NCBI GenBank assembly: GCA_019057375.1
Contig: DXJF01000113.1
Span: 1 to 52,869, forward strand
DNA length: 52,869 nt
From: Candidatus Heimdallarchaeota archaeon
GTDB lineage: Archaea > Asgardarchaeota > Heimdallarchaeia > Heimdallarchaeales > Heimdallarchaeaceae
Direction of reading: 5' to 3'
The stretch's first letter is position 1. Every line of letters begins with the position of its first letter. The notes beneath the pieces are model-generated. The model was not told where the DNA came from, made no database searches, and saw nothing but the letters and a program-made list of their open reading frames with translations. The translations under genes were made by a program, and so were the position numbers. This document shows, piece after piece, positions 1 to 52,869 of the stretch.

Positions 1-4
1 CATT

Positions 5-676
5 GTGACCTTTGTTGATAACCTTGGCAATCAACCAATTGTTATCAAGGATCACGGAAAAGGAATCAAAAGTATAATTCAATATTTTCTAAAAAAACAA
101 ACACAGTTAAGAGAACAGTATATACGACAGCAGAAACAGTATTTGAAACAGCAGAAAAAACTGATTTATGGTCCAACATACTATAAGTTACGGGAAAAGT
201 GGCGAAAGAAACTCAAAGATGCGATCCACAAACTAACCAAATATTTAGTAGACTTGTGGATGGAACTAAATTTACAAGAGGTCATCATAGGGTATAATGC
301 AAAATGGAAACAGATGGTTCATTTTCAGAAGAAAGTAACTCAAATGTTTGTAGCTATCCCGTTCATGAAAATTATCAAACAACTATGTTACAAAGCTGCT
401 GAAAATAGGATCAAGGTTGAGATTATCCCTGAAGACTATACCTCAAAATCTAGTTTCCTCGATAATGAATTTCCAAGAAAAAGAACAAAATATGCTGGAA
501 GAAGAGTCACTCGAGGTATGTTTCAATCTGCTCAAGGTTCTCTTATTAATGCTGATGTCAATGCAGCGTATAATATCTTAATCAAAAGCGATCCGAAAGC
601 ACTACCTAAGCGAAGTGTGAACGGGGTAGGAGGATACGTGATGTATCCGCGTAGAGTGAGTGTTGACCCACAATGA
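5..676 (+). CDS. tnpB: RNA-guided endonuclease TnpB, C-terminal part (5'-truncated by window)
   Basis: Motifs DAIHKLTKYLV, VIIGYNAKWKQ, IPFMKIIKQLCYKA, PEDYTSKSSFLD, GRRVTRGMF, INADVNAAYNI typical of TnpB RuvC regions II/III; frame is open from position 2. Confidence 0.9.
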   Translation: MTFVDNLGNQPIVIKDHGKGIKSIIQYFLKKQTQLREQYIRQQKQYLKQQKKLIYGPTYYKLREKWRKKLKDAIHKLTKYLVDLWMELNLQEVIIGYNAKWKQMVHFQKKVTQMFVAIPFMKIIKQLCYKAAENRIKVEIIPEDYTSKSSFLDNEFPRKRTKYAGRRVTRGMFQSAQGSLINADVNAAYNILIKSDPKALPKRSVNGVGGYVMYPRRVSVDPQ

Positions 677-730
677 CCTCTATAAAAGACTCTCAACCAT
701 CTAGTCTTAGGTGACTAGGTGATAACTACT
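600..730 (+). ncRNA. Putative omegaRNA/reRNA scaffold overlapping the tnpB 3' end
   Basis: Successive stems: CTACC(602-606)/GGTAG(625-629), GGATAC-gtgat-GTATCC (632-648), TAGAG(652-656)/CTCTA(678-682), hairpin 698-721. Position matches known TnpB omegaRNAs; boundaries approximate. Confidence 0.5.
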
Positions 731-808
731 CATCATTAAATTCTTTGGAAAAAGTGAGAAAAATTAATAAATTTGTGTGCGTCGCCTAGCAATTGAAGTG
801 ATTTTTAT

Positions 809-1525
809 ATGACTTCTCTAAAGACCGAACCTCAACTAAGTAAAAGAATAATCATAGCTTTTAGGATCTTTGCATCTTTTATTCTTGTTTTAGCTATTTT
901 AGGTTTGACAATTGTACTTCTGGATGAATTCGAAATAGGAAGTTCTTTTTTGGACGTAGTTTATATTTTTGGTGCAGAGAAAACTGCACTTTCACTAATC
1001 CTACTGATAATGACATCAATTTTACTTTTAGTGAAAGAAACTTCCTTTAAAATTAAAGTTGTTCTAACAATTATTTTCATCCTACTTATTGTATCTACTG
1101 CTTTAGCAAGTTGTTCTCTGTTTTATTCAATTGTATTAGCAAAAATAACTGATGGATGGGGAGTTATTTTAATTATTCTTGAATTTCAGATGCTCAATGT
1201 ACTTATTAATTATATCTTGTTTTTCAGCATTTTAGGTATTTTTTTTGTTTTGTTTATACTAAATAATAGAAGAAATAAATACAACTTGCTGATTTTACCT
1301 ATAAGTTTAAGCTATTCAATTTACGAACTCGTCTTGTATGGATTTAGTTTTGATGCTCCTTGGATTCTTAATTGGATTGGATCATCTAGCTTTGATTATT
1401 ATTTAGCAATTTCATTCTTATTCTTTTTAGGAGTGTCTTTCATAATTCAATCTTTTATAGGAAGAAGCAAAAAAAGTGAAAAACTTCCTAATAAGGAACA
1501 AAATTTAAAATTAGCTTTAACTTAG
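809..1525 (+). CDS. Hypothetical multi-pass membrane protein
   Basis: 238 aa, about 6-7 hydrophobic segments, no recognised motif. Confidence 0.7.
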   Translation: MTSLKTEPQLSKRIIIAFRIFASFILVLAILGLTIVLLDEFEIGSSFLDVVYIFGAEKTALSLILLIMTSILLLVKETSFKIKVVLTIIFILLIVSTALASCSLFYSIVLAKITDGWGVILIILEFQMLNVLINYILFFSILGIFFVLFILNNRRNKYNLLILPISLSYSIYELVLYGFSFDAPWILNWIGSSSFDYYLAISFLFFLGVSFIIQSFIGRSKKSEKLPNKEQNLKLALT

Positions 1526-1551
1526 TTATATAGAGAGTTTCCGAGATTCAG

Positions 1552-2769
1552 ATGAGAAAATATAATATTTCAATGTCTATTTTTCAAATTCTGCTATTTA
1601 CAGCTATTAGTGCTTTCCTAGTTAATTCTGTGTATGGAATAATCATCAATATATTTGCAATATACGAATCTGTTGGTTTTTGGACACTTATTGTGATGGT
1701 CATATTTTATACTATTTTCAAGGAAGCGTTTTTTCCAATTCTGTTTGTTCTCTTAGGATCTTTTTTCTTCGTGCAAGCTATGAAATCTGATGATGTGAAA
1801 GAAAAAAGAATAATACAAATAATTAGTTTAGCGATGATATTAGTTAACACAGCTTATTCTATACTGGCAATTTTTGGAGACATTTTAGTCATTAGGGAAT
1901 TATCAAATTTCATCTTTACATTTGGTTATGAAACATTTGCCACCATAGCAGTAGTAGCATCATGTATTCTGCTTATTACATTGATCTTTTTGGTTTTAGA
2001 AAAATATAGCGTGATTAAGAAAATAGTTATCTCTGCAATAATAATACCCTATATCGTTTTGCGAATTCTATCATTCTACATAGAGTTTCAGTTTTTGATG
2101 ATAATTATTGAATCATCAGCTCTTGTCTTTATCTTCTGTATCCTGTATATTGTAACAAGTTTTGGAGATTTGAAGACTAATACACTAACTTTCTTGTCAT
2201 CAACAATTCTAGTATTAGGAATTGCTAAAATTCTTATATGGCTTGATTTCCTATTACCTCCTTGGTTTGGATCTGACATTTTTGAATATGGAATAGAATT
2301 GTTATTCATATCAATGATATTACTTCTATTTTCTTTAACACTTCTAACTATAAAAAGTGGTAAAAAATGGATGAGAACGCTGAAGTATATATCAGTTGGT
2401 TTTACATTTACAATTACTGCTTTATTTCTCTGGCAACTCATTTTCGTTGTTCAGTATTCTATAACTTGGGGATACTTCAATTTGACTATGTTTTTATCAT
2501 ATATACCAAATATCCTTTTATTTGGATTGATAGTAGTTATAACTTTCTTACATACTGATTTACATAAAAGAGTAAAATGGATACTGCTTATGTTTTCATT
2601 ACTTTATCCAATTTTCGAAATAATTGAATTTGTTTTTCAGTTGGGAGGAAATCCCATAGAGTATTTTCCTTCCCTTCAAATTCTCTCAATAATCTGTTTA
2701 TTAATAACAGGAGTATCTTGGAGTTATCTATCTACGCAAGTGAAAATAAAGTCTACAAAGACTATATAG
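1552..2769 (+). CDS. Hypothetical multi-pass membrane protein
   Basis: 405 aa, about 12 hydrophobic segments, co-oriented with the previous gene, no recognised motif. Confidence 0.75.
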   Translation: MRKYNISMSIFQILLFTAISAFLVNSVYGIIINIFAIYESVGFWTLIVMVIFYTIFKEAFFPILFVLLGSFFFVQAMKSDDVKEKRIIQIISLAMILVNTAYSILAIFGDILVIRELSNFIFTFGYETFATIAVVASCILLITLIFLVLEKYSVIKKIVISAIIIPYIVLRILSFYIEFQFLMIIIESSALVFIFCILYIVTSFGDLKTNTLTFLSSTILVLGIAKILIWLDFLLPPWFGSDIFEYGIELLFISMILLLFSLTLLTIKSGKKWMRTLKYISVGFTFTITALFLWQLIFVVQYSITWGYFNLTMFLSYIPNILLFGLIVVITFLHTDLHKRVKWILLMFSLLYPIFEIIEFVFQLGGNPIEYFPSLQILSIICLLITGVSWSYLSTQVKIKSTKTI

Positions 2770-2805
2770 CTAAATTTGAAAAATAAAAGAAAAATGAAGA
2801 GGAAG

Positions 2806-3753
2806 TTAAATAGTAACTTCGATTTTGAGTTTACGTACTAACTCTTTGTAACGATTACGTACTGTCACTTCAGTTACAGTTGCAGTCTCAGCGATTTCTC
2901 TCTGAGTTCTTCTCTCTCCTTCAGTAATTCCAGCGATATAAATTGAAGCTGCTGCTAGACCTGTTGGATCTTTCCCAGCTGTCAAGTTATGTTCTTTTGC
3001 TCTGTTAAGTAGTTCAACAGCTTTACGTGCAGTTCTACCACTTAGTCTCAATTCTGCTGCAAAACGAACAATATAGTCAGTTGGATTAGCTAGCGGGATT
3101 TTAATGTTTAATTCTCGAATTATTAATCGATAGCATCGCCCAAGTTCTTTCTTAGAAATTCTTGAATGACGAGCTATTTCATCTAGTGTTCGTGGAACAC
3201 GGCGAATGCGAGCTCCTGCATATGCTGTTGCACCAATCATAGCCTCAATGGAACGACCACGAATTAATCTTTTTTCGATTGCTTTGCGATAAATATTTGC
3301 AGCGGTTTCATTCACACTTCGTGGAATACCTAGTTGTGAAGATAAACGGTCTAATTCAGACATGGCGTACGCAAGGTTTCGATCTATTGAACTATGAACC
3401 CTTGTTCTGATTTGCCATTTTCTGAGACGGTAAATCTGAGCTCTTCGTTTGGGTGAAAGCTTCTTACCATAGACGTCCCTGTCTTCCCAACCGATTTGGG
3501 TTGAAAGACCTTTATCATGGATTGTAATTGTGGTAGGCGATCCCACTCTACTGCGCTTAGATCTTTCTTCAGCAGTAAAGGCTCTCCATTCTGGACCGTC
3601 ATCAATTAGCTTTTCCTCGACAACTGTTCCACAATTTCTGCAAATATGCTCTCCTCTAGTCTCATCCAGAATAACATCTATACTACCGCATTCAGGGCAC
3701 TCCATATCTTCCTCGTCGTCTCTTAGTGATGTTTTATCCTGTTTTTTACTCAT
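2806..3753 (-). CDS. tfb: Transcription initiation factor IIB (TFB)
   Basis: Zn ribbon CPECG...CRNCG, B-reader GPEWRAF, LRKWQIRTR, two cyclin repeats (GRSIEA, GKDPTGLAAA, VTEVTVRNRYKEL). Confidence 0.97.
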   Translation of the reverse strand: MSKKQDKTSLRDDEEDMECPECGSIDVILDETRGEHICRNCGTVVEEKLIDDGPEWRAFTAEERSKRSRVGSPTTITIHDKGLSTQIGWEDRDVYGKKLSPKRRAQIYRLRKWQIRTRVHSSIDRNLAYAMSELDRLSSQLGIPRSVNETAANIYRKAIEKRLIRGRSIEAMIGATAYAGARIRRVPRTLDEIARHSRISKKELGRCYRLIIRELNIKIPLANPTDYIVRFAAELRLSGRTARKAVELLNRAKEHNLTAGKDPTGLAAASIYIAGITEGERRTQREIAETATVTEVTVRNRYKELVRKLKIEVTI

Positions 3754-4163
3754 TCTTGTATCAACCTACAATGAATTGTCTGTTATATGATTAACGAAAA
3801 ACTAAACAGAGTAGTATTATTCTTACGCATTACAATGATTTTAACGTTTAACATTACACACTTAATGCTAGCTGCTTGGTGCGAATCCCAACACTATTTC
3901 ATGTTTCAACCTCATAAAATAAGAGAGAACCCTTCCAAATATCCCGACACTTCTCTTTTTAAATCTTTCGCAGTTTTTTAACCAAAATCTCATATATAAA
4001 TGTTTCGATGACCAAAAAAATATGCTCTAATCGATTTATCAAACTAGAGCGCCTTTTAGTTTAATATTTTCAATTATAAGGGTTTTAAAGAATTAGATAT
4101 TTCCGAAAACTATTTAAAGTGAATTTTTAGTAAAAACTTTGTTTTAACTTAGCATAAAAATAG

Positions 4164-4358
4164 CTAATTCGCAATTTTATTGCTAAGCTTTGTTTCTTTT
4201 TTCTTCTTTCTACTTATGATAATACCCTCTATAAGTATACCAAGTATCATTACTCCCATTCCACTAAAGAACGAAATAAAAAATTTAAAACCTATAGCTG
4301 CTAAAGTGATTCCCACTATTCCTGCAATTGTGAAGATAATTACAGATGATCTAATCAT
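4164..4358 (-). CDS. Small two-TM membrane protein
   Basis: Two hydrophobic helices followed by a basic tail (SRKKKKE); ATG at 4358 preferred over TTG at 4364. Confidence 0.5.
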   Translation of the reverse strand: MIRSSVIIFTIAGIVGITLAAIGFKFFISFFSGMGVMILGILIEGIIISRKKKKETKLSNKIAN

Positions 4359-4396
4359 GAACAAGAGCTATTTGTATAAGCATTCATAAACACTTT

Positions 4397-4585
4397 CTAC
4401 TTTCTTCTGTCCTTTCGAAAAATTGATTTTCTTTCTGCTTGGTAACTTCCGTCTTTATTATAACTGTTTACAGTTATTTGTTTACCTAATATTTCTTCTA
4501 TTTCTCTCTCTAGTTTTTTCTTGATTTCAATCCTTTTTTCAATTTTCCGATCTTTATGAATGTTGATTTTTCCTGTTTTTATCAT
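4397..4585 (-). CDS. Small basic hypothetical protein
   Basis: 62 aa, charged, co-oriented with neighbours; shares a YxxERKSIF motif with 4741..5250. Confidence 0.4.
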   Translation of the reverse strand: MIKTGKINIHKDRKIEKRIEIKKKLEREIEEILGKQITVNSYNKDGSYQAERKSIFRKDRRK

Positions 4586-4740
4586 CTGTTTTCATATTAT
4601 ATGGTACATTAGACTCTTTTATTACTTAATATTTAGAAAAGTGTAGTTTTTACTTTACAAATGTGTAGTTTTTCTAGAATATTATTTAGTTTCTAAAAAT
4701 TATCATCATTAAATGTGCTAAAATTGTTTCACCTACGAAA

Positions 4741-5250
4741 TCATTCATATTCTTTGTTATCTTTTTCAAGTGATTTTGTTTTTCGATCTCTTTCCCCACT
4801 TACTAGAGGAGTTATTCCTTTCTTGAATTTGTAATCATATACACTTTCTTCTTTGATATCTTCTCTCTGAAATATTGACTTCCTTTCTCGCTCATAGATC
4901 TCGTACAAAGAAGCTTCCTTTTCTCCTTTCTCTTCTCGTCTATCAAAATCTTTGTAGATGTACAGTGCAAACAAATTTCCCCTTAAGTTGACATACTTCA
5001 GATCATAATATTTGCTGAATTCACTTATCCAATCAAAGACCTCCATTGGAATTTCGTTTAACTCTTCCAGATATAGGAAGATTGGCTTTGGATATGTTAT
5101 CCTCGTTGGTATTATCACATTCGCTTTAACTTCCCATTCCTTCACATAGTTCTCAAGAACTCCCTTAATTCTGTTAAGCTTTGCTTGTTGAACATAACTC
5201 TCTAAGGTTGTTAACATTTCTTCCATATTGTAGTTGTTATTTTCAGTCAT
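4741..5250 (-). CDS. Hypothetical protein
   Basis: 169 aa ORF with SD-like GGGGTGTGA just upstream of the ATG; no family recognised. Confidence 0.65.
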   Translation of the reverse strand: MTENNNYNMEEMLTTLESYVQQAKLNRIKGVLENYVKEWEVKANVIIPTRITYPKPIFLYLEELNEIPMEVFDWISEFSKYYDLKYVNLRGNLFALYIYKDFDRREEKGEKEASLYEIYERERKSIFQREDIKEESVYDYKFKKGITPLVSGERDRKTKSLEKDNKEYE

Positions 5251-5544
5251 TTTTCACACCCCAAGTGAAAGATAACATTTCCCCAGCGTATCTTCAAAAT
5301 GTACTTCACAATTACACTAATATTAACATTTGCTAAAGAAAATATTCTAGACTGACTAATCATTGAAACAACTCTAGCTCTTATTTGTGGAATGATTTAT
5401 ATCGATTTTAATCTTTCTGGAAACTGTTGCTGTATCTAGAAGAATTTTATAGTGTAAAAAACATTTAACTTTCCTTATTGGCACAAAGTTAAAATTGAAT
5501 AACAAAATTAGTTTTCTTGGTAAAATACCTTTGTAGGTTAAATC

Positions 5545-7260
5545 ATGAAAATAGAAGAATACGATGTTGTTATAGTTGGAGCAGGTTTGAGTGGTTTACG
5601 AGCAGCTTTAGAGCTTTCCAAACATTGGAAGATTGCTGTTGTCAGCAAAGTTCATCCAGTTAGGAGTCATTCAGGGGCTGCACAAGGAGGCATTAATGCA
5701 GCTTTGGGAAATACTGAAGCTGGACATGATGATTCTCCTGAAAAACATGCTTATGATACAGTCTATGGTTCAGATTACCTAGCTGACCAAGATGCAGTTA
5801 TACTAATGTGCGAAGTAGCACCCAAAATTGTAGTTGAATTTGAGAGCATGGGGGCACCATTTTCTAGGTTAGATTCTGGCCTTATAGCACAAAGACCTTT
5901 TGGAGGAGCGGGTTTTCCAAGAACGTGCTATGCTGCTGATAGAACAGGTCATGTTCTACTTCACACCCTTTACGAACAATGTGTTCATAAGAATGTCCAA
6001 TTCTTTGATGAGTTTTTCCTAATAGATCTAATAAAAATTGATGATCAAGTAACTGGCATATTGACTTTAGATATGGCTTCTGGGGAATTAGTTGTTTTTA
6101 GATCAGGTTATGTCATTTTAGCTACAGGAGGATTTGGTAGAATCTACAAACGTTCTACTAATGCTATTATCAGTACTGGAGATGGTGTAGGTGCTGCTTT
6201 TAGAGCAGGGATTCCTATGCAAGATGGTGAGTTTGTTCAATTCCATCCTACAACCCTATATGGAACTAATATTCTGATTACTGAAGGGGCTCGAGGTGAG
6301 GGTGGATTACTCTACAACAATCTTGGAGAAAGGTTCATGTTAGATGTTGCACCTAATGCTAAAGAATTAGCTCCCAGAGACATTGTTGCTAGAGCTATTG
6401 AAACAGAAATCAGAGAGGGACGAGGATTTGAAGATGCTTATGTTCATTTAGATTTAACACACCTTGGTGCAGAAAGAATTAGAGAAAGATTACCGGGAAT
6501 AAGAGAAATTTCTATCTATTTTGCTGGTGTCGATCCTATCAATGAACCAATTCCTGTTCAACCAGGACAACACTATTCAATGGGTGGTGTTGGTACGAAA
6601 TCTGATGGGAATATATGTGAAACTATACTTTCAGGTCTGTATGTAGTTGGAGAAACAGCTTGCATATCTGTTCATGGAGCTAACCGATTAGGAGGAAATT
6701 CTTTGCTTGAAACAGCAGTTTTCGGTAGGCACGTTGGGAGGTTGATGTTAGAGAAAGGTTTGCCTAAGTTGCAGGAAGAAATCAGAGTAATGGCAGCTGA
6801 AGAAAAAGCTATCAAAGAAATCGAAGAACTTCTTGAGAAATGGGATAACAGCTTAGGTAAGAAACCCATTGAGATTCAAAATGCAATGGGAATAGCTTTA
6901 GATACTAAAGTTGGCGTTTTTCGAACAGAAGATGAGCTCAAAGAAGCATATGAAGAAATTGATAAATTGCAAACAGAGTTTAGAAACGTAAAAGTTTCCA
7001 CTTCTAAGGGGATATATAATTTTGGTTTAATCAGAACACTTGAGCTTAGAAATATGCTAGATATTGCAGAAATTACTGCTTTTGCAGCTTTGTGGAGAAA
7101 AGAGAGTAGAGGAGCACACTCTCGAATAGATTTTCCAAACCGTAATGATGAAGAATTTCTCGTTCATTCTATGGTTACAAGAGATGAAGAAGGCAAATTA
7201 AAAATAGAAACTAAACCTGTGAAACTTGGTCAATTTGAGGTAAAGGAGCGTGTATATTAA
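5545..7260 (+). CDS. sdhA: Succinate dehydrogenase/fumarate reductase flavoprotein subunit
   Basis: GAGLSG FAD motif, [10 protein letters not shown] covalent-FAD His, [37 protein letters not shown]. Confidence 0.95.
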
Positions 7261-8027
7261 TGGTAGAAATGCAGAAATTCCTAATATTTAGAAAGGATTC
7301 AGAAGAAAAAAAAGGTAGATACGAAAGATTCGAAGTTCCAAAGAGAAAAGGTCTTACAATTCTAGAAGCACTCTTCTATATTCAAGATAACTATGATTCA
7401 ACACTTGCGTTCAGATATTCCTGCAGAGGAGCGATTTGTGGTAGCTGTGGTATGACTGTAGATAAAGTCCCTGAGCTTGCGTGTAGAACGCAGATAACTG
7501 CCGTTAAAACCAAAAAGAAACCAGTTAAGCTTCCAGAGTTTAATTTTGGACAAATCTCTGATTGGGATCAGGAGAATGAGATACTTATTGAACCATTACC
7601 TAATATGGAGATCATTCAAGATTTAGTAGTAAACATGGAACCTTTCTGGAAGTTCTATCGAGAAGTTGAACCTTATTTCACAAGAGAATGGAATGATGAA
7701 GCACCTGAATCCCATCAGAGTTCTGATGCCGCTAAATCAATAGAGCATTTAATTAATTGTATCGCTTGTGGTCTGTGTTGGGCATGTCCTGTTAATGCTA
7801 CTAACAAGGAATATTTTGGTCCAACTGCTCTAGCCAAAGCAAATCGTTTCGTTGCAGATAATCGATTGTCAGAAGAACACAGACAAGAAATATTAGATAA
7901 AGTGTGGCAACAAAACGCCGTACCAGCATGTGAAAAATATTTTGTCTGTAATCGTGTTTGTCCAAAGGGAGTAAGACCTGGAACAGCTATTAGTGATATT
8001 AGAGAAAAGTGGTCAAAAAATGAATGA
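7260..8027 (+). CDS. sdhB: Succinate dehydrogenase/fumarate reductase iron-sulfur subunit
   Basis: SCRGAICGSCG...LAC [2Fe-2S] motif, CIACGLCWACP and CEKYFVCNRVCP cluster motifs; TAATG overlap with sdhA. Confidence 0.93.
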   Translation: MVEMQKFLIFRKDSEEKKGRYERFEVPKRKGLTILEALFYIQDNYDSTLAFRYSCRGAICGSCGMTVDKVPELACRTQITAVKTKKKPVKLPEFNFGQISDWDQENEILIEPLPNMEIIQDLVVNMEPFWKFYREVEPYFTREWNDEAPESHQSSDAAKSIEHLINCIACGLCWACPVNATNKEYFGPTALAKANRFVADNRLSEEHRQEILDKVWQQNAVPACEKYFVCNRVCPKGVRPGTAISDIREKWSKNE

Positions 8028-9408
8028 CAAAACTAGAATAGAGAAAGACATCTTAGGTGAGCTAGACATTCCAGTAAATGTTTATTGGGGAATCAGCACA
8101 CAAAGAGCAATAGAAAATTTCAAAATAAGTGGAAGAAGATTTTCAGAATCTTTTATCAAAGCTTTAGCTCAAATCAAAAAAGCATGTCTTCAAACCAACT
8201 TAGAATTAAACCTAATAGATCAGAATATAGGAAAAGCAATTCTCCAGTCAACAGTTGAGATTACTCACGAAAATAAGCTGTTAGATCAGTTTCCAATAGA
8301 CATTTTTCAAACTGGTTCTGGAACTCAAACTAACATGAACATGAATGAAGTATTAGCAAATAGAGCTAATGAAATTCTAGGTCATGAGTTAGGTAAAAAA
8401 CATCCTGTTCATCCAAATGATCATGTGAATAAGGGGCAATCTTCAAACGACGTTATTCCAACAGCAATGCATCTTGTTTCTATTGAAGAGATACATAAAC
8501 GGTTGCTTCCAGCTATTAGAGAGATTGTTTCTGTTCTTAAACAAAAAATCGACGAATTTAAAGATATAATAAAAGTTGGAAGAACTCATTTACAAGACGC
8601 TGTACCCATACCTTTGTCTTTAGAATTTCTTGTTTATCTTAAACAGCTTACTTCTGAAGAACAGAATTTTATGGAAATTATTGAAGAATTAACAGCAATC
8701 CCACTAGGTGGTACAGCTCTAGGTACTGGAATCAATACACACGAAGAATTTGGAGAGATAGCTACACATAAACTATCAGAGATAACAAAAATAGACTTTC
8801 GTTCGAATCCTATTAAAGCAGAAGGAATGGCTTCACATAAAGTGTTTGTAAAACTAAGTGGTATTCTGAAATCACTTTCATTAACACTGATGAAACTAGC
8901 TAACGATATTAGATGGATGAGTAGTGGCCCAAGAGCTGGTTTAGGAGAATTATTGATACCCCAAGAAGAACCAGGCTCTTCTATCATGCCAGGAAAAATT
9001 AATCCTACACAATCTGAAATGCTGATTCAAGTATGTCTTCAGGTTATTGGAAATGAGACAACAATAACTTTTGCTGAAGGATTTGGAAGTACTCTTGATT
9101 TGAATGTCACAAAACCACTAATTATCTCAACAATACTTGAATCTATTCAGCTTCTTTCAAATGGAATAAATTCCTTTACAAATAATTGCCTAAAAGATCT
9201 GAAAGTTAACCAAAAACAGATTGAAAAGCATTTAAAAGAGAATCTGATGATCGTGACAAATCTTGTGCCAATTATTGGTTACGATAGAGCTGCTGAGATA
9301 GCTAAGAAAGCATATGAATCCGGTAAGACGTTAAAAGAAGTCATACAAGAAGAGGAAATCAAGATAGATGATTTAGATAATATTCTTGATCCTAAAAACA
9401 TGGTTTAA
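8020..9408 (+). CDS. fumC: Class II fumarate hydratase
   Basis: QTGSGTQTNMN, HPNDHVNKGQSSND, GRTHLQDA, GSSIMPGKINP signature; ATG at 8020 overlaps the sdhB stop. Confidence 0.92.
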   Translation: MNDKTRIEKDILGELDIPVNVYWGISTQRAIENFKISGRRFSESFIKALAQIKKACLQTNLELNLIDQNIGKAILQSTVEITHENKLLDQFPIDIFQTGSGTQTNMNMNEVLANRANEILGHELGKKHPVHPNDHVNKGQSSNDVIPTAMHLVSIEEIHKRLLPAIREIVSVLKQKIDEFKDIIKVGRTHLQDAVPIPLSLEFLVYLKQLTSEEQNFMEIIEELTAIPLGGTALGTGINTHEEFGEIATHKLSEITKIDFRSNPIKAEGMASHKVFVKLSGILKSLSLTLMKLANDIRWMSSGPRAGLGELLIPQEEPGSSIMPGKINPTQSEMLIQVCLQVIGNETTITFAEGFGSTLDLNVTKPLIISTILESIQLLSNGINSFTNNCLKDLKVNQKQIEKHLKENLMIVTNLVPIIGYDRAAEIAKKAYESGKTLKEVIQEEEIKIDDLDNILDPKNMV

Positions 9409-11090
9409 AGTGTCTTATTTCGAACTATTTTTCTTCGCAATGATTCCAATATTACAATTGTTAAGATAGAAGCCATATAAGGAAAGGGAGTCTTTAAGGG
9501 ATATTCTTCAGGTGGTAAAACTACTGGATCCTTTAGGGGATAAAAATCATAGCTACCTGCTGTACCGTCGATTGAATACTTTCCTTTCAAGCCTTTGTCT
9601 GACCAATAATTACCAACAAGTGTATCAGGATGATACCAATAATTTTTTGTCCCTTGATCCTGAGCTTGACTATTTCCATTGGAAGGAATCTTATTGTTAA
9701 CGAAACTATTATGGTGAATAATGCAATCTCTAGTTCCAGCATTCAAAACAATGGCATAACCACCATTCTCTAGAAACAAATTGTAGCTGATAATTACTTT
9801 TTGTCCTACTTTAACTAATATCCCTCCTTCAACATCATTGTAACTAATTGTATTGTTGAAAATTCTACATTCCGAAACATCAGTAAGTTGAATTCCAACA
9901 CGATTATAATTACACTGGTTATTGATGTAGGTTGTATTATCTCCATCATCTCGAATTCCACTTCCCCATTGATTATTTGAGCAATTATTATTTTGAATTA
10001 GTGTGTTGGTTGAATCAGAGTTTATTATTCCAGCCATACTAGAAGAATTGAAACATTGATTATCTCTAATTTCAGAATTATCACACCTTTCCAGCAGAAT
10101 TCCAAAATGGTTCTCATTGCATAAATTATATTCAATCAAAATATTGCTGGAATCACTAATTTTCATCCCACAAAATCCCTCTTTGATTTCGTTATTTGAA
10201 AAAATGCAGTTGATACAGAAAAAACTATAAATCCCATAAAATGCTTTTCTGAAATTCTGATTCTTAATTGTCACATTATTACAATTGAATAGAATAACTT
10301 GTGAATATGTTGAACTAGATACAATTGTGTTATTTATGTTTGCGAAATACCCTATTTCTAATCCGTTCATAGTATTGTTATCTAATGTTAGTGTTTGTAA
10401 TCGCTCATAACTTGACTCAACTTCAATACCACCCTTATCAAACTCATTGCTGGAAACTGTGCAGTTTGTTGATTCTCTTAGGGTAATTCCTGAAAAGCTT
10501 GTACCTAAATATTCAATTCCCATTCTCCCATTAACAGTATTTTCGGATATAATTACATTATTTGAATAACTAATGTCTATTCCTCTAAAATTAGATTCTA
10601 TGTCATTCTTTGTAATAACTATATTTTCACAGTTGGTTATCTGAATTCCTGTTAGCATTTCAATAGGATAAAATGTGTCAAATTGAGCAATGAGATTATT
10701 CGTAATATTAATTTGAATATCGGGAAGATTCTGGATTACCACACCATAAATTGATACAATTCTACAATGTTCAATCGTAAAATGCTTTGACACATTGGTT
10801 ATATATATTGCATAAGTTACTCCTTGACCAGTTATTACATAGTCTTTTATGATGTAGGGACTTTCTTTAGTGCCTGTACCTTCTGACGAAAAACTAACTA
10901 AATCTTCGTTGGAAGTAATTATAATTTCTAGGACTGGTATATAGTCAAAGGTAAAATCTGCAATTTTTTGATTTCTTAGAAGACCTACATCAGATGTGAT
11001 TTCAGGTGAAATAGAAGAAAAAACGTTTATCACAAAACCATGTAGTAGTAATATAGTACAAATACATAGTAAATACTTTGAAGGCTTCAT
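9405..11090 (-). CDS. Secreted parallel beta-helix (NosD-like) repeat protein with C-terminal membrane anchor
   Basis: N-terminal signal-like segment, many Asn-rich I.NN.I..N...GI.L repeats, GNYWSD motif, C-terminal TPFP + hydrophobic helix + RRK. Confidence 0.85.
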   Translation of the reverse strand: MKPSKYLLCICTILLLHGFVINVFSSISPEITSDVGLLRNQKIADFTFDYIPVLEIIITSNEDLVSFSSEGTGTKESPYIIKDYVITGQGVTYAIYITNVSKHFTIEHCRIVSIYGVVIQNLPDIQINITNNLIAQFDTFYPIEMLTGIQITNCENIVITKNDIESNFRGIDISYSNNVIISENTVNGRMGIEYLGTSFSGITLRESTNCTVSSNEFDKGGIEVESSYERLQTLTLDNNTMNGLEIGYFANINNTIVSSSTYSQVILFNCNNVTIKNQNFRKAFYGIYSFFCINCIFSNNEIKEGFCGMKISDSSNILIEYNLCNENHFGILLERCDNSEIRDNQCFNSSSMAGIINSDSTNTLIQNNNCSNNQWGSGIRDDGDNTTYINNQCNYNRVGIQLTDVSECRIFNNTISYNDVEGGILVKVGQKVIISYNLFLENGGYAIVLNAGTRDCIIHHNSFVNNKIPSNGNSQAQDQGTKNYWYHPDTLVGNYWSDKGLKGKYSIDGTAGSYDFYPLKDPVVLPPEEYPLKTPFPYMASILTIVILESLRRKIVRNKTL

Positions 11091-11214
11091 CTTAACTCAA
11101 ATCACATTACTGATTCAGAATTTTTGTTGATGGTTTAGCTTGCATCCTTATTAATTTAGCTCTATTTTGTAAATCACAAATATATATTAACTTCAAGAAA
11201 CTAGTTTTGAATGA

Positions 11215-12654
11215 GTGATTTTCTTGAAAGAGTATGATTTAATTGTTATTGGGACTGGTTCTGCGATGAATCTTGTTGAACCATTTTTACGTCAAAATCA
11301 TCATGCAAAGGTTGCAGTGATTGATAAAGATGAACCGGGAGGTATATGTTTAACTCGAGGTTGTATACCAAGCAAGCTGATACTTTATCCTGCAGAACTT
11401 GTTCGACAGATAGAGAAAGCTAAACACTTGAACATTGATGTTGAAATAAAAAATGTTGATTTTACTGGAATTATGAAAAGAATGAGGACTATTATTAACC
11501 ATGACATTGATCAAATAAGAAAGGGACTTTCTTCAGCTCAAGAATTGGATTATTATCCAGAAGTTGCTGAATTTATAGACGACTACACTCTCAAAGTTGG
11601 AGATGAAGTTATTAAATCCAATCTTATTTTTCTCTGTACAGGATCAACCCCACATATTCCACAAATTAAGAATCTTGAGAATATAGAATATCATACAAGT
11701 AGAACCATTCTGCAATTGGAAGAAAAACCTGAGAGTTTAATAATTGTTGGAGGAGGATATATTGCTGCTGAATATGGGCATTTCTTTTCTGCAATGGGAA
11801 CAAGAGTCACTATCCTTGGACGAAATCCTCAATTTCTCCCTCAAGAAGAACCAGAAGTTGGGAAATTAGCTGAAAAAGAACTCTCAACACATATGGAAAT
11901 TCATACAAATCATGAAGTTATAGAAGTCAATCAATCTACAGATGGAAGGGTAACTGTAGTTGCTAGAAACATCTCAAGTGATGAAAAGAAAACTATTATT
12001 GCTGATGATATTCTAATTTCAGCAGGTCGCAAATCGTTATCAGATATCCTAAAACCTGAAAAAAGTGGAATTGAGATTGATGAGAAAGGTTGGATTAAAG
12101 TAGATAATCACCTAGAAACATCTAAGCCGGGCATATGGGCTTTTGGAGATGCAAATGGAAAATATCTTTTCAAGCATGCAGCAAACTATGAATCAAAAGT
12201 AGTTTTCTATAACGCTATCTTGAAAAGAAAAATGGAAATTGATTATCATGCAATCCCAAGTGCAGTTTTTACTTATCCTGAAGTTGCTTCTGTAGGATTG
12301 AGAGAAGAAGAAGCTATTGAATTTCTAGGGAAAGATAAGATTCTGATAGGTTTACAAAGATATCAAGATACAGCTAAGGGAGAGGCTATGGCTGCTGAAG
12401 ATTATTTCGTGAAAGTTCTAGTAGAATTTGATACAGAAAGAATTCTTGGTGCTCACATTATCGGTCCTTATGCTTCAATTTTGATTCAGGAAATTATTAA
12501 TTTAATGTATACTCCCAATCAATCTTTGATACCAATTACAGAAGGCATGCATATTCATCCTGCTTTGAATGAAGTTGTAGAAAGAGCATTTTATTCTCTC
12601 ATGCCAGTGGATAATTACCATGAATATCTAAAACACTATGGATTAGAAGAATAA
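11215..12654 (+). CDS. Class I pyridine nucleotide-disulphide oxidoreductase (dihydrolipoamide dehydrogenase/mycothione reductase-like)
   Basis: Redox disulphide GGICLTRGCIPSK, IVGGGYIAAE NAD site, AFGD, C-terminal HIHPALNE. Confidence 0.85.
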   Translation: MIFLKEYDLIVIGTGSAMNLVEPFLRQNHHAKVAVIDKDEPGGICLTRGCIPSKLILYPAELVRQIEKAKHLNIDVEIKNVDFTGIMKRMRTIINHDIDQIRKGLSSAQELDYYPEVAEFIDDYTLKVGDEVIKSNLIFLCTGSTPHIPQIKNLENIEYHTSRTILQLEEKPESLIIVGGGYIAAEYGHFFSAMGTRVTILGRNPQFLPQEEPEVGKLAEKELSTHMEIHTNHEVIEVNQSTDGRVTVVARNISSDEKKTIIADDILISAGRKSLSDILKPEKSGIEIDEKGWIKVDNHLETSKPGIWAFGDANGKYLFKHAANYESKVVFYNAILKRKMEIDYHAIPSAVFTYPEVASVGLREEEAIEFLGKDKILIGLQRYQDTAKGEAMAAEDYFVKVLVEFDTERILGAHIIGPYASILIQEIINLMYTPNQSLIPITEGMHIHPALNEVVERAFYSLMPVDNYHEYLKHYGLEE

Positions 12655-12667
12655 CTACAATTCTAAA

Positions 12668-14086
12668 TCACATATTTTTCTTAATATATGAAATGCAATC
12701 TTCTCTCTTATTTTTAATTTCTCCTTTCATTATTGCCTCAACAAGTTTTGATTTGATAGAACCTATTTTCTCACCTTTAACGTTGAAAATCTTTCTTATT
12801 TCATGACCATTTAGTTCAGGTTCAAAGAATATCAAGTCCTTTCTATCCCTCAACATAGTAATACGATCTAAGAGAGAATCAAGATCTAAACTCTCGGTTC
12901 TAGTAGATAATTCTGCTTGAGTTAGTAATATAGTGTTATCTATCAAATCATTTTGTTCTCTTAACATCTTTCTAATTTCAAAGTCTTGTGGAGGATTTTC
13001 TATTAGATCCATCAGAGAATTACGAAAACTAATGTAAGCTACTATTTCTGTTCTTTCTCTGTTCGAAAATTTATACTTTTGAAGGATTTCATTTGCATCC
13101 TGAACTAGATCTCTGTCTTCCATTTCTGAAGATTTTTCAGATGCAATTTCTACTAAAATCATAGCGATGAAGAGATTAACATTTGCTGAACCTTTGATCT
13201 CTAGAAATCTTATTTTCTCTTCAAGTTTCGTCCATGTATCTTTTGTACTAAAAATTTGAGAGCTCAATTTAATATTTTTCACTTCAGGAAACAAAACTTC
13301 TAGTATCTTTAAGTCCCTAATCAGTCTATAAGCTCTACTTGGAGCATAACTGAAGGACAATTTTAGTTCTTGGAGGATTCTTTCTTTAGGAACGTCCAAC
13401 AAATTTGTTGCATTTTTCCTTATTCCTTTTTTGATTTCAGAACTAAGTGTAAAACCAAGCTTGCATGCAATTCTTATTGCTCTAAAAATTCTCAGATAGT
13501 CTTCATGAAAAACAATATCAGGTTCTCGAGTTGTTTGTATAAGTTGATTTTGTAAATCAGCTGTTCCATCAAAAAGATCTATATAAAAATCTTCAAACAT
13601 TATTAGAGCATTTATAGTGAAATCTCTTCTCTGCAAATCTTCTACAATAGATGCTTTTTCTACTATAGGCACTCGGGAAGGATACTCATACCTTTCTTTC
13701 CTAGTTGAGTTGAATTCAAATACTACTTCATCGGAAAATCTAACTTGTGTTGTGAGGGTTCTATTACTCATCTTACCAATTTTTGCTCCCATAGTCTCCG
13801 CGATTGTTAGAGTTAATTTATGGAAATCACCTCTGAAAACTAGGAAATCAACATCTTCAGATTGTCTTTCAAGAAGCAAATCTCTTACAAAACCACCAAC
13901 TATACCTATAGAGCAGTTCAATTTTCTAGATATTTCTTGAATGGTTTCTATCTTTGATTTAATTTTTTGACTGATGTTTGTTCTTACTTTTTGGTTTATT
14001 TGGTGAGATTCAAAATTAGTTCCTGATTCAATAAGTTCTTTCCTGCAAATTTCAAAATCAGTATCTTTCTTCATCTCTATCAGCAA
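12668..14086 (-). CDS. cca: Class II tRNA nucleotidyltransferase (CCA-adding enzyme)
   Basis: Class II motifs VGGFVRD...DVD, RRDFTINA, EDYLR, ERILQEL; loop RKERYEYPSRVP present; no HD motif. Confidence 0.88.
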   Translation of the reverse strand: MLIEMKKDTDFEICRKELIESGTNFESHQINQKVRTNISQKIKSKIETIQEISRKLNCSIGIVGGFVRDLLLERQSEDVDFLVFRGDFHKLTLTIAETMGAKIGKMSNRTLTTQVRFSDEVVFEFNSTRKERYEYPSRVPIVEKASIVEDLQRRDFTINALIMFEDFYIDLFDGTADLQNQLIQTTREPDIVFHEDYLRIFRAIRIACKLGFTLSSEIKKGIRKNATNLLDVPKERILQELKLSFSYAPSRAYRLIRDLKILEVLFPEVKNIKLSSQIFSTKDTWTKLEEKIRFLEIKGSANVNLFIAMILVEIASEKSSEMEDRDLVQDANEILQKYKFSNRERTEIVAYISFRNSLMDLIENPPQDFEIRKMLREQNDLIDNTILLTQAELSTRTESLDLDSLLDRITMLRDRKDLIFFEPELNGHEIRKIFNVKGEKIGSIKSKLVEAIMKGEIKNKREDCISYIKKNM

Positions 14087-14198
14087 TTAATCATTACATC
14101 CAAGGAATATAAGAATTGTTTTTCAATTGATTTCTATAGGTTTTTAAGACTGTAAGTATAAATTATTCTTGATTGAAGAATAAAGAGTAGGGGACCGA

Positions 14199-15065
14199 AT
14201 GACATTTGAATCTTTCATATCAGGATTTGAAAATGTTCTATTTTATCTAGCTATAGGTCTATTAATTGCAGGAGGAATCTTTGTTTTTCTATCATTTGTA
14301 TTTAATTTTCAGAGCTTAATGCATGCTTTGGGAACAGGGGATCATGATATATCGGCAGATCATGACATCTCGGTAGACCATGATGTATCCATTGATCACG
14401 ATGTGTCAGTCGACCATGATATTTCAATCGATCACGATGTGTCAGTCGACCATGATATTTCAATCGATCAAGATGTATCTATTGACCATGATGTTTCAGC
14501 AGATCATGATATTTCGGTAGACCACGATATATCTATTGACCATGATGTTTCAGCAGATCATGATATCACATTACACAAAGATTTTACTTTGGATCATGAT
14601 GTAGATTCAGATCTCTCTGCAGTTCATGCAGATGGGATAAAGGATATTACACACTCATCTGCGCCAATTTTTCTTATTTTATCTACTTATTCAGTAATGT
14701 TTGGTATACTAGGTTTATCAACATTGAAAATACCTTCTTCAAGTATAGGCTTACGTATTTTCCGCATTGTAATAATTGTTATTTCCCCCTATCTACTTGC
14801 TTTAGTGATAACACATGTTTGGAGAAGAATTTCAGCAACAACAGTTAAACCAATAGTCAGGGGAGTCCAACTAATTGGAAAAGTAGGAAAAGTTTTTGTT
14901 GCAGTTGATTCAAAAGGTGGAATGATTCACGTAGATTTAGGGGAAGGTTTGGGTGTACAAAAATTACCTGCTAAAAGTTTTGATTTCTATAAAAGATATG
15001 AGAGAGAAGAGACTGTAAGAATAGTAGCAGTAAAGAAGGGTGTTTATTTGGTAGATAACAACTGA
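14199..15065 (+). CDS. NfeD-like (YqiJ/YuaF-type) membrane protein with His/Asp repeat insert
   Basis: Three TM segments, C-terminal OB-like region (LIGKVGKV...GMIHV...VRIV), directly upstream of a flotillin gene. Confidence 0.8.
   Translation: MTFESFISGFENVLFYLAIGLLIAGGIFVFLSFVFNFQSLMHALGTGDHDISADHDISVDHDVSIDHDVSVDHDISIDHDVSVDHDISIDQDVSIDHDVSADHDISVDHDISIDHDVSADHDITLHKDFTLDHDVDSDLSAVHADGIKDITHSSAPIFLILSTYSVMFGILGLSTLKIPSSSIGLRIFRIVIIVISPYLLALVITHVWRRISATTVKPIVRGVQLIGKVGKVFVAVDSKGGMIHVDLGEGLGVQKLPAKSFDFYKRYEREETVRIVAVKKGVYLVDNN
14340..14609 (+). repeat. Coding 18-bp/6-aa tandem repeat DHD[IV]S[AVI], 13 near-perfect plus 2 degenerate units
   Basis: Read directly; includes an exact 36-bp duplication GATCACGATGTGTCAGTCGACCATGATATTTCAATC (units 4-5 and 6-7). 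Confidence 0.95.
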
Positions 15066-15190
15066 AATCCGCTCTTTTTTTGTTTTTGAGATAGTTTTTT
15101 AGTGCAAAACTACAAAAATCTTCATTTAGATAGATTAAAAAGCATCCATGTTAGTATTTTAAACACCTAAGAAATGAGGGTCAGAATGAA

Positions 15191-16330
15191 ATGATATGGT
15201 GGATATGGATACCAGTAGGATTAGCAGTAGTTTTTGTACTATTCGTATTATTTTATGCATCTCGTTATAGGAAATTTACTTCAGATGTTTACATGATACA
15301 TTTCAGAAACGGTAAAGTCATCAAAGCTGGAATTGGAGGGAAAGCTGTAATAATGCCTTTGATAGATGAGGTTCGTGTGGTACCAGTTACAACACAATCA
15401 ACCTTTTTAGAAGCTAAAGAAAAAGTATTGTCTAGAGAATTCCAAGAGATTTCAGTTACCGCCTTTGTCTTCTGGCGAGTAATTGATCCAGAGGTAGCTT
15501 TCTCAAGAACTTCTTGGGATAAAGCCTCTGATGCCTATATTGAAAACATCATTAAAAATGCAGCAGAAAGTATTATTCGAACAACATGTGCGAACATGGC
15601 TCTTGAAAAAATCATTCGAGACAGACAAGCAATTATTGAAGCAGTAACTAAGGAATTATATTCCTTAACCAAAGATTGGGGTATGCTTGTAGAAAGCTGT
15701 GAAATCAGAGATATTGAAATCATTGATCCAAGTCTTAAAGCAAATGTGAGTGCAATAATGAAGATTGAGCAAGAAAAACTCGCACGATTAAAAAACGCCG
15801 AAATGGAAGAAATTACTAAAATTAGAGATTTAGAAGTTAGTAGAAAAGTAGGTGTTGAACAGCAAGAAGTCGGTTTAGAAGTTGAATCTAAAGAAAAGGA
15901 TAAGGAAATAGCAGTTCAAGAATTAGAAAGGAAACGAACAGAAGTTGAAGCAAGAACCTATCAAACAAAAATAGAAATTGAAGCCAAAGCTGATGCTCAA
16001 AAAATCAAACAATTAGCTGAAGCTAAACAATTTGAAATGGAATCTAGAGCAAGGGGTGATGCTGCTGCCATTAGAGAAGCTAAAATGGCTGAAGCAGAAG
16101 GTATTCTTAAGAGAATAGAAGCTCTAGCCAAAGCTGATAGTCGTTTATTCCAAGAAATGATAATAGAAAAACTGCCAGAAATTTATCAGAATTTGGAAAT
16201 AGACAAAATGATAATAACAGGAAACAAGGAAGATGCTTTTTCTTCAATAGCCAATGCGATACTACCATTCTTACAGATTGTACCTGAATTAGCTAAAAAA
16301 TCTGAACTTCCTATAGAGAAGAAAAAATAA
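15191..16330 (+). CDS. SPFH/flotillin family protein
   Basis: N-terminal TM, SPFH core (VFWRV, IIRTTCANMALEKIIRDR, WGMLVESCEIRDI), AEA-rich flotillin coiled coil. Confidence 0.9.
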   Translation: MIWWIWIPVGLAVVFVLFVLFYASRYRKFTSDVYMIHFRNGKVIKAGIGGKAVIMPLIDEVRVVPVTTQSTFLEAKEKVLSREFQEISVTAFVFWRVIDPEVAFSRTSWDKASDAYIENIIKNAAESIIRTTCANMALEKIIRDRQAIIEAVTKELYSLTKDWGMLVESCEIRDIEIIDPSLKANVSAIMKIEQEKLARLKNAEMEEITKIRDLEVSRKVGVEQQEVGLEVESKEKDKEIAVQELERKRTEVEARTYQTKIEIEAKADAQKIKQLAEAKQFEMESRARGDAAAIREAKMAEAEGILKRIEALAKADSRLFQEMIIEKLPEIYQNLEIDKMIITGNKEDAFSSIANAILPFLQIVPELAKKSELPIEKKK

Positions 16331-16344
16331 TACTTCTCTTTTTT

Positions 16345-17346
16345 TTACGTTTTCCGCATTAATACAAAACTATTATCCAATCCGATATATTTTTCTCTTG
16401 ATATCCCATGATGTTTTAGATTTGCCATATGAGAATCTTTTTCCAAATTGAAGAAATAAGATCCATAAATACTTAATATCCAATCTAAAGCAAAGGAAAG
16501 TTCAGGAATCATTTGGAAAGCGAAATATCCATCAGGTTGAAGTACATCTTGTAAAGTTTGAATATATTCTTTCAAGTCATTCTGGAATACGAATTTTGAT
16601 CCGAGATAAAGATCTATTGAATCCTTAATTTCAGAAAGTTGAAGCTCTTCTCTTTCAACAAATTGGACATTATAGATTTCATATAAGTCTTGTAGTACAT
16701 TGCATCTGTAAAGCGAATTAGTAGGTTCCACACTAAGAATGCTAACTTTTTCTCCGAAGAAATCTGCAAAATGTAGCGAATTATAACCAGAACCATTCCC
16801 CCAAATCAAAACTTGTATTGTTTCCTTGATGTCAAATAAAGGCATTCGAAGCTTAAGACTTTTGAAAAATAAATCCCTTATTAAAAAGAAGAATTCTGTA
16901 CTATGCAAGGAATCTAAAGTTTGTATAAGATCCTTTTCGGGGAGTTTGCCTTGTTCGCCTTTTAATATTGCTTTGTATTTTTGAATCGAATTATCAAAGA
17001 AATTGATGAATGGAGAAAGAAGTCCGTTATTTAGTGCTTTAATATCATCTTTGAAAGTTAATTCCAAATATTCTCTTCTTGGACTGTCACCATAGAATTC
17101 ACCTTGTTTAGTTAATAATTTTTGATTAGCTAGTAAATCAAAAATCTTAACAAATTCTTCATCCAATGAATTGAAATTTAACATGTGAAAGATTTCTTCT
17201 GGTGATCTAGGACGATTCAGAATTTCATAAACACCTATTTCCTTTAGCATATCAGAAGCTTTGAATGCGGACAATTTTAGCAGATTATTGATGTTTTTAG
17301 ATACTTCTTCTTCAGAAGATTCAAATGTAAGAGGGAATTTATTCAT
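16345..17346 (-). CDS. Putative class I SAM-dependent methyltransferase with N-terminal winged helix
   Basis: VLIWGNGSG motif I-like, VLQPDGYF motif, N-terminal RSPEEI...LLTK wHTH pattern; ATG at 17346 preferred. Confidence 0.55.
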   Translation of the reverse strand: MNKFPLTFESSEEEVSKNINNLLKLSAFKASDMLKEIGVYEILNRPRSPEEIFHMLNFNSLDEEFVKIFDLLANQKLLTKQGEFYGDSPRREYLELTFKDDIKALNNGLLSPFINFFDNSIQKYKAILKGEQGKLPEKDLIQTLDSLHSTEFFFLIRDLFFKSLKLRMPLFDIKETIQVLIWGNGSGYNSLHFADFFGEKVSILSVEPTNSLYRCNVLQDLYEIYNVQFVEREELQLSEIKDSIDLYLGSKFVFQNDLKEYIQTLQDVLQPDGYFAFQMIPELSFALDWILSIYGSYFFNLEKDSHMANLKHHGISREKYIGLDNSFVLMRKT

Positions 17347-17449
17347 CTGGGTCACCAATCTAACAATTCGATTGTTTATACTATTAAAGTGCAATAAGTA
17401 TTTTAATTTCTATCGTTACTCTCACTCGATATATTTAGACTTCTAAAAA

Positions 17450-18631
17450 TTATTTTCTTCTGTAAACGTCAACAAAACCTCTAGATTTTAAGAAAATGAT
17501 AAATTCTACTACTGAAGATATGGGTACAGATAAATCTTGACTTATTGAATAAATGGAAGTATTTCCTTTAAGAAGAGATAGATTTTCCAAAAAAAGTTGG
17601 AATTTCTGATCAAGTGTAATCGATCCTTTTTCTTGAAGATTTTTGGGTGATTCAGACAATTCAGGATAATCATCTTCAGAATTTATAATTAAATCCATAA
17701 TTTCTGTTACAATAAATTTCTTAGGTTGTTTTGAGATATTTTTATCTAGATATGAAACAGCTTCTAAAGTTGATTTTACTTTACTTTCTCCTGGAATATT
17801 GATGTAAGAGTTAAACAGAATTGTAAACCAATCATCCAGATAAGAGTAATTTATTTTGCTTTGAGGTTTTTTAGCTCCTACCATCAAAGCATCTTTCTTA
17901 AGATGTCTGTAAACTAGTAGCTCCAAACCTTTGTAATAAAGACTTATTAAATCCCCTTCCCTGAGATCAGCTTCATTCTTTTGAATATCAATAAATTTGA
18001 AAAGAGGTGAAAATTCGATTTTTTTACCATCTATCATCTTAGGGAAGAATCGTCCATCCATCGTTCCTTTATGATATGGAATAAACAAAAACCCATGGAA
18101 ATTATTTAATTCATTCCCTGTGACTTCAGACTTATCATTGATAACCAATCCTTTCATAGTGCTGCCATTCTTGGATAATGGAATTTTATAAGCGGCGGAT
18201 TTTTCAGCATCTATTAGCTGGGTTAAAGCATCATCAAATAATTGTGGTCTTCCCTGAGTTCTTTCAGAAAGGGATCTAGCATATTTAGCAAGCTTATCTA
18301 GATTTGCTGAAGGGACACAAACAAATAACAAAACAACTATTTGTTCAACTTCTTCTTGTATAGTGATATAACGGCCTATAACAACTCTTTCTTCCAGACT
18401 TGTAATAACATCTGCATTAGTTCTAGCAAAACCTGTGTATATTTCTGCAAGGGAGCTAACATCTTTCAATTTTTCACCAAAAATAGATCGGGACAATTCT
18501 TTGATATAACACACAGGACCAAAAATAATGTCAAACTGTACCATTGAAACAGTTTTGATTCCTAAATCTCGCAGAAATGGTACATGAAAGGGAGATATTT
18601 TCAATTCCTGGTACTTATCCGCGCCACTCAA
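17450..18631 (-). CDS. Hypothetical protein with N-terminal longin/uDENN-like domain and C-terminal winged helix
   Basis: VSMVQFDIIFGPVCY resembles the F/W-D-x-x-x-G-P hairpin of uDENN longins; C-terminus SIYSISQDLSVPISSVVEFIIFLKSRGFV is wHTH-like. ORF is solid; domain call by eye. Confidence 0.55.
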   Translation of the reverse strand: MSGADKYQELKISPFHVPFLRDLGIKTVSMVQFDIIFGPVCYIKELSRSIFGEKLKDVSSLAEIYTGFARTNADVITSLEERVVIGRYITIQEEVEQIVVLLFVCVPSANLDKLAKYARSLSERTQGRPQLFDDALTQLIDAEKSAAYKIPLSKNGSTMKGLVINDKSEVTGNELNNFHGFLFIPYHKGTMDGRFFPKMIDGKKIEFSPLFKFIDIQKNEADLREGDLISLYYKGLELLVYRHLKKDALMVGAKKPQSKINYSYLDDWFTILFNSYINIPGESKVKSTLEAVSYLDKNISKQPKKFIVTEIMDLIINSEDDYPELSESPKNLQEKGSITLDQKFQLFLENLSLLKGNTSIYSISQDLSVPISSVVEFIIFLKSRGFVDVYRRK

Positions 18632-18783
18632 TTAATCACCTTCTACCTATAATTTTTATGTTTAAAGAATCCCCTAATAATAGTTGCAAACCTATTTATC
18701 TTATAACTTTTCCATTTAATAAATTGATTGATAGTCCTATATGTGCTTATAGTATTTAAGAAGAAAAGTTGTAATTTTAAGTT

Positions 18784-19434
18784 TTACTCACTTATTCGTG
18801 ATCTTTCTTCTTCTAAAATAGGTAGAAGGTCATTTATGACACTAAAAGTGCATTTTTCAAGGTATTTGCTAGATGTTTCCCAAAAATTATCAAAAAGTGA
18901 TGATTGATACCCAAGAGATTCATAAGAAATAGCTTGAACTAGTAATTCAACCTTATCAATATATGAAACAAACATTGCTTCTTTCGATTCTTTATTTTGC
19001 AATTCAACGAATGATTCTTTCCACATTTTTTTGACTTCTTCATTTAAAATTAAAGAGAGAAGTTCAGTACTTGCGGTTGTTAATAACTGGCTTTTGAACT
19101 GCTGGTATTTATCTTGGCCAAGAAGAATTTCTATTTGTTTATCAAAATCTTGATACTGGCATTCAGGTAAATCATGAATTATAGCAATTCTCATCACAAC
19201 TTCTGTATTAAGAGTTTCTTCAGGATAAAGAGCGTTATGAAGATCACAAAGAAGTAATGATAGCATGGTTGTATTATAAGCATGATCAGCGATGCTTTCG
19301 ACATCTGAAAGAGAAATACCAACCCTAATCCATCCTTGTCTCGGTAATCTCTTCAGCTGAATAGCACTTTCTATGAATCCATATATCAACTGGTATAGCT
19401 CATCCAACATATTCGTCTCTGTCAAGTCAGTCAT
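18784..19434 (-). CDS. HD-domain 5'-deoxynucleotidase (YfbR/HDDC2 family)
   Basis: LKRLPRQGW, ESIADH, IIHDLPE, DKVELLVQA; ATG at 19434 avoids overlap with porB. Confidence 0.88.
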   Translation of the reverse strand: MTDLTETNMLDELYQLIYGFIESAIQLKRLPRQGWIRVGISLSDVESIADHAYNTTMLSLLLCDLHNALYPEETLNTEVVMRIAIIHDLPECQYQDFDKQIEILLGQDKYQQFKSQLLTTASTELLSLILNEEVKKMWKESFVELQNKESKEAMFVSYIDKVELLVQAISYESLGYQSSLFDNFWETSSKYLEKCTFSVINDLLPILEEERSRISE

Positions 19435-19516
19435 TAAAAAAAGTTGAATCAGAGTTATTAAAACAATCGATGGGGGTAATGGAGGAGTAAGAAAGAAAAG
19501 ATTCTGTCTTACATAA

Positions 19517-20419
19517 TTACATGAATTTTCTAAGAAAGTTCCATTGTCTCTCAGTGTCTTTTTCAAGTGCAATTAATTCTTCGTCAGTGATACCTCTAAA
19601 TCTTCCTTGCAAGCTAGTCCAATCTGAAATAGGTTTTCTATTCGCTTTGTCACCATATTTTTTCCCAGGACGACTGAGGATAGCTGTATTGGTTTCACGA
19701 TCCCACTCAAATAAAGGCCAAATACCTGTCTGAACGCCTAAACGAGAAATTTCGATAGAATGAGCAGAATCAGCACGCCAGTTAGGAGGACAACTGATAT
19801 CAATTTGAATGAATTTGAAACCTTCAAAAGAAAGTGCTTTTTGGAATTTTTCTACAAAGTCTTCAAGAAATGCTGCACTAGCTGTAGCTACATAACGAGC
19901 ATTATTCGCCATCATAATAAAGGGGACCATTTTGCGCGGAGTAGTGTTTCCTTTAGGTGTAGTTGCAGTACGAGCTCCAATCATGGTGTCTCCACTTCTT
20001 TGACCACCAGTGTTTCCATAGACATTGTTTGAATACATAACATGAAGAATATTCTCTTGACGATCACAAGCTCCAATCTCTGTTGCGATTCCAATATCTG
20101 CTGCACTACCATCTCCTCCCCAGACAATAACTTTCAAGTCATCTTTGCCCTTCTTTTTTAGTGCTCTAGATATTCCTGAAGCAACTGCATCACTTGCAGC
20201 AAAAGCTGTGTTTATTGTAGGAACATTAAAAGCAACGCCCTTTCCTGATCCTTGATAAACACTTGCACAACTTGCTGGTACTACTAAAACTGCTTTATCT
20301 GCAACTGAACCTATTGCATGACGGAAAGCTAGTGCAGAACCGCATCCTGCGCAGGCAAAATGACCTTTCAACAACGCATCTTTTGGTTTTATCATTAAAT
20401 CTTTTTGAGTTACTGGCAT
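19517..20419 (-). CDS. porB: 2-oxoacid (pyruvate/ketoisovalerate):ferredoxin oxidoreductase beta subunit
   Basis: ACAGCG, GGDG TPP motif, NNVYGNTGGQRS, SCPPNW; substrate specificity not resolvable. Confidence 0.92.
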   Translation of the reverse strand: MPVTQKDLMIKPKDALLKGHFACAGCGSALAFRHAIGSVADKAVLVVPASCASVYQGSGKGVAFNVPTINTAFAASDAVASGISRALKKKGKDDLKVIVWGGDGSAADIGIATEIGACDRQENILHVMYSNNVYGNTGGQRSGDTMIGARTATTPKGNTTPRKMVPFIMMANNARYVATASAAFLEDFVEKFQKALSFEGFKFIQIDISCPPNWRADSAHSIEISRLGVQTGIWPLFEWDRETNTAILSRPGKKYGDKANRKPISDWTSLQGRFRGITDEELIALEKDTERQWNFLRKFM

Positions 20420-20428
20420 TTTATCATC

Positions 20429-21580
20429 TCACTCCTTTAGCTCCTTTTTCACTAAATCTATAATTGCAGAATATGGAACATCCTCACCACCAAGACCCAT
20501 AATCTTTCCAGAAACTGAAGTATCAACGTTGTGTCTTTTTAGTACTGCTTCAACTTCAATTCTTAGAGGGCCATCATGCCCAAAACTTGCAGCACGATCA
20601 ATAACTACAAGCTTATGATTCTTTTTAGCAAATTCAACTATATCTTCGACTGGAAATGGTCTAAAAGTTCTTACTCTTAACGCATTGACATTATGACCTT
20701 CTGCTTTCAATCTGTCAATAGCTTCATGAGCTTCATCACCGATAGTTCCTAATGTTACCAAAGTCAAGTCTGCTTCGTCATCTCCGTATGGTTCAACCAA
20801 TCCATTACCATATGAACGACCGAAGCGTTCTTCAAATTCCTTATGAACATCAACAATTTTTTTCTTAGCTCTCTCCATAGCTACCATTAAATCTCGTCTG
20901 TTCTTCGAATATTGAACAGGACCAGTCATCGAACCATAAGCCCAAGGATTTTCTACATCCAATTCAATTACTGGATCATCATAGGGACCTACGAATTCAA
21001 AAGCATCTTCGGGGTCTGGTAAATCTACTTGTCCTGTTGTATGACTGATTACAAAACCATCTAAACATGGCATACTTGGGAGCGCTATATCTTTACTTTC
21101 AGTAATCTTAAAAGCTTGAAGAGTTGTATCAAAGACTTCTTGGTTATTTTTAGTATACATCTGTATCCAACCTGCATCTCTGAAAGCCATCGAATCTTGA
21201 AAGTCTGGCCATATGTTCCATCCTGGTGCAAGACAACGGTTTACTACAGGCATAATAATTGGAAGACGACCATATCCTGTCCAGAAGACATTTTCAGCCA
21301 TGTACAATAATCCTTGAGATGAAGTTGCAGTGAATGTTCTCACACCCGACCAAGCAGCGCCCATGCAAGCTGCAAGAGCAGAATGCTCACTTTCTACAAT
21401 AACAAATTCAGCATCAAGTTTGCCTTCATCTACAAATCTGCTGAGATTCTCGACAATCGTCGTTTGGGGAGTTATCGGATATGCTGCAATAACATCAGGT
21501 TTGGCAAATAGCGCTGCATAAGATGCCGCATCATTTCCTGTCATAGATTTTGTTTCTTGTTTAACTACCATCTCATTCAC
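20429..21580 (-). CDS. porA: 2-oxoacid:ferredoxin oxidoreductase alpha subunit
   Basis: AAYPITPQT, ESEHSAL, TATSSQGL, DGFVISH, LRVRTFRPFP. Confidence 0.93.
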   Translation of the reverse strand: MNEMVVKQETKSMTGNDAASYAALFAKPDVIAAYPITPQTTIVENLSRFVDEGKLDAEFVIVESEHSALAACMGAAWSGVRTFTATSSQGLLYMAENVFWTGYGRLPIIMPVVNRCLAPGWNIWPDFQDSMAFRDAGWIQMYTKNNQEVFDTTLQAFKITESKDIALPSMPCLDGFVISHTTGQVDLPDPEDAFEFVGPYDDPVIELDVENPWAYGSMTGPVQYSKNRRDLMVAMERAKKKIVDVHKEFEERFGRSYGNGLVEPYGDDEADLTLVTLGTIGDEAHEAIDRLKAEGHNVNALRVRTFRPFPVEDIVEFAKKNHKLVVIDRAASFGHDGPLRIEVEAVLKRHNVDTSVSGKIMGLGGEDVPYSAIIDLVKKELKE

Positions 21581-21845
21581 CTTGTGGAACCATAGTTATA
21601 GCACCCTTTGGACATTCTTGAGCGCAAATACCGCATCCTTTACAGTAATCGTAATCATAACTTATAGGTTCATCTTTTTCTCTATCAGCACGATAAATTG
21701 CATGATCTGGACAGTATTTCCAACAGATGTTGCATTTGATACATAAATCTGGATTCAATACAGGATAGAAAGTTCTCCATTCACCTGTTTTTCCAGCTGC
21801 TCCCTCCATTGGATACAATATTGGTAAGCTTGGTCCCTCTGTCAT
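21573..21845 (-). CDS. porD: 2-oxoacid:ferredoxin oxidoreductase delta subunit
   Basis: KTGEWRT, CIKCNICWKYCP and YDYCKGCGICAQECP [4Fe-4S] motifs. Confidence 0.93.
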   Translation of the reverse strand: MTEGPSLPILYPMEGAAGKTGEWRTFYPVLNPDLCIKCNICWKYCPDHAIYRADREKDEPISYDYDYCKGCGICAQECPKGAITMVPQGE

Positions 21846-22393
21846 ACTCTAACCACCTTTGTTTCTTCGTAAGCTCTTTTTGCAGCTTCAACATTTTTAG
21901 GAGCAAGTTCTCCCCAATAATTTCTGATTGCTTTTTCTAGGTTTTCAAAGCTTATTAATTCAGTTCCTCTAACAAAAGCTCCTAACATAGTCATATTCGT
22001 AAAAGTAAATCCACTGAGAACTAAACCTAGTTCTTGTGAAATACCTGTTGCATCTACATAGGCTACTTTCCTTCCAGTTCCTTTCAATTCTTCAGGAACT
22101 TCCTTGGAGTTAATTATAATTACTCCATCTTGGTCTACTTTAGAAATATCAATTCTATCAAGCAATGAAATATCTAATATCATAGCATGGTTTGGATCAT
22201 AAACGGGACTATGTATTCTAATTGGTGCATCATTGAATCTTACATATGCTTCAACGGCTGCTCCTCTTCGCTCTGAACCATATTTTGGTATTGCTTGAGC
22301 ATCTAGACCTTCATACATGGCTGCTTCAGCAAGAATTTTCGCTCCTGTAACTCCTCCTGAACCTCCACGACTAATTTGTATGATTTCAATCAT
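21842..22393 (-). CDS. porG: 2-oxoacid:ferredoxin oxidoreductase gamma subunit
   Basis: RGGSGGVT, YGSERRGA, NMTMLGA; first gene of the GDAB operon. Confidence 0.92.
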   Translation of the reverse strand: MIEIIQISRGGSGGVTGAKILAEAAMYEGLDAQAIPKYGSERRGAAVEAYVRFNDAPIRIHSPVYDPNHAMILDISLLDRIDISKVDQDGVIIINSKEVPEELKGTGRKVAYVDATGISQELGLVLSGFTFTNMTMLGAFVRGTELISFENLEKAIRNYWGELAPKNVEAAKRAYEETKVVRV

Positions 22394-22492
22394 TACTTCT
22401 AACCTTATCAGCTCTGCTGTGGGGTTTTTTTCATTTATTATAATATTTTAGGTATTACATTAAAGTTTGAAAAAAAATCATATAATTCAGCT

Positions 22493-23356
22493 TTAGCCAA
22501 TCTTAAGGGTGTTTAGGAGTGATATAAGTCCCGTATATTTTTTAAAATGAGTACCTTTCCCACACTTCAACATTATTGAACCAGATTCAATTTCTGTAAA
22601 TGGACCTACTCTTGTAATTACCTCAACATTTGCATCATGTCTTCGTTTCAAACCAGACAAACCTAGCATCACATTTGGTCCTTTAAACTCAATAACATCA
22701 AGTCCAGCAAATCCTGCTATCTCTTGAGGAGTAGCTATACTTAATTTAGTTATTGTCTCCTGTGTTGCATATTTTCTAAGTAAAAGCGCATTAACTTTGA
22801 GTTCGGTGACATTAGTAAAAGTAGCTTTGAGAAGATCTACAATGAACTTATGTTTTTTAGTCTTCTCACATGCAGGACAAATAGCTACACCTAACTCCGG
22901 TAAAATTGAGAGAAACATAAGCGAATCCAAAGGCAACTTCATTAAATCATTTTGATCTTGAAGTTCTTTGAACCCAAACATATATACAAAATGCAATGGT
23001 GATGAACTCAATTTGGAAATGTAACTATTACTGAACTTCAAGTCACTCTCTTCTTTTAATTTCTTGAACTTGCTAGTTAATTCTTTTTTTAGCTTAGTCG
23101 AAGTATCGTACTTTGTGACAGGGGTAAACAAATAAACACGTTGAAACTCTTCAAAAAACTGATTTTTCAATGCTTTAGACCAGAAATTTCGAATCTTTGT
23201 ACTGGATATTTTTTTCTCTTTGAGTTCCTTGAACAGAAGCTTCTGAAGATCATCTTTTGGTTTCTTTTTTACTGTTTTACTAGTAGTAGATAGGACAGAA
23301 ATTATTTCATCTGCTGAGATATACTTGAATACGGTTTCTTGTGTCATATCTACCAC
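22493..23356 (-). CDS. Hypothetical protein, possible CENP-N/Chl4-like (TBP-like fold)
   Basis: 287 aa ORF is solid; the family suggestion rests only on by-eye motif correspondence (see findings). Confidence 0.4.
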   Translation of the reverse strand: MVDMTQETVFKYISADEIISVLSTTSKTVKKKPKDDLQKLLFKELKEKKISSTKIRNFWSKALKNQFFEEFQRVYLFTPVTKYDTSTKLKKELTSKFKKLKEESDLKFSNSYISKLSSSPLHFVYMFGFKELQDQNDLMKLPLDSLMFLSILPELGVAICPACEKTKKHKFIVDLLKATFTNVTELKVNALLLRKYATQETITKLSIATPQEIAGFAGLDVIEFKGPNVMLGLSGLKRRHDANVEVITRVGPFTEIESGSIMLKCGKGTHFKKYTGLISLLNTLKIG

Positions 23357-23498
23357 TCTTGATTAGCACTTGTATTTGACAGTCTGTCTGGATGTTCTAC
23401 GATTAACTGATTATTTAACTTTTTCATCGTTTCTGGCGTGAGAAAACGAGATGAGTTCAAAAACAAAAATAAGTGAATAAAAATGTGTACCCATCAAA

Positions 23499-23723
23499 TC
23501 AGAATATCACATTTATTTTCAGAAGGATGAGCTGGATTTCAAAAGCTGTTATTAATGCGCAAATAATAATTAGTAGAGTAATCATTTTCCAATTCTTTCT
23601 CTGTGACATTTCAACATACAATATAAACCAAATAATGCTTGCAATTGTCAATATAGAAAATACTACTACCATAAAGGTTAGCCAACCACCTGTTAAGAGC
23701 CCGTTATATGCTGTATATGCCAT
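23499..23723 (-). CDS. Small two-TM protein, Ost5/TMEM258-like oligosaccharyltransferase subunit candidate
   Basis: 74 aa; WFILYVE...RKNWK...hydrophobic helix parallels TMEM258 WFFVYEV...RDIYK (from memory). Confidence 0.55.
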   Translation of the reverse strand: MAYTAYNGLLTGGWLTFMVVVFSILTIASIIWFILYVEMSQRKNWKMITLLIIICALITAFEIQLILLKINVIF

Positions 23724-23818
23724 TCTTAATCCCTTTTTAATCTTCTGTGCGTGATTTTTTTAAACATTTAAAAATCTTTGCCATTCAGACAGCTTTTAAC
23801 TTTTGCATAGAACGAAAT

Positions 23819-24217
23819 TCATCCAGGAATGAAGAAATCCTCATCAATTTTACCTTTAAGCTTTTTCTTCTTGAGATACATTGGTATTATTTTCTTAATG
23901 CTCTCTTTATCAAAACCTATTTCTTCAGCAAGATCAGCTATATTGAATTTTTCTCCAGAACTAATAGCATGCTCTATTTTGTATTTGGGAGTATCCTCTT
24001 CTTTAAACTCACCTTTGGTTTTTCCCTTAGCTCCGGTTCTGTTTTTACCACATTTTGGGCAATCCCAAGTCGCCATTCTAGTAATAGTAACGTTGCCTTG
24101 TTTATCAGGCATTGGACTTACAATATTCCATTCCTTTTTTGTTGGAACATCTGTCGGAAGCCATTCTTCTCCACAGTTTTTGCATTTTATCAGTTTCTTC
24201 TTTGCCATAAATCTCAA
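23819..24217 (-). CDS. Cren7-like Zn-ribbon protein with C-terminal winged helix
   Basis: CKNCG...KKEWNIVSPMPDKQGNVTITRMATWDCPKCG; C-terminal FNIADLAEEIG...LKGKID wHTH/PCI-like pattern. Confidence 0.55.
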   Translation of the reverse strand: MRFMAKKKLIKCKNCGEEWLPTDVPTKKEWNIVSPMPDKQGNVTITRMATWDCPKCGKNRTGAKGKTKGEFKEEDTPKYKIEHAISSGEKFNIADLAEEIGFDKESIKKIIPMYLKKKKLKGKIDEDFFIPG

Positions 24218-24343
24218 ATATCGTTCAGTTAACTTGATTAAAATCTTTTCTATGAGTTATTATTCCAATAACAATATCTTAGCTTGAAAGCTAGTTTTAT
24301 AAGAGACCATGTTAAGAAAAAGCTGACTAGAAAAGTGATTTTC

Positions 24344-24904
24344 ATGAAGCAGTGTTTAGCTTGCTGGGAAGACATTGAAGAACAAGACCAAATTTGCCTA
24401 CATTGTGGGTCAAATCAAGATGAGATAAAGGATTATTTAGCTCTTGTACTTCTTAAGCAAAGAAAAAAGAAAATCACCATTCCGGAACAAACATCTGCTT
24501 TAGATTATGTTATTGATGTAGACCCTAAAACAGCTGAAGACATTATTTTTTCTGAACCTGCAGTTGAAACAGGAGATCAGCAAGCTAGAACCACACCAGG
24601 AGCAACATATCAACCTGAAAAACCTTCTTGGTTAGGAAGTCCAACAGCTCCCAAAGCTTCACAGCAAATTCCTCAACAACCACAAACCAGTGTTAGTCAA
24701 GATTCAAAATCAAAAAGTACTCAAAGAAGTAAGAAATCAATAAAATGTCCAAACTGTTCTAAAGAGGTTTCGTTCTTAAAATATTGTAAAAATTGTGGTC
24801 ATCAGTTGCATAAAGAATGTCCTCATTGCCAAAAAGTTAATTCTGTAACTTCCAAATTCTGCACCACATGTGGAAAATCAATCAAATCTTCGGTTGAGAA
24901 ATGA
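24344..24904 (+). CDS. Double zinc-ribbon protein
   Basis: CLAC/CLHC at N-terminus, CPNC/CKNC/CPHC/CTTC at C-terminus, P/Q/S-rich linker; ATG at 24344 preferred. Confidence 0.8.
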   Translation: MKQCLACWEDIEEQDQICLHCGSNQDEIKDYLALVLLKQRKKKITIPEQTSALDYVIDVDPKTAEDIIFSEPAVETGDQQARTTPGATYQPEKPSWLGSPTAPKASQQIPQQPQTSVSQDSKSKSTQRSKKSIKCPNCSKEVSFLKYCKNCGHQLHKECPHCQKVNSVTSKFCTTCGKSIKSSVEK

Positions 24905-24925
24905 ATTAGGAATAAGTGAATTAAG

Positions 24926-27529
24926 ATGAAACTCCCTAAGCCTTATGTTGCTATACTTTTTAATTGGAACAAAGAAAAACGTTCTACAGACATAATTTAT
25001 TTTAGTCTTGGTTCAAGTAAGGATAGGAAATCTTTGACTTATACAAGATTGCAATTTGTGTATGAAAGGAATCATTTGAGGGTTTACAAATATCTCAAAG
25101 TTGGACGAAGCTCTAACATTTACATTCGTCCCCGTTTTGCTACTGAAAATTTGAGAGATGCTCAATATCTCCTTATTCCAGATACAGATCTCCCCTGGGA
25201 TAATGCAGGATTACTAGAATATTGTCGTGCTTTCAAAATATCAAAACCAAAACTTGCTCCCCTTTGTTCATTTTGTCTATCAAAAAGAATCAAATGGACC
25301 GCGTTAGATAACGATTCCATTAACTTTAAAGGGCAACGTATCTGTGATTACTGTAGTAAAAATCTACTAACAAGTGAACTACAACGAAGCAATTTAGTTG
25401 TAACAGGAGGACTTACAAAATTCTTCCAACAACAAGCTCAAAGAGAAGGAAAACTGGATGATGTTCTAGAGAATATTTCCTTTGGTGCAGACCAAGATCC
25501 TATAAACAGACCAGACTCAACACTCTTTGATATTATTCCAGCCAAGAAAATTGAAGACATAATGAAGGTAAGTCAAGTTGACCGATTATCTTCTCAATTC
25601 AAGAAATTGCTCATTAATGATGGAATTCAGACTCTTCTTCCAATTCAAAAATTGGCTTTAGAAAAAGGACTTTTAAGAAACAAAGACCTTCTTGTATTAG
25701 CGGGTACTACCTCTGGTAAAACTCTTGTGGGCGAATTAGCAGGCATAAACTCAGCTTTGAAAGGTAAAAAATTCATATATCTATCTCCTCTAGTAGCTCT
25801 TACTAATCAGAAATATGAGCAGTTCAAAAAACGGTATAAAGCATTGGAATTAAAAACTACTATAAGAGTAGGAATGAGTAGAATTCAAGTTGAAGGTGAA
25901 CATAAACCTATAATTGATGAAAATTTTAGGACAGCCAATATCATTGTTGCTACCTATGAAGCATTTGATTTTATTCTAAGAGATGGTAAAAACAAAGAAC
26001 TTGGGGACATAGGTGTCATTGTCATTGATGAAGTACAGATGCTTGTTGCAAAAGAAAGAGGTTTTAGATTAAATGGTTTGATTTCTCGATTAAAAGCTCT
26101 ATTTCCCAAAGCTCAATTTATCTATCTCTCTGCAACCATCGGAAATCCAAAGGTTTTAGGAGAGGATCTCAATGCTGAAGTAGTAGAATATTTAGATAGA
26201 CCTATACCTTTGGAAAGACATTCAGTTCTAACGGAAAACGATCATGAACGATTTGAACATCTATTCAAAATCTGTCAACATGAAGAAAAAATTAGATCAA
26301 AAACAGGATATAAAGGTCAAACATTAGTCTTTACCAATTCAAGAAGAAACTGTGAGAATGTTTCAAAAAAACTTAAGAAAAAAGGTTTAACATCTGCTTT
26401 TTACCATGCTGGTTTAACTTATCGTCAAAGGAAAATTGTTGAGAAAGGTTTCGAAAAAGGAAGATACTCTGTTGTTGTAACAACAATAGCTTTAGGTGCA
26501 GGAGTAGATTTTCCAGCATCCACAGTTATTTTCGAAAACCTTGCAATGGGTATTGAATGGTTATCTGTTGCAGAATTTCATCAAATGTTAGGAAGAGCAG
26601 GAAGATATGGTTATCATGATAAAGGAAAGGTCTATCTTTTAATTGAACCGGGGAGAAAAATATTTGCAGGTCAAAAAGAAACGGAGGAGCAAATAGCTTT
26701 TGATCTACTAACCAAACCAATAGAAGATGTTGATCCTGTTCTAGATTCAATTGAAGAAGAGGAAGAAATTTTAGCAACCATTGTTGCTTTCCAAAATGTC
26801 AGTATTTCAGATGATAAAATGATTTTCGCGAACATTATTGGGAGATCGAGTCCCCTTCCTGATAATATGAGGGCATTACGGAAGATGAAAATGATTGATG
26901 TAAAAAATATGATAATCATTCCTACAAATTTAGGAAAAGCTGTTTCTTTATCATTTTTATCCCCTGCATATGCTCTCCGTTTAGTACAAGAAATTGAAAG
27001 GAAAAAATCCAAAAGCATTGAGGAAGATTTTGCTTTAACTTTAGCCATAAAAATACAACCTTTCAGATCTGCTCATTTAGTTCCTAGAGTGCATGGGGAT
27101 ATAGAAAGAACTCTAAAAACAAATATTTCAACAAATATATTCTCAGGAGCAATTCTTGACCTTTATTCAGGCCATGGATGGGGAAGAAGGAATCCAACAA
27201 AACTGATCATAGACACATTTGCAATTTGGACTAAAGAATTCTTTACTTGTAAATGCGCAGATAGACCTTTTTGTACTTGTGGAGAAGTTAACCTTTCGAA
27301 AAAACTAGTAGAACTAAGGAAATTAGGCCATTCCCCCATCCGCATATCTAGTGAATTTCGTAAGAACTATAATATTCAACTCTATCCGGGTGATTTGTAT
27401 TCGTGGTTAGATGCATTGGTACATAACTTGAATGCAATTGAACGTTTAGCAAAAGTTCTAGAAGAAACACAGTTACAGAAAAGTGCTAAAAACTATACAA
27501 AAGAAATCGAAAAACCACAAACAAAATAA
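24926..27529 (+). CDS. Archaea-specific SF2 DEAD/DEAH helicase (COG1202/DUF5814-type)
   Basis: AGTTSGKTL, VIDEVQ, LSATIGNP, AFYHAGL, QMLGRAGR; N-terminal CxxC pair and C-terminal CKCADRPFCTCG...YPGDLYSWLD. Confidence 0.9.
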   Translation: MKLPKPYVAILFNWNKEKRSTDIIYFSLGSSKDRKSLTYTRLQFVYERNHLRVYKYLKVGRSSNIYIRPRFATENLRDAQYLLIPDTDLPWDNAGLLEYCRAFKISKPKLAPLCSFCLSKRIKWTALDNDSINFKGQRICDYCSKNLLTSELQRSNLVVTGGLTKFFQQQAQREGKLDDVLENISFGADQDPINRPDSTLFDIIPAKKIEDIMKVSQVDRLSSQFKKLLINDGIQTLLPIQKLALEKGLLRNKDLLVLAGTTSGKTLVGELAGINSALKGKKFIYLSPLVALTNQKYEQFKKRYKALELKTTIRVGMSRIQVEGEHKPIIDENFRTANIIVATYEAFDFILRDGKNKELGDIGVIVIDEVQMLVAKERGFRLNGLISRLKALFPKAQFIYLSATIGNPKVLGEDLNAEVVEYLDRPIPLERHSVLTENDHERFEHLFKICQHEEKIRSKTGYKGQTLVFTNSRRNCENVSKKLKKKGLTSAFYHAGLTYRQRKIVEKGFEKGRYSVVVTTIALGAGVDFPASTVIFENLAMGIEWLSVAEFHQMLGRAGRYGYHDKGKVYLLIEPGRKIFAGQKETEEQIAFDLLTKPIEDVDPVLDSIEEEEEILATIVAFQNVSISDDKMIFANIIGRSSPLPDNMRALRKMKMIDVKNMIIIPTNLGKAVSLSFLSPAYALRLVQEIERKKSKSIEEDFALTLAIKIQPFRSAHLVPRVHGDIERTLKTNISTNIFSGAILDLYSGHGWGRRNPTKLIIDTFAIWTKEFFTCKCADRPFCTCGEVNLSKKLVELRKLGHSPIRISSEFRKNYNIQLYPGDLYSWLDALVHNLNAIERLAKVLEETQLQKSAKNYTKEIEKPQTK

Positions 27530-27585
27530 ATTCTGTCTATGCGTCAAATTTATCAATATATATACTTTTTATTCATATCGAAAGG

Positions 27586-28656
27586 TTGGTGCAGTTTATG
27601 TATAAGTCAGATAAAGAAATGTCTCTCTCTCCTGAAGATTTAAGTATGGTCATAGCTTGTTTGGTAGTTCTTATTTTGGCTTTTACTGATATAAGATCGG
27701 AAGATACTGTAGCTTTCGCTTCCTTTCCAGCTATTGGAATATTGCTTTTAAGTTGGGGAATTGTCAGATTTAGACGAAGACCTTTACCAAAACAAGTTCA
27801 TTATAAAAGGATGATACATTTATCATCTATCAAAGTATTAAGAAACTACCATCTTATATCAATAATTTTGGGTTATTTATTCATCTTATTTAGATATCCT
27901 GCATATCAGGATAAAGATTTCTTGATAGCACTAATCTTTAATTTTGTAGCTCTGTTTTTTATTTCAATTCTTGAGTTTGCAGGACACGTACTAGTAGCAG
28001 ATAATATTGAAGTTTTAATCAAATTAGATGATGAAGATGAAAAATTATTTCTTAAGAAGAGATTCAAGTTACTCTTTGGAACTAGATTTTACATTATCAT
28101 ATCAATATTCACAATAATCAGTTTAGGAATGACTTATTTCTCCATAGTGTCAATAATCACAACACTAGATATTGTTCTAATCATAATGCAATTTGTGGCT
28201 CTTCTTCTGGCAATAGGACTGTATTTATTCATTTATTACAAAACCATGTCATTTGAAAGAATAAAAGATCCAAGTTTATTGTTGAAAGCAATAGATTATT
28301 ATGAATCTGCAGATCTTACTGAAGAAGCCTTCAAGCTTATTGAAGATCACTTAGAAGGAGATCCAAATAATATTGTTTTAATGTCTAGATTAGCCTTAAT
28401 GTATACTAAGGAAGGTAATTATGATAAGACATTGGAATATGCAGGTAAAGTACTAGCTGAAATTGGGGAAGGACAACATGACAGACCTCATATGACTGCT
28501 CGAGCTCATTTACTTAGAGCTATAAGCTTGAATGCAAAAGAAAGATACCAAGAAGCATATGATGAGGTTATACAAACTTTGAAAATTACTCCTGAGAACA
28601 ATTCTGCAAGAAAATTGAGACGAGACCTTAGACGAAAACTCAAAACTATTGAGTAG
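27586..28656 (+). CDS. Membrane protein with C-terminal TPR repeats
   Basis: About six TM segments followed by helical repeats (DPNNIVLMSRLALMYTKEGNYDKTLEY; TPENNSARKLR). Confidence 0.75.
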   Translation: MVQFMYKSDKEMSLSPEDLSMVIACLVVLILAFTDIRSEDTVAFASFPAIGILLLSWGIVRFRRRPLPKQVHYKRMIHLSSIKVLRNYHLISIILGYLFILFRYPAYQDKDFLIALIFNFVALFFISILEFAGHVLVADNIEVLIKLDDEDEKLFLKKRFKLLFGTRFYIIISIFTIISLGMTYFSIVSIITTLDIVLIIMQFVALLLAIGLYLFIYYKTMSFERIKDPSLLLKAIDYYESADLTEEAFKLIEDHLEGDPNNIVLMSRLALMYTKEGNYDKTLEYAGKVLAEIGEGQHDRPHMTARAHLLRAISLNAKERYQEAYDEVIQTLKITPENNSARKLRRDLRRKLKTIE

Positions 28657-28722
28657 AGAACTACAGTTTCCTCATTTTAACTACCACAATATGTTTATAT
28701 GTTTTTCATTAATTAAGAACAG

Positions 28723-29601
28723 ATGAGACTTTGTTCGATAGATTATTCGCTCAATGAAGAAATCAACCCGAAAGTCATTACTAATTCTATTGATCCTGAG
28801 ATAGCTAATGTGAAGTTTAACATTATTAAGAGAAGGAGTCATGGATTAGATCGGAAAACTCTCGAAAAGTCTCACATTCTTTTCATAAGTCTTCCCCGAA
28901 AAAAACTAACTCAAGAGCAATACATCGAGTTGATTTCCTATATTGACATAGGGGGTTGTTTGATTTTAACATTACCTTCTCCACCTTGGACTGAATTAGG
29001 AAGATTTTTTGAGGAATTCAGAAAAGAGATAGGGATTTCTTTTCAATCAAAATTCGTTTATGGATTACCAAAAATACCAATGAATGTTCGTTTATTAGGT
29101 TCCGATTTAACCATAACAAAAGCTCATGTTATTAATTCAAATATGAGTGAGAATTTTATGAAAGAGAGTGGGATTAAGCGATTTATCCCTCTTGCTCTAA
29201 TGGATAATCAACCAGTAGTTTTAGCAGCTTTCAAGAGAAGAGGAAGATTCATTGTTTTCAGTTCTCCTGAAATATTCAACAAACAAAATTCAGATTTCTT
29301 GAGTAGATTACTTTTTTTATCAGGAAGCAAAAAGGATTTCATGTTATCAAAAACAGTACAAAAGGACCAAATCGGAGATTCGAATTTTTTTCTGCTACTA
29401 CAACATGCTTGTTTGGATAGTTATTTATTATCCCTCTACCATTATGATTTTGTCTTTCATCAAGAAACAATCAATCTAGCAATAGAAACAAATTTACCTA
29501 AAAGAATCCATTCAATAATAGCTAGACAGAAAGTATTGAGTGAAAGACCTAATATTGAAGAGATAATCGAAACTATTGAATATTTCAGAAGTGGAAGTTG
29601 A
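28723..29601 (+). CDS. GIFT/GldG-like (IFT52-N-like, class I GATase-like fold) domain protein
   Basis: LFISLPRKKLTQEQYIELISYIDIGGCLIL and GRFIVFSSPEIF...N patterns. Confidence 0.6.
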   Translation: MRLCSIDYSLNEEINPKVITNSIDPEIANVKFNIIKRRSHGLDRKTLEKSHILFISLPRKKLTQEQYIELISYIDIGGCLILTLPSPPWTELGRFFEEFRKEIGISFQSKFVYGLPKIPMNVRLLGSDLTITKAHVINSNMSENFMKESGIKRFIPLALMDNQPVVLAAFKRRGRFIVFSSPEIFNKQNSDFLSRLLFLSGSKKDFMLSKTVQKDQIGDSNFFLLLQHACLDSYLLSLYHYDFVFHQETINLAIETNLPKRIHSIIARQKVLSERPNIEEIIETIEYFRSGS

Positions 29602-29606
29602 AGTAA

Positions 29607-30674
29607 GTGCTAATCAAACGAATCTTAATCATAACAGAACATGGTGTTCCTATCTTTGATTATGAAGAGTATGGAAGAGATGATGAAGTCTTAGTTTCAG
29701 GATTATTGACAGCAATCTTAAGATTCGTTGAGGAAACTGAAAAAGAAAAACTTTCAAGACTTCTTCTCGAGGAAAGCCAGTTTCTTGTTATTTCTAAAGA
29801 ATCTCTTATTTTCATTTTCCAGATTTCAGATGAGATGCCTGGTGATTATGCAGAATATGTAAGTAATTGTATGTTTGAAAAATTTATGAAAGAGTATGAG
29901 AAGCAGATTAAGGATTTCAATGGAAACGTAAGCATTTTTCATGATTTTCAGGATAGATGTAAGGAAATCCTCCTTGAATGTGGTGCAGATGTGGCTGATG
30001 TCTTAATTCATGATCAAGAAGGTAGAAATCTTCGAGCTTGGTGTTTATTATCACTTGATTATGAACCACTTATTGTAAGAGCAAGTGCTCCAAACTATAA
30101 CATTGATAGTTTTACCATTTTCCAAGTATTAGGTAAAAGTGTGAAGAAGGTTACTTCTAAGTTAACTAATTACTCCAAAGGAACTTGCTTCCACGTTACG
30201 CATAAGGGAAATGTTATTCAAACAATAATTCTACCACATGCTATTATACTAACCGAATCATATGTAGAAGAGCTGAAAGCAAAAGGAATAAAACAATTTA
30301 AAACAAAAACAGCTCAGCAGCTGATTAATACATTTACCAAAACATACAACCCAGATTCTATAGAAGTTTATAATAAAAACTTGATTTCAACCACAACACA
30401 GAAAGAAATCCACAAAGATCAAAAGTTCATACTAGATCTGTTCAAAGCAGCAGAAAAAGGATTTCAATACTTATTTGATTCCCCAACCCATTTACAGATA
30501 CTAAACTATGATGAGAAAAGATATATTTTTATTAAACTAATTAATCGAACTATTGTTATGGAATTTAACAGAACAGTTTCTGTGTCAGCAATAATTGAAC
30601 GTACTATTAAAGTGTTCGAAGAAGCAATAATTGTTAAGGACGATATCCCTGCAGCAGTGCTAGAAAAACAGTAG
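29607..30674 (+). CDS. Longin-domain protein (possibly multi-longin)
   Basis: N-terminal ILIITEHGVPIF...LVSGLLTAILRF...FMKEY...FNGNVSIF longin pattern; two further alpha/beta units follow. Confidence 0.7.
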   Translation: MLIKRILIITEHGVPIFDYEEYGRDDEVLVSGLLTAILRFVEETEKEKLSRLLLEESQFLVISKESLIFIFQISDEMPGDYAEYVSNCMFEKFMKEYEKQIKDFNGNVSIFHDFQDRCKEILLECGADVADVLIHDQEGRNLRAWCLLSLDYEPLIVRASAPNYNIDSFTIFQVLGKSVKKVTSKLTNYSKGTCFHVTHKGNVIQTIILPHAIILTESYVEELKAKGIKQFKTKTAQQLINTFTKTYNPDSIEVYNKNLISTTTQKEIHKDQKFILDLFKAAEKGFQYLFDSPTHLQILNYDEKRYIFIKLINRTIVMEFNRTVSVSAIIERTIKVFEEAIIVKDDIPAAVLEKQ

Positions 30675-31638
30675 TGGCAGTAATGTCAGCTGTTGTCCCC
30701 GGATTTATTTGGGTATCTTGTGATGTTCTAAGATAGGCATCTAACTCTTTTATTTTTGTTTGACCATCATCAGTAAATACTCCACCAGCTTGAACAACTT
30801 TTTTTGCTTCTTTGTTAACATATGAAGCAATTTCATTACCAAATCTTTTAGCTATATGTGTATCTTTCTTTTCTGAAAGTAATGTAATATAGGTTTGAGT
30901 AATTGAATTTCTAAAATTCTGATTCTCTTCAAATGCTCTCAAAAATGTAGTATAACCATATTTTAGTGTAATCTGGTATTTATGTGATAATTCGTAAAAG
31001 ATGAGGTCTCTACCCTTATAGAAATTTGTGTATTCGTGAAGATTTATTCTTTCATGTTTATGGATTTCCAAAAATGAATTAAAATCATCTTCCTCCTTAT
31101 CAGATGGGAGCAAATTTTCTGAAACAGACTTATTTAAGGCTTCTGTGAGATAGATACAATCTTCTGTAGTGGAATTTTTGAGAAACTGTTCCGATATATA
31201 GACTACATTGTCTAGATTTAATCGAGTATTAGTCTTCATACCTTCATGAGCAAAACTGTGAGCTGCTCCAAGAGTAATTGGTGCAAACATTATCAAAGTC
31301 CCTAGTATAGTATTACCTGAACCCTTGTACCAGGTTAGAGATTTTTCTAGAGCTCTTTCAATGAAAAAACCAATTTCCGCATCCTCATACCACAAATGAT
31401 TTTCAGCAACAAGAATTCCTCTTTTTGAAAGTCCAAACATTGGAGAATAAAGATTACTACCACCTACTAAGAAGTGCTCAGTTTTGGTATCTTTAAATTC
31501 ATTTCTAAAGGAAGCACCTCCAGGCTTTGAATCTGTAGCATATAAGAGGTTATGTGAAAGAACAGCACATTGAGAGATATATAATTGTACATCAAGTACC
31601 TTGCCTTTAACATCATTAGATATCTTTGAGAAAGGCAT
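30634..31638 (-). CDS. citG: Triphosphoribosyl-dephospho-CoA synthase (CitG/MdcB family)
   Basis: KPG, NTILGTLIMFAP, INPGTTADITA motifs. Confidence 0.8.
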   Translation of the reverse strand: MPFSKISNDVKGKVLDVQLYISQCAVLSHNLLYATDSKPGGASFRNEFKDTKTEHFLVGGSNLYSPMFGLSKRGILVAENHLWYEDAEIGFFIERALEKSLTWYKGSGNTILGTLIMFAPITLGAAHSFAHEGMKTNTRLNLDNVVYISEQFLKNSTTEDCIYLTEALNKSVSENLLPSDKEEDDFNSFLEIHKHERINLHEYTNFYKGRDLIFYELSHKYQITLKYGYTTFLRAFEENQNFRNSITQTYITLLSEKKDTHIAKRFGNEIASYVNKEAKKVVQAGGVFTDDGQTKIKELDAYLRTSQDTQINPGTTADITATTVFLALLQGYRP

Positions 31639-31867
31639 TCAAGTAAAGTAAATTTGTATTCTATTTTGAATGCATCGGTGATTGAGAAACAAATAGATTA
31701 CAGGTTATTGAAAAAATAACTTGCGTATCATATCGGACTAACGTTAAGTTTAATTATGTTCGAGTACTACTAGACTTGTAATGTTTCCGAAAGGGAATGA
31801 TTCAATTTTTGTTTGTAAATTTTCAATAGATATAGTATTATCTTTTCATGGTATTAGGTGATTAAAA

Positions 31868-32437
31868 ATGAATAAAGATCTAAGAAAAAGTGATACACTT
31901 GCACACACAACAGGTTCTTTTATTAACATTTTAAAGGAAGTAAACAATGTTTGGGATGAAAAAACCCAGAAAATAATTTCATTAAGCCCTGATGTGTTTA
32001 GAGATGTTAACGAAATCATTTCTTCAAAAGGCAAGATTGTTACAAAAAAGGAAAAAATAATTGCAAACCTTGCAACATTATGTACTCTTTACAATGAGAT
32101 GGAACAAGTAAGTGCAGAAAGAATTGATCTAATGATTGAGATGGAAGGTTTAGACTTCCCTATTAAAACGCCCAAAAAATTGCTCAATTTGTGCAAAAGG
32201 GATGTAGAAACGAATAAATTGTTGAAAACCATTGCTCACAACATTAGTAAGACAATGACTTTCATAGACCAAAAAATAACATATATTGAATTATTAGAAA
32301 ATTCATTAAAATCATTTGAATCTGCTTTTACAGAATATAATGAAATCATAGATATCAGTAGATTTCTAACTGCAAATCTAGAGAAAGAATTAGAAAAAGA
32401 GTTCAAAAAAGCACGCAAATATGGAGACTTTGTTTAA
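31868..32437 (+). CDS. Hypothetical alpha-helical protein
   Basis: 189 aa ORF with SD-like AGGTGA upstream. Confidence 0.7.
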   Translation: MNKDLRKSDTLAHTTGSFINILKEVNNVWDEKTQKIISLSPDVFRDVNEIISSKGKIVTKKEKIIANLATLCTLYNEMEQVSAERIDLMIEMEGLDFPIKTPKKLLNLCKRDVETNKLLKTIAHNISKTMTFIDQKITYIELLENSLKSFESAFTEYNEIIDISRFLTANLEKELEKEFKKARKYGDFV

Positions 32438-32498
32438 TTCTCTCTTTTTTTTCTAATAATTGAAAAAAGTTATTAGAAGACAATGTTTATTTGATTCA

Positions 32499-34043
32499 AT
32501 GAATAATAATTCTGACAAAGTTTTTACTAACAAAATGACTAGAGTTTTAGAAGACAATGTCTTTTTTACAGGAGTAACTATTTTTGAGATGATGGAAACT
32601 GCTGGACAAGTCATAGCAGAAGAAATTGAAAATTATTTTAATTCGAAATATTTGAAGGATATTGTCTTTCTGGTTGGATTTGGAAATAATGGTGGTGACG
32701 GGTTAGTAGCTGCTAGATATCTTCTAGAAAAAGAATACAGCTGTAAGATAATTGTGGTAGGGGATAAAACTACATTCAACTCTTTGGCATCACAAGAAAA
32801 TTACAATAAACTAAAAGCTGTTTTACCGATAGAAAACTGGTATCAGATAAGAGAAATATCTGATATTGAAAGAATATTTGTGGAGGTTGGAAAAGAAAAC
32901 CTTCTCATAGATTGTATCTTTGGAATTGGAATTCAAGGAAGTTTGAGAGAGCCCTATTATTCGTTGATTGATTTCATTAATCAAGATTACAAGGGAGGTA
33001 TAATTTCTGTAGATTTACCTTCTGGGTATGATTCTGAAGTAGATAATGAGATGTTTATCAGAAATCCCAAAAAAATAATATGCCTTGGAAGAAACAAAAT
33101 TGGAGTAAAGATTTTCACTGAAACTGAAATTATAGTCAGAAATATAGGAATCCCATTAAAAGCTGAGAATTACATTGGTTTCGGAGATTTGAAATGGTAT
33201 TACCCTAGAAGAAAATCAAACAGTCATAAGCGTCAAAACGGTGTAATTACAATCATTGCAGGTTCGAAGGATTATATTGGTGCTCCAGCATTAGCTGGAA
33301 TGGGAGCTTTTAGGACAGGGGCAGATCTTATCTTTATTCTTACACCTTCTGATATTAGGGAAACAGTGGCATCTTACAGACCAGATTTTATTACCATCCC
33401 AGCTAGTCAAAAAGAGATAGAGCCATCTGATATTGAAGACCTTTTCTCACATTCAAGGATTGAAGGTTCCAGTTTTATTATAGGACCTGGAATGATGAAT
33501 ACGCAAACTACGAGAAACACTCTATTGAAATTCTTAGAGAATGAAGAAAAGCAACAAGTTGTGATAGATGCAAGTGCTCTAAGTATGATGGATGAAGAAC
33601 ATCTCAAATTGCTTAAGAATCATGATGTTGTTCTAACACCACATAAAGGAGAATTTAGGAGTATTTTTGGTATAAAGTTGACAGGAGATTTAGAATCCGA
33701 TTCTAAAATTGTTACTGAAACAGCTCAGAAATGGAATATCACAATTCTACTGAAAGGAGAAATTGATATAATTTCAAATGGTAAAATAACCAAGTTTAAT
33801 GAAACGGGTCATCCTGGAATGAGCGTAGGGGGAACAGGAGATGTTCTAACAGGAATAGTTGCAGCGTTATTATCAGTAAATAAAGATCCATTTCTTTCTT
33901 CATGTTTAGGTGCTTTTATCTCAGGTGCTGCTGGAGAACTAGCAGCTAGAAGTTTCGGTGATGGTCTTATGGCATCAGATATACCTAATTGCATATATCC
34001 TATACTAGAAAAAGCATTAAATTTTAGAGCTAAAGAATTATGA
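32499..34043 (+). CDS. nnr: Bifunctional NAD(P)H-hydrate epimerase/dehydratase
   Basis: MMETAG, GNNGGDG, DCIFGIG, DLPSG (YjeF_N); GSKDYIGAP, TPHKGEF, GGTGDVLTG (carbohydrate kinase-like). ORF track starts at 32460; ATG 32499 preferred. Confidence 0.93.
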   Translation: MNNNSDKVFTNKMTRVLEDNVFFTGVTIFEMMETAGQVIAEEIENYFNSKYLKDIVFLVGFGNNGGDGLVAARYLLEKEYSCKIIVVGDKTTFNSLASQENYNKLKAVLPIENWYQIREISDIERIFVEVGKENLLIDCIFGIGIQGSLREPYYSLIDFINQDYKGGIISVDLPSGYDSEVDNEMFIRNPKKIICLGRNKIGVKIFTETEIIVRNIGIPLKAENYIGFGDLKWYYPRRKSNSHKRQNGVITIIAGSKDYIGAPALAGMGAFRTGADLIFILTPSDIRETVASYRPDFITIPASQKEIEPSDIEDLFSHSRIEGSSFIIGPGMMNTQTTRNTLLKFLENEEKQQVVIDASALSMMDEEHLKLLKNHDVVLTPHKGEFRSIFGIKLTGDLESDSKIVTETAQKWNITILLKGEIDIISNGKITKFNETGHPGMSVGGTGDVLTGIVAALLSVNKDPFLSSCLGAFISGAAGELAARSFGDGLMASDIPNCIYPILEKALNFRAKEL

Positions 34044-34047
34044 ATAA

Positions 34048-34911
34048 TTAGGGACTTGGTGATAAAGAAACTACAATCGTTCCAATTCCCAAATGAGTAG
34101 CAAGTGCAGGTGTTAAATAATTAATGATTTTTTCACCTAAAGGTATCTTAGTTTCGAGTTCCTTCATAATCTTGTCTGCTGATTCCTTATCGTCACCATG
34201 AGTTATCATCAAATCATATTGTTTGTTCTTCCTTATTCTACTTAGAATTTCTTTAATAACTCTATTTTGTGCCTTTTCTGTTCCAGTAGCTTTATCTACT
34301 GGTTCTAAAACTCCATCTCTAAGCTCAATAATTGGTTTTGCTTTTAACAGATTCCCAACGAAAAATCTAAGATGAGAGATTCTTCCTGATTTCTTTAGAT
34401 TATCTAGATTCTCTACATAACCTACGAGGAGAGATTCATCTCGTATCTCTTCTACTTTCTTAACTATCTCTTCTTCAGGAACTCCCCTTCTTGCTAGTTT
34501 AGCAATTGCTAAAGAAACAAATGCTAAGACACCAGAACCAAATTTTGAATCTATTAAATGAATTTGTTTATCTTTGATTCTTTTCACAACAATTCTTGCT
34601 GATTGAAATGTTGCCGATAACTTAGATGATAGGGTTGTTATAAATATGGAGGAATAATCTTTCATTGCTTCTGAGATTCTGTCAAGAAAATCTTTAGGAC
34701 TTGGAGCTGAAGTTGTTGGTAATTCTTTGAATTCTCTAAGCAATTCATAGTAATCTTCAACTTTAAGATCAATTCCATCTGCATATATTTTATCTTCATA
34801 GTGAATATAAACTGGCACTATATCGATATCATACTTCACAGCTAATTCTTGAGGTAGATCTGAGGTACTATCTACAATTACTTTCACTTTCTTAGTTTCC
34901 AAACAAATCAT
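34048..34911 (-). CDS. DegV family fatty-acid-binding protein
   Basis: VDSTSDL, PTTSAPSP, SSKLSATFQSA, LKKSGRI, THLGIG. Confidence 0.92.
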   Translation of the reverse strand: MICLETKKVKVIVDSTSDLPQELAVKYDIDIVPVYIHYEDKIYADGIDLKVEDYYELLREFKELPTTSAPSPKDFLDRISEAMKDYSSIFITTLSSKLSATFQSARIVVKRIKDKQIHLIDSKFGSGVLAFVSLAIAKLARRGVPEEEIVKKVEEIRDESLLVGYVENLDNLKKSGRISHLRFFVGNLLKAKPIIELRDGVLEPVDKATGTEKAQNRVIKEILSRIRKNKQYDLMITHGDDKESADKIMKELETKIPLGEKIINYLTPALATHLGIGTIVVSLSPSP

Positions 34912-35051
34912 CTCCGAATTTTACTTTCTGAGAATTGGTACAATTGATGATAAATTTTCTAAATGGTTGATAACAATCATTCATGAACTATATAAATTAT
35001 TTCAATAAACATTCTCTAATGAAAGAATGTTGAAGAAAGACTAAAGTATTA

Positions 35052-35969
35052 TTATCTAGTTTTTCTTGTTTTTCGAATTGCTCTTTCTTCTTCCTTTGCT
35101 CTTTTTTTAACTCTTTTTTCTTCTGCACTTCTAGCTCTCTCTCTTCGTTTTTCTCGTTCTTTCATCTGTTTTTCTTTTTCTTTCTCTTGTTTTTGTTTTT
35201 CTTTGTCAGAGAGTTTCTTAGCTTCCTTCTTTACTACAGTTGGAATTGGTAAATCCTTTGTTTGAGCAGTAACTTTAGCAAAATACTTGAGAACTGTCAT
35301 AGCAAATTTTGTGAGTACTAGTAGATCTGCAGGTTTTTTAGTCATGTTGAATTTTAGCTCGAAATGAGGTTCATCAGTTCGAACAGAAATCCACTGAAGT
35401 TCCTTGGGATATTCTCCAAGAGCTTTCAGGAAAGTTTTGCTCCTTATCAATTGATTAATGGCTCTGACTCTATTGGACTTTATCAAGAATGAGTCATTAA
35501 CTTCTTGTTCAGGAGTTGCAATATCATCAATTTCTATAAGATAATCAAAATCCTTTCTAATAGCTGATTTCATCTTATAAGGTATCACTTCGAATAATAC
35601 TCTGGGTTTATCTGGAAAATTTGCTGCTAAACCGAATGAATCTTTATTTCTAAAGAACAATCCGTCAACTAGCATGGTTGGAAAAGAGGTTCTTGGTAAT
35701 AAAATAATCCAAGCAGAAGTACTAGTTACAGCATACTCTTCACCCATTTGGCACCTAATTTCTACTTGACGATCATTAGGATCTTTTCTAGAATAATTCA
35801 TAATATATGGATCGATTGCTGTAAGAACTTCATCTATATAGAACTCCTTCTTCTTCTTATTAGCAAATTTACCCCAAATATAAAAACCGAGATATAATCC
35901 AATAAATACAAGTACGGGTAGAAGCATCACAAGAATTGATCCAAAGTCGAACAAATCTGAATTAGTCAT
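35052..35969 (-). CDS. Single-pass membrane protein, CCDC47/DUF1682-like candidate
   Basis: TM followed by GKxxN, an alpha/beta cytosolic domain and a long basic C-terminal coiled coil; correspondence to CCDC47 by eye. Confidence 0.6.
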   Translation of the reverse strand: MTNSDLFDFGSILVMLLPVLVFIGLYLGFYIWGKFANKKKKEFYIDEVLTAIDPYIMNYSRKDPNDRQVEIRCQMGEEYAVTSTSAWIILLPRTSFPTMLVDGLFFRNKDSFGLAANFPDKPRVLFEVIPYKMKSAIRKDFDYLIEIDDIATPEQEVNDSFLIKSNRVRAINQLIRSKTFLKALGEYPKELQWISVRTDEPHFELKFNMTKKPADLLVLTKFAMTVLKYFAKVTAQTKDLPIPTVVKKEAKKLSDKEKQKQEKEKEKQMKEREKRRERARSAEEKRVKKRAKEEERAIRKTRKTR

Positions 35970-36030
35970 GATAATTACCGGTATATTCTAACCCCTCAGA
36001 GAAGACCACCTATTTTAATTCTTGGTTTTG

Positions 36031-36594
36031 TTATATCTTCATCTGGTCGCTTTTTCTTCTGATAATGATACGTCCCAAATCGATAAAAGCTTCATTAACA
36101 TTTGTTCCTATAAGAGCACAAGTAGAATAGAAATCAATTAATTCAATGTTGGTATATTTATCTTTGAAATTTTCTACAAAAGTCTTCGCTTGCTCATTCC
36201 ATAGGCTATTTTGAGCTTCTTCCATCAAATCTTCTTTATTTCCTAATACTAATATTGGAATGTTTTCATTGATAGATGAATTAAGTTCTTTTAACCATCT
36301 CTCTAGATTAGCAAACGTTTCAGGACGACTCTTGTCAAAAACCAGTAAGCCTCCTTCAGAACCAACATATTGTTTCTCTCTTAGTCTAACATATTCTTCT
36401 TGACCACCAAGGTCCCAGATTTGAAACATAATCTCAATATCTTCATCTATATGTTTATGAGAGGCTAGATCCACTCCAAGTGTGCTCATATAAACCTCTT
36501 CAAGATGAAGTCCCATAAAACTTCTTTTTAAGGTGGTTTTTCCTGTAGCATAATCTCCGAGAAGTACTATTTTGACAGTTCCATAAACAGACAT
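36031..36594 (-). CDS. Rab-like small GTPase (Ras superfamily)
   Basis: G1 GDYATGKTT, switch I STLGVD, G3 WDLGGQ, G4 NKED, G5 TCAL; no C-terminal prenylation Cys. Confidence 0.93.
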   Translation of the reverse strand: MSVYGTVKIVLLGDYATGKTTLKRSFMGLHLEEVYMSTLGVDLASHKHIDEDIEIMFQIWDLGGQEEYVRLREKQYVGSEGGLLVFDKSRPETFANLERWLKELNSSINENIPILVLGNKEDLMEEAQNSLWNEQAKTFVENFKDKYTNIELIDFYSTCALIGTNVNEAFIDLGRIIIRRKSDQMKI

Positions 36595-36708
36595 TACATT
36601 TCAAAGCTGAAATTTTAGGTTTATTAGGTTTTCTAATATTCTTTCTGTTTCTTAAATAATGAAGTTAGATGAAAAGTTTAACAATGTGTAATAAATTAAC
36701 AAAGTTGT

Positions 36709-37719
36709 ATGCCTTTCACAGTAGTTTGCGGTGGTTTTTGGGGAGATGAAGGAAAAGGAAAGCTCCTCTCCTATCTAGCCTTGAAAGATGATCTAGAAAG
36801 TGTTGTTCGTGCTGGTGTTGGAACCAATGCTGGCCATACAATCGAATTTGAAGGACGAGAGTATAAACTTCGTATGGTTCCTTCTGGTTTTGTTAACCCT
36901 AAGGTAAGAATGCTCATTGGAGCTGGAGTGCTGGTAGATCCAAATGTCTTGTTCAAAGAACTCAAGGAAACTAAGACTGAGGATAGAATGGGTGTTGATT
37001 ATCAATGTGGTATAATTGAGCAAAAACACATAATAATCGATTCTACTGATGCTCATCTAAAAGGGAAAATAGGCTCTACAGGCAGTGGAACAGGTCCGGC
37101 TAACATGGACAGAGCTATGCGTTCTCTCAAACTAGCAAGAGACATCCCTGAGTTACAACCATATCTAACCGATGTTAGTGTTGAAATAAATGATTCTTTA
37201 GATGAAGGAAAAAATGTAATGGCGGAGGGAAGTCAAGCAATTCTACTCTCATTATTCCATGGTTCATATCCTTATGTGACTTCAAAGGATACTTCTGCAG
37301 CTGCAATTTGCTCCGACGTTGGTGTAGGTCCAACAAGAGTTGATGAAGTGATAGTTGTTATGAAAGCATTCCTCACTAGAGTTGGGACAGGTGATTTGCC
37401 TGGTGAATTATCTGAAGAAGAAACTGTGAAACGTGGATGGACTGAATACGGAGCTGTTACTGGGAGATTAAGAAGAGCTGCTCCATTCAATTACGATTTA
37501 GCTAAGAAATCAGTTAGACTAAATGGAGCTACTCAAATTGCTCTAACTAAGCTTGATATTGTCTTTCCCGAGATAAATAAATCAAATGACATTTATAAGA
37601 TCAAAGGGGATGTTGCTGAGTTTGTTGATAGAATAGAAGAAGCCACTAAAATCAAAGTTACTATTATTGGTACAGGCCCTTCTGCTGAGGACATCATAGA
37701 TTTAAGAAATTCCATCTAA
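36709..37719 (+). CDS. purA: Adenylosuccinate synthetase (short archaeal type)
   Basis: FWGDEGKGK, NAGHT, IGSTGSG, EGSQA, GAVTGRLRR, TKLD. Confidence 0.96.
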   Translation: MPFTVVCGGFWGDEGKGKLLSYLALKDDLESVVRAGVGTNAGHTIEFEGREYKLRMVPSGFVNPKVRMLIGAGVLVDPNVLFKELKETKTEDRMGVDYQCGIIEQKHIIIDSTDAHLKGKIGSTGSGTGPANMDRAMRSLKLARDIPELQPYLTDVSVEINDSLDEGKNVMAEGSQAILLSLFHGSYPYVTSKDTSAAAICSDVGVGPTRVDEVIVVMKAFLTRVGTGDLPGELSEEETVKRGWTEYGAVTGRLRRAAPFNYDLAKKSVRLNGATQIALTKLDIVFPEINKSNDIYKIKGDVAEFVDRIEEATKIKVTIIGTGPSAEDIIDLRNSI

Positions 37720-37731
37720 CCAAACTGCATA

Positions 37732-38649
37732 ATGTTTATAATAGATGAATCTGTTTCTAAATCGAACAAGAGAATGACTAAGATTCCCTCCAAATTGCAC
37801 CCAGATTATCAAGATGAATTTTTCCTTAATTTGGATAAAATATTAGTACCTATCGGAGGAAGGTCATTCGAATGTACAGGTTTAGAATTAGCTTTTTACA
37901 TATCTCATGAATATGGAGCAAAATTAGACTTACTCCATATTGGAACTGATCCTGGTAGCAATATTGATGGTTATCTTAAAAAACTTCATAAGTTTGAAAT
38001 TGAACATAATCTGATTACAATAAAGAAACCTCATGTTTCCAAAGCTATTGTTGATTATTGGAAGGAACATAGACACGATCTTGTTATAATGTCTGGGAAA
38101 AGACGGCCAACTATTTTTGATAAAATGACTATTCCAAGTATATCTAGTTCGGTGATACCACATATAGAAACAGAAGTCCTTCAAATATTTCCTCCCACAA
38201 TGCAAAAAGTTTCTGACAAACTCAAGAATATTGCTGTACTATTGCCCTATTCTAAAAGAGACCCATTTCTATTGAGGTGGGCTTCTGCTATAGCAGCACC
38301 TCAAAAAGGTGCTAAAGTGAAAGTTTACTATATAGCTCAAGTTCCAGGAACAGTTCCATTGAGTGGGGCTGCACAGGAAAAAATAATAAAGAAAGAGAAA
38401 AGTGTTTTCAAAAAGTATATTGAAGAATATGAGAAGGTTTTTGGACAGATAATCAAACCTAGCTTCATATTAGGTCATGGAGTTTTGCCTGCCCTAGAAT
38501 CTATCTTTCAGAAAGATGAACCAGATTTAGTTATTATTGGTAGAACAAAAGAAAGGAATTTCTGGCAGAAAATATCCAAATGTCTTTCAAGTAAAATAAG
38601 AGATAAGCTTCTGAATCCTGGAGTTTGTATTCATCATATGTCGGAATAA
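37732..38649 (+). CDS. Tandem universal stress protein (USP) domain protein
   Basis: KILVPIGG and NIAVLLP starts, HDLVIMSG and PDLVIIG motifs. Confidence 0.75.
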   Translation: MFIIDESVSKSNKRMTKIPSKLHPDYQDEFFLNLDKILVPIGGRSFECTGLELAFYISHEYGAKLDLLHIGTDPGSNIDGYLKKLHKFEIEHNLITIKKPHVSKAIVDYWKEHRHDLVIMSGKRRPTIFDKMTIPSISSSVIPHIETEVLQIFPPTMQKVSDKLKNIAVLLPYSKRDPFLLRWASAIAAPQKGAKVKVYYIAQVPGTVPLSGAAQEKIIKKEKSVFKKYIEEYEKVFGQIIKPSFILGHGVLPALESIFQKDEPDLVIIGRTKERNFWQKISKCLSSKIRDKLLNPGVCIHHMSE

Positions 38650-38664
38650 AAAGAGAGTGAATAT

Positions 38665-39591
38665 ATGAAATCTTGTTCTTTAGATGGATGTATGGAAAGG
38701 GATTCTCTCCCCTTTAAATGTAAATTATGTGGTCAGATGTACTGTGCTAAACATCGACTACCAGAACAACATAATTGCATGCAAATAGGAATCTATCAAA
38801 CAGATGAATATAAAAAAGCCAAAGTTTCACCACCTAAACCAGAAAAAAAGGAAAAAGTAAAAACAAAGAGATATGGAGAAAGTATATATGGACCAAGAGA
38901 TTCTGAACGAAAATCAATACAGCTAGAATCTCAAGATAGATTTATGATGAGGTCATCATTCTTTACACTTTTTGAGTTGAAATCAGATATTATTAATATA
39001 TTAGCTGCTTCTTTATTGTTTAGCTTATTCCTAGGGACTCATAGTATAGTCACTAGATCAGTTTATCAAGGTGCTCAATTAACATCTCTATTTCTATATA
39101 CAACACTTCTCAATTTTGGTGTTTCAGTTTTTATTTTCTCAGGATTCTATGCAGTTCAAAAAATAGCTGCAAAACGCATGAAATTAAGATCAGGTGTTAT
39201 ATTATGGCTACAAGGGATTCTTCTAGGCTTATTCAGCATTTTTGTACCTATTTTCGTCGTTCCAGCCTTTCTTGTTTTCAGAGATTTCTCTGGAAGTGAT
39301 AGAGAAAGAGGTATTGTAGCGCTTAGTGGTATTGTTTGGATGCTGTTCTGGTCAATTGTTTGTCTTGTAGTTATGTTTGCAAATGGATTTGGGATCATCT
39401 GGTTATATGCTCTGAAAGAGATACCTATGTTTCTGCTGCTTTTTTCATTCTTTACTCTATTACCATTTGGTATTTTTACAGGTCGATATATTGCTAGATG
39501 GAATAGGAATTTATCATGGAGTCTTGTAGCTTTTACTTTTGCTCTATTTATTGTTTATCTAGTACAATCCTATAGAATGCCCCCGATATAA
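38665..39591 (+). CDS. AN1-type zinc finger fused to a degenerate M50/site-2-protease-like membrane domain
   Basis: CSLDGC...PFKCKLCGQMYCAKHRLPEQHNC (AN1); RERGIVALSG and TLLPFGIFTG match M50 layout but HExxH and the catalytic Asp are missing. Confidence 0.75.
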   Translation: MKSCSLDGCMERDSLPFKCKLCGQMYCAKHRLPEQHNCMQIGIYQTDEYKKAKVSPPKPEKKEKVKTKRYGESIYGPRDSERKSIQLESQDRFMMRSSFFTLFELKSDIINILAASLLFSLFLGTHSIVTRSVYQGAQLTSLFLYTTLLNFGVSVFIFSGFYAVQKIAAKRMKLRSGVILWLQGILLGLFSIFVPIFVVPAFLVFRDFSGSDRERGIVALSGIVWMLFWSIVCLVVMFANGFGIIWLYALKEIPMFLLLFSFFTLLPFGIFTGRYIARWNRNLSWSLVAFTFALFIVYLVQSYRMPPI

Positions 39592-39665
39592 TAAAGTAAA
39601 AATGAAGATTACCCGAACAAATATAAATTCCATTCTGATTTTTTTTTCATTCAGTTGGGGTACAA

Positions 39666-40958
39666 ATGGCAAAAGACCAAACCACCGACACTAACGATGT
39701 AAAAATCGAATTATCTAAGGAGCTTGGCTTAAAGGAAGCTCTAGGTATCGCAGTTGGTGCTCTTATTGGTGGTGGTGTTTTTAGCGTTCTAGGTTTAGTA
39801 ATCAATAATACTGGGCCAATGGCATTTTTGTCATTCATTCTGGCGGGTGTTGTAAGTTCGTTTACTGCTTACAGTTATGTTCATTTAGCCTTGAGATATC
39901 CTAAAGCTGGTGGAGCTTTTATTTATGCTCAACAAGCTTTCAAGAAGAAATGGCTTTCAGGTTTCTTGGGGGTAATTCTATGGTTTGGATATACTTTCTC
40001 TATTAGTCTTTATGCTATGACATTTGGGAGATATTTGGGAGAGGTTTTACCTATTTTTGGAGAAAAAATTCTTTGGGAGTTTCATCCTCTTTTTGGTGGT
40101 ACTGGTTATACAGTCACTTCATCAGCTTTTGTTTATCAGCTAATTAGTATACTTTTGTTTATTGGTCTCAATATGCTTGGAGTTAAAGAATCGAGTAGAG
40201 CACAAAACTTGCTTGTTCTAACAAAAGTATCAATTTTGATTTTTTATATCATTACTGGTATTTTTGCTGTTCAAAAAACCAATTTCTCTCTTTCTAGTAG
40301 TTTTGGTCAAACAATAATACCTGTAATAACGAGCTCTGTTCTTATTTTTGTTTCTATGGAGGGTTTTGAAATTCTCTCTAACTCTGTTGAAGAGATGAAA
40401 AATCCGGAAAGAGATTTACCAATTGGGATGTATCTTTCTATTATTATTGTACTTATTCTTTACGTTTCTGTAGCAGTCATAACTGTTGGAATTTTAGGTT
40501 CGGATGTTGGAGATATGGGAGAGGTTATCTTATCTCATTCAGCTCGACAATCATTTCTAAAGGAAACAGGTGCAATTATTATGGCAATTGCAGCAATTAT
40601 TTCTGCTGCATCAGCAATAAATGCCACCTTAATGGGGTCTTCTAGATTGTCCTATATGCTTTCTCATGAACGAATAATTCCAAAGGCATTTGCAAAAATA
40701 AGTCCAAAAACAAGAGTTCCAATGAGAGCGATAATCATTTCAGGTATTCTAAGTATGATTTTTGTTATATTATTCAGTTTAGAATTAGTTGCTATAGCTG
40801 CAAGCGTTATTTTCATGGTAATTTTTGGTGCTGTGAATGCTTCTGGAATCAAACTTTTGGAAGGGAAAAAGAAAATAGTAAGTGGAATTGGTGTCATTCT
40901 AATTATAGGTTATTGGATAATCTGGATTCTAACTTTCATCAATCCCAACTTAGCTTAG
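39666..40958 (+). CDS. APC family amino-acid permease
   Basis: GALIGGGVF, PKAGGAFIY, EGFE, SRLSYMLS, about 12 TMs. Confidence 0.92.
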   Translation: MAKDQTTDTNDVKIELSKELGLKEALGIAVGALIGGGVFSVLGLVINNTGPMAFLSFILAGVVSSFTAYSYVHLALRYPKAGGAFIYAQQAFKKKWLSGFLGVILWFGYTFSISLYAMTFGRYLGEVLPIFGEKILWEFHPLFGGTGYTVTSSAFVYQLISILLFIGLNMLGVKESSRAQNLLVLTKVSILIFYIITGIFAVQKTNFSLSSSFGQTIIPVITSSVLIFVSMEGFEILSNSVEEMKNPERDLPIGMYLSIIIVLILYVSVAVITVGILGSDVGDMGEVILSHSARQSFLKETGAIIMAIAAIISAASAINATLMGSSRLSYMLSHERIIPKAFAKISPKTRVPMRAIIISGILSMIFVILFSLELVAIAASVIFMVIFGAVNASGIKLLEGKKKIVSGIGVILIIGYWIIWILTFINPNLA

Positions 40959-41094
40959 TTGAACTTCTTTAGTGAGATTTCCTTTTCTTTAAAATTATCA
41001 GATTTCTGCACATTAGTTTTACTATGTATCCTCTCTAGCAGAATTCCTTTCTATGAATACATTTTTTATAGAAGTTTCATTTTCTATATATTAT

Positions 41095-41607
41095 ATGTAT
41101 AAATTAACTGATTTGTTTGAAGCAACACAAAAAGAAAGAAATAATTTCTTCTTACTTTTTGAAGCACTTCCGGAAAAAATATGGTATGGAAAGCTGGAAG
41201 AAGAATTATGGTCACCAGAGAATACTTTTAGGCATCTTCTTTCATCAATCACTTGGTTAAAGAATTATTTCCCAGGTTTGGAAATCGAAGACAGTCCTTA
41301 TGGTCTTAAATATGGTACTAAGCCTGAAGGAAAGGTTCCTCTGGAAGAAATTAAAGAGGAATTTGAAAGAATTACATCCAAACTGAAAAGTGAAATGGAT
41401 AAACTCACACCTGAACAAGAGGATGAGGTAATAGATTCAGGTTTTGGAGTAAACACTCGAGCAAAATTAATTGCTGGGATGTTATTGCATGAGCATACAC
41501 ATTTTGGTCAAATCGTTTCTACGATGAAGAGAGTAGGAGGTTATTCCGATCAAGATTTACGAGAAAAACTTATTTCAATATTAAAGAAACAGAAGAAGTC
41601 GAGGTAG
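41095..41607 (+). CDS. DinB/YfiT-like metal-binding protein
   Basis: WSPENTFRHL and LHEHTHFGQI His motifs; ATG at 41095 preferred. Confidence 0.8.
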   Translation: MYKLTDLFEATQKERNNFFLLFEALPEKIWYGKLEEELWSPENTFRHLLSSITWLKNYFPGLEIEDSPYGLKYGTKPEGKVPLEEIKEEFERITSKLKSEMDKLTPEQEDEVIDSGFGVNTRAKLIAGMLLHEHTHFGQIVSTMKRVGGYSDQDLREKLISILKKQKKSR

Positions 41608-41611
41608 AAGT

Positions 41612-41896
41612 TTGTCAGAAGAGAAATCAACTATCATTGAAGTTGTAAATATTCTAGAAGCTGGTAGATGTCCCTACGGACATGAAATAGGAGATAAGTT
41701 CGAATACCCTGAAGATAGAGGAAAAATTTGCACAGCAGCTTTCAATTCGATATATCCTTATGCTCTAGGTATAAATATTGGTGCAAGTTTTCCTTGGGAA
41801 GAGGATCCAGATTCAGTAACTATTTGCTGTCCTGATTACAAAAATCCAGTTGTATTCAAAATTACAAGAAATAGCTTGAAATCAATATCAAATTGA
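41612..41896 (+). CDS. TIGR04076-like small Cys-containing protein
   Basis: CPYGHEIGDKF, ICTAAFNSIYPY, CCPDYKNPVVFKI pattern. Confidence 0.75.
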   Translation: MSEEKSTIIEVVNILEAGRCPYGHEIGDKFEYPEDRGKICTAAFNSIYPYALGINIGASFPWEEDPDSVTICCPDYKNPVVFKITRNSLKSISN

Positions 41897-41911
41897 TATA
41901 ATTAGATAAAA

Positions 41912-42250
41912 TTAAACGGATACTAATTCGTATCCCTGTTTTACCCATTTTTCTAGAGGAGTATGTCCAAACAAATCATCATGTATTGGAAGATTTTGTC
42001 TTTCAGCTGATTCAAGAGCTCCTAAAGATTTTGCACAAACTTTGCAGACTGAGGTTATCAAGTTTAATTCCTTCATTTTCTCAAATTTGTCATTCTTGTT
42101 TTCTTCATATGCTGAAACTAGTTTGCATCCTTCACTCTCAAAAACAACACCAACTTCATATCCTTTTTCACTGAAGTCTAATACGTTCATCATTACATGA
42201 GTAAAGATTCCTTTGTTCGCTGTCCAAATTACAAAAAGTATTTTTCTCAC
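41912..42250 (-). CDS. DsrE-like protein
   Basis: VVFESEG, VCKVCAKSLG, WVKQGYELV pattern. Confidence 0.7.
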   Translation of the reverse strand: MRKILFVIWTANKGIFTHVMMNVLDFSEKGYEVGVVFESEGCKLVSAYEENKNDKFEKMKELNLITSVCKVCAKSLGALESAERQNLPIHDDLFGHTPLEKWVKQGYELVSV

Positions 42251-42316
42251 TAAATCACCAAGGAATAATTTGATAATAAATATAAAATATTTTCTAAAAA
42301 AAAGAGAAAAAAGAGA

Positions 42317-45300
42317 TTAGAAACGAACTGTAGCAATTTTATATGCATCGAAAACGGGAATTAAAATTCCATTTTCAATAAATTCAAAAATTATTGGGAG
42401 TCCTTTTTCAATCCTAATATCATCAAGTTCATCAAAGATTCGACTTATAGTAACATTATCTCCATCTATAATATATTCAACCAAACGCTTCTGTAAGCCA
42501 TTAAATTCTTCAATCTCAGCCTGTTTATATAGAGATACTGTAAATGGATAGAAAATCCATAAATAAATCTCTTTCATGATTTTTTCAGTTATCCCTTGGA
42601 GGTTGACACGAAAGACTTCTGTGGAACCATCCCAATCCTCTCTTATACTGCTAAACATCTTAGCGAACCACTCACTAATAACTGTTAGTTGCCTTTCTAT
42701 CTCCTCATTAAGATCTGTTTCTGAGAAAGTATAAAGAGTAAATTGTCCAGATTCAGATCCAGTTATTGAGAAATTCTTATATTGGAGTCTTCTAATAGAA
42801 CCAGCTTTATCATCTCTTAACTCCACACCCATTGAGGCAATAGCTGTTAGGAATCCTGTAATAAGTGAAGGATCTAGAGAAATCTCTGAACCTAAATCCA
42901 TTTCATAAACTGGTAAGCCAGTTAAATTGTGAACTATGATTATCTTTGTAATTGATAAAACACTTTCATACAAACCATAAATTCTTGCAAAAAGAGCTTT
43001 TTCAGATCTTTTATTCTTATCAAGTTTTCTTCTAACAAATACTGATAAAGGGGTGACTAAAGCAGCTAAAGTGAAGATTCCGATAATTATGTAAATATAA
43101 AATGGAATACCTTCTACTGGACCAGGAGGAGCAGTAATTGATATTGATTTGAGTAGTTGATTAGACTTTGTTTCGTAACCTGGTTTACTTATTGAAATAA
43201 AGACGTTAATACTGGTTTCTTGAGGTTCATGTATTCTAATTGTTACAGAATATAATCTAAGATTTTCTGTAGGAACACCAATTATCTCTGCGTCCGCTGG
43301 ACTTAAATCTAATGAAATATTTAAACTTGCTACTTCCGGAATATTGTCCGTATGAATGGTATCAACATAATAAAATGTGATTATTGTTTCATTACCCCAA
43401 TAAACTTCATCATCTGAGGATACAATATCTATGGTTGTTGGTATAGTGAGAATTTCTAAATTGACAGTGGTTGTTGCATTTTCTTGGCCATAATTTACTA
43501 TGAAACCTTGTTTTGCAACAGAGATTCTTATTGAATAAGAACCGGGGAATAAATCTAGTCCAGAAGTATCACTAAACAACTCTAATTGTAGTAGATTTGT
43601 AACTGCAAATTCTCTTACACCATAATCTACTGCTTTAACTAAGAGCACATCATCAAGATAGAATGCCATTTCATCTGGAATTACAGAATTACTATAATTC
43701 GATGTATCTACAACAGTAAATTGAACATAAGACTCTTCATCATTATAGTAAGCTTGAAAATTCCCTCCTGATGAGGGATTAATTGTAAAAGTATGATAAA
43801 CACTAACATCAAATGTTATAGTATGTGTTTCCAAGGATTGACCTGATGCTGTTAGAGTGATAGAGTGGTTTCCAGCAACTGCATCGATTAGAATATCACT
43901 TTCATAGTATGGATCAACATAATTCAAAAAGCCAGAAGTTCCCCAAGATGTATTGTATGCAACTGGAGCAGCAGTAATTGGTGTGCCATCCCCAGAGTAG
44001 AAGGGATCACTTATATTATTGTATAAAATTCGTATATTAACGCTTTCACTATTCATTCTGTTTATAGAAACAGAAGAATTAGTATAATCATTTCCTCCGA
44101 ACGTTTCTTCCCAACTAAATGAAGCTGTCGTTGATTTAGTAACCGATATAGTCAATGAATAGAAACCAACTTCTGTGCCATTTTGCCAGAAACATGTAGC
44201 GGACCATTGTCCTTCTATATCTGTTCCATTTATAGATGGATCAAAAACTGTACTAACCATATATCTTCCAGGACTAAATTGACTTGTCTCAAGAAAAGTA
44301 TAGGAAGTTATGTCTGTATAAGAAATATTGATGTAATCTGTTTCGTCTTTTATTGGAACAATATTTCCATTTGGATCATAGATAGTGAAGTTCAATTCAC
44401 CATCTAATACATCTATTGATGCGGAATCTTTGACATAGATGTCTGCGTTGACTATTGAACCATCATGACCAATTGCATGGGTTTCATTTGTTGTCCAGTA
44501 ACCTAGATTATATACATTAGAATCAAGTATAAGATTATTCAGATAATTAAGACTCGTAGTTGTGAAATTAAAAGTACTAGCTGGAAACTCATTCCCAACA
44601 ATAATACTACCACAATCGAATGAATAACCTGAATGATTTCTTTCCCCGGATATTGGAATTGAATTGTCTACTAAAAGACTAAAAGATAGATTGCTCCAAT
44701 CTATTGGTGTTAAGAAACTAAACTCTCTAACTGCATTGGAATAAGTTAAGATATTTACAACATCAGAAGACCATGTAACATACCAATTAGCACTATTTGA
44801 TAAATATGAGGAATTTGTAATCAAAAATCTTGAAGAAGCAGTCAATTGATCCGAGAAATAATAAGAATTATTCAATTCTAGATAAAGAGATGTGCGAGTA
44901 ATCAATGAATTTCCTGAAGAAATAGGATGAGGACCAGTAGATGTTATTTCTTGATCGTGAGTCAATATTTGGTTTGGTCCGTCTCTTAAATAGATTTCAG
45001 TTAAATCGGAAAATACTTTGACAGAACCATCTGCCTCTGATGGTTTCAAATCAACTTTAACATTGCACATTTCATTTTCGAGAGACCAACTTGTCCCATC
45101 ATGATGATACATTTCAAACCCAGCTACTGTTGCAATGTGTCCTTCCCAAAGAAATGAATCAGATCCTGAACCATAAACAGATAGATTCGCTACGACAAAA
45201 TAACTTCCTTGTTCTAGTATTGTTTCTTGACCTAAAGACATATTTTGAAAATTATAATAATACCAAGTGTTTGAAGGCAAATTATTAGTTGAATTATAAG

Positions 45301-45931
45301 GTCCATTCGATTCAAATGCCCTTATATCATTCATATTGGGTAAACCAGATATATCTGCTTTTACAACAAATATTTCCAATTCTTGGTTCCCTAGTGTTGG
45401 TCCAGTAGTTTGAAGATTCATTTCAGCTCCATAAAAAACTCCATATTCCCAAGTTATTTGAAAACCTTGAGCAATTCTAATGTTAGTGGCATCCAAAATT
45501 TCTCCTCTGTTAGATCCTTCATTAATAGTATAATTATCTCTCACTCCTGTAACTGTTAAACCAAATTCCATATAATCAGTAGCAAAACCTGTTAAACCTT
45601 GAACATCCAAAATTTCTTCCCAATCATTGCTAGAATTTAGATACATATTGGAGACTGCGGAAACTGATAATTCATCCGATATTGTAAAAGAATCTCCATC
45701 TCCTTGAGAAGATTCTATTGGGACATAGGCTAAATGTGGAAAATAGATTAAATCATCTTCAAATGAAAGAGATTCTTCCATGTTTCTTGGTTCTACTTGA
45801 CTAAATGGTTTAAAAGAACCATCTGCAATATTTCCATTTTTTATTCCTAAAATCCCAAAAGATGGAGAAATAAGAATATTTAGCATAAAAATTAAACATA
45901 ATAACCTATTTGTTTTTTCATTGGTCCCCAT
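42317..45931 (-). CDS. Large single-pass surface glycoprotein with cytoplasmic longin + winged-helix module (array member 1, intact)
   Basis: Signal-like N-terminus, ~930-aa beta-rich ectodomain with many N-x-S/T sequons, TM FYIYIIIGIFTLAALVTPLSVFV + RRK, longin pattern IIIVH-GLPVY-DPSLITGFLTAI-...-WDGS. Confidence 0.85.
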   Translation of the reverse strand: MGTNEKTNRLLCLIFMLNILISPSFGILGIKNGNIADGSFKPFSQVEPRNMEESLSFEDDLIYFPHLAYVPIESSQGDGDSFTISDELSVSAVSNMYLNSSNDWEEILDVQGLTGFATDYMEFGLTVTGVRDNYTINEGSNRGEILDATNIRIAQGFQITWEYGVFYGAEMNLQTTGPTLGNQELEIFVVKADISGLPNMNDIRAFESNGPYNSTNNLPSNTWYYYNFQNMSLGQETILEQGSYFVVANLSVYGSGSDSFLWEGHIATVAGFEMYHHDGTSWSLENEMCNVKVDLKPSEADGSVKVFSDLTEIYLRDGPNQILTHDQEITSTGPHPISSGNSLITRTSLYLELNNSYYFSDQLTASSRFLITNSSYLSNSANWYVTWSSDVVNILTYSNAVREFSFLTPIDWSNLSFSLLVDNSIPISGERNHSGYSFDCGSIIVGNEFPASTFNFTTTSLNYLNNLILDSNVYNLGYWTTNETHAIGHDGSIVNADIYVKDSASIDVLDGELNFTIYDPNGNIVPIKDETDYINISYTDITSYTFLETSQFSPGRYMVSTVFDPSINGTDIEGQWSATCFWQNGTEVGFYSLTISVTKSTTASFSWEETFGGNDYTNSSVSINRMNSESVNIRILYNNISDPFYSGDGTPITAAPVAYNTSWGTSGFLNYVDPYYESDILIDAVAGNHSITLTASGQSLETHTITFDVSVYHTFTINPSSGGNFQAYYNDEESYVQFTVVDTSNYSNSVIPDEMAFYLDDVLLVKAVDYGVREFAVTNLLQLELFSDTSGLDLFPGSYSIRISVAKQGFIVNYGQENATTTVNLEILTIPTTIDIVSSDDEVYWGNETIITFYYVDTIHTDNIPEVASLNISLDLSPADAEIIGVPTENLRLYSVTIRIHEPQETSINVFISISKPGYETKSNQLLKSISITAPPGPVEGIPFYIYIIIGIFTLAALVTPLSVFVRRKLDKNKRSEKALFARIYGLYESVLSITKIIIVHNLTGLPVYEMDLGSEISLDPSLITGFLTAIASMGVELRDDKAGSIRRLQYKNFSITGSESGQFTLYTFSETDLNEEIERQLTVISEWFAKMFSSIREDWDGSTEVFRVNLQGITEKIMKEIYLWIFYPFTVSLYKQAEIEEFNGLQKRLVEYIIDGDNVTISRIFDELDDIRIEKGLPIIFEFIENGILIPVFDAYKIATVRF

Positions 45932-46047
45932 TTACCAAAAACCCCACAAAGTATTTTGTTATCTTATCATTATGACTAATTAACTATTATTTATAAATAA
46001 TTAGTTACTTTTGATAAAATTAGGTTTAAACTGAACGAAATAAGATA

Positions 46048-49000
46048 TCAAAATCTAACTGTAGCAATTTTGTATGCATCAAATTCAGGCTCTAGAATGT
46101 TATTTTCAATTAATTCAAAAACTATTGGTAATCCTTGTTCTAATTTAATATCGTCAAAATCATCAAAAAGACGACTTATTGTTATTGTATCACTTTCACC
46201 TATATAGTCGATCATTCGTTTTCTTATTCCTGACATTTCTTCAATTTCTTTGTTCTTATAATGAGAAACTCTGAATGGATAGAATATCCAAAGATGGATC
46301 TCTTTCATAATTTTCTCTGTTATTCCTTTAAGATTTAATCTAAACGGCTCAGTTGAACCGTCCCAATCGGCATCTATTTGTGGGAACATCATGTCAAACC
46401 AATCACTAATTAGAGTAAGTTTCTGCTCTATCTCTTCATTTAATTCAGACTCTGAAAACGTATAAAGAGTGAAAAAGCCAGATTGTGAGGCTGTTACTTG
46501 GAATTCTTTGTATTGTACTCTTCTTACCCCTCCAGATTTATCTCCTCTCATTTCACTTCCTACAGAGGAAACAGCCGAAAGGAATCCTGAAATTAGTGAG
46601 GGGTCTACGTCAATCTCTGATCCTAAATCCATTTCATAAACAGGTAAACTTGTAACTCTGTGAACTACAATGAGCTTTGTTATTGATAGTACCCCTTCAT
46701 AGAAATTGTAAGTTCTTGTGAAAATATCTTGCTGATTTCTTTTTTCTCGATTTTTTCTTCTTCTTAAAAGTAAAATCGATGGTACAATCACAGCTCCTGC
46801 ACCAAGAACACCTATTATGATAAAGAGATAAAAGGGTAGTTTGGAATCTGGATCAGTTGGAAAATTAATCTGAATAGAAGCAAGTCTAAAATTCTCAATT
46901 AATTCATATCCTGAAACTGAAACTGAAATGTAAATATTCAATGATACAATTGTAGGTTCAAGTATTTTTACTATAACAGTGTAAATACCTGCTGATTCAG
47001 AGTCAAACCAAACTTCTACACCTTCAATATCTACATTAAGTTCGAATTCAGATTCAGTGAGTTCCATAATCCCTATGGAATGATCTGTATCCATAACACT
47101 GAATTTGAGTTCTGATTGAGTATTAGTATCCATTTCTTCTATATCTTGTTCAATTACAATTGTTATTTTGATAGGTATAATTTCAAATTGAGGAAATAAT
47201 AGTGAAGCACTACTTTGACCAATTTCATCAATGAAATCCGTTTTGGTGGCTTGAACTTCTAAGTTGTGACTTCCAATATCCAATCCTAATGAATTTGTAC
47301 CCAATTCTATTTCTATTATTCCACTCACAAATGAAAGATTGAATTCTCCACTAGTTAAGTTGTTTGAGTTAAGTTTAACAGCTACTTCATTAGGATAAAT
47401 TTGAACACTCATATTTGAGATATCAATTAATTCGAAACTAAAAACTGCTGAATCTGTGTAAGTAACTTCGCTTTGACTTTGAATTATATTGATTGTAAAT
47501 ATATGAAAAATCTTTACTGAAAATTGTAATGTGTGGTTTTGTAGAAATTGACCATTAGCGAATAATTGAATGTTCGAGTTTCCTTCCGGTGCATTCGTTA
47601 CAATTTCTGTATCATATGAAGAGATATTAAAGTTAATTAAACCTGAATCCAGCCAACTAGTGGAATATGAAACTGAAGCAGCAGTTATTGGTGTTCCATT
47701 ACCAACAAAAAATGGATCGCTTATATTATAATAATTTACTCTTATCCTTATACTCTCTTCATTAATACGGTTTATTTCTTTAATTGGATTATCGATCCAG
47801 ACATCCCTATCTGCTTGTTCTTCCCACTCAAATACAGCAAATGTAGGTTTTACGACTGTAACTTTGCTAGCAAAGAAACCTACAGCAGTTCCATTTGTCC
47901 ATTCATAAGCAACTGTCCAAAATCCTTCTGTGTCGCTTCCATAAACAGAAGGATCAAATTAAGTGCTAGCAGAGTACACTCCAGGACTTGACTGAGAGGA
48001 TATAATTTGAGAATAACTAGTTGTATCTACAAATGAGATGTTTGAATCAAGAATTGTTTTCATAGCTATAATTTCACCATCTGGAGAATAAAGTGTAAAG
48101 TTTAATTGACCAGTGGTGATATCAGAAAGCAAATCATCCTTAACTGATATCACAGCATCTAAATCAGACCCGTAATAACCTATAGCATGTGTCGTATTAG
48201 TTGTCCAGTACCCTAAATTGAATGTTTCAGAGGATATACTTGAATCATAAAGGTAATTCCTACTCGTTGAATAAAATACAAAATCGCTTTCGTAATAATT
48301 GCTGTCATGATGTAGAACATCTAAATCGAGTGTATGAATATTAGAATTTACAGAACTTACAATTGGAATAGAGTCATTAATTAAGAAAATCTGACTGAGA
48401 TTATTCCATCCGTTGGGAATAGTTATCGATTGTAATCGAATTGGATTGGTGTATTGAAATATATCAACTAAAGGAGTAAACCAATTAATGCTCCAAGAAA
48501 TACTATAATCATAAAAAGAAGAATTGATAGCTGTATAAAATGACTGACCCACAAAAGATCTACTAAAGACATATGGGTTGTTCATTTCTATATCAACTGA
48601 AGTGTTTGAAGTAAGAGTATGATCTCCAGTTCCACTTATCATTTGGTTAAAAGATGTTATATCTACCCCATTATCTCTTAGTTGTACTTCAGCAGGATCT
48701 GAGAATCTCATCGCTGTACCATTTGCATATGCAGGAGTTAACTCTGGAGCTAAGATATAATCCTTATTGACTATTGAAGACCATACAGTACCATCGTGAG
48801 TATATGAATCTGCAAAAACTGATCCTTGTTGACCTCTCCAATTGAAACCATCACCATCCGTTGCATCATAATTAGAAACATTAGCTACTACATAGTATTT
48901 GCCTGTTGAGAGAGTTATATCATTAAAATCGTAATAAACCGTATTTCCTAGTGTACTTTCAGTAATTGGATTCAATGCGGTATAAGGTCCATTTGTTGCA

Positions 49001-49620
49001 CTACTTAGGATGGATAACATATCTGGTTTTCCGTCGGAAATGCTTGCATTGACTATGAATAGTTCTAATTCATCATCACCTATAGTATTTTCAATGACAA
49101 GATATATTTTGGCACCTGTAAAAATAGCTGTAGGCCACGTTATATCAAAACTTTGAGCTATTCTTATAGTTGAAGAGCTGAGAATCTCATCTTTATTATG
49201 AATTGTCTGTTGATAGTCAAAGTATTTGCTTGCAGAAATAGCAGTTATATTATATTGAAGAGAATCTGTGAAATAATCAGTAATACCTGAAATTGTATAG
49301 GAATCTGAATAACTGTTATCTGAATTAAGAGATATATTTACTCTCTGCTTCACTTGCAAGTTATCTGATACTAAAAAATTATCACCACTCCCATCTGAGT
49401 TTGTAATGGGTATGTATGAATATTTCAATGATTGTTCTAGATATGGACCTTCCAAACTATTTAGGAACCCACTCTGAGAATAAATTAAGTCATCTTCAAT
49501 GTTATTAATTAAAAGCAATCCATTTGAAATATTATTTGATGTGAAAGGCAAAACTGGGGTGATTATAAAAGCTATGAGGGTTAATGATATGAGCTTTCTA
49601 AATCTGAAACAACTTGACAA
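46048..49620 (-). pseudogene. Paralogue of 42317..45931 (array member 2) interrupted by a single in-frame TAA at 47959-47961
   Basis: ORFs 47959..49620 and 46048..47412 are in the same frame; the 182 intervening codons contain no stop and align with member 1 (ST*FDPS vs STVFDPS). Confidence 0.85.
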
Positions 49621-49661
49621 TAGTTTACATCTCTATTATTCTATTAGACTAATAATATCTT

Positions 49662-50517
49662 CTAACTTAAATTAATTTCTACTTTATAATGATTTTCAAA
49701 TAAATGCATATCTATTATGTATTCTCTGAGCTTTGAGAGAGAGAACTGATTTCGGAGCAGTATACCTTTATTGACTAGACTGAACACCGAAGTAAGAGAA
49801 TCTTCCATTTCATAATCACTGAATTCATTAAATAATTCAATTATTGTTATTTCATCTCTTTTCATAGTATATTCTGCAATTCTACTATCATGTTTGTCCA
49901 ATTTCTTTATTTCACTTGATTTTTGTTCATTAAATTTAAGTGGAAAATAAATCCAGAAGTGTGCCTCCAACTTGTCCATCTTCATCCAAGTATAGTTTAG
50001 CTCCAGAAAAAACTGCAAAATCCCAAACAACCTCGAAACTTTGTGCAATTGCTACCCTAGAAAAATCATAGCTTAGATCTATAGGAACATTTCCTTCAGT
50101 TTCTACAGGATACAAATCGGTTTTTGCTATTAGAGTAGAAATATTGTAATCTAATTTATAAATGTCATAACCTGATATGCTATCGATTGTAAAATCATCC
50201 TCAAAAGAATCACTTACTTCATTATAAGTAAGATTTAATGATTGACAATCACATACAGTGACAATATCTTTACCAGATAAAACATCTCCTACTCCTGAAA
50301 TACATTTGACTGGAACATGAAGTAGATTACCGTTTGGAATAGAAATATGAAAGAACTGATTCTTAAGTAAAGAATTTTTCATCACTTGGTTGTTTGATTT
50401 TGATATAACTGGTTCTTGATATAACGAGAAACAAATAAGCAATAAAATTATAGTGGAAACCATTCTCGTTTTATTCACAATTCTTCGCAAGAAAGCAACC
50501 TCACTTGGACACAACAA
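49662..50517 (-). pseudogene. Internally deleted third paralogue (array member 3): N-terminal ectodomain fused out of frame to the terminal winged helix
   Basis: 49936..50517 carries IAQSFEVVWDFAVFSGAKLYL (ectodomain motif); the other frame carries HFWIYFPLK...LVNKGIL (tail motif); junction near 49960-49965. Confidence 0.75.
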
Positions 50518-50596
50518 CTAATTGTACACTTGCTCCTATTAGTTATTTATAATTATGTGAAGTCTCATTAATGTTCTCTAATTGCACTTCCAAAGT

Positions 50597-51349
50597 TCAT
50601 ACTTTATTTCTATCAAGTTCAAAAAATGTTTGAGTGTACTGATCAGATATACTGGTTATAACAAATTCTTTCTCAACCAGTTTGAATAATAACCCTAATG
50701 CTTCATTTACTGGATATTTCTTCAAATCGTCTAATAGCCTCATTATTGAGGTTTGTTTATTTTCTGCAAAATGGGTTAATATGTCTCTCAATATCACACT
50801 CTCGCTTTCGATTTCTGCTAGCTTGCGAATATCTATTTCGAGTGGGTAGAGTAACCACAGATGAAACAGGTGAGTTATTTTGTCCATTATACTTATTTTA
50901 TAATAATCGGAAAATTCTTCAGAATACTCCCCTTCTGAACTATCAAAACCAAAAACTAAATCAAACCATTTTACCAATTCTACGACATTCATTTCGAGAT
51001 CACTATGCAAATCTCGTTCAGTGAATAGATAAACTGTGTAGGGCCCGTAACTTGTAGTAATAACAATGAAACCATAATACTTTATCTTTATCATATCAGC
51101 TGTTGAACTGATTTTCTCTACTTGAGTAGGGTCCTGTGTCTGTAAAACATCACAGATAAGAGCAGGATCTAGGTTAATTTGGCTATTTAAGTCCATTTCA
51201 AAAACGGGTAAACACTGCTCATGTTGAACTACAAGTATTTTTCTTATCATGAAAACATCTTGAAATATTTTTTCGTAGTTCAGCTTCAGTCTACCTCTGG
51301 CTTCTCTTAAATTATAATATACTCCTTTACATATTTTAAAATTGTTCAA
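50597..51349 (-). CDS. Soluble longin + winged-helix protein (array member 4)
   Basis: FMIRKILVVQHEQCLPVFEMDL...DPALI...VYLFTE...KWF...HLWLLYPL, homologous to receptor tails; no TM; start uncertain. Confidence 0.75.
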   Translation of the reverse strand: MNNFKICKGVYYNLREARGRLKLNYEKIFQDVFMIRKILVVQHEQCLPVFEMDLNSQINLDPALICDVLQTQDPTQVEKISSTADMIKIKYYGFIVITTSYGPYTVYLFTERDLHSDLEMNVVELVKWFDLVFGFDSSEGEYSEEFSDYYKISIMDKITHLFHLWLLYPLEIDIRKLAEIESESVILRDILTHFAENKQTSIMRLLDDLKKYPVNEALGLLFKLVEKEFVITSISDQYTQTFFELDRNKV

Positions 51350-51407
51350 GTGACCATTAAACAGGTAATGTTAAATATTTCAGAATGTAACTTATATTTG
51401 AAAGGAA

Positions 51408-51593
51408 ATGAGTAAAATAGGCAAGTTTATCTCTAATTTTTTGCTAAAGATGTTTCCTCAAAACCCACCAGAGTTTCAAACTGATGAAAGACAAGGCTTT
51501 GAGAAAGGTGGAATACAATTTAGAGGGATAAAAGGCAAGAAAGATCAAATTGCGATGATTGAGGGAGTACGCAAAAGAAACTCTGGGAACTAA
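51408..51593 (+). CDS. Small hypothetical protein
   Basis: 61 aa, AAAGGA SD-like motif before the ATG, fills the gap between array members without overlap. Confidence 0.5.
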   Translation: MSKIGKFISNFLLKMFPQNPPEFQTDERQGFEKGGIQFRGIKGKKDQIAMIEGVRKRNSGN

Positions 51594-51607
51594 TATTCAA
51601 CTCTATA

Positions 51608-52318
51608 TCAATTACCGTTAGAAGTAGTCTCAATGTATCCATTGATAACCAGATTGAAAATCTCAAAAAGAATTTCTTCTTCATCATAGATTTTAAAGTG
51701 GTCTAAAATTAGAGCTGCTGAGAATTTCTTATCTTTCTCAATACATTCAAAGATTTGTTTTCCAAGAGCAGACAGATTTTCTCTTTCTATATTTTGATCC
51801 TTTGATGTCTTTAAAGGATAAAGTAACCATAAAAATAGATTTTGAGATATTTTGCTTTCAATTATGGCTCTACTAATTTTGAAAACATCCAATGAGCCAT
51901 CCCAATTATTTTTCTTAGAATTGAAGGTTTTGCTGAACCATTTAATTAAATCCTGCATTCCCTTTTCTATTTCTTTTACGAGTTCTGTTTCAGAAAAAAC
52001 ATAGACAGAAAAGCCATCAAAATATGATCCTGTTACCGAAAATCCGTGGAATTGCAGCTTTTTGAAACCTGTTGGTCGTCCTATCATTTCTTGACCTATT
52101 GTAGAAATTGCTTGAAGAACCCCTGATATCATAGCAGCATCAAAGAAAACTGTACTTTCAATATCCGTTTCAAAGACAGGAAGACTGGTCTCTTGGTGGA
52201 CAATTAGTACTTTTTGAATCATAAAGACAGTTTGGTAAATTTCTCTGAGTTTATTATTTATTTGATAATCTGAATTGAAAGAACTTAACTGATCACTCAA
52301 TTTTGAACCCCCAGACAT
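51608..52318 (-). CDS. Soluble longin + winged-helix protein (array member 5)
   Basis: FMIQKVLIVHQETSLPVFE...ISGVLQAI...VFSETEL...KWF...WDGSLDVF...FLWLLYPL, homologous to receptor tails; no TM. Confidence 0.82.
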   Translation of the reverse strand: MSGGSKLSDQLSSFNSDYQINNKLREIYQTVFMIQKVLIVHQETSLPVFETDIESTVFFDAAMISGVLQAISTIGQEMIGRPTGFKKLQFHGFSVTGSYFDGFSVYVFSETELVKEIEKGMQDLIKWFSKTFNSKKNNWDGSLDVFKISRAIIESKISQNLFLWLLYPLKTSKDQNIERENLSALGKQIFECIEKDKKFSAALILDHFKIYDEEEILFEIFNLVINGYIETTSNGN

Positions 52319-52586
52319 TTAAACAAACTTACGAGGTGGCTGATTCCCTTCTTAAAAACTTTTCGTGTAAAATGGTTTAAAATCTCAGAAACTGTTGGTC
52401 AAAACAGCTGAATTATAAAAATGAATAAAATTTGTCAGAGAAATTAAGAAAAATAGAGCAAATTGTTTTAGAAAATTACTTGCAAAAACAAGGATATAAC
52501 TCTATCATCCAATATCCCACCTTTTTAATTAGTCTTCTATGCGGGAAACTGTACCATGACACATGCTTGTTTTGATTTTTATGCTT

Positions 52587-52659
52587 AATTCCATAATCTG
52601 TTAGTTGATTAATATGTTACAAATTCCACAATCTGTTACAAATTCCACAACTTGTTACA
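52587..52659 (+). repeat. 19-bp direct repeats TGTTACAAATTCCACAA(TC/CT) upstream of an RHH-like gene
   Basis: Full units at 52615-52633 and 52634-52652, partial TGTTACA at 52653-52659, degenerate copy AATTCCATAATCTGTTA at 52587-52603. Confidence 0.85.
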
Positions 52660-52679
52660 TGACAGGAGGAATATAGATT

Positions 52680-52869
52680 ATGGAAAACGAAAACAAAAAT
52701 TTAAAACGAAAATATAAACGTTCTTTCATCACTCTCTGTCTTAAAGAGGAAGATAAAGATATGTTTCGAGAAGTAGCTTATTTATTGAGAGACACATTAA
52801 GTGGGACTGTAATCGGTCTTGCTTTAAATGGAATCGAATCCAGAAAGGATGAACTTGAATCACTCAGAG
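52680..52869 (+). CDS. Ribbon-helix-helix-like DNA-binding protein (3'-truncated by window; not in ORF track)
   Basis: AGGAGG at 52664-52669; MENENKNLKRKYKRSFITLCLKEEDKDMFREVAYLLRDTLSGTVIGLALNGIE shows a strand-helix-helix pattern. Confidence 0.6.
   Translation, partial: MENENKNLKRKYKRSFITLCLKEEDKDMFREVAYLLRDTLSGTVIGLALNGIESRKDELESLR

What the first reader, a model, noticed from the sequence alone, without database searches (positions are those of the whole stretch)
35052..35969. CCDC47-like protein: candidate archaeal PAT-complex/multipass translocon component
Seen: TM + GKFAN, an alpha/beta domain and a long Lys/Arg/Glu coiled-coil tail. Compared from memory with human CCDC47: YIIGKNKN ~ YIWGKFAN; FLKRQDL ~ [27 protein letters not shown] ~ LFEVIPYKMKSAIRKDFDYL; DSLAILSE ~ DSFLIKSN; FTFNV ~ LKFNM; then the basic tail. 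Established: CCDC47 with Asterix forms the ribosome-associated PAT chaperone for multipass proteins. Inference: an Asgard precursor, lacking the luminal acidic domain.
Basis: inference. Interest (0 to 1): 0.72.

Follow-up and report, generated by a model that had tools for sequence, protein, structure and literature searches.

The report
Long-tailed Heimdall archaeal CCDC47 homologue
This gene of a Heimdall-group (Asgard) archaeon encodes a small membrane-anchored protein that is a genuine relative of CCDC47, the ribosome-docking scaffold eukaryotes use when building multi-pass membrane proteins and which papers say prokaryotes lack; what it does in the archaeon is still inferred.

Summary
Window 35052-35969 (-) is a real, conserved 305-aa gene. 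It has a 9-residue N-terminus, one TM helix followed by GKFANKKKKE, a ~190-aa alpha/beta domain, and a 68-aa Lys/Arg/Glu tail (net +15) predicted as one 50-residue helix.

Homology to CCDC47 (Pfam PF07946, ex-DUF1682) is supported in two ways:
- **Sequence:** the window protein scores below Pfam's cut-off (19.3 vs 27.7 bits). Eight of ten orthologues tested pass it, aligned over nearly the whole profile. Core-only versions still score 16-29 bits.
- **Structure:** a template-free AF2 model built from archaeal sequences only gives Z 17.3-17.4 to the chains inferred to be CCDC47. In a search of 48,161 representative chains, only two such chains and mycobacterial TtfA (Z 10.8) reach Z 8.

The family occurs in 110 of 400 Asgard genomes and is near-universal in the window's class. 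The long tail is seen only in Heimdallarchaeaceae.

The "PAT complex precursor" reading is only partly supported. No Asterix homologue is detectable, no phylogeny with eukaryotes could be built, and gene neighbours differ between lineages. Ribosome/SecY docking is inference.

Sundaram et al. 2022 state that prokaryotes lack PAT components. NCBI and Pfam already auto-tag some orthologues as DUF1682. This scan has met the family before in at least 23 other genomes.

The parts
35052..35969 (-). Whole gene for the CCDC47-like protein (305 aa)
   Evidence: ORF. PF07946 E=6.7e-4, 19.3 bits. Eight of ten orthologues tested are over Pfam's cut-off. AF2 model matches the inferred CCDC47 chains at Z 17.3-17.4.
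35871..35969 (-). Short extracytoplasmic N-terminus (aa 1-9) and single TM anchor (aa 10-33) ending in the conserved WG of the W-G-K-x-x-N juxtamembrane motif
   Evidence: Hydropathy. Helix 2-55 in the AF2 model. G33 is nearly invariant across the Asgard-wide alignment A2. Orthologue residues from about 15-29 onward align to Pfam profile positions 8 onward.
35259..35870 (-). Cytoplasmic juxtamembrane helix and alpha/beta globular core (aa 34-237)
   Evidence: The tail-less construct aa 1-237 keeps 19.2 bits to PF07946, matching residues 81-215 to profile 77-211. Structural alignment covers model 12-249 against chain residues 135-416 of 7tm3_4, rmsd 3.6 A over 232 residues. pLDDT is mostly 85-95.
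35055..35258 (-). Lys/Arg/Glu-rich tail (aa 238-305): linker, then one predicted 50-residue helix (aa 255-304), net charge +15
   Evidence: Composition. AF2 helix 255-304. Tail length (57-63 aa in most members) and net charge (+10 to +20) are conserved in Heimdallarchaeaceae. In orthologues the tail adds 5-15 bits to the PF07946 score. Other Asgard families have only short basic ends of 2-27 aa, plus one 41-aa paralogue.
36031..36594 (-). Ras/Rab-like small GTPase gene directly upstream on the same strand, 61-nt gap (possible operon partner; linkage weak)
   Evidence: PF00071 E=2e-33. The adjacency is kept wherever the upstream side is present in the Heimdallarchaeaceae loci, even where flanking genes have moved apart. 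It is not kept in the same form outside the family.

Best explanation
The gene encodes a minimal archaeal member of the CCDC47 family. An N-out/C-in signal-anchor helix tethers a CCDC47-type alpha/beta domain to the cytoplasmic face of the plasma membrane. In Heimdallarchaeaceae a long, strongly basic helix extends from that domain. Homology, fold, domain order and topology signals are shown. The working mechanism is inferred by analogy with eukaryotic CCDC47: the globular domain and basic helix dock on rRNA and protein near the exit tunnel of membrane-bound ribosomes beside SecYE-beta, while the TM helix sits behind or beside the channel. There the protein would help organise or shield nascent multi-spanning membrane proteins, possibly together with the archaeal Oxa1-type insertase that the genome also encodes. 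The upstream Ras-like GTPase may regulate or recruit it in this family. The stated confidence is for homology combined with a translocon or ribosome-associated role. Homology alone is about 0.9.
For: Sequence:
- PF07946 matches 26 of 32 close homologues at E <= 0.01, best 5.3e-11.
- Eight of ten orthologues tested exceed Pfam's gathering score, aligned to profile positions 8-316 of 326 or 77-325.
- Core-only constructs still score 16.1-29.1 bits, colinear with profile 8-211.
- Representatives of other Asgard families also reach 18-27.9 bits.

Structure:
- The AF2 model used no templates and only archaeal sequences; mean pLDDT 81.9.
- Foldseek top hits are 7tm3_4 (2.5e-10), 9i78_4 and 6w6l_7.
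- VIA Z is 17.4 at rmsd 3.6 A over 232 residues.
- In the Foldseek-independent search only 3 of 48,161 chains reach Z 8, and two are the inferred CCDC47 chains.
- These entries contain CCDC47 according to their papers.

Architecture:
- The domain order is that described for CCDC47: single TMD, globular cytosolic domain, conserved positively charged C-terminal helix that runs along the ribosome to the tunnel exit.
- Here the tail has net charge +15.

Genome:
- An EMC3/TMCO1-family (Oxa1) gene is present, 62.5 bits.
- The family is widespread and vertically coherent in Asgard: 110 of 400 genomes, 25/30, 22/22 and 11/12 in three families of the class.
Against: - No Asterix (PF03669) is detectable in the own genome (E 0.33, noise). 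None is over the cut-off in 83 genomes of the class.
- A profile of the archaeal family does not reach eukaryotic CCDC47 in the exhaustive search or the PDB CCDC47 sequences. The sequence link therefore runs one way only, from the Pfam model to the archaeal proteins.
- No translocon, SRP or ribosomal gene is a conserved neighbour. Neighbours vary by lineage: Ras GTPase, KaiC-like ATPase, CstA.
- Most Asgard members lack the long tail, so ribosome reach may not be the ancestral function.
- The tail's contribution to the Pfam score may be compositional.
- The tail is predicted as a single charged helix, and it matches generic coiled coils and single-alpha-helix domains equally well.
- From memory, eL6, a contact of the eukaryotic globular domain, is not found in archaea.
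Confidence: 0.45

Rival explanations
1. It belongs to a wider prokaryotic superfamily of membrane-anchored alpha/beta 'factor' proteins (TtfA-like). These act as accessory subunits of transporters or other membrane machines. Eukaryotic CCDC47 is just one derived branch, and the archaeal protein has no translocon role.
For: - TtfA (6t84) is the next structural hit, Z 10.8 with 160 residues aligned.
- A cyanobacterial protein (2plg) and YbjN and type III secretion chaperone folds follow at Z 6-7.
- In the ESM Atlas feature search, the nearest unnamed clusters include bacterial ones, and the nearest named ones are TtfA and CCDC47, both at 0.79. These are leads only.
- In other Asgard lineages the gene sits beside CstA transporter or KaiC-like ATPase genes.
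- Asterix is absent.
Against: - The structural match to the inferred CCDC47 chains is much stronger (Z 17.3-17.4 against 10.8) and includes the TM helix.
- The CCDC47 HMM is the only Pfam family matched, across several Asgard lineages.
- The long basic C-terminal helix in this lineage parallels CCDC47, not TtfA.
- The TtfA Pfam model (PF28092) is not in the library held here, so this membership could not be tested.
Confidence: 0.3
2. In Heimdallarchaeaceae it is chiefly a membrane receptor or effector for the co-transcribed Ras/Rab-like GTPase, that is, a membrane-trafficking or signalling scaffold. The charged helix acts as a single-alpha-helix spacer rather than an rRNA binder.
For: - The GTPase gene lies 61 nt upstream on the same strand.
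- The pair stays adjacent wherever the upstream side is present in the Heimdallarchaeaceae loci, even where insertions separate PurA-like or DegV genes from it.
- A second family (f5) has two GTPase genes next to its copy, in convergent orientation.
- The GTPase ends without a Cys lipidation motif, so it would need a membrane partner.
- The tail matches SAH and coiled-coil segments.
Against: - The adjacency is absent in about 14 other sampled Asgard families.
- Small GTPases are common: 32 Ras-family genes in 3.47 Mb.
- Within one family, synteny is not independent evidence.
- A net charge of +15 is unusual for a neutral SAH spacer.
Confidence: 0.15
3. The gene is a eukaryotic contaminant or a recent eukaryote-to-archaeon transfer, not an archaeal lineage gene.
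For: Pfam PF07946 is otherwise described for eukaryotes.
Against: - It is present in 110 of 400 Asgard genomes, including closed single-contig genomes (Ca. Heimdallarchaeum endolithica and aukensis).
- It is embedded in conserved archaeal synteny.
- Local GC is 0.32, the same as the rest of the window.
- Identity to the inferred CCDC47 chains is only 12-14% over structure-based alignments.
Confidence: 0.02

Closest known systems
Eukaryotic CCDC47 (calumin; PAT-complex subunit, part of the metazoan multipass translocon and the fungal SND3 translocon; Pfam PF07946, formerly DUF1682; PDB 7TM3/7TUT chain 4, 6W6L chain 7, 9I78 chain 4)
   Same: The domain order is the same: single TM, cytosolic alpha/beta globular domain, positively charged C-terminal helix. 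The predicted topology places the domain in the cytoplasm. There is a Pfam profile match in orthologues. Fold match is Z 17.3-17.4.
   Different: There is no signal peptide and no acidic luminal domain; only 9 residues precede the TM. The protein is about 305 aa, against about 480 in human from memory. The tail is one 50-residue helix rather than the paired latch helices described for eukaryotes. No Asterix partner is detectable. Sequence identity is only 12-14%. The window protein itself is below Pfam's cut-off.
Tail-less or short-tailed Asgard CCDC47-like proteins (other Heimdallarchaeia families and several other Asgard classes)
   Same: They share the TM plus core and the G33, R93, P122, K164 and P201 positions. 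They are found with one profile in 110 of 400 genomes.
   Different: They end 2-27 residues after the core (one paralogue at 41), whereas this lineage carries a tail of about 60 residues. Their neighbours also differ: KaiC-like ATPase or CstA instead of a Ras GTPase.
Mycobacterial TtfA (trehalose monomycolate transport factor A; PDB 6T84)
   Same: A membrane-anchored protein whose soluble alpha/beta domain superposes on the core: Z 10.8, rmsd 4.3 A, 160 residues.
   Different: Identity is 6% and the score is much lower than for CCDC47. There is no long basic helix. TtfA is a bacterial cell-envelope lipid-export accessory. No HMM test was possible.

Membership tests
CCDC47 / PF07946 (DUF1682) | Score to the Pfam PF07946 profile at or above the curated gathering cut-off (27.7 bits) | tested here: inconclusive
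   The window protein scores 19.3 bits, E 6.7e-4, below the cut-off. Orthologues at 58-81% identity to it score 29.9-42.7 bits in 8 of 10 tested. 26 of 32 match at E <= 0.01. The criterion is met at family level but not by this sequence alone.
CCDC47 / PF07946 (DUF1682) | The match comes from the globular core, not only from the low-complexity charged tail | tested here: met
   Tail-less window protein: 19.2 bits, residues 81-215 against profile 77-211. Tail-less orthologues: 16.1-29.1 bits against profile 8-211 or 8-227, one of them over the cut-off.
CCDC47 / PF07946 (DUF1682) | CCDC47 fold of the cytosolic domain | tested here: met
   VIA Z 17.4 at rmsd 3.6 A over 232 residues to 7tm3_4, 15.1 to 9i78_4 and 11.7 to 6w6l_7. 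These are the top two of 48,161 representative chains. Foldseek E 2.5e-10. That these chains are CCDC47 is inferred: it is the only non-Sec61, non-ribosomal component shared by the three entries.
CCDC47 / PF07946 (DUF1682) | Single TM helix N-terminal to a cytosolic domain (N-out/C-in) | tested here: met
   There is one hydrophobic segment, aa 10-33, followed by KFANKKKKE. The TM helix aligns with chain residues from 135 onward in 7tm3_4. Topology rests on the positive-inside rule and is not experimental.
CCDC47 / PF07946 (DUF1682) | Conserved, positively charged C-terminal coiled coil or latch helices | tested here: inconclusive
   A 50-residue helix is present within a tail of net charge +15, and it is conserved within the family. 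In orthologues it aligns to the C-terminal part of the Pfam profile. It is predicted as one helix, could match by composition alone, and is absent in most other Asgard families.
CCDC47 / PF07946 (DUF1682) | Acidic, Ca-binding luminal N-terminal domain with a signal peptide | tested here: not met
   Only 9 residues precede the TM. This region lies outside the Pfam domain, so it defines metazoan calumin rather than the family.
PAT complex (CCDC47 + Asterix) | Presence of the obligate partner Asterix (WDR83OS, PF03669) | tested here: not met
   Own genome: best E 0.33 inside a 619-aa frame, the same level as bacterial controls. In 83 genomes of the class there are no matches over the cut-off and two weak ones interrupted by stops. 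A small, divergent 3-TM protein could escape the HMM.
PAT complex (CCDC47 + Asterix) | Association with the ribosome-Sec61/SecY translocon | not testable with these tools
   No multimer prediction or experimental data were available, and there is no conserved translocon neighbour.
TtfA family (PF28092) | Match to the TtfA profile | not testable with these tools
   PF28092 is not in the Pfam copy held. Structural similarity only, Z 10.8.

The most novel reading that the evidence does not exclude
The long-tailed Heimdallarchaeaceae protein is a functional forerunner of CCDC47. It would already dock on membrane-bound ribosomes next to SecY and gate or organise multi-pass protein insertion. If so, part of the eukaryotic multipass translocon predates eukaryotes and the ER, possibly under control of a small GTPase. 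This contradicts the published statement that prokaryotes lack PAT components.
Probability: 0.3. Interest if true: 0.85.

Novelty: new variant of a known kind. Interest (0 to 1): 0.62.

Why it matters
CCDC47 is treated in the translocon literature as a eukaryotic invention. Sundaram et al. [quoted passage not shown] The 2025 SND3 paper calls the PAT complex strictly conserved throughout eukaryotes and discusses an archaeal origin only for the Oxa1-type insertase. None of the searched papers or the Eme et al. 2023 supplements mention an Asgard CCDC47.

A widespread Asgard family with the same fold adds a ribosome-translocon accessory factor to the list of eukaryotic signature proteins. One lineage has the same TM-core-basic-helix layout. 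This makes a concrete question testable: did co-translational handling of multi-pass proteins start to become elaborate before the ER existed?

The caveat is that databases already auto-label some orthologues as DUF1682, and function is unproven.

Tried and rejected
**Sequence searches that did not reach CCDC47**
- phmmer of the window protein and of two best-scoring orthologues against PDB sequences found only low-complexity tail noise.
- hmmsearch with family profiles A1 and A2 against PDB sequences gave the same result.
- An exhaustive profile search of 1.84 billion representatives found 23 clusters of 159-302 aa, and none was identifiably a eukaryotic CCDC47.
- The sequence link therefore rests on the Pfam model only.

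- The search for related loci with the diverse alignment A2 failed because it had no conserved stretch. A1 worked.
The contexts of distant homologues were taken from the genome search and the fetch from genomes instead.
- The listing of cluster members gave no names for the distant clusters.
- PF28092 (TtfA) is not in the library.

**Genome searches for partners**
- PF07946 searched against the own genome at genome-level E <= 0.001 gave no match, because this copy scores low.
- Asterix searches were negative.

**Ideas rejected**
- A conserved operon partner across Asgard: the GTPase link is limited to Heimdallarchaeaceae, with a different arrangement in f5.
- Contamination or recent transfer from a eukaryote.

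**Not done**
- No phylogeny with eukaryotes and no profile-profile test, because no tool supplied eukaryotic CCDC47 sequences.

Full report

The minus-strand ORF at 35052-35969 exists as described: ATG start, 305 aa. The sequence has these parts:
- A 9-residue N-terminus.
- One strongly hydrophobic segment at residues 10-33. The best 19-residue Kyte-Doolittle mean is 2.49, and there is no second such segment.
- The motif W-G-K-F-A-N-K-K-K-K-E directly after it, which by the positive-inside rule puts the rest of the protein in the cytoplasm.
- A non-repetitive region of about 190 residues with net charge +1.
- A 68-residue C-terminal stretch with 30 K+R and 15 D+E, net +15.

Local GC (0.32) matches the window. 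The protein has 31 database relatives at 57-95% identity. Those with names are called Heimdallarchaeota or Heimdallarchaeaceae, and two carry the automatic NCBI name "DUF1682 domain-containing protein". I could not check them because no tool provides a eukaryotic CCDC47 sequence.

**2. Homology to CCDC47: sequence**

The only Pfam family matched is PF07946 (PAT complex subunit CCDC47, formerly DUF1682).
- The window protein scores 19.3 bits (E 6.7e-4), below the curated cut-off of 27.7 bits.
- Removing the charged tail (aa 1-237) leaves the score unchanged at 19.2 bits, with residues 81-215 aligned colinearly to profile positions 77-211. The tail alone matches nothing relevant.
- Of 32 close homologues, 26 match PF07946 at E <= 0.01, best 5.3e-11.
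- In a per-protein scan, 8 of 10 orthologues exceed the cut-off (29.9-42.7 bits). Their alignments run from the TM helix to the tail, profile 8-316 of 326 or 77-325.
- Core-only versions of six orthologues still score 16.1-29.1 bits against profile 8-211 or 8-227. Where both forms were scored, the tail adds 5-15 bits.
- Representatives of four other Asgard families also match at 18-27.9 bits.

The link runs one way only. Profiles built from the archaeal proteins do not retrieve CCDC47 from PDB sequences. They also retrieve no eukaryotic proteins from 1.84 billion representatives.

**3. Homology to CCDC47: structure**

An AlphaFold2 model was built without templates from an alignment of archaeal sequences only. 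It has mean pLDDT 81.9 and pTM 0.69. It shows:
- one long helix through the membrane and juxtamembrane region (2-55);
- a mixed alpha/beta domain (56-236);
- a low-confidence linker;
- one helix at 255-304.

Foldseek against the PDB puts three translocon chains on top: 7tm3_4 (E 2.5e-10), 9i78_4 and 6w6l_7. Mycobacterial TtfA follows. Re-alignment gives Z 17.4 at rmsd 3.6 A over 232 residues, with model 12-249 against chain residues 135-416. The other values are Z 15.1, 11.7 and, for TtfA, 10.8.

A Foldseek-independent comparison with 48,161 representative chains finds only three at Z >= 8: 7tut_4 (17.3), 9i78_4 (15.1) and TtfA (10.8). Everything below is generic coiled coil matching the tail, or weak alpha/beta similarity such as 2plg, YbjN and type III chaperones at Z 6-7.

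The tools give entry titles, not chain names, so the chain identity is inferred. The three entries' papers state that they contain CCDC47. CCDC47 is the only non-Sec61, non-ribosomal component common to the TMCO1 translocon, the multipass translocon and the fungal SND3 translocon. The aligned chain begins with a TM helix followed by a globular cytosolic domain and long helices, as described for CCDC47. The homology claim stands at about 0.9.

**4. Distribution and variants**

The close family comes from Heimdallarchaeota MAGs and from the closed genomes of Ca. Heimdallarchaeum endolithica and aukensis.

A profile of the wider family (A2) finds it in 110 of 400 genomes of the phylum:

| Group | Genomes with a match |
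|---|---|
| Window's class, f1 | 25/30 |
| Window's class, f5 | 22/22, often two copies |
| Window's class, f7 | 11/12 |
| Window's class, f4 | 8/12 |
| Other classes, f13 | 5/5 |
| Other classes, f14 | 6/6 |
| Other classes, f24 | 6/7 |
| Other classes, f28 | 4/5 |
| Largest family sampled, f20 | 1/135, weak |

Many genomes are incomplete, so absences are soft.

Measuring what follows the core in one or more representatives of 18 families shows that the long charged helix is a feature of f1 (Heimdallarchaeaceae) only. There the part beyond the profile end is 52-56 residues with net +14 to +15. Other families end after 2-27 residues, usually basic, and one f5 paralogue has 41. Within Heimdallarchaeaceae the tail is conserved in most members in length (57-63 residues after the P-[IV]-P motif) and in charge (net +10 to +20). 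The window therefore carries the most CCDC47-like form of an Asgard-wide family. These data cannot say whether its tail is homologous to the eukaryotic latch helices or convergent.

**5. Context**

- A Ras/Rab-like GTPase gene (36031-36594, PF00071 E 2e-33) lies 61 nt upstream on the same strand, and a DegV gene lies 140 nt downstream.
- The GTPase-CCDC47-like pair is adjacent in the Heimdallarchaeaceae loci wherever the upstream side is present. This includes loci where about 1 kb has been inserted between the GTPase and the PurA-like gene, or about 2 kb between the CCDC47-like gene and DegV.
- Outside the family the arrangement is not kept. f5 has two GTPase genes next to its copy but convergent, f3 has one 2.4 kb away, and about 14 other families have none within 5 kb.
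- With 32 Ras-family genes in 3.47 Mb, this is a hint and no more.
- Other lineages have a KaiC-like ATPase (five families) or CstA and an unknown 220-aa protein (f31, f9) beside the gene.
- No SecY, SRP or ribosomal gene is a conserved neighbour.

**6.

- **Asterix (PF03669):** nothing credible in the own genome (E 0.33 inside a 619-aa frame, like the bacterial controls). Nothing is over the cut-off in 83 genomes of the class. A small, divergent 3-TM protein could escape this test.
- **TMCO1/EMC3-type Oxa1 insertase (PF01956):** present at 62.5 bits, as in other archaea.
- **OPTI/EMC6 family (PF07019):** one borderline ORF, 21.1-22.6 bits against a cut-off of 23.3, covering the whole profile. 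I note it but do not lean on it.

**7. Mechanism**

Shown:
- a membrane-anchored CCDC47-fold protein;
- predicted N-out/C-in orientation;
- a strongly basic helical extension.

Inferred by analogy with CCDC47: in eukaryotes the globular domain contacts the large subunit, and the positively charged helices wedge between Sec61 and rRNA H24 up to the tunnel exit. By the same logic the archaeal protein would dock on membrane-bound ribosomes beside SecY and help organise insertion of multi-spanning proteins.

I put about 0.45 on homology combined with a ribosome or translocon role. The rivals are:
- A TtfA-like accessory of some other membrane machine, about 0.3. This is supported by the TtfA fold match, the variable neighbours, the missing Asterix and the tail-less majority.
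- A membrane partner of the adjacent GTPase, about 0.15.
- Contamination or recent transfer, excluded for practical purposes.

**8. Known or new?**

Sundaram et al. [quoted passage not shown] The SND3 paper calls PAT strictly conserved throughout eukaryotes and discusses archaeal ancestry only for the Oxa1-type insertase. Lewis et al. 2024 report Heimdall TRAP candidates but no archaeal CCDC47.

Searches for CCDC47, DUF1682, PF07946, PAT complex or multipass translocon together with Asgard or archaea found no paper making the link. The Eme et al. 2023 supplements held here do not contain these terms.

On the other hand, NCBI and precomputed Pfam annotation already tag some orthologues. This scan's earlier notes report the same family in at least 23 other genomes, including a "long-tailed form" downstream of a Rab-like GTPase. 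Those notes agree with what I found independently here.

I class it as a new variant of a known kind: a minimal, luminal-domain-less, apparently Asterix-less archaeal CCDC47.

**9. Verdict**

Interest is 0.62.

Noticed in passing
G000 contig C10:4236-4739 (locus L080:1279-1782, + strand): A 167-aa ORF whose C-terminal two-TM half matches the whole EMC6/OPTI-family profile PF07019 just under the cut-off (21.1-22.6 bits against 23.3). A 106-aa two-TM ORF follows it. It could be an archaeal EMC6/OPTI-like partner of the Oxa1-type insertase, but controls ring at weak levels too.
   Followed up: partly
G000 contig C47:80512-81003 (locus L079): An EMC3/TMCO1-family (Oxa1 superfamily, DUF106-type) insertase gene, 62.5 bits, in a 257-aa frame. 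It is the expected archaeal YidC-like protein and the natural candidate co-worker of the CCDC47-like protein.
   Followed up: partly
window 36031-36594 (-): A Ras/Rab-like small GTPase with intact G1, G3 and G4 motifs and no C-terminal Cys lipidation motif. It is operon-like with the CCDC47-like gene throughout Heimdallarchaeaceae. The genome holds 32 Ras-family genes.
   Followed up: partly
loci L059:4003-4668, L069:5889-6569, L070:5887-6597, L071:3484-4149, L073:3995-4675: In five other Asgard families (f7, f4, f3, f2, f29) a single-domain KaiC/RecA-like ATPase of about 220 aa sits directly next to the CCDC47-like gene. In f31 and f9 the neighbours are an unannotated 220-aa protein and a CstA transporter.
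   Followed up: partly
model m97665728736b against PDB 6T84, 2PLG, 5FR7, 1XKP: The CCDC47-type core superposes on mycobacterial TtfA (Z 10.8). It superposes weakly (Z 6-7) on a cyanobacterial protein of unknown function, YbjN/AmyR and type III secretion chaperones. This hints that the CCDC47 cytosolic domain belongs to a broad chaperone-like alpha/beta fold class. No paper in the library links TtfA and CCDC47.
   Followed up: partly
window 34048-34911 (-) and 32460-34043 (+): A DegV-family fatty-acid-binding protein gene and a bifunctional NAD(P)H-hydrate repair (Nnr-like) gene flank the locus. The Nnr-like gene stays near the CCDC47-like gene in several families of the class and in f33.
   Followed up: no
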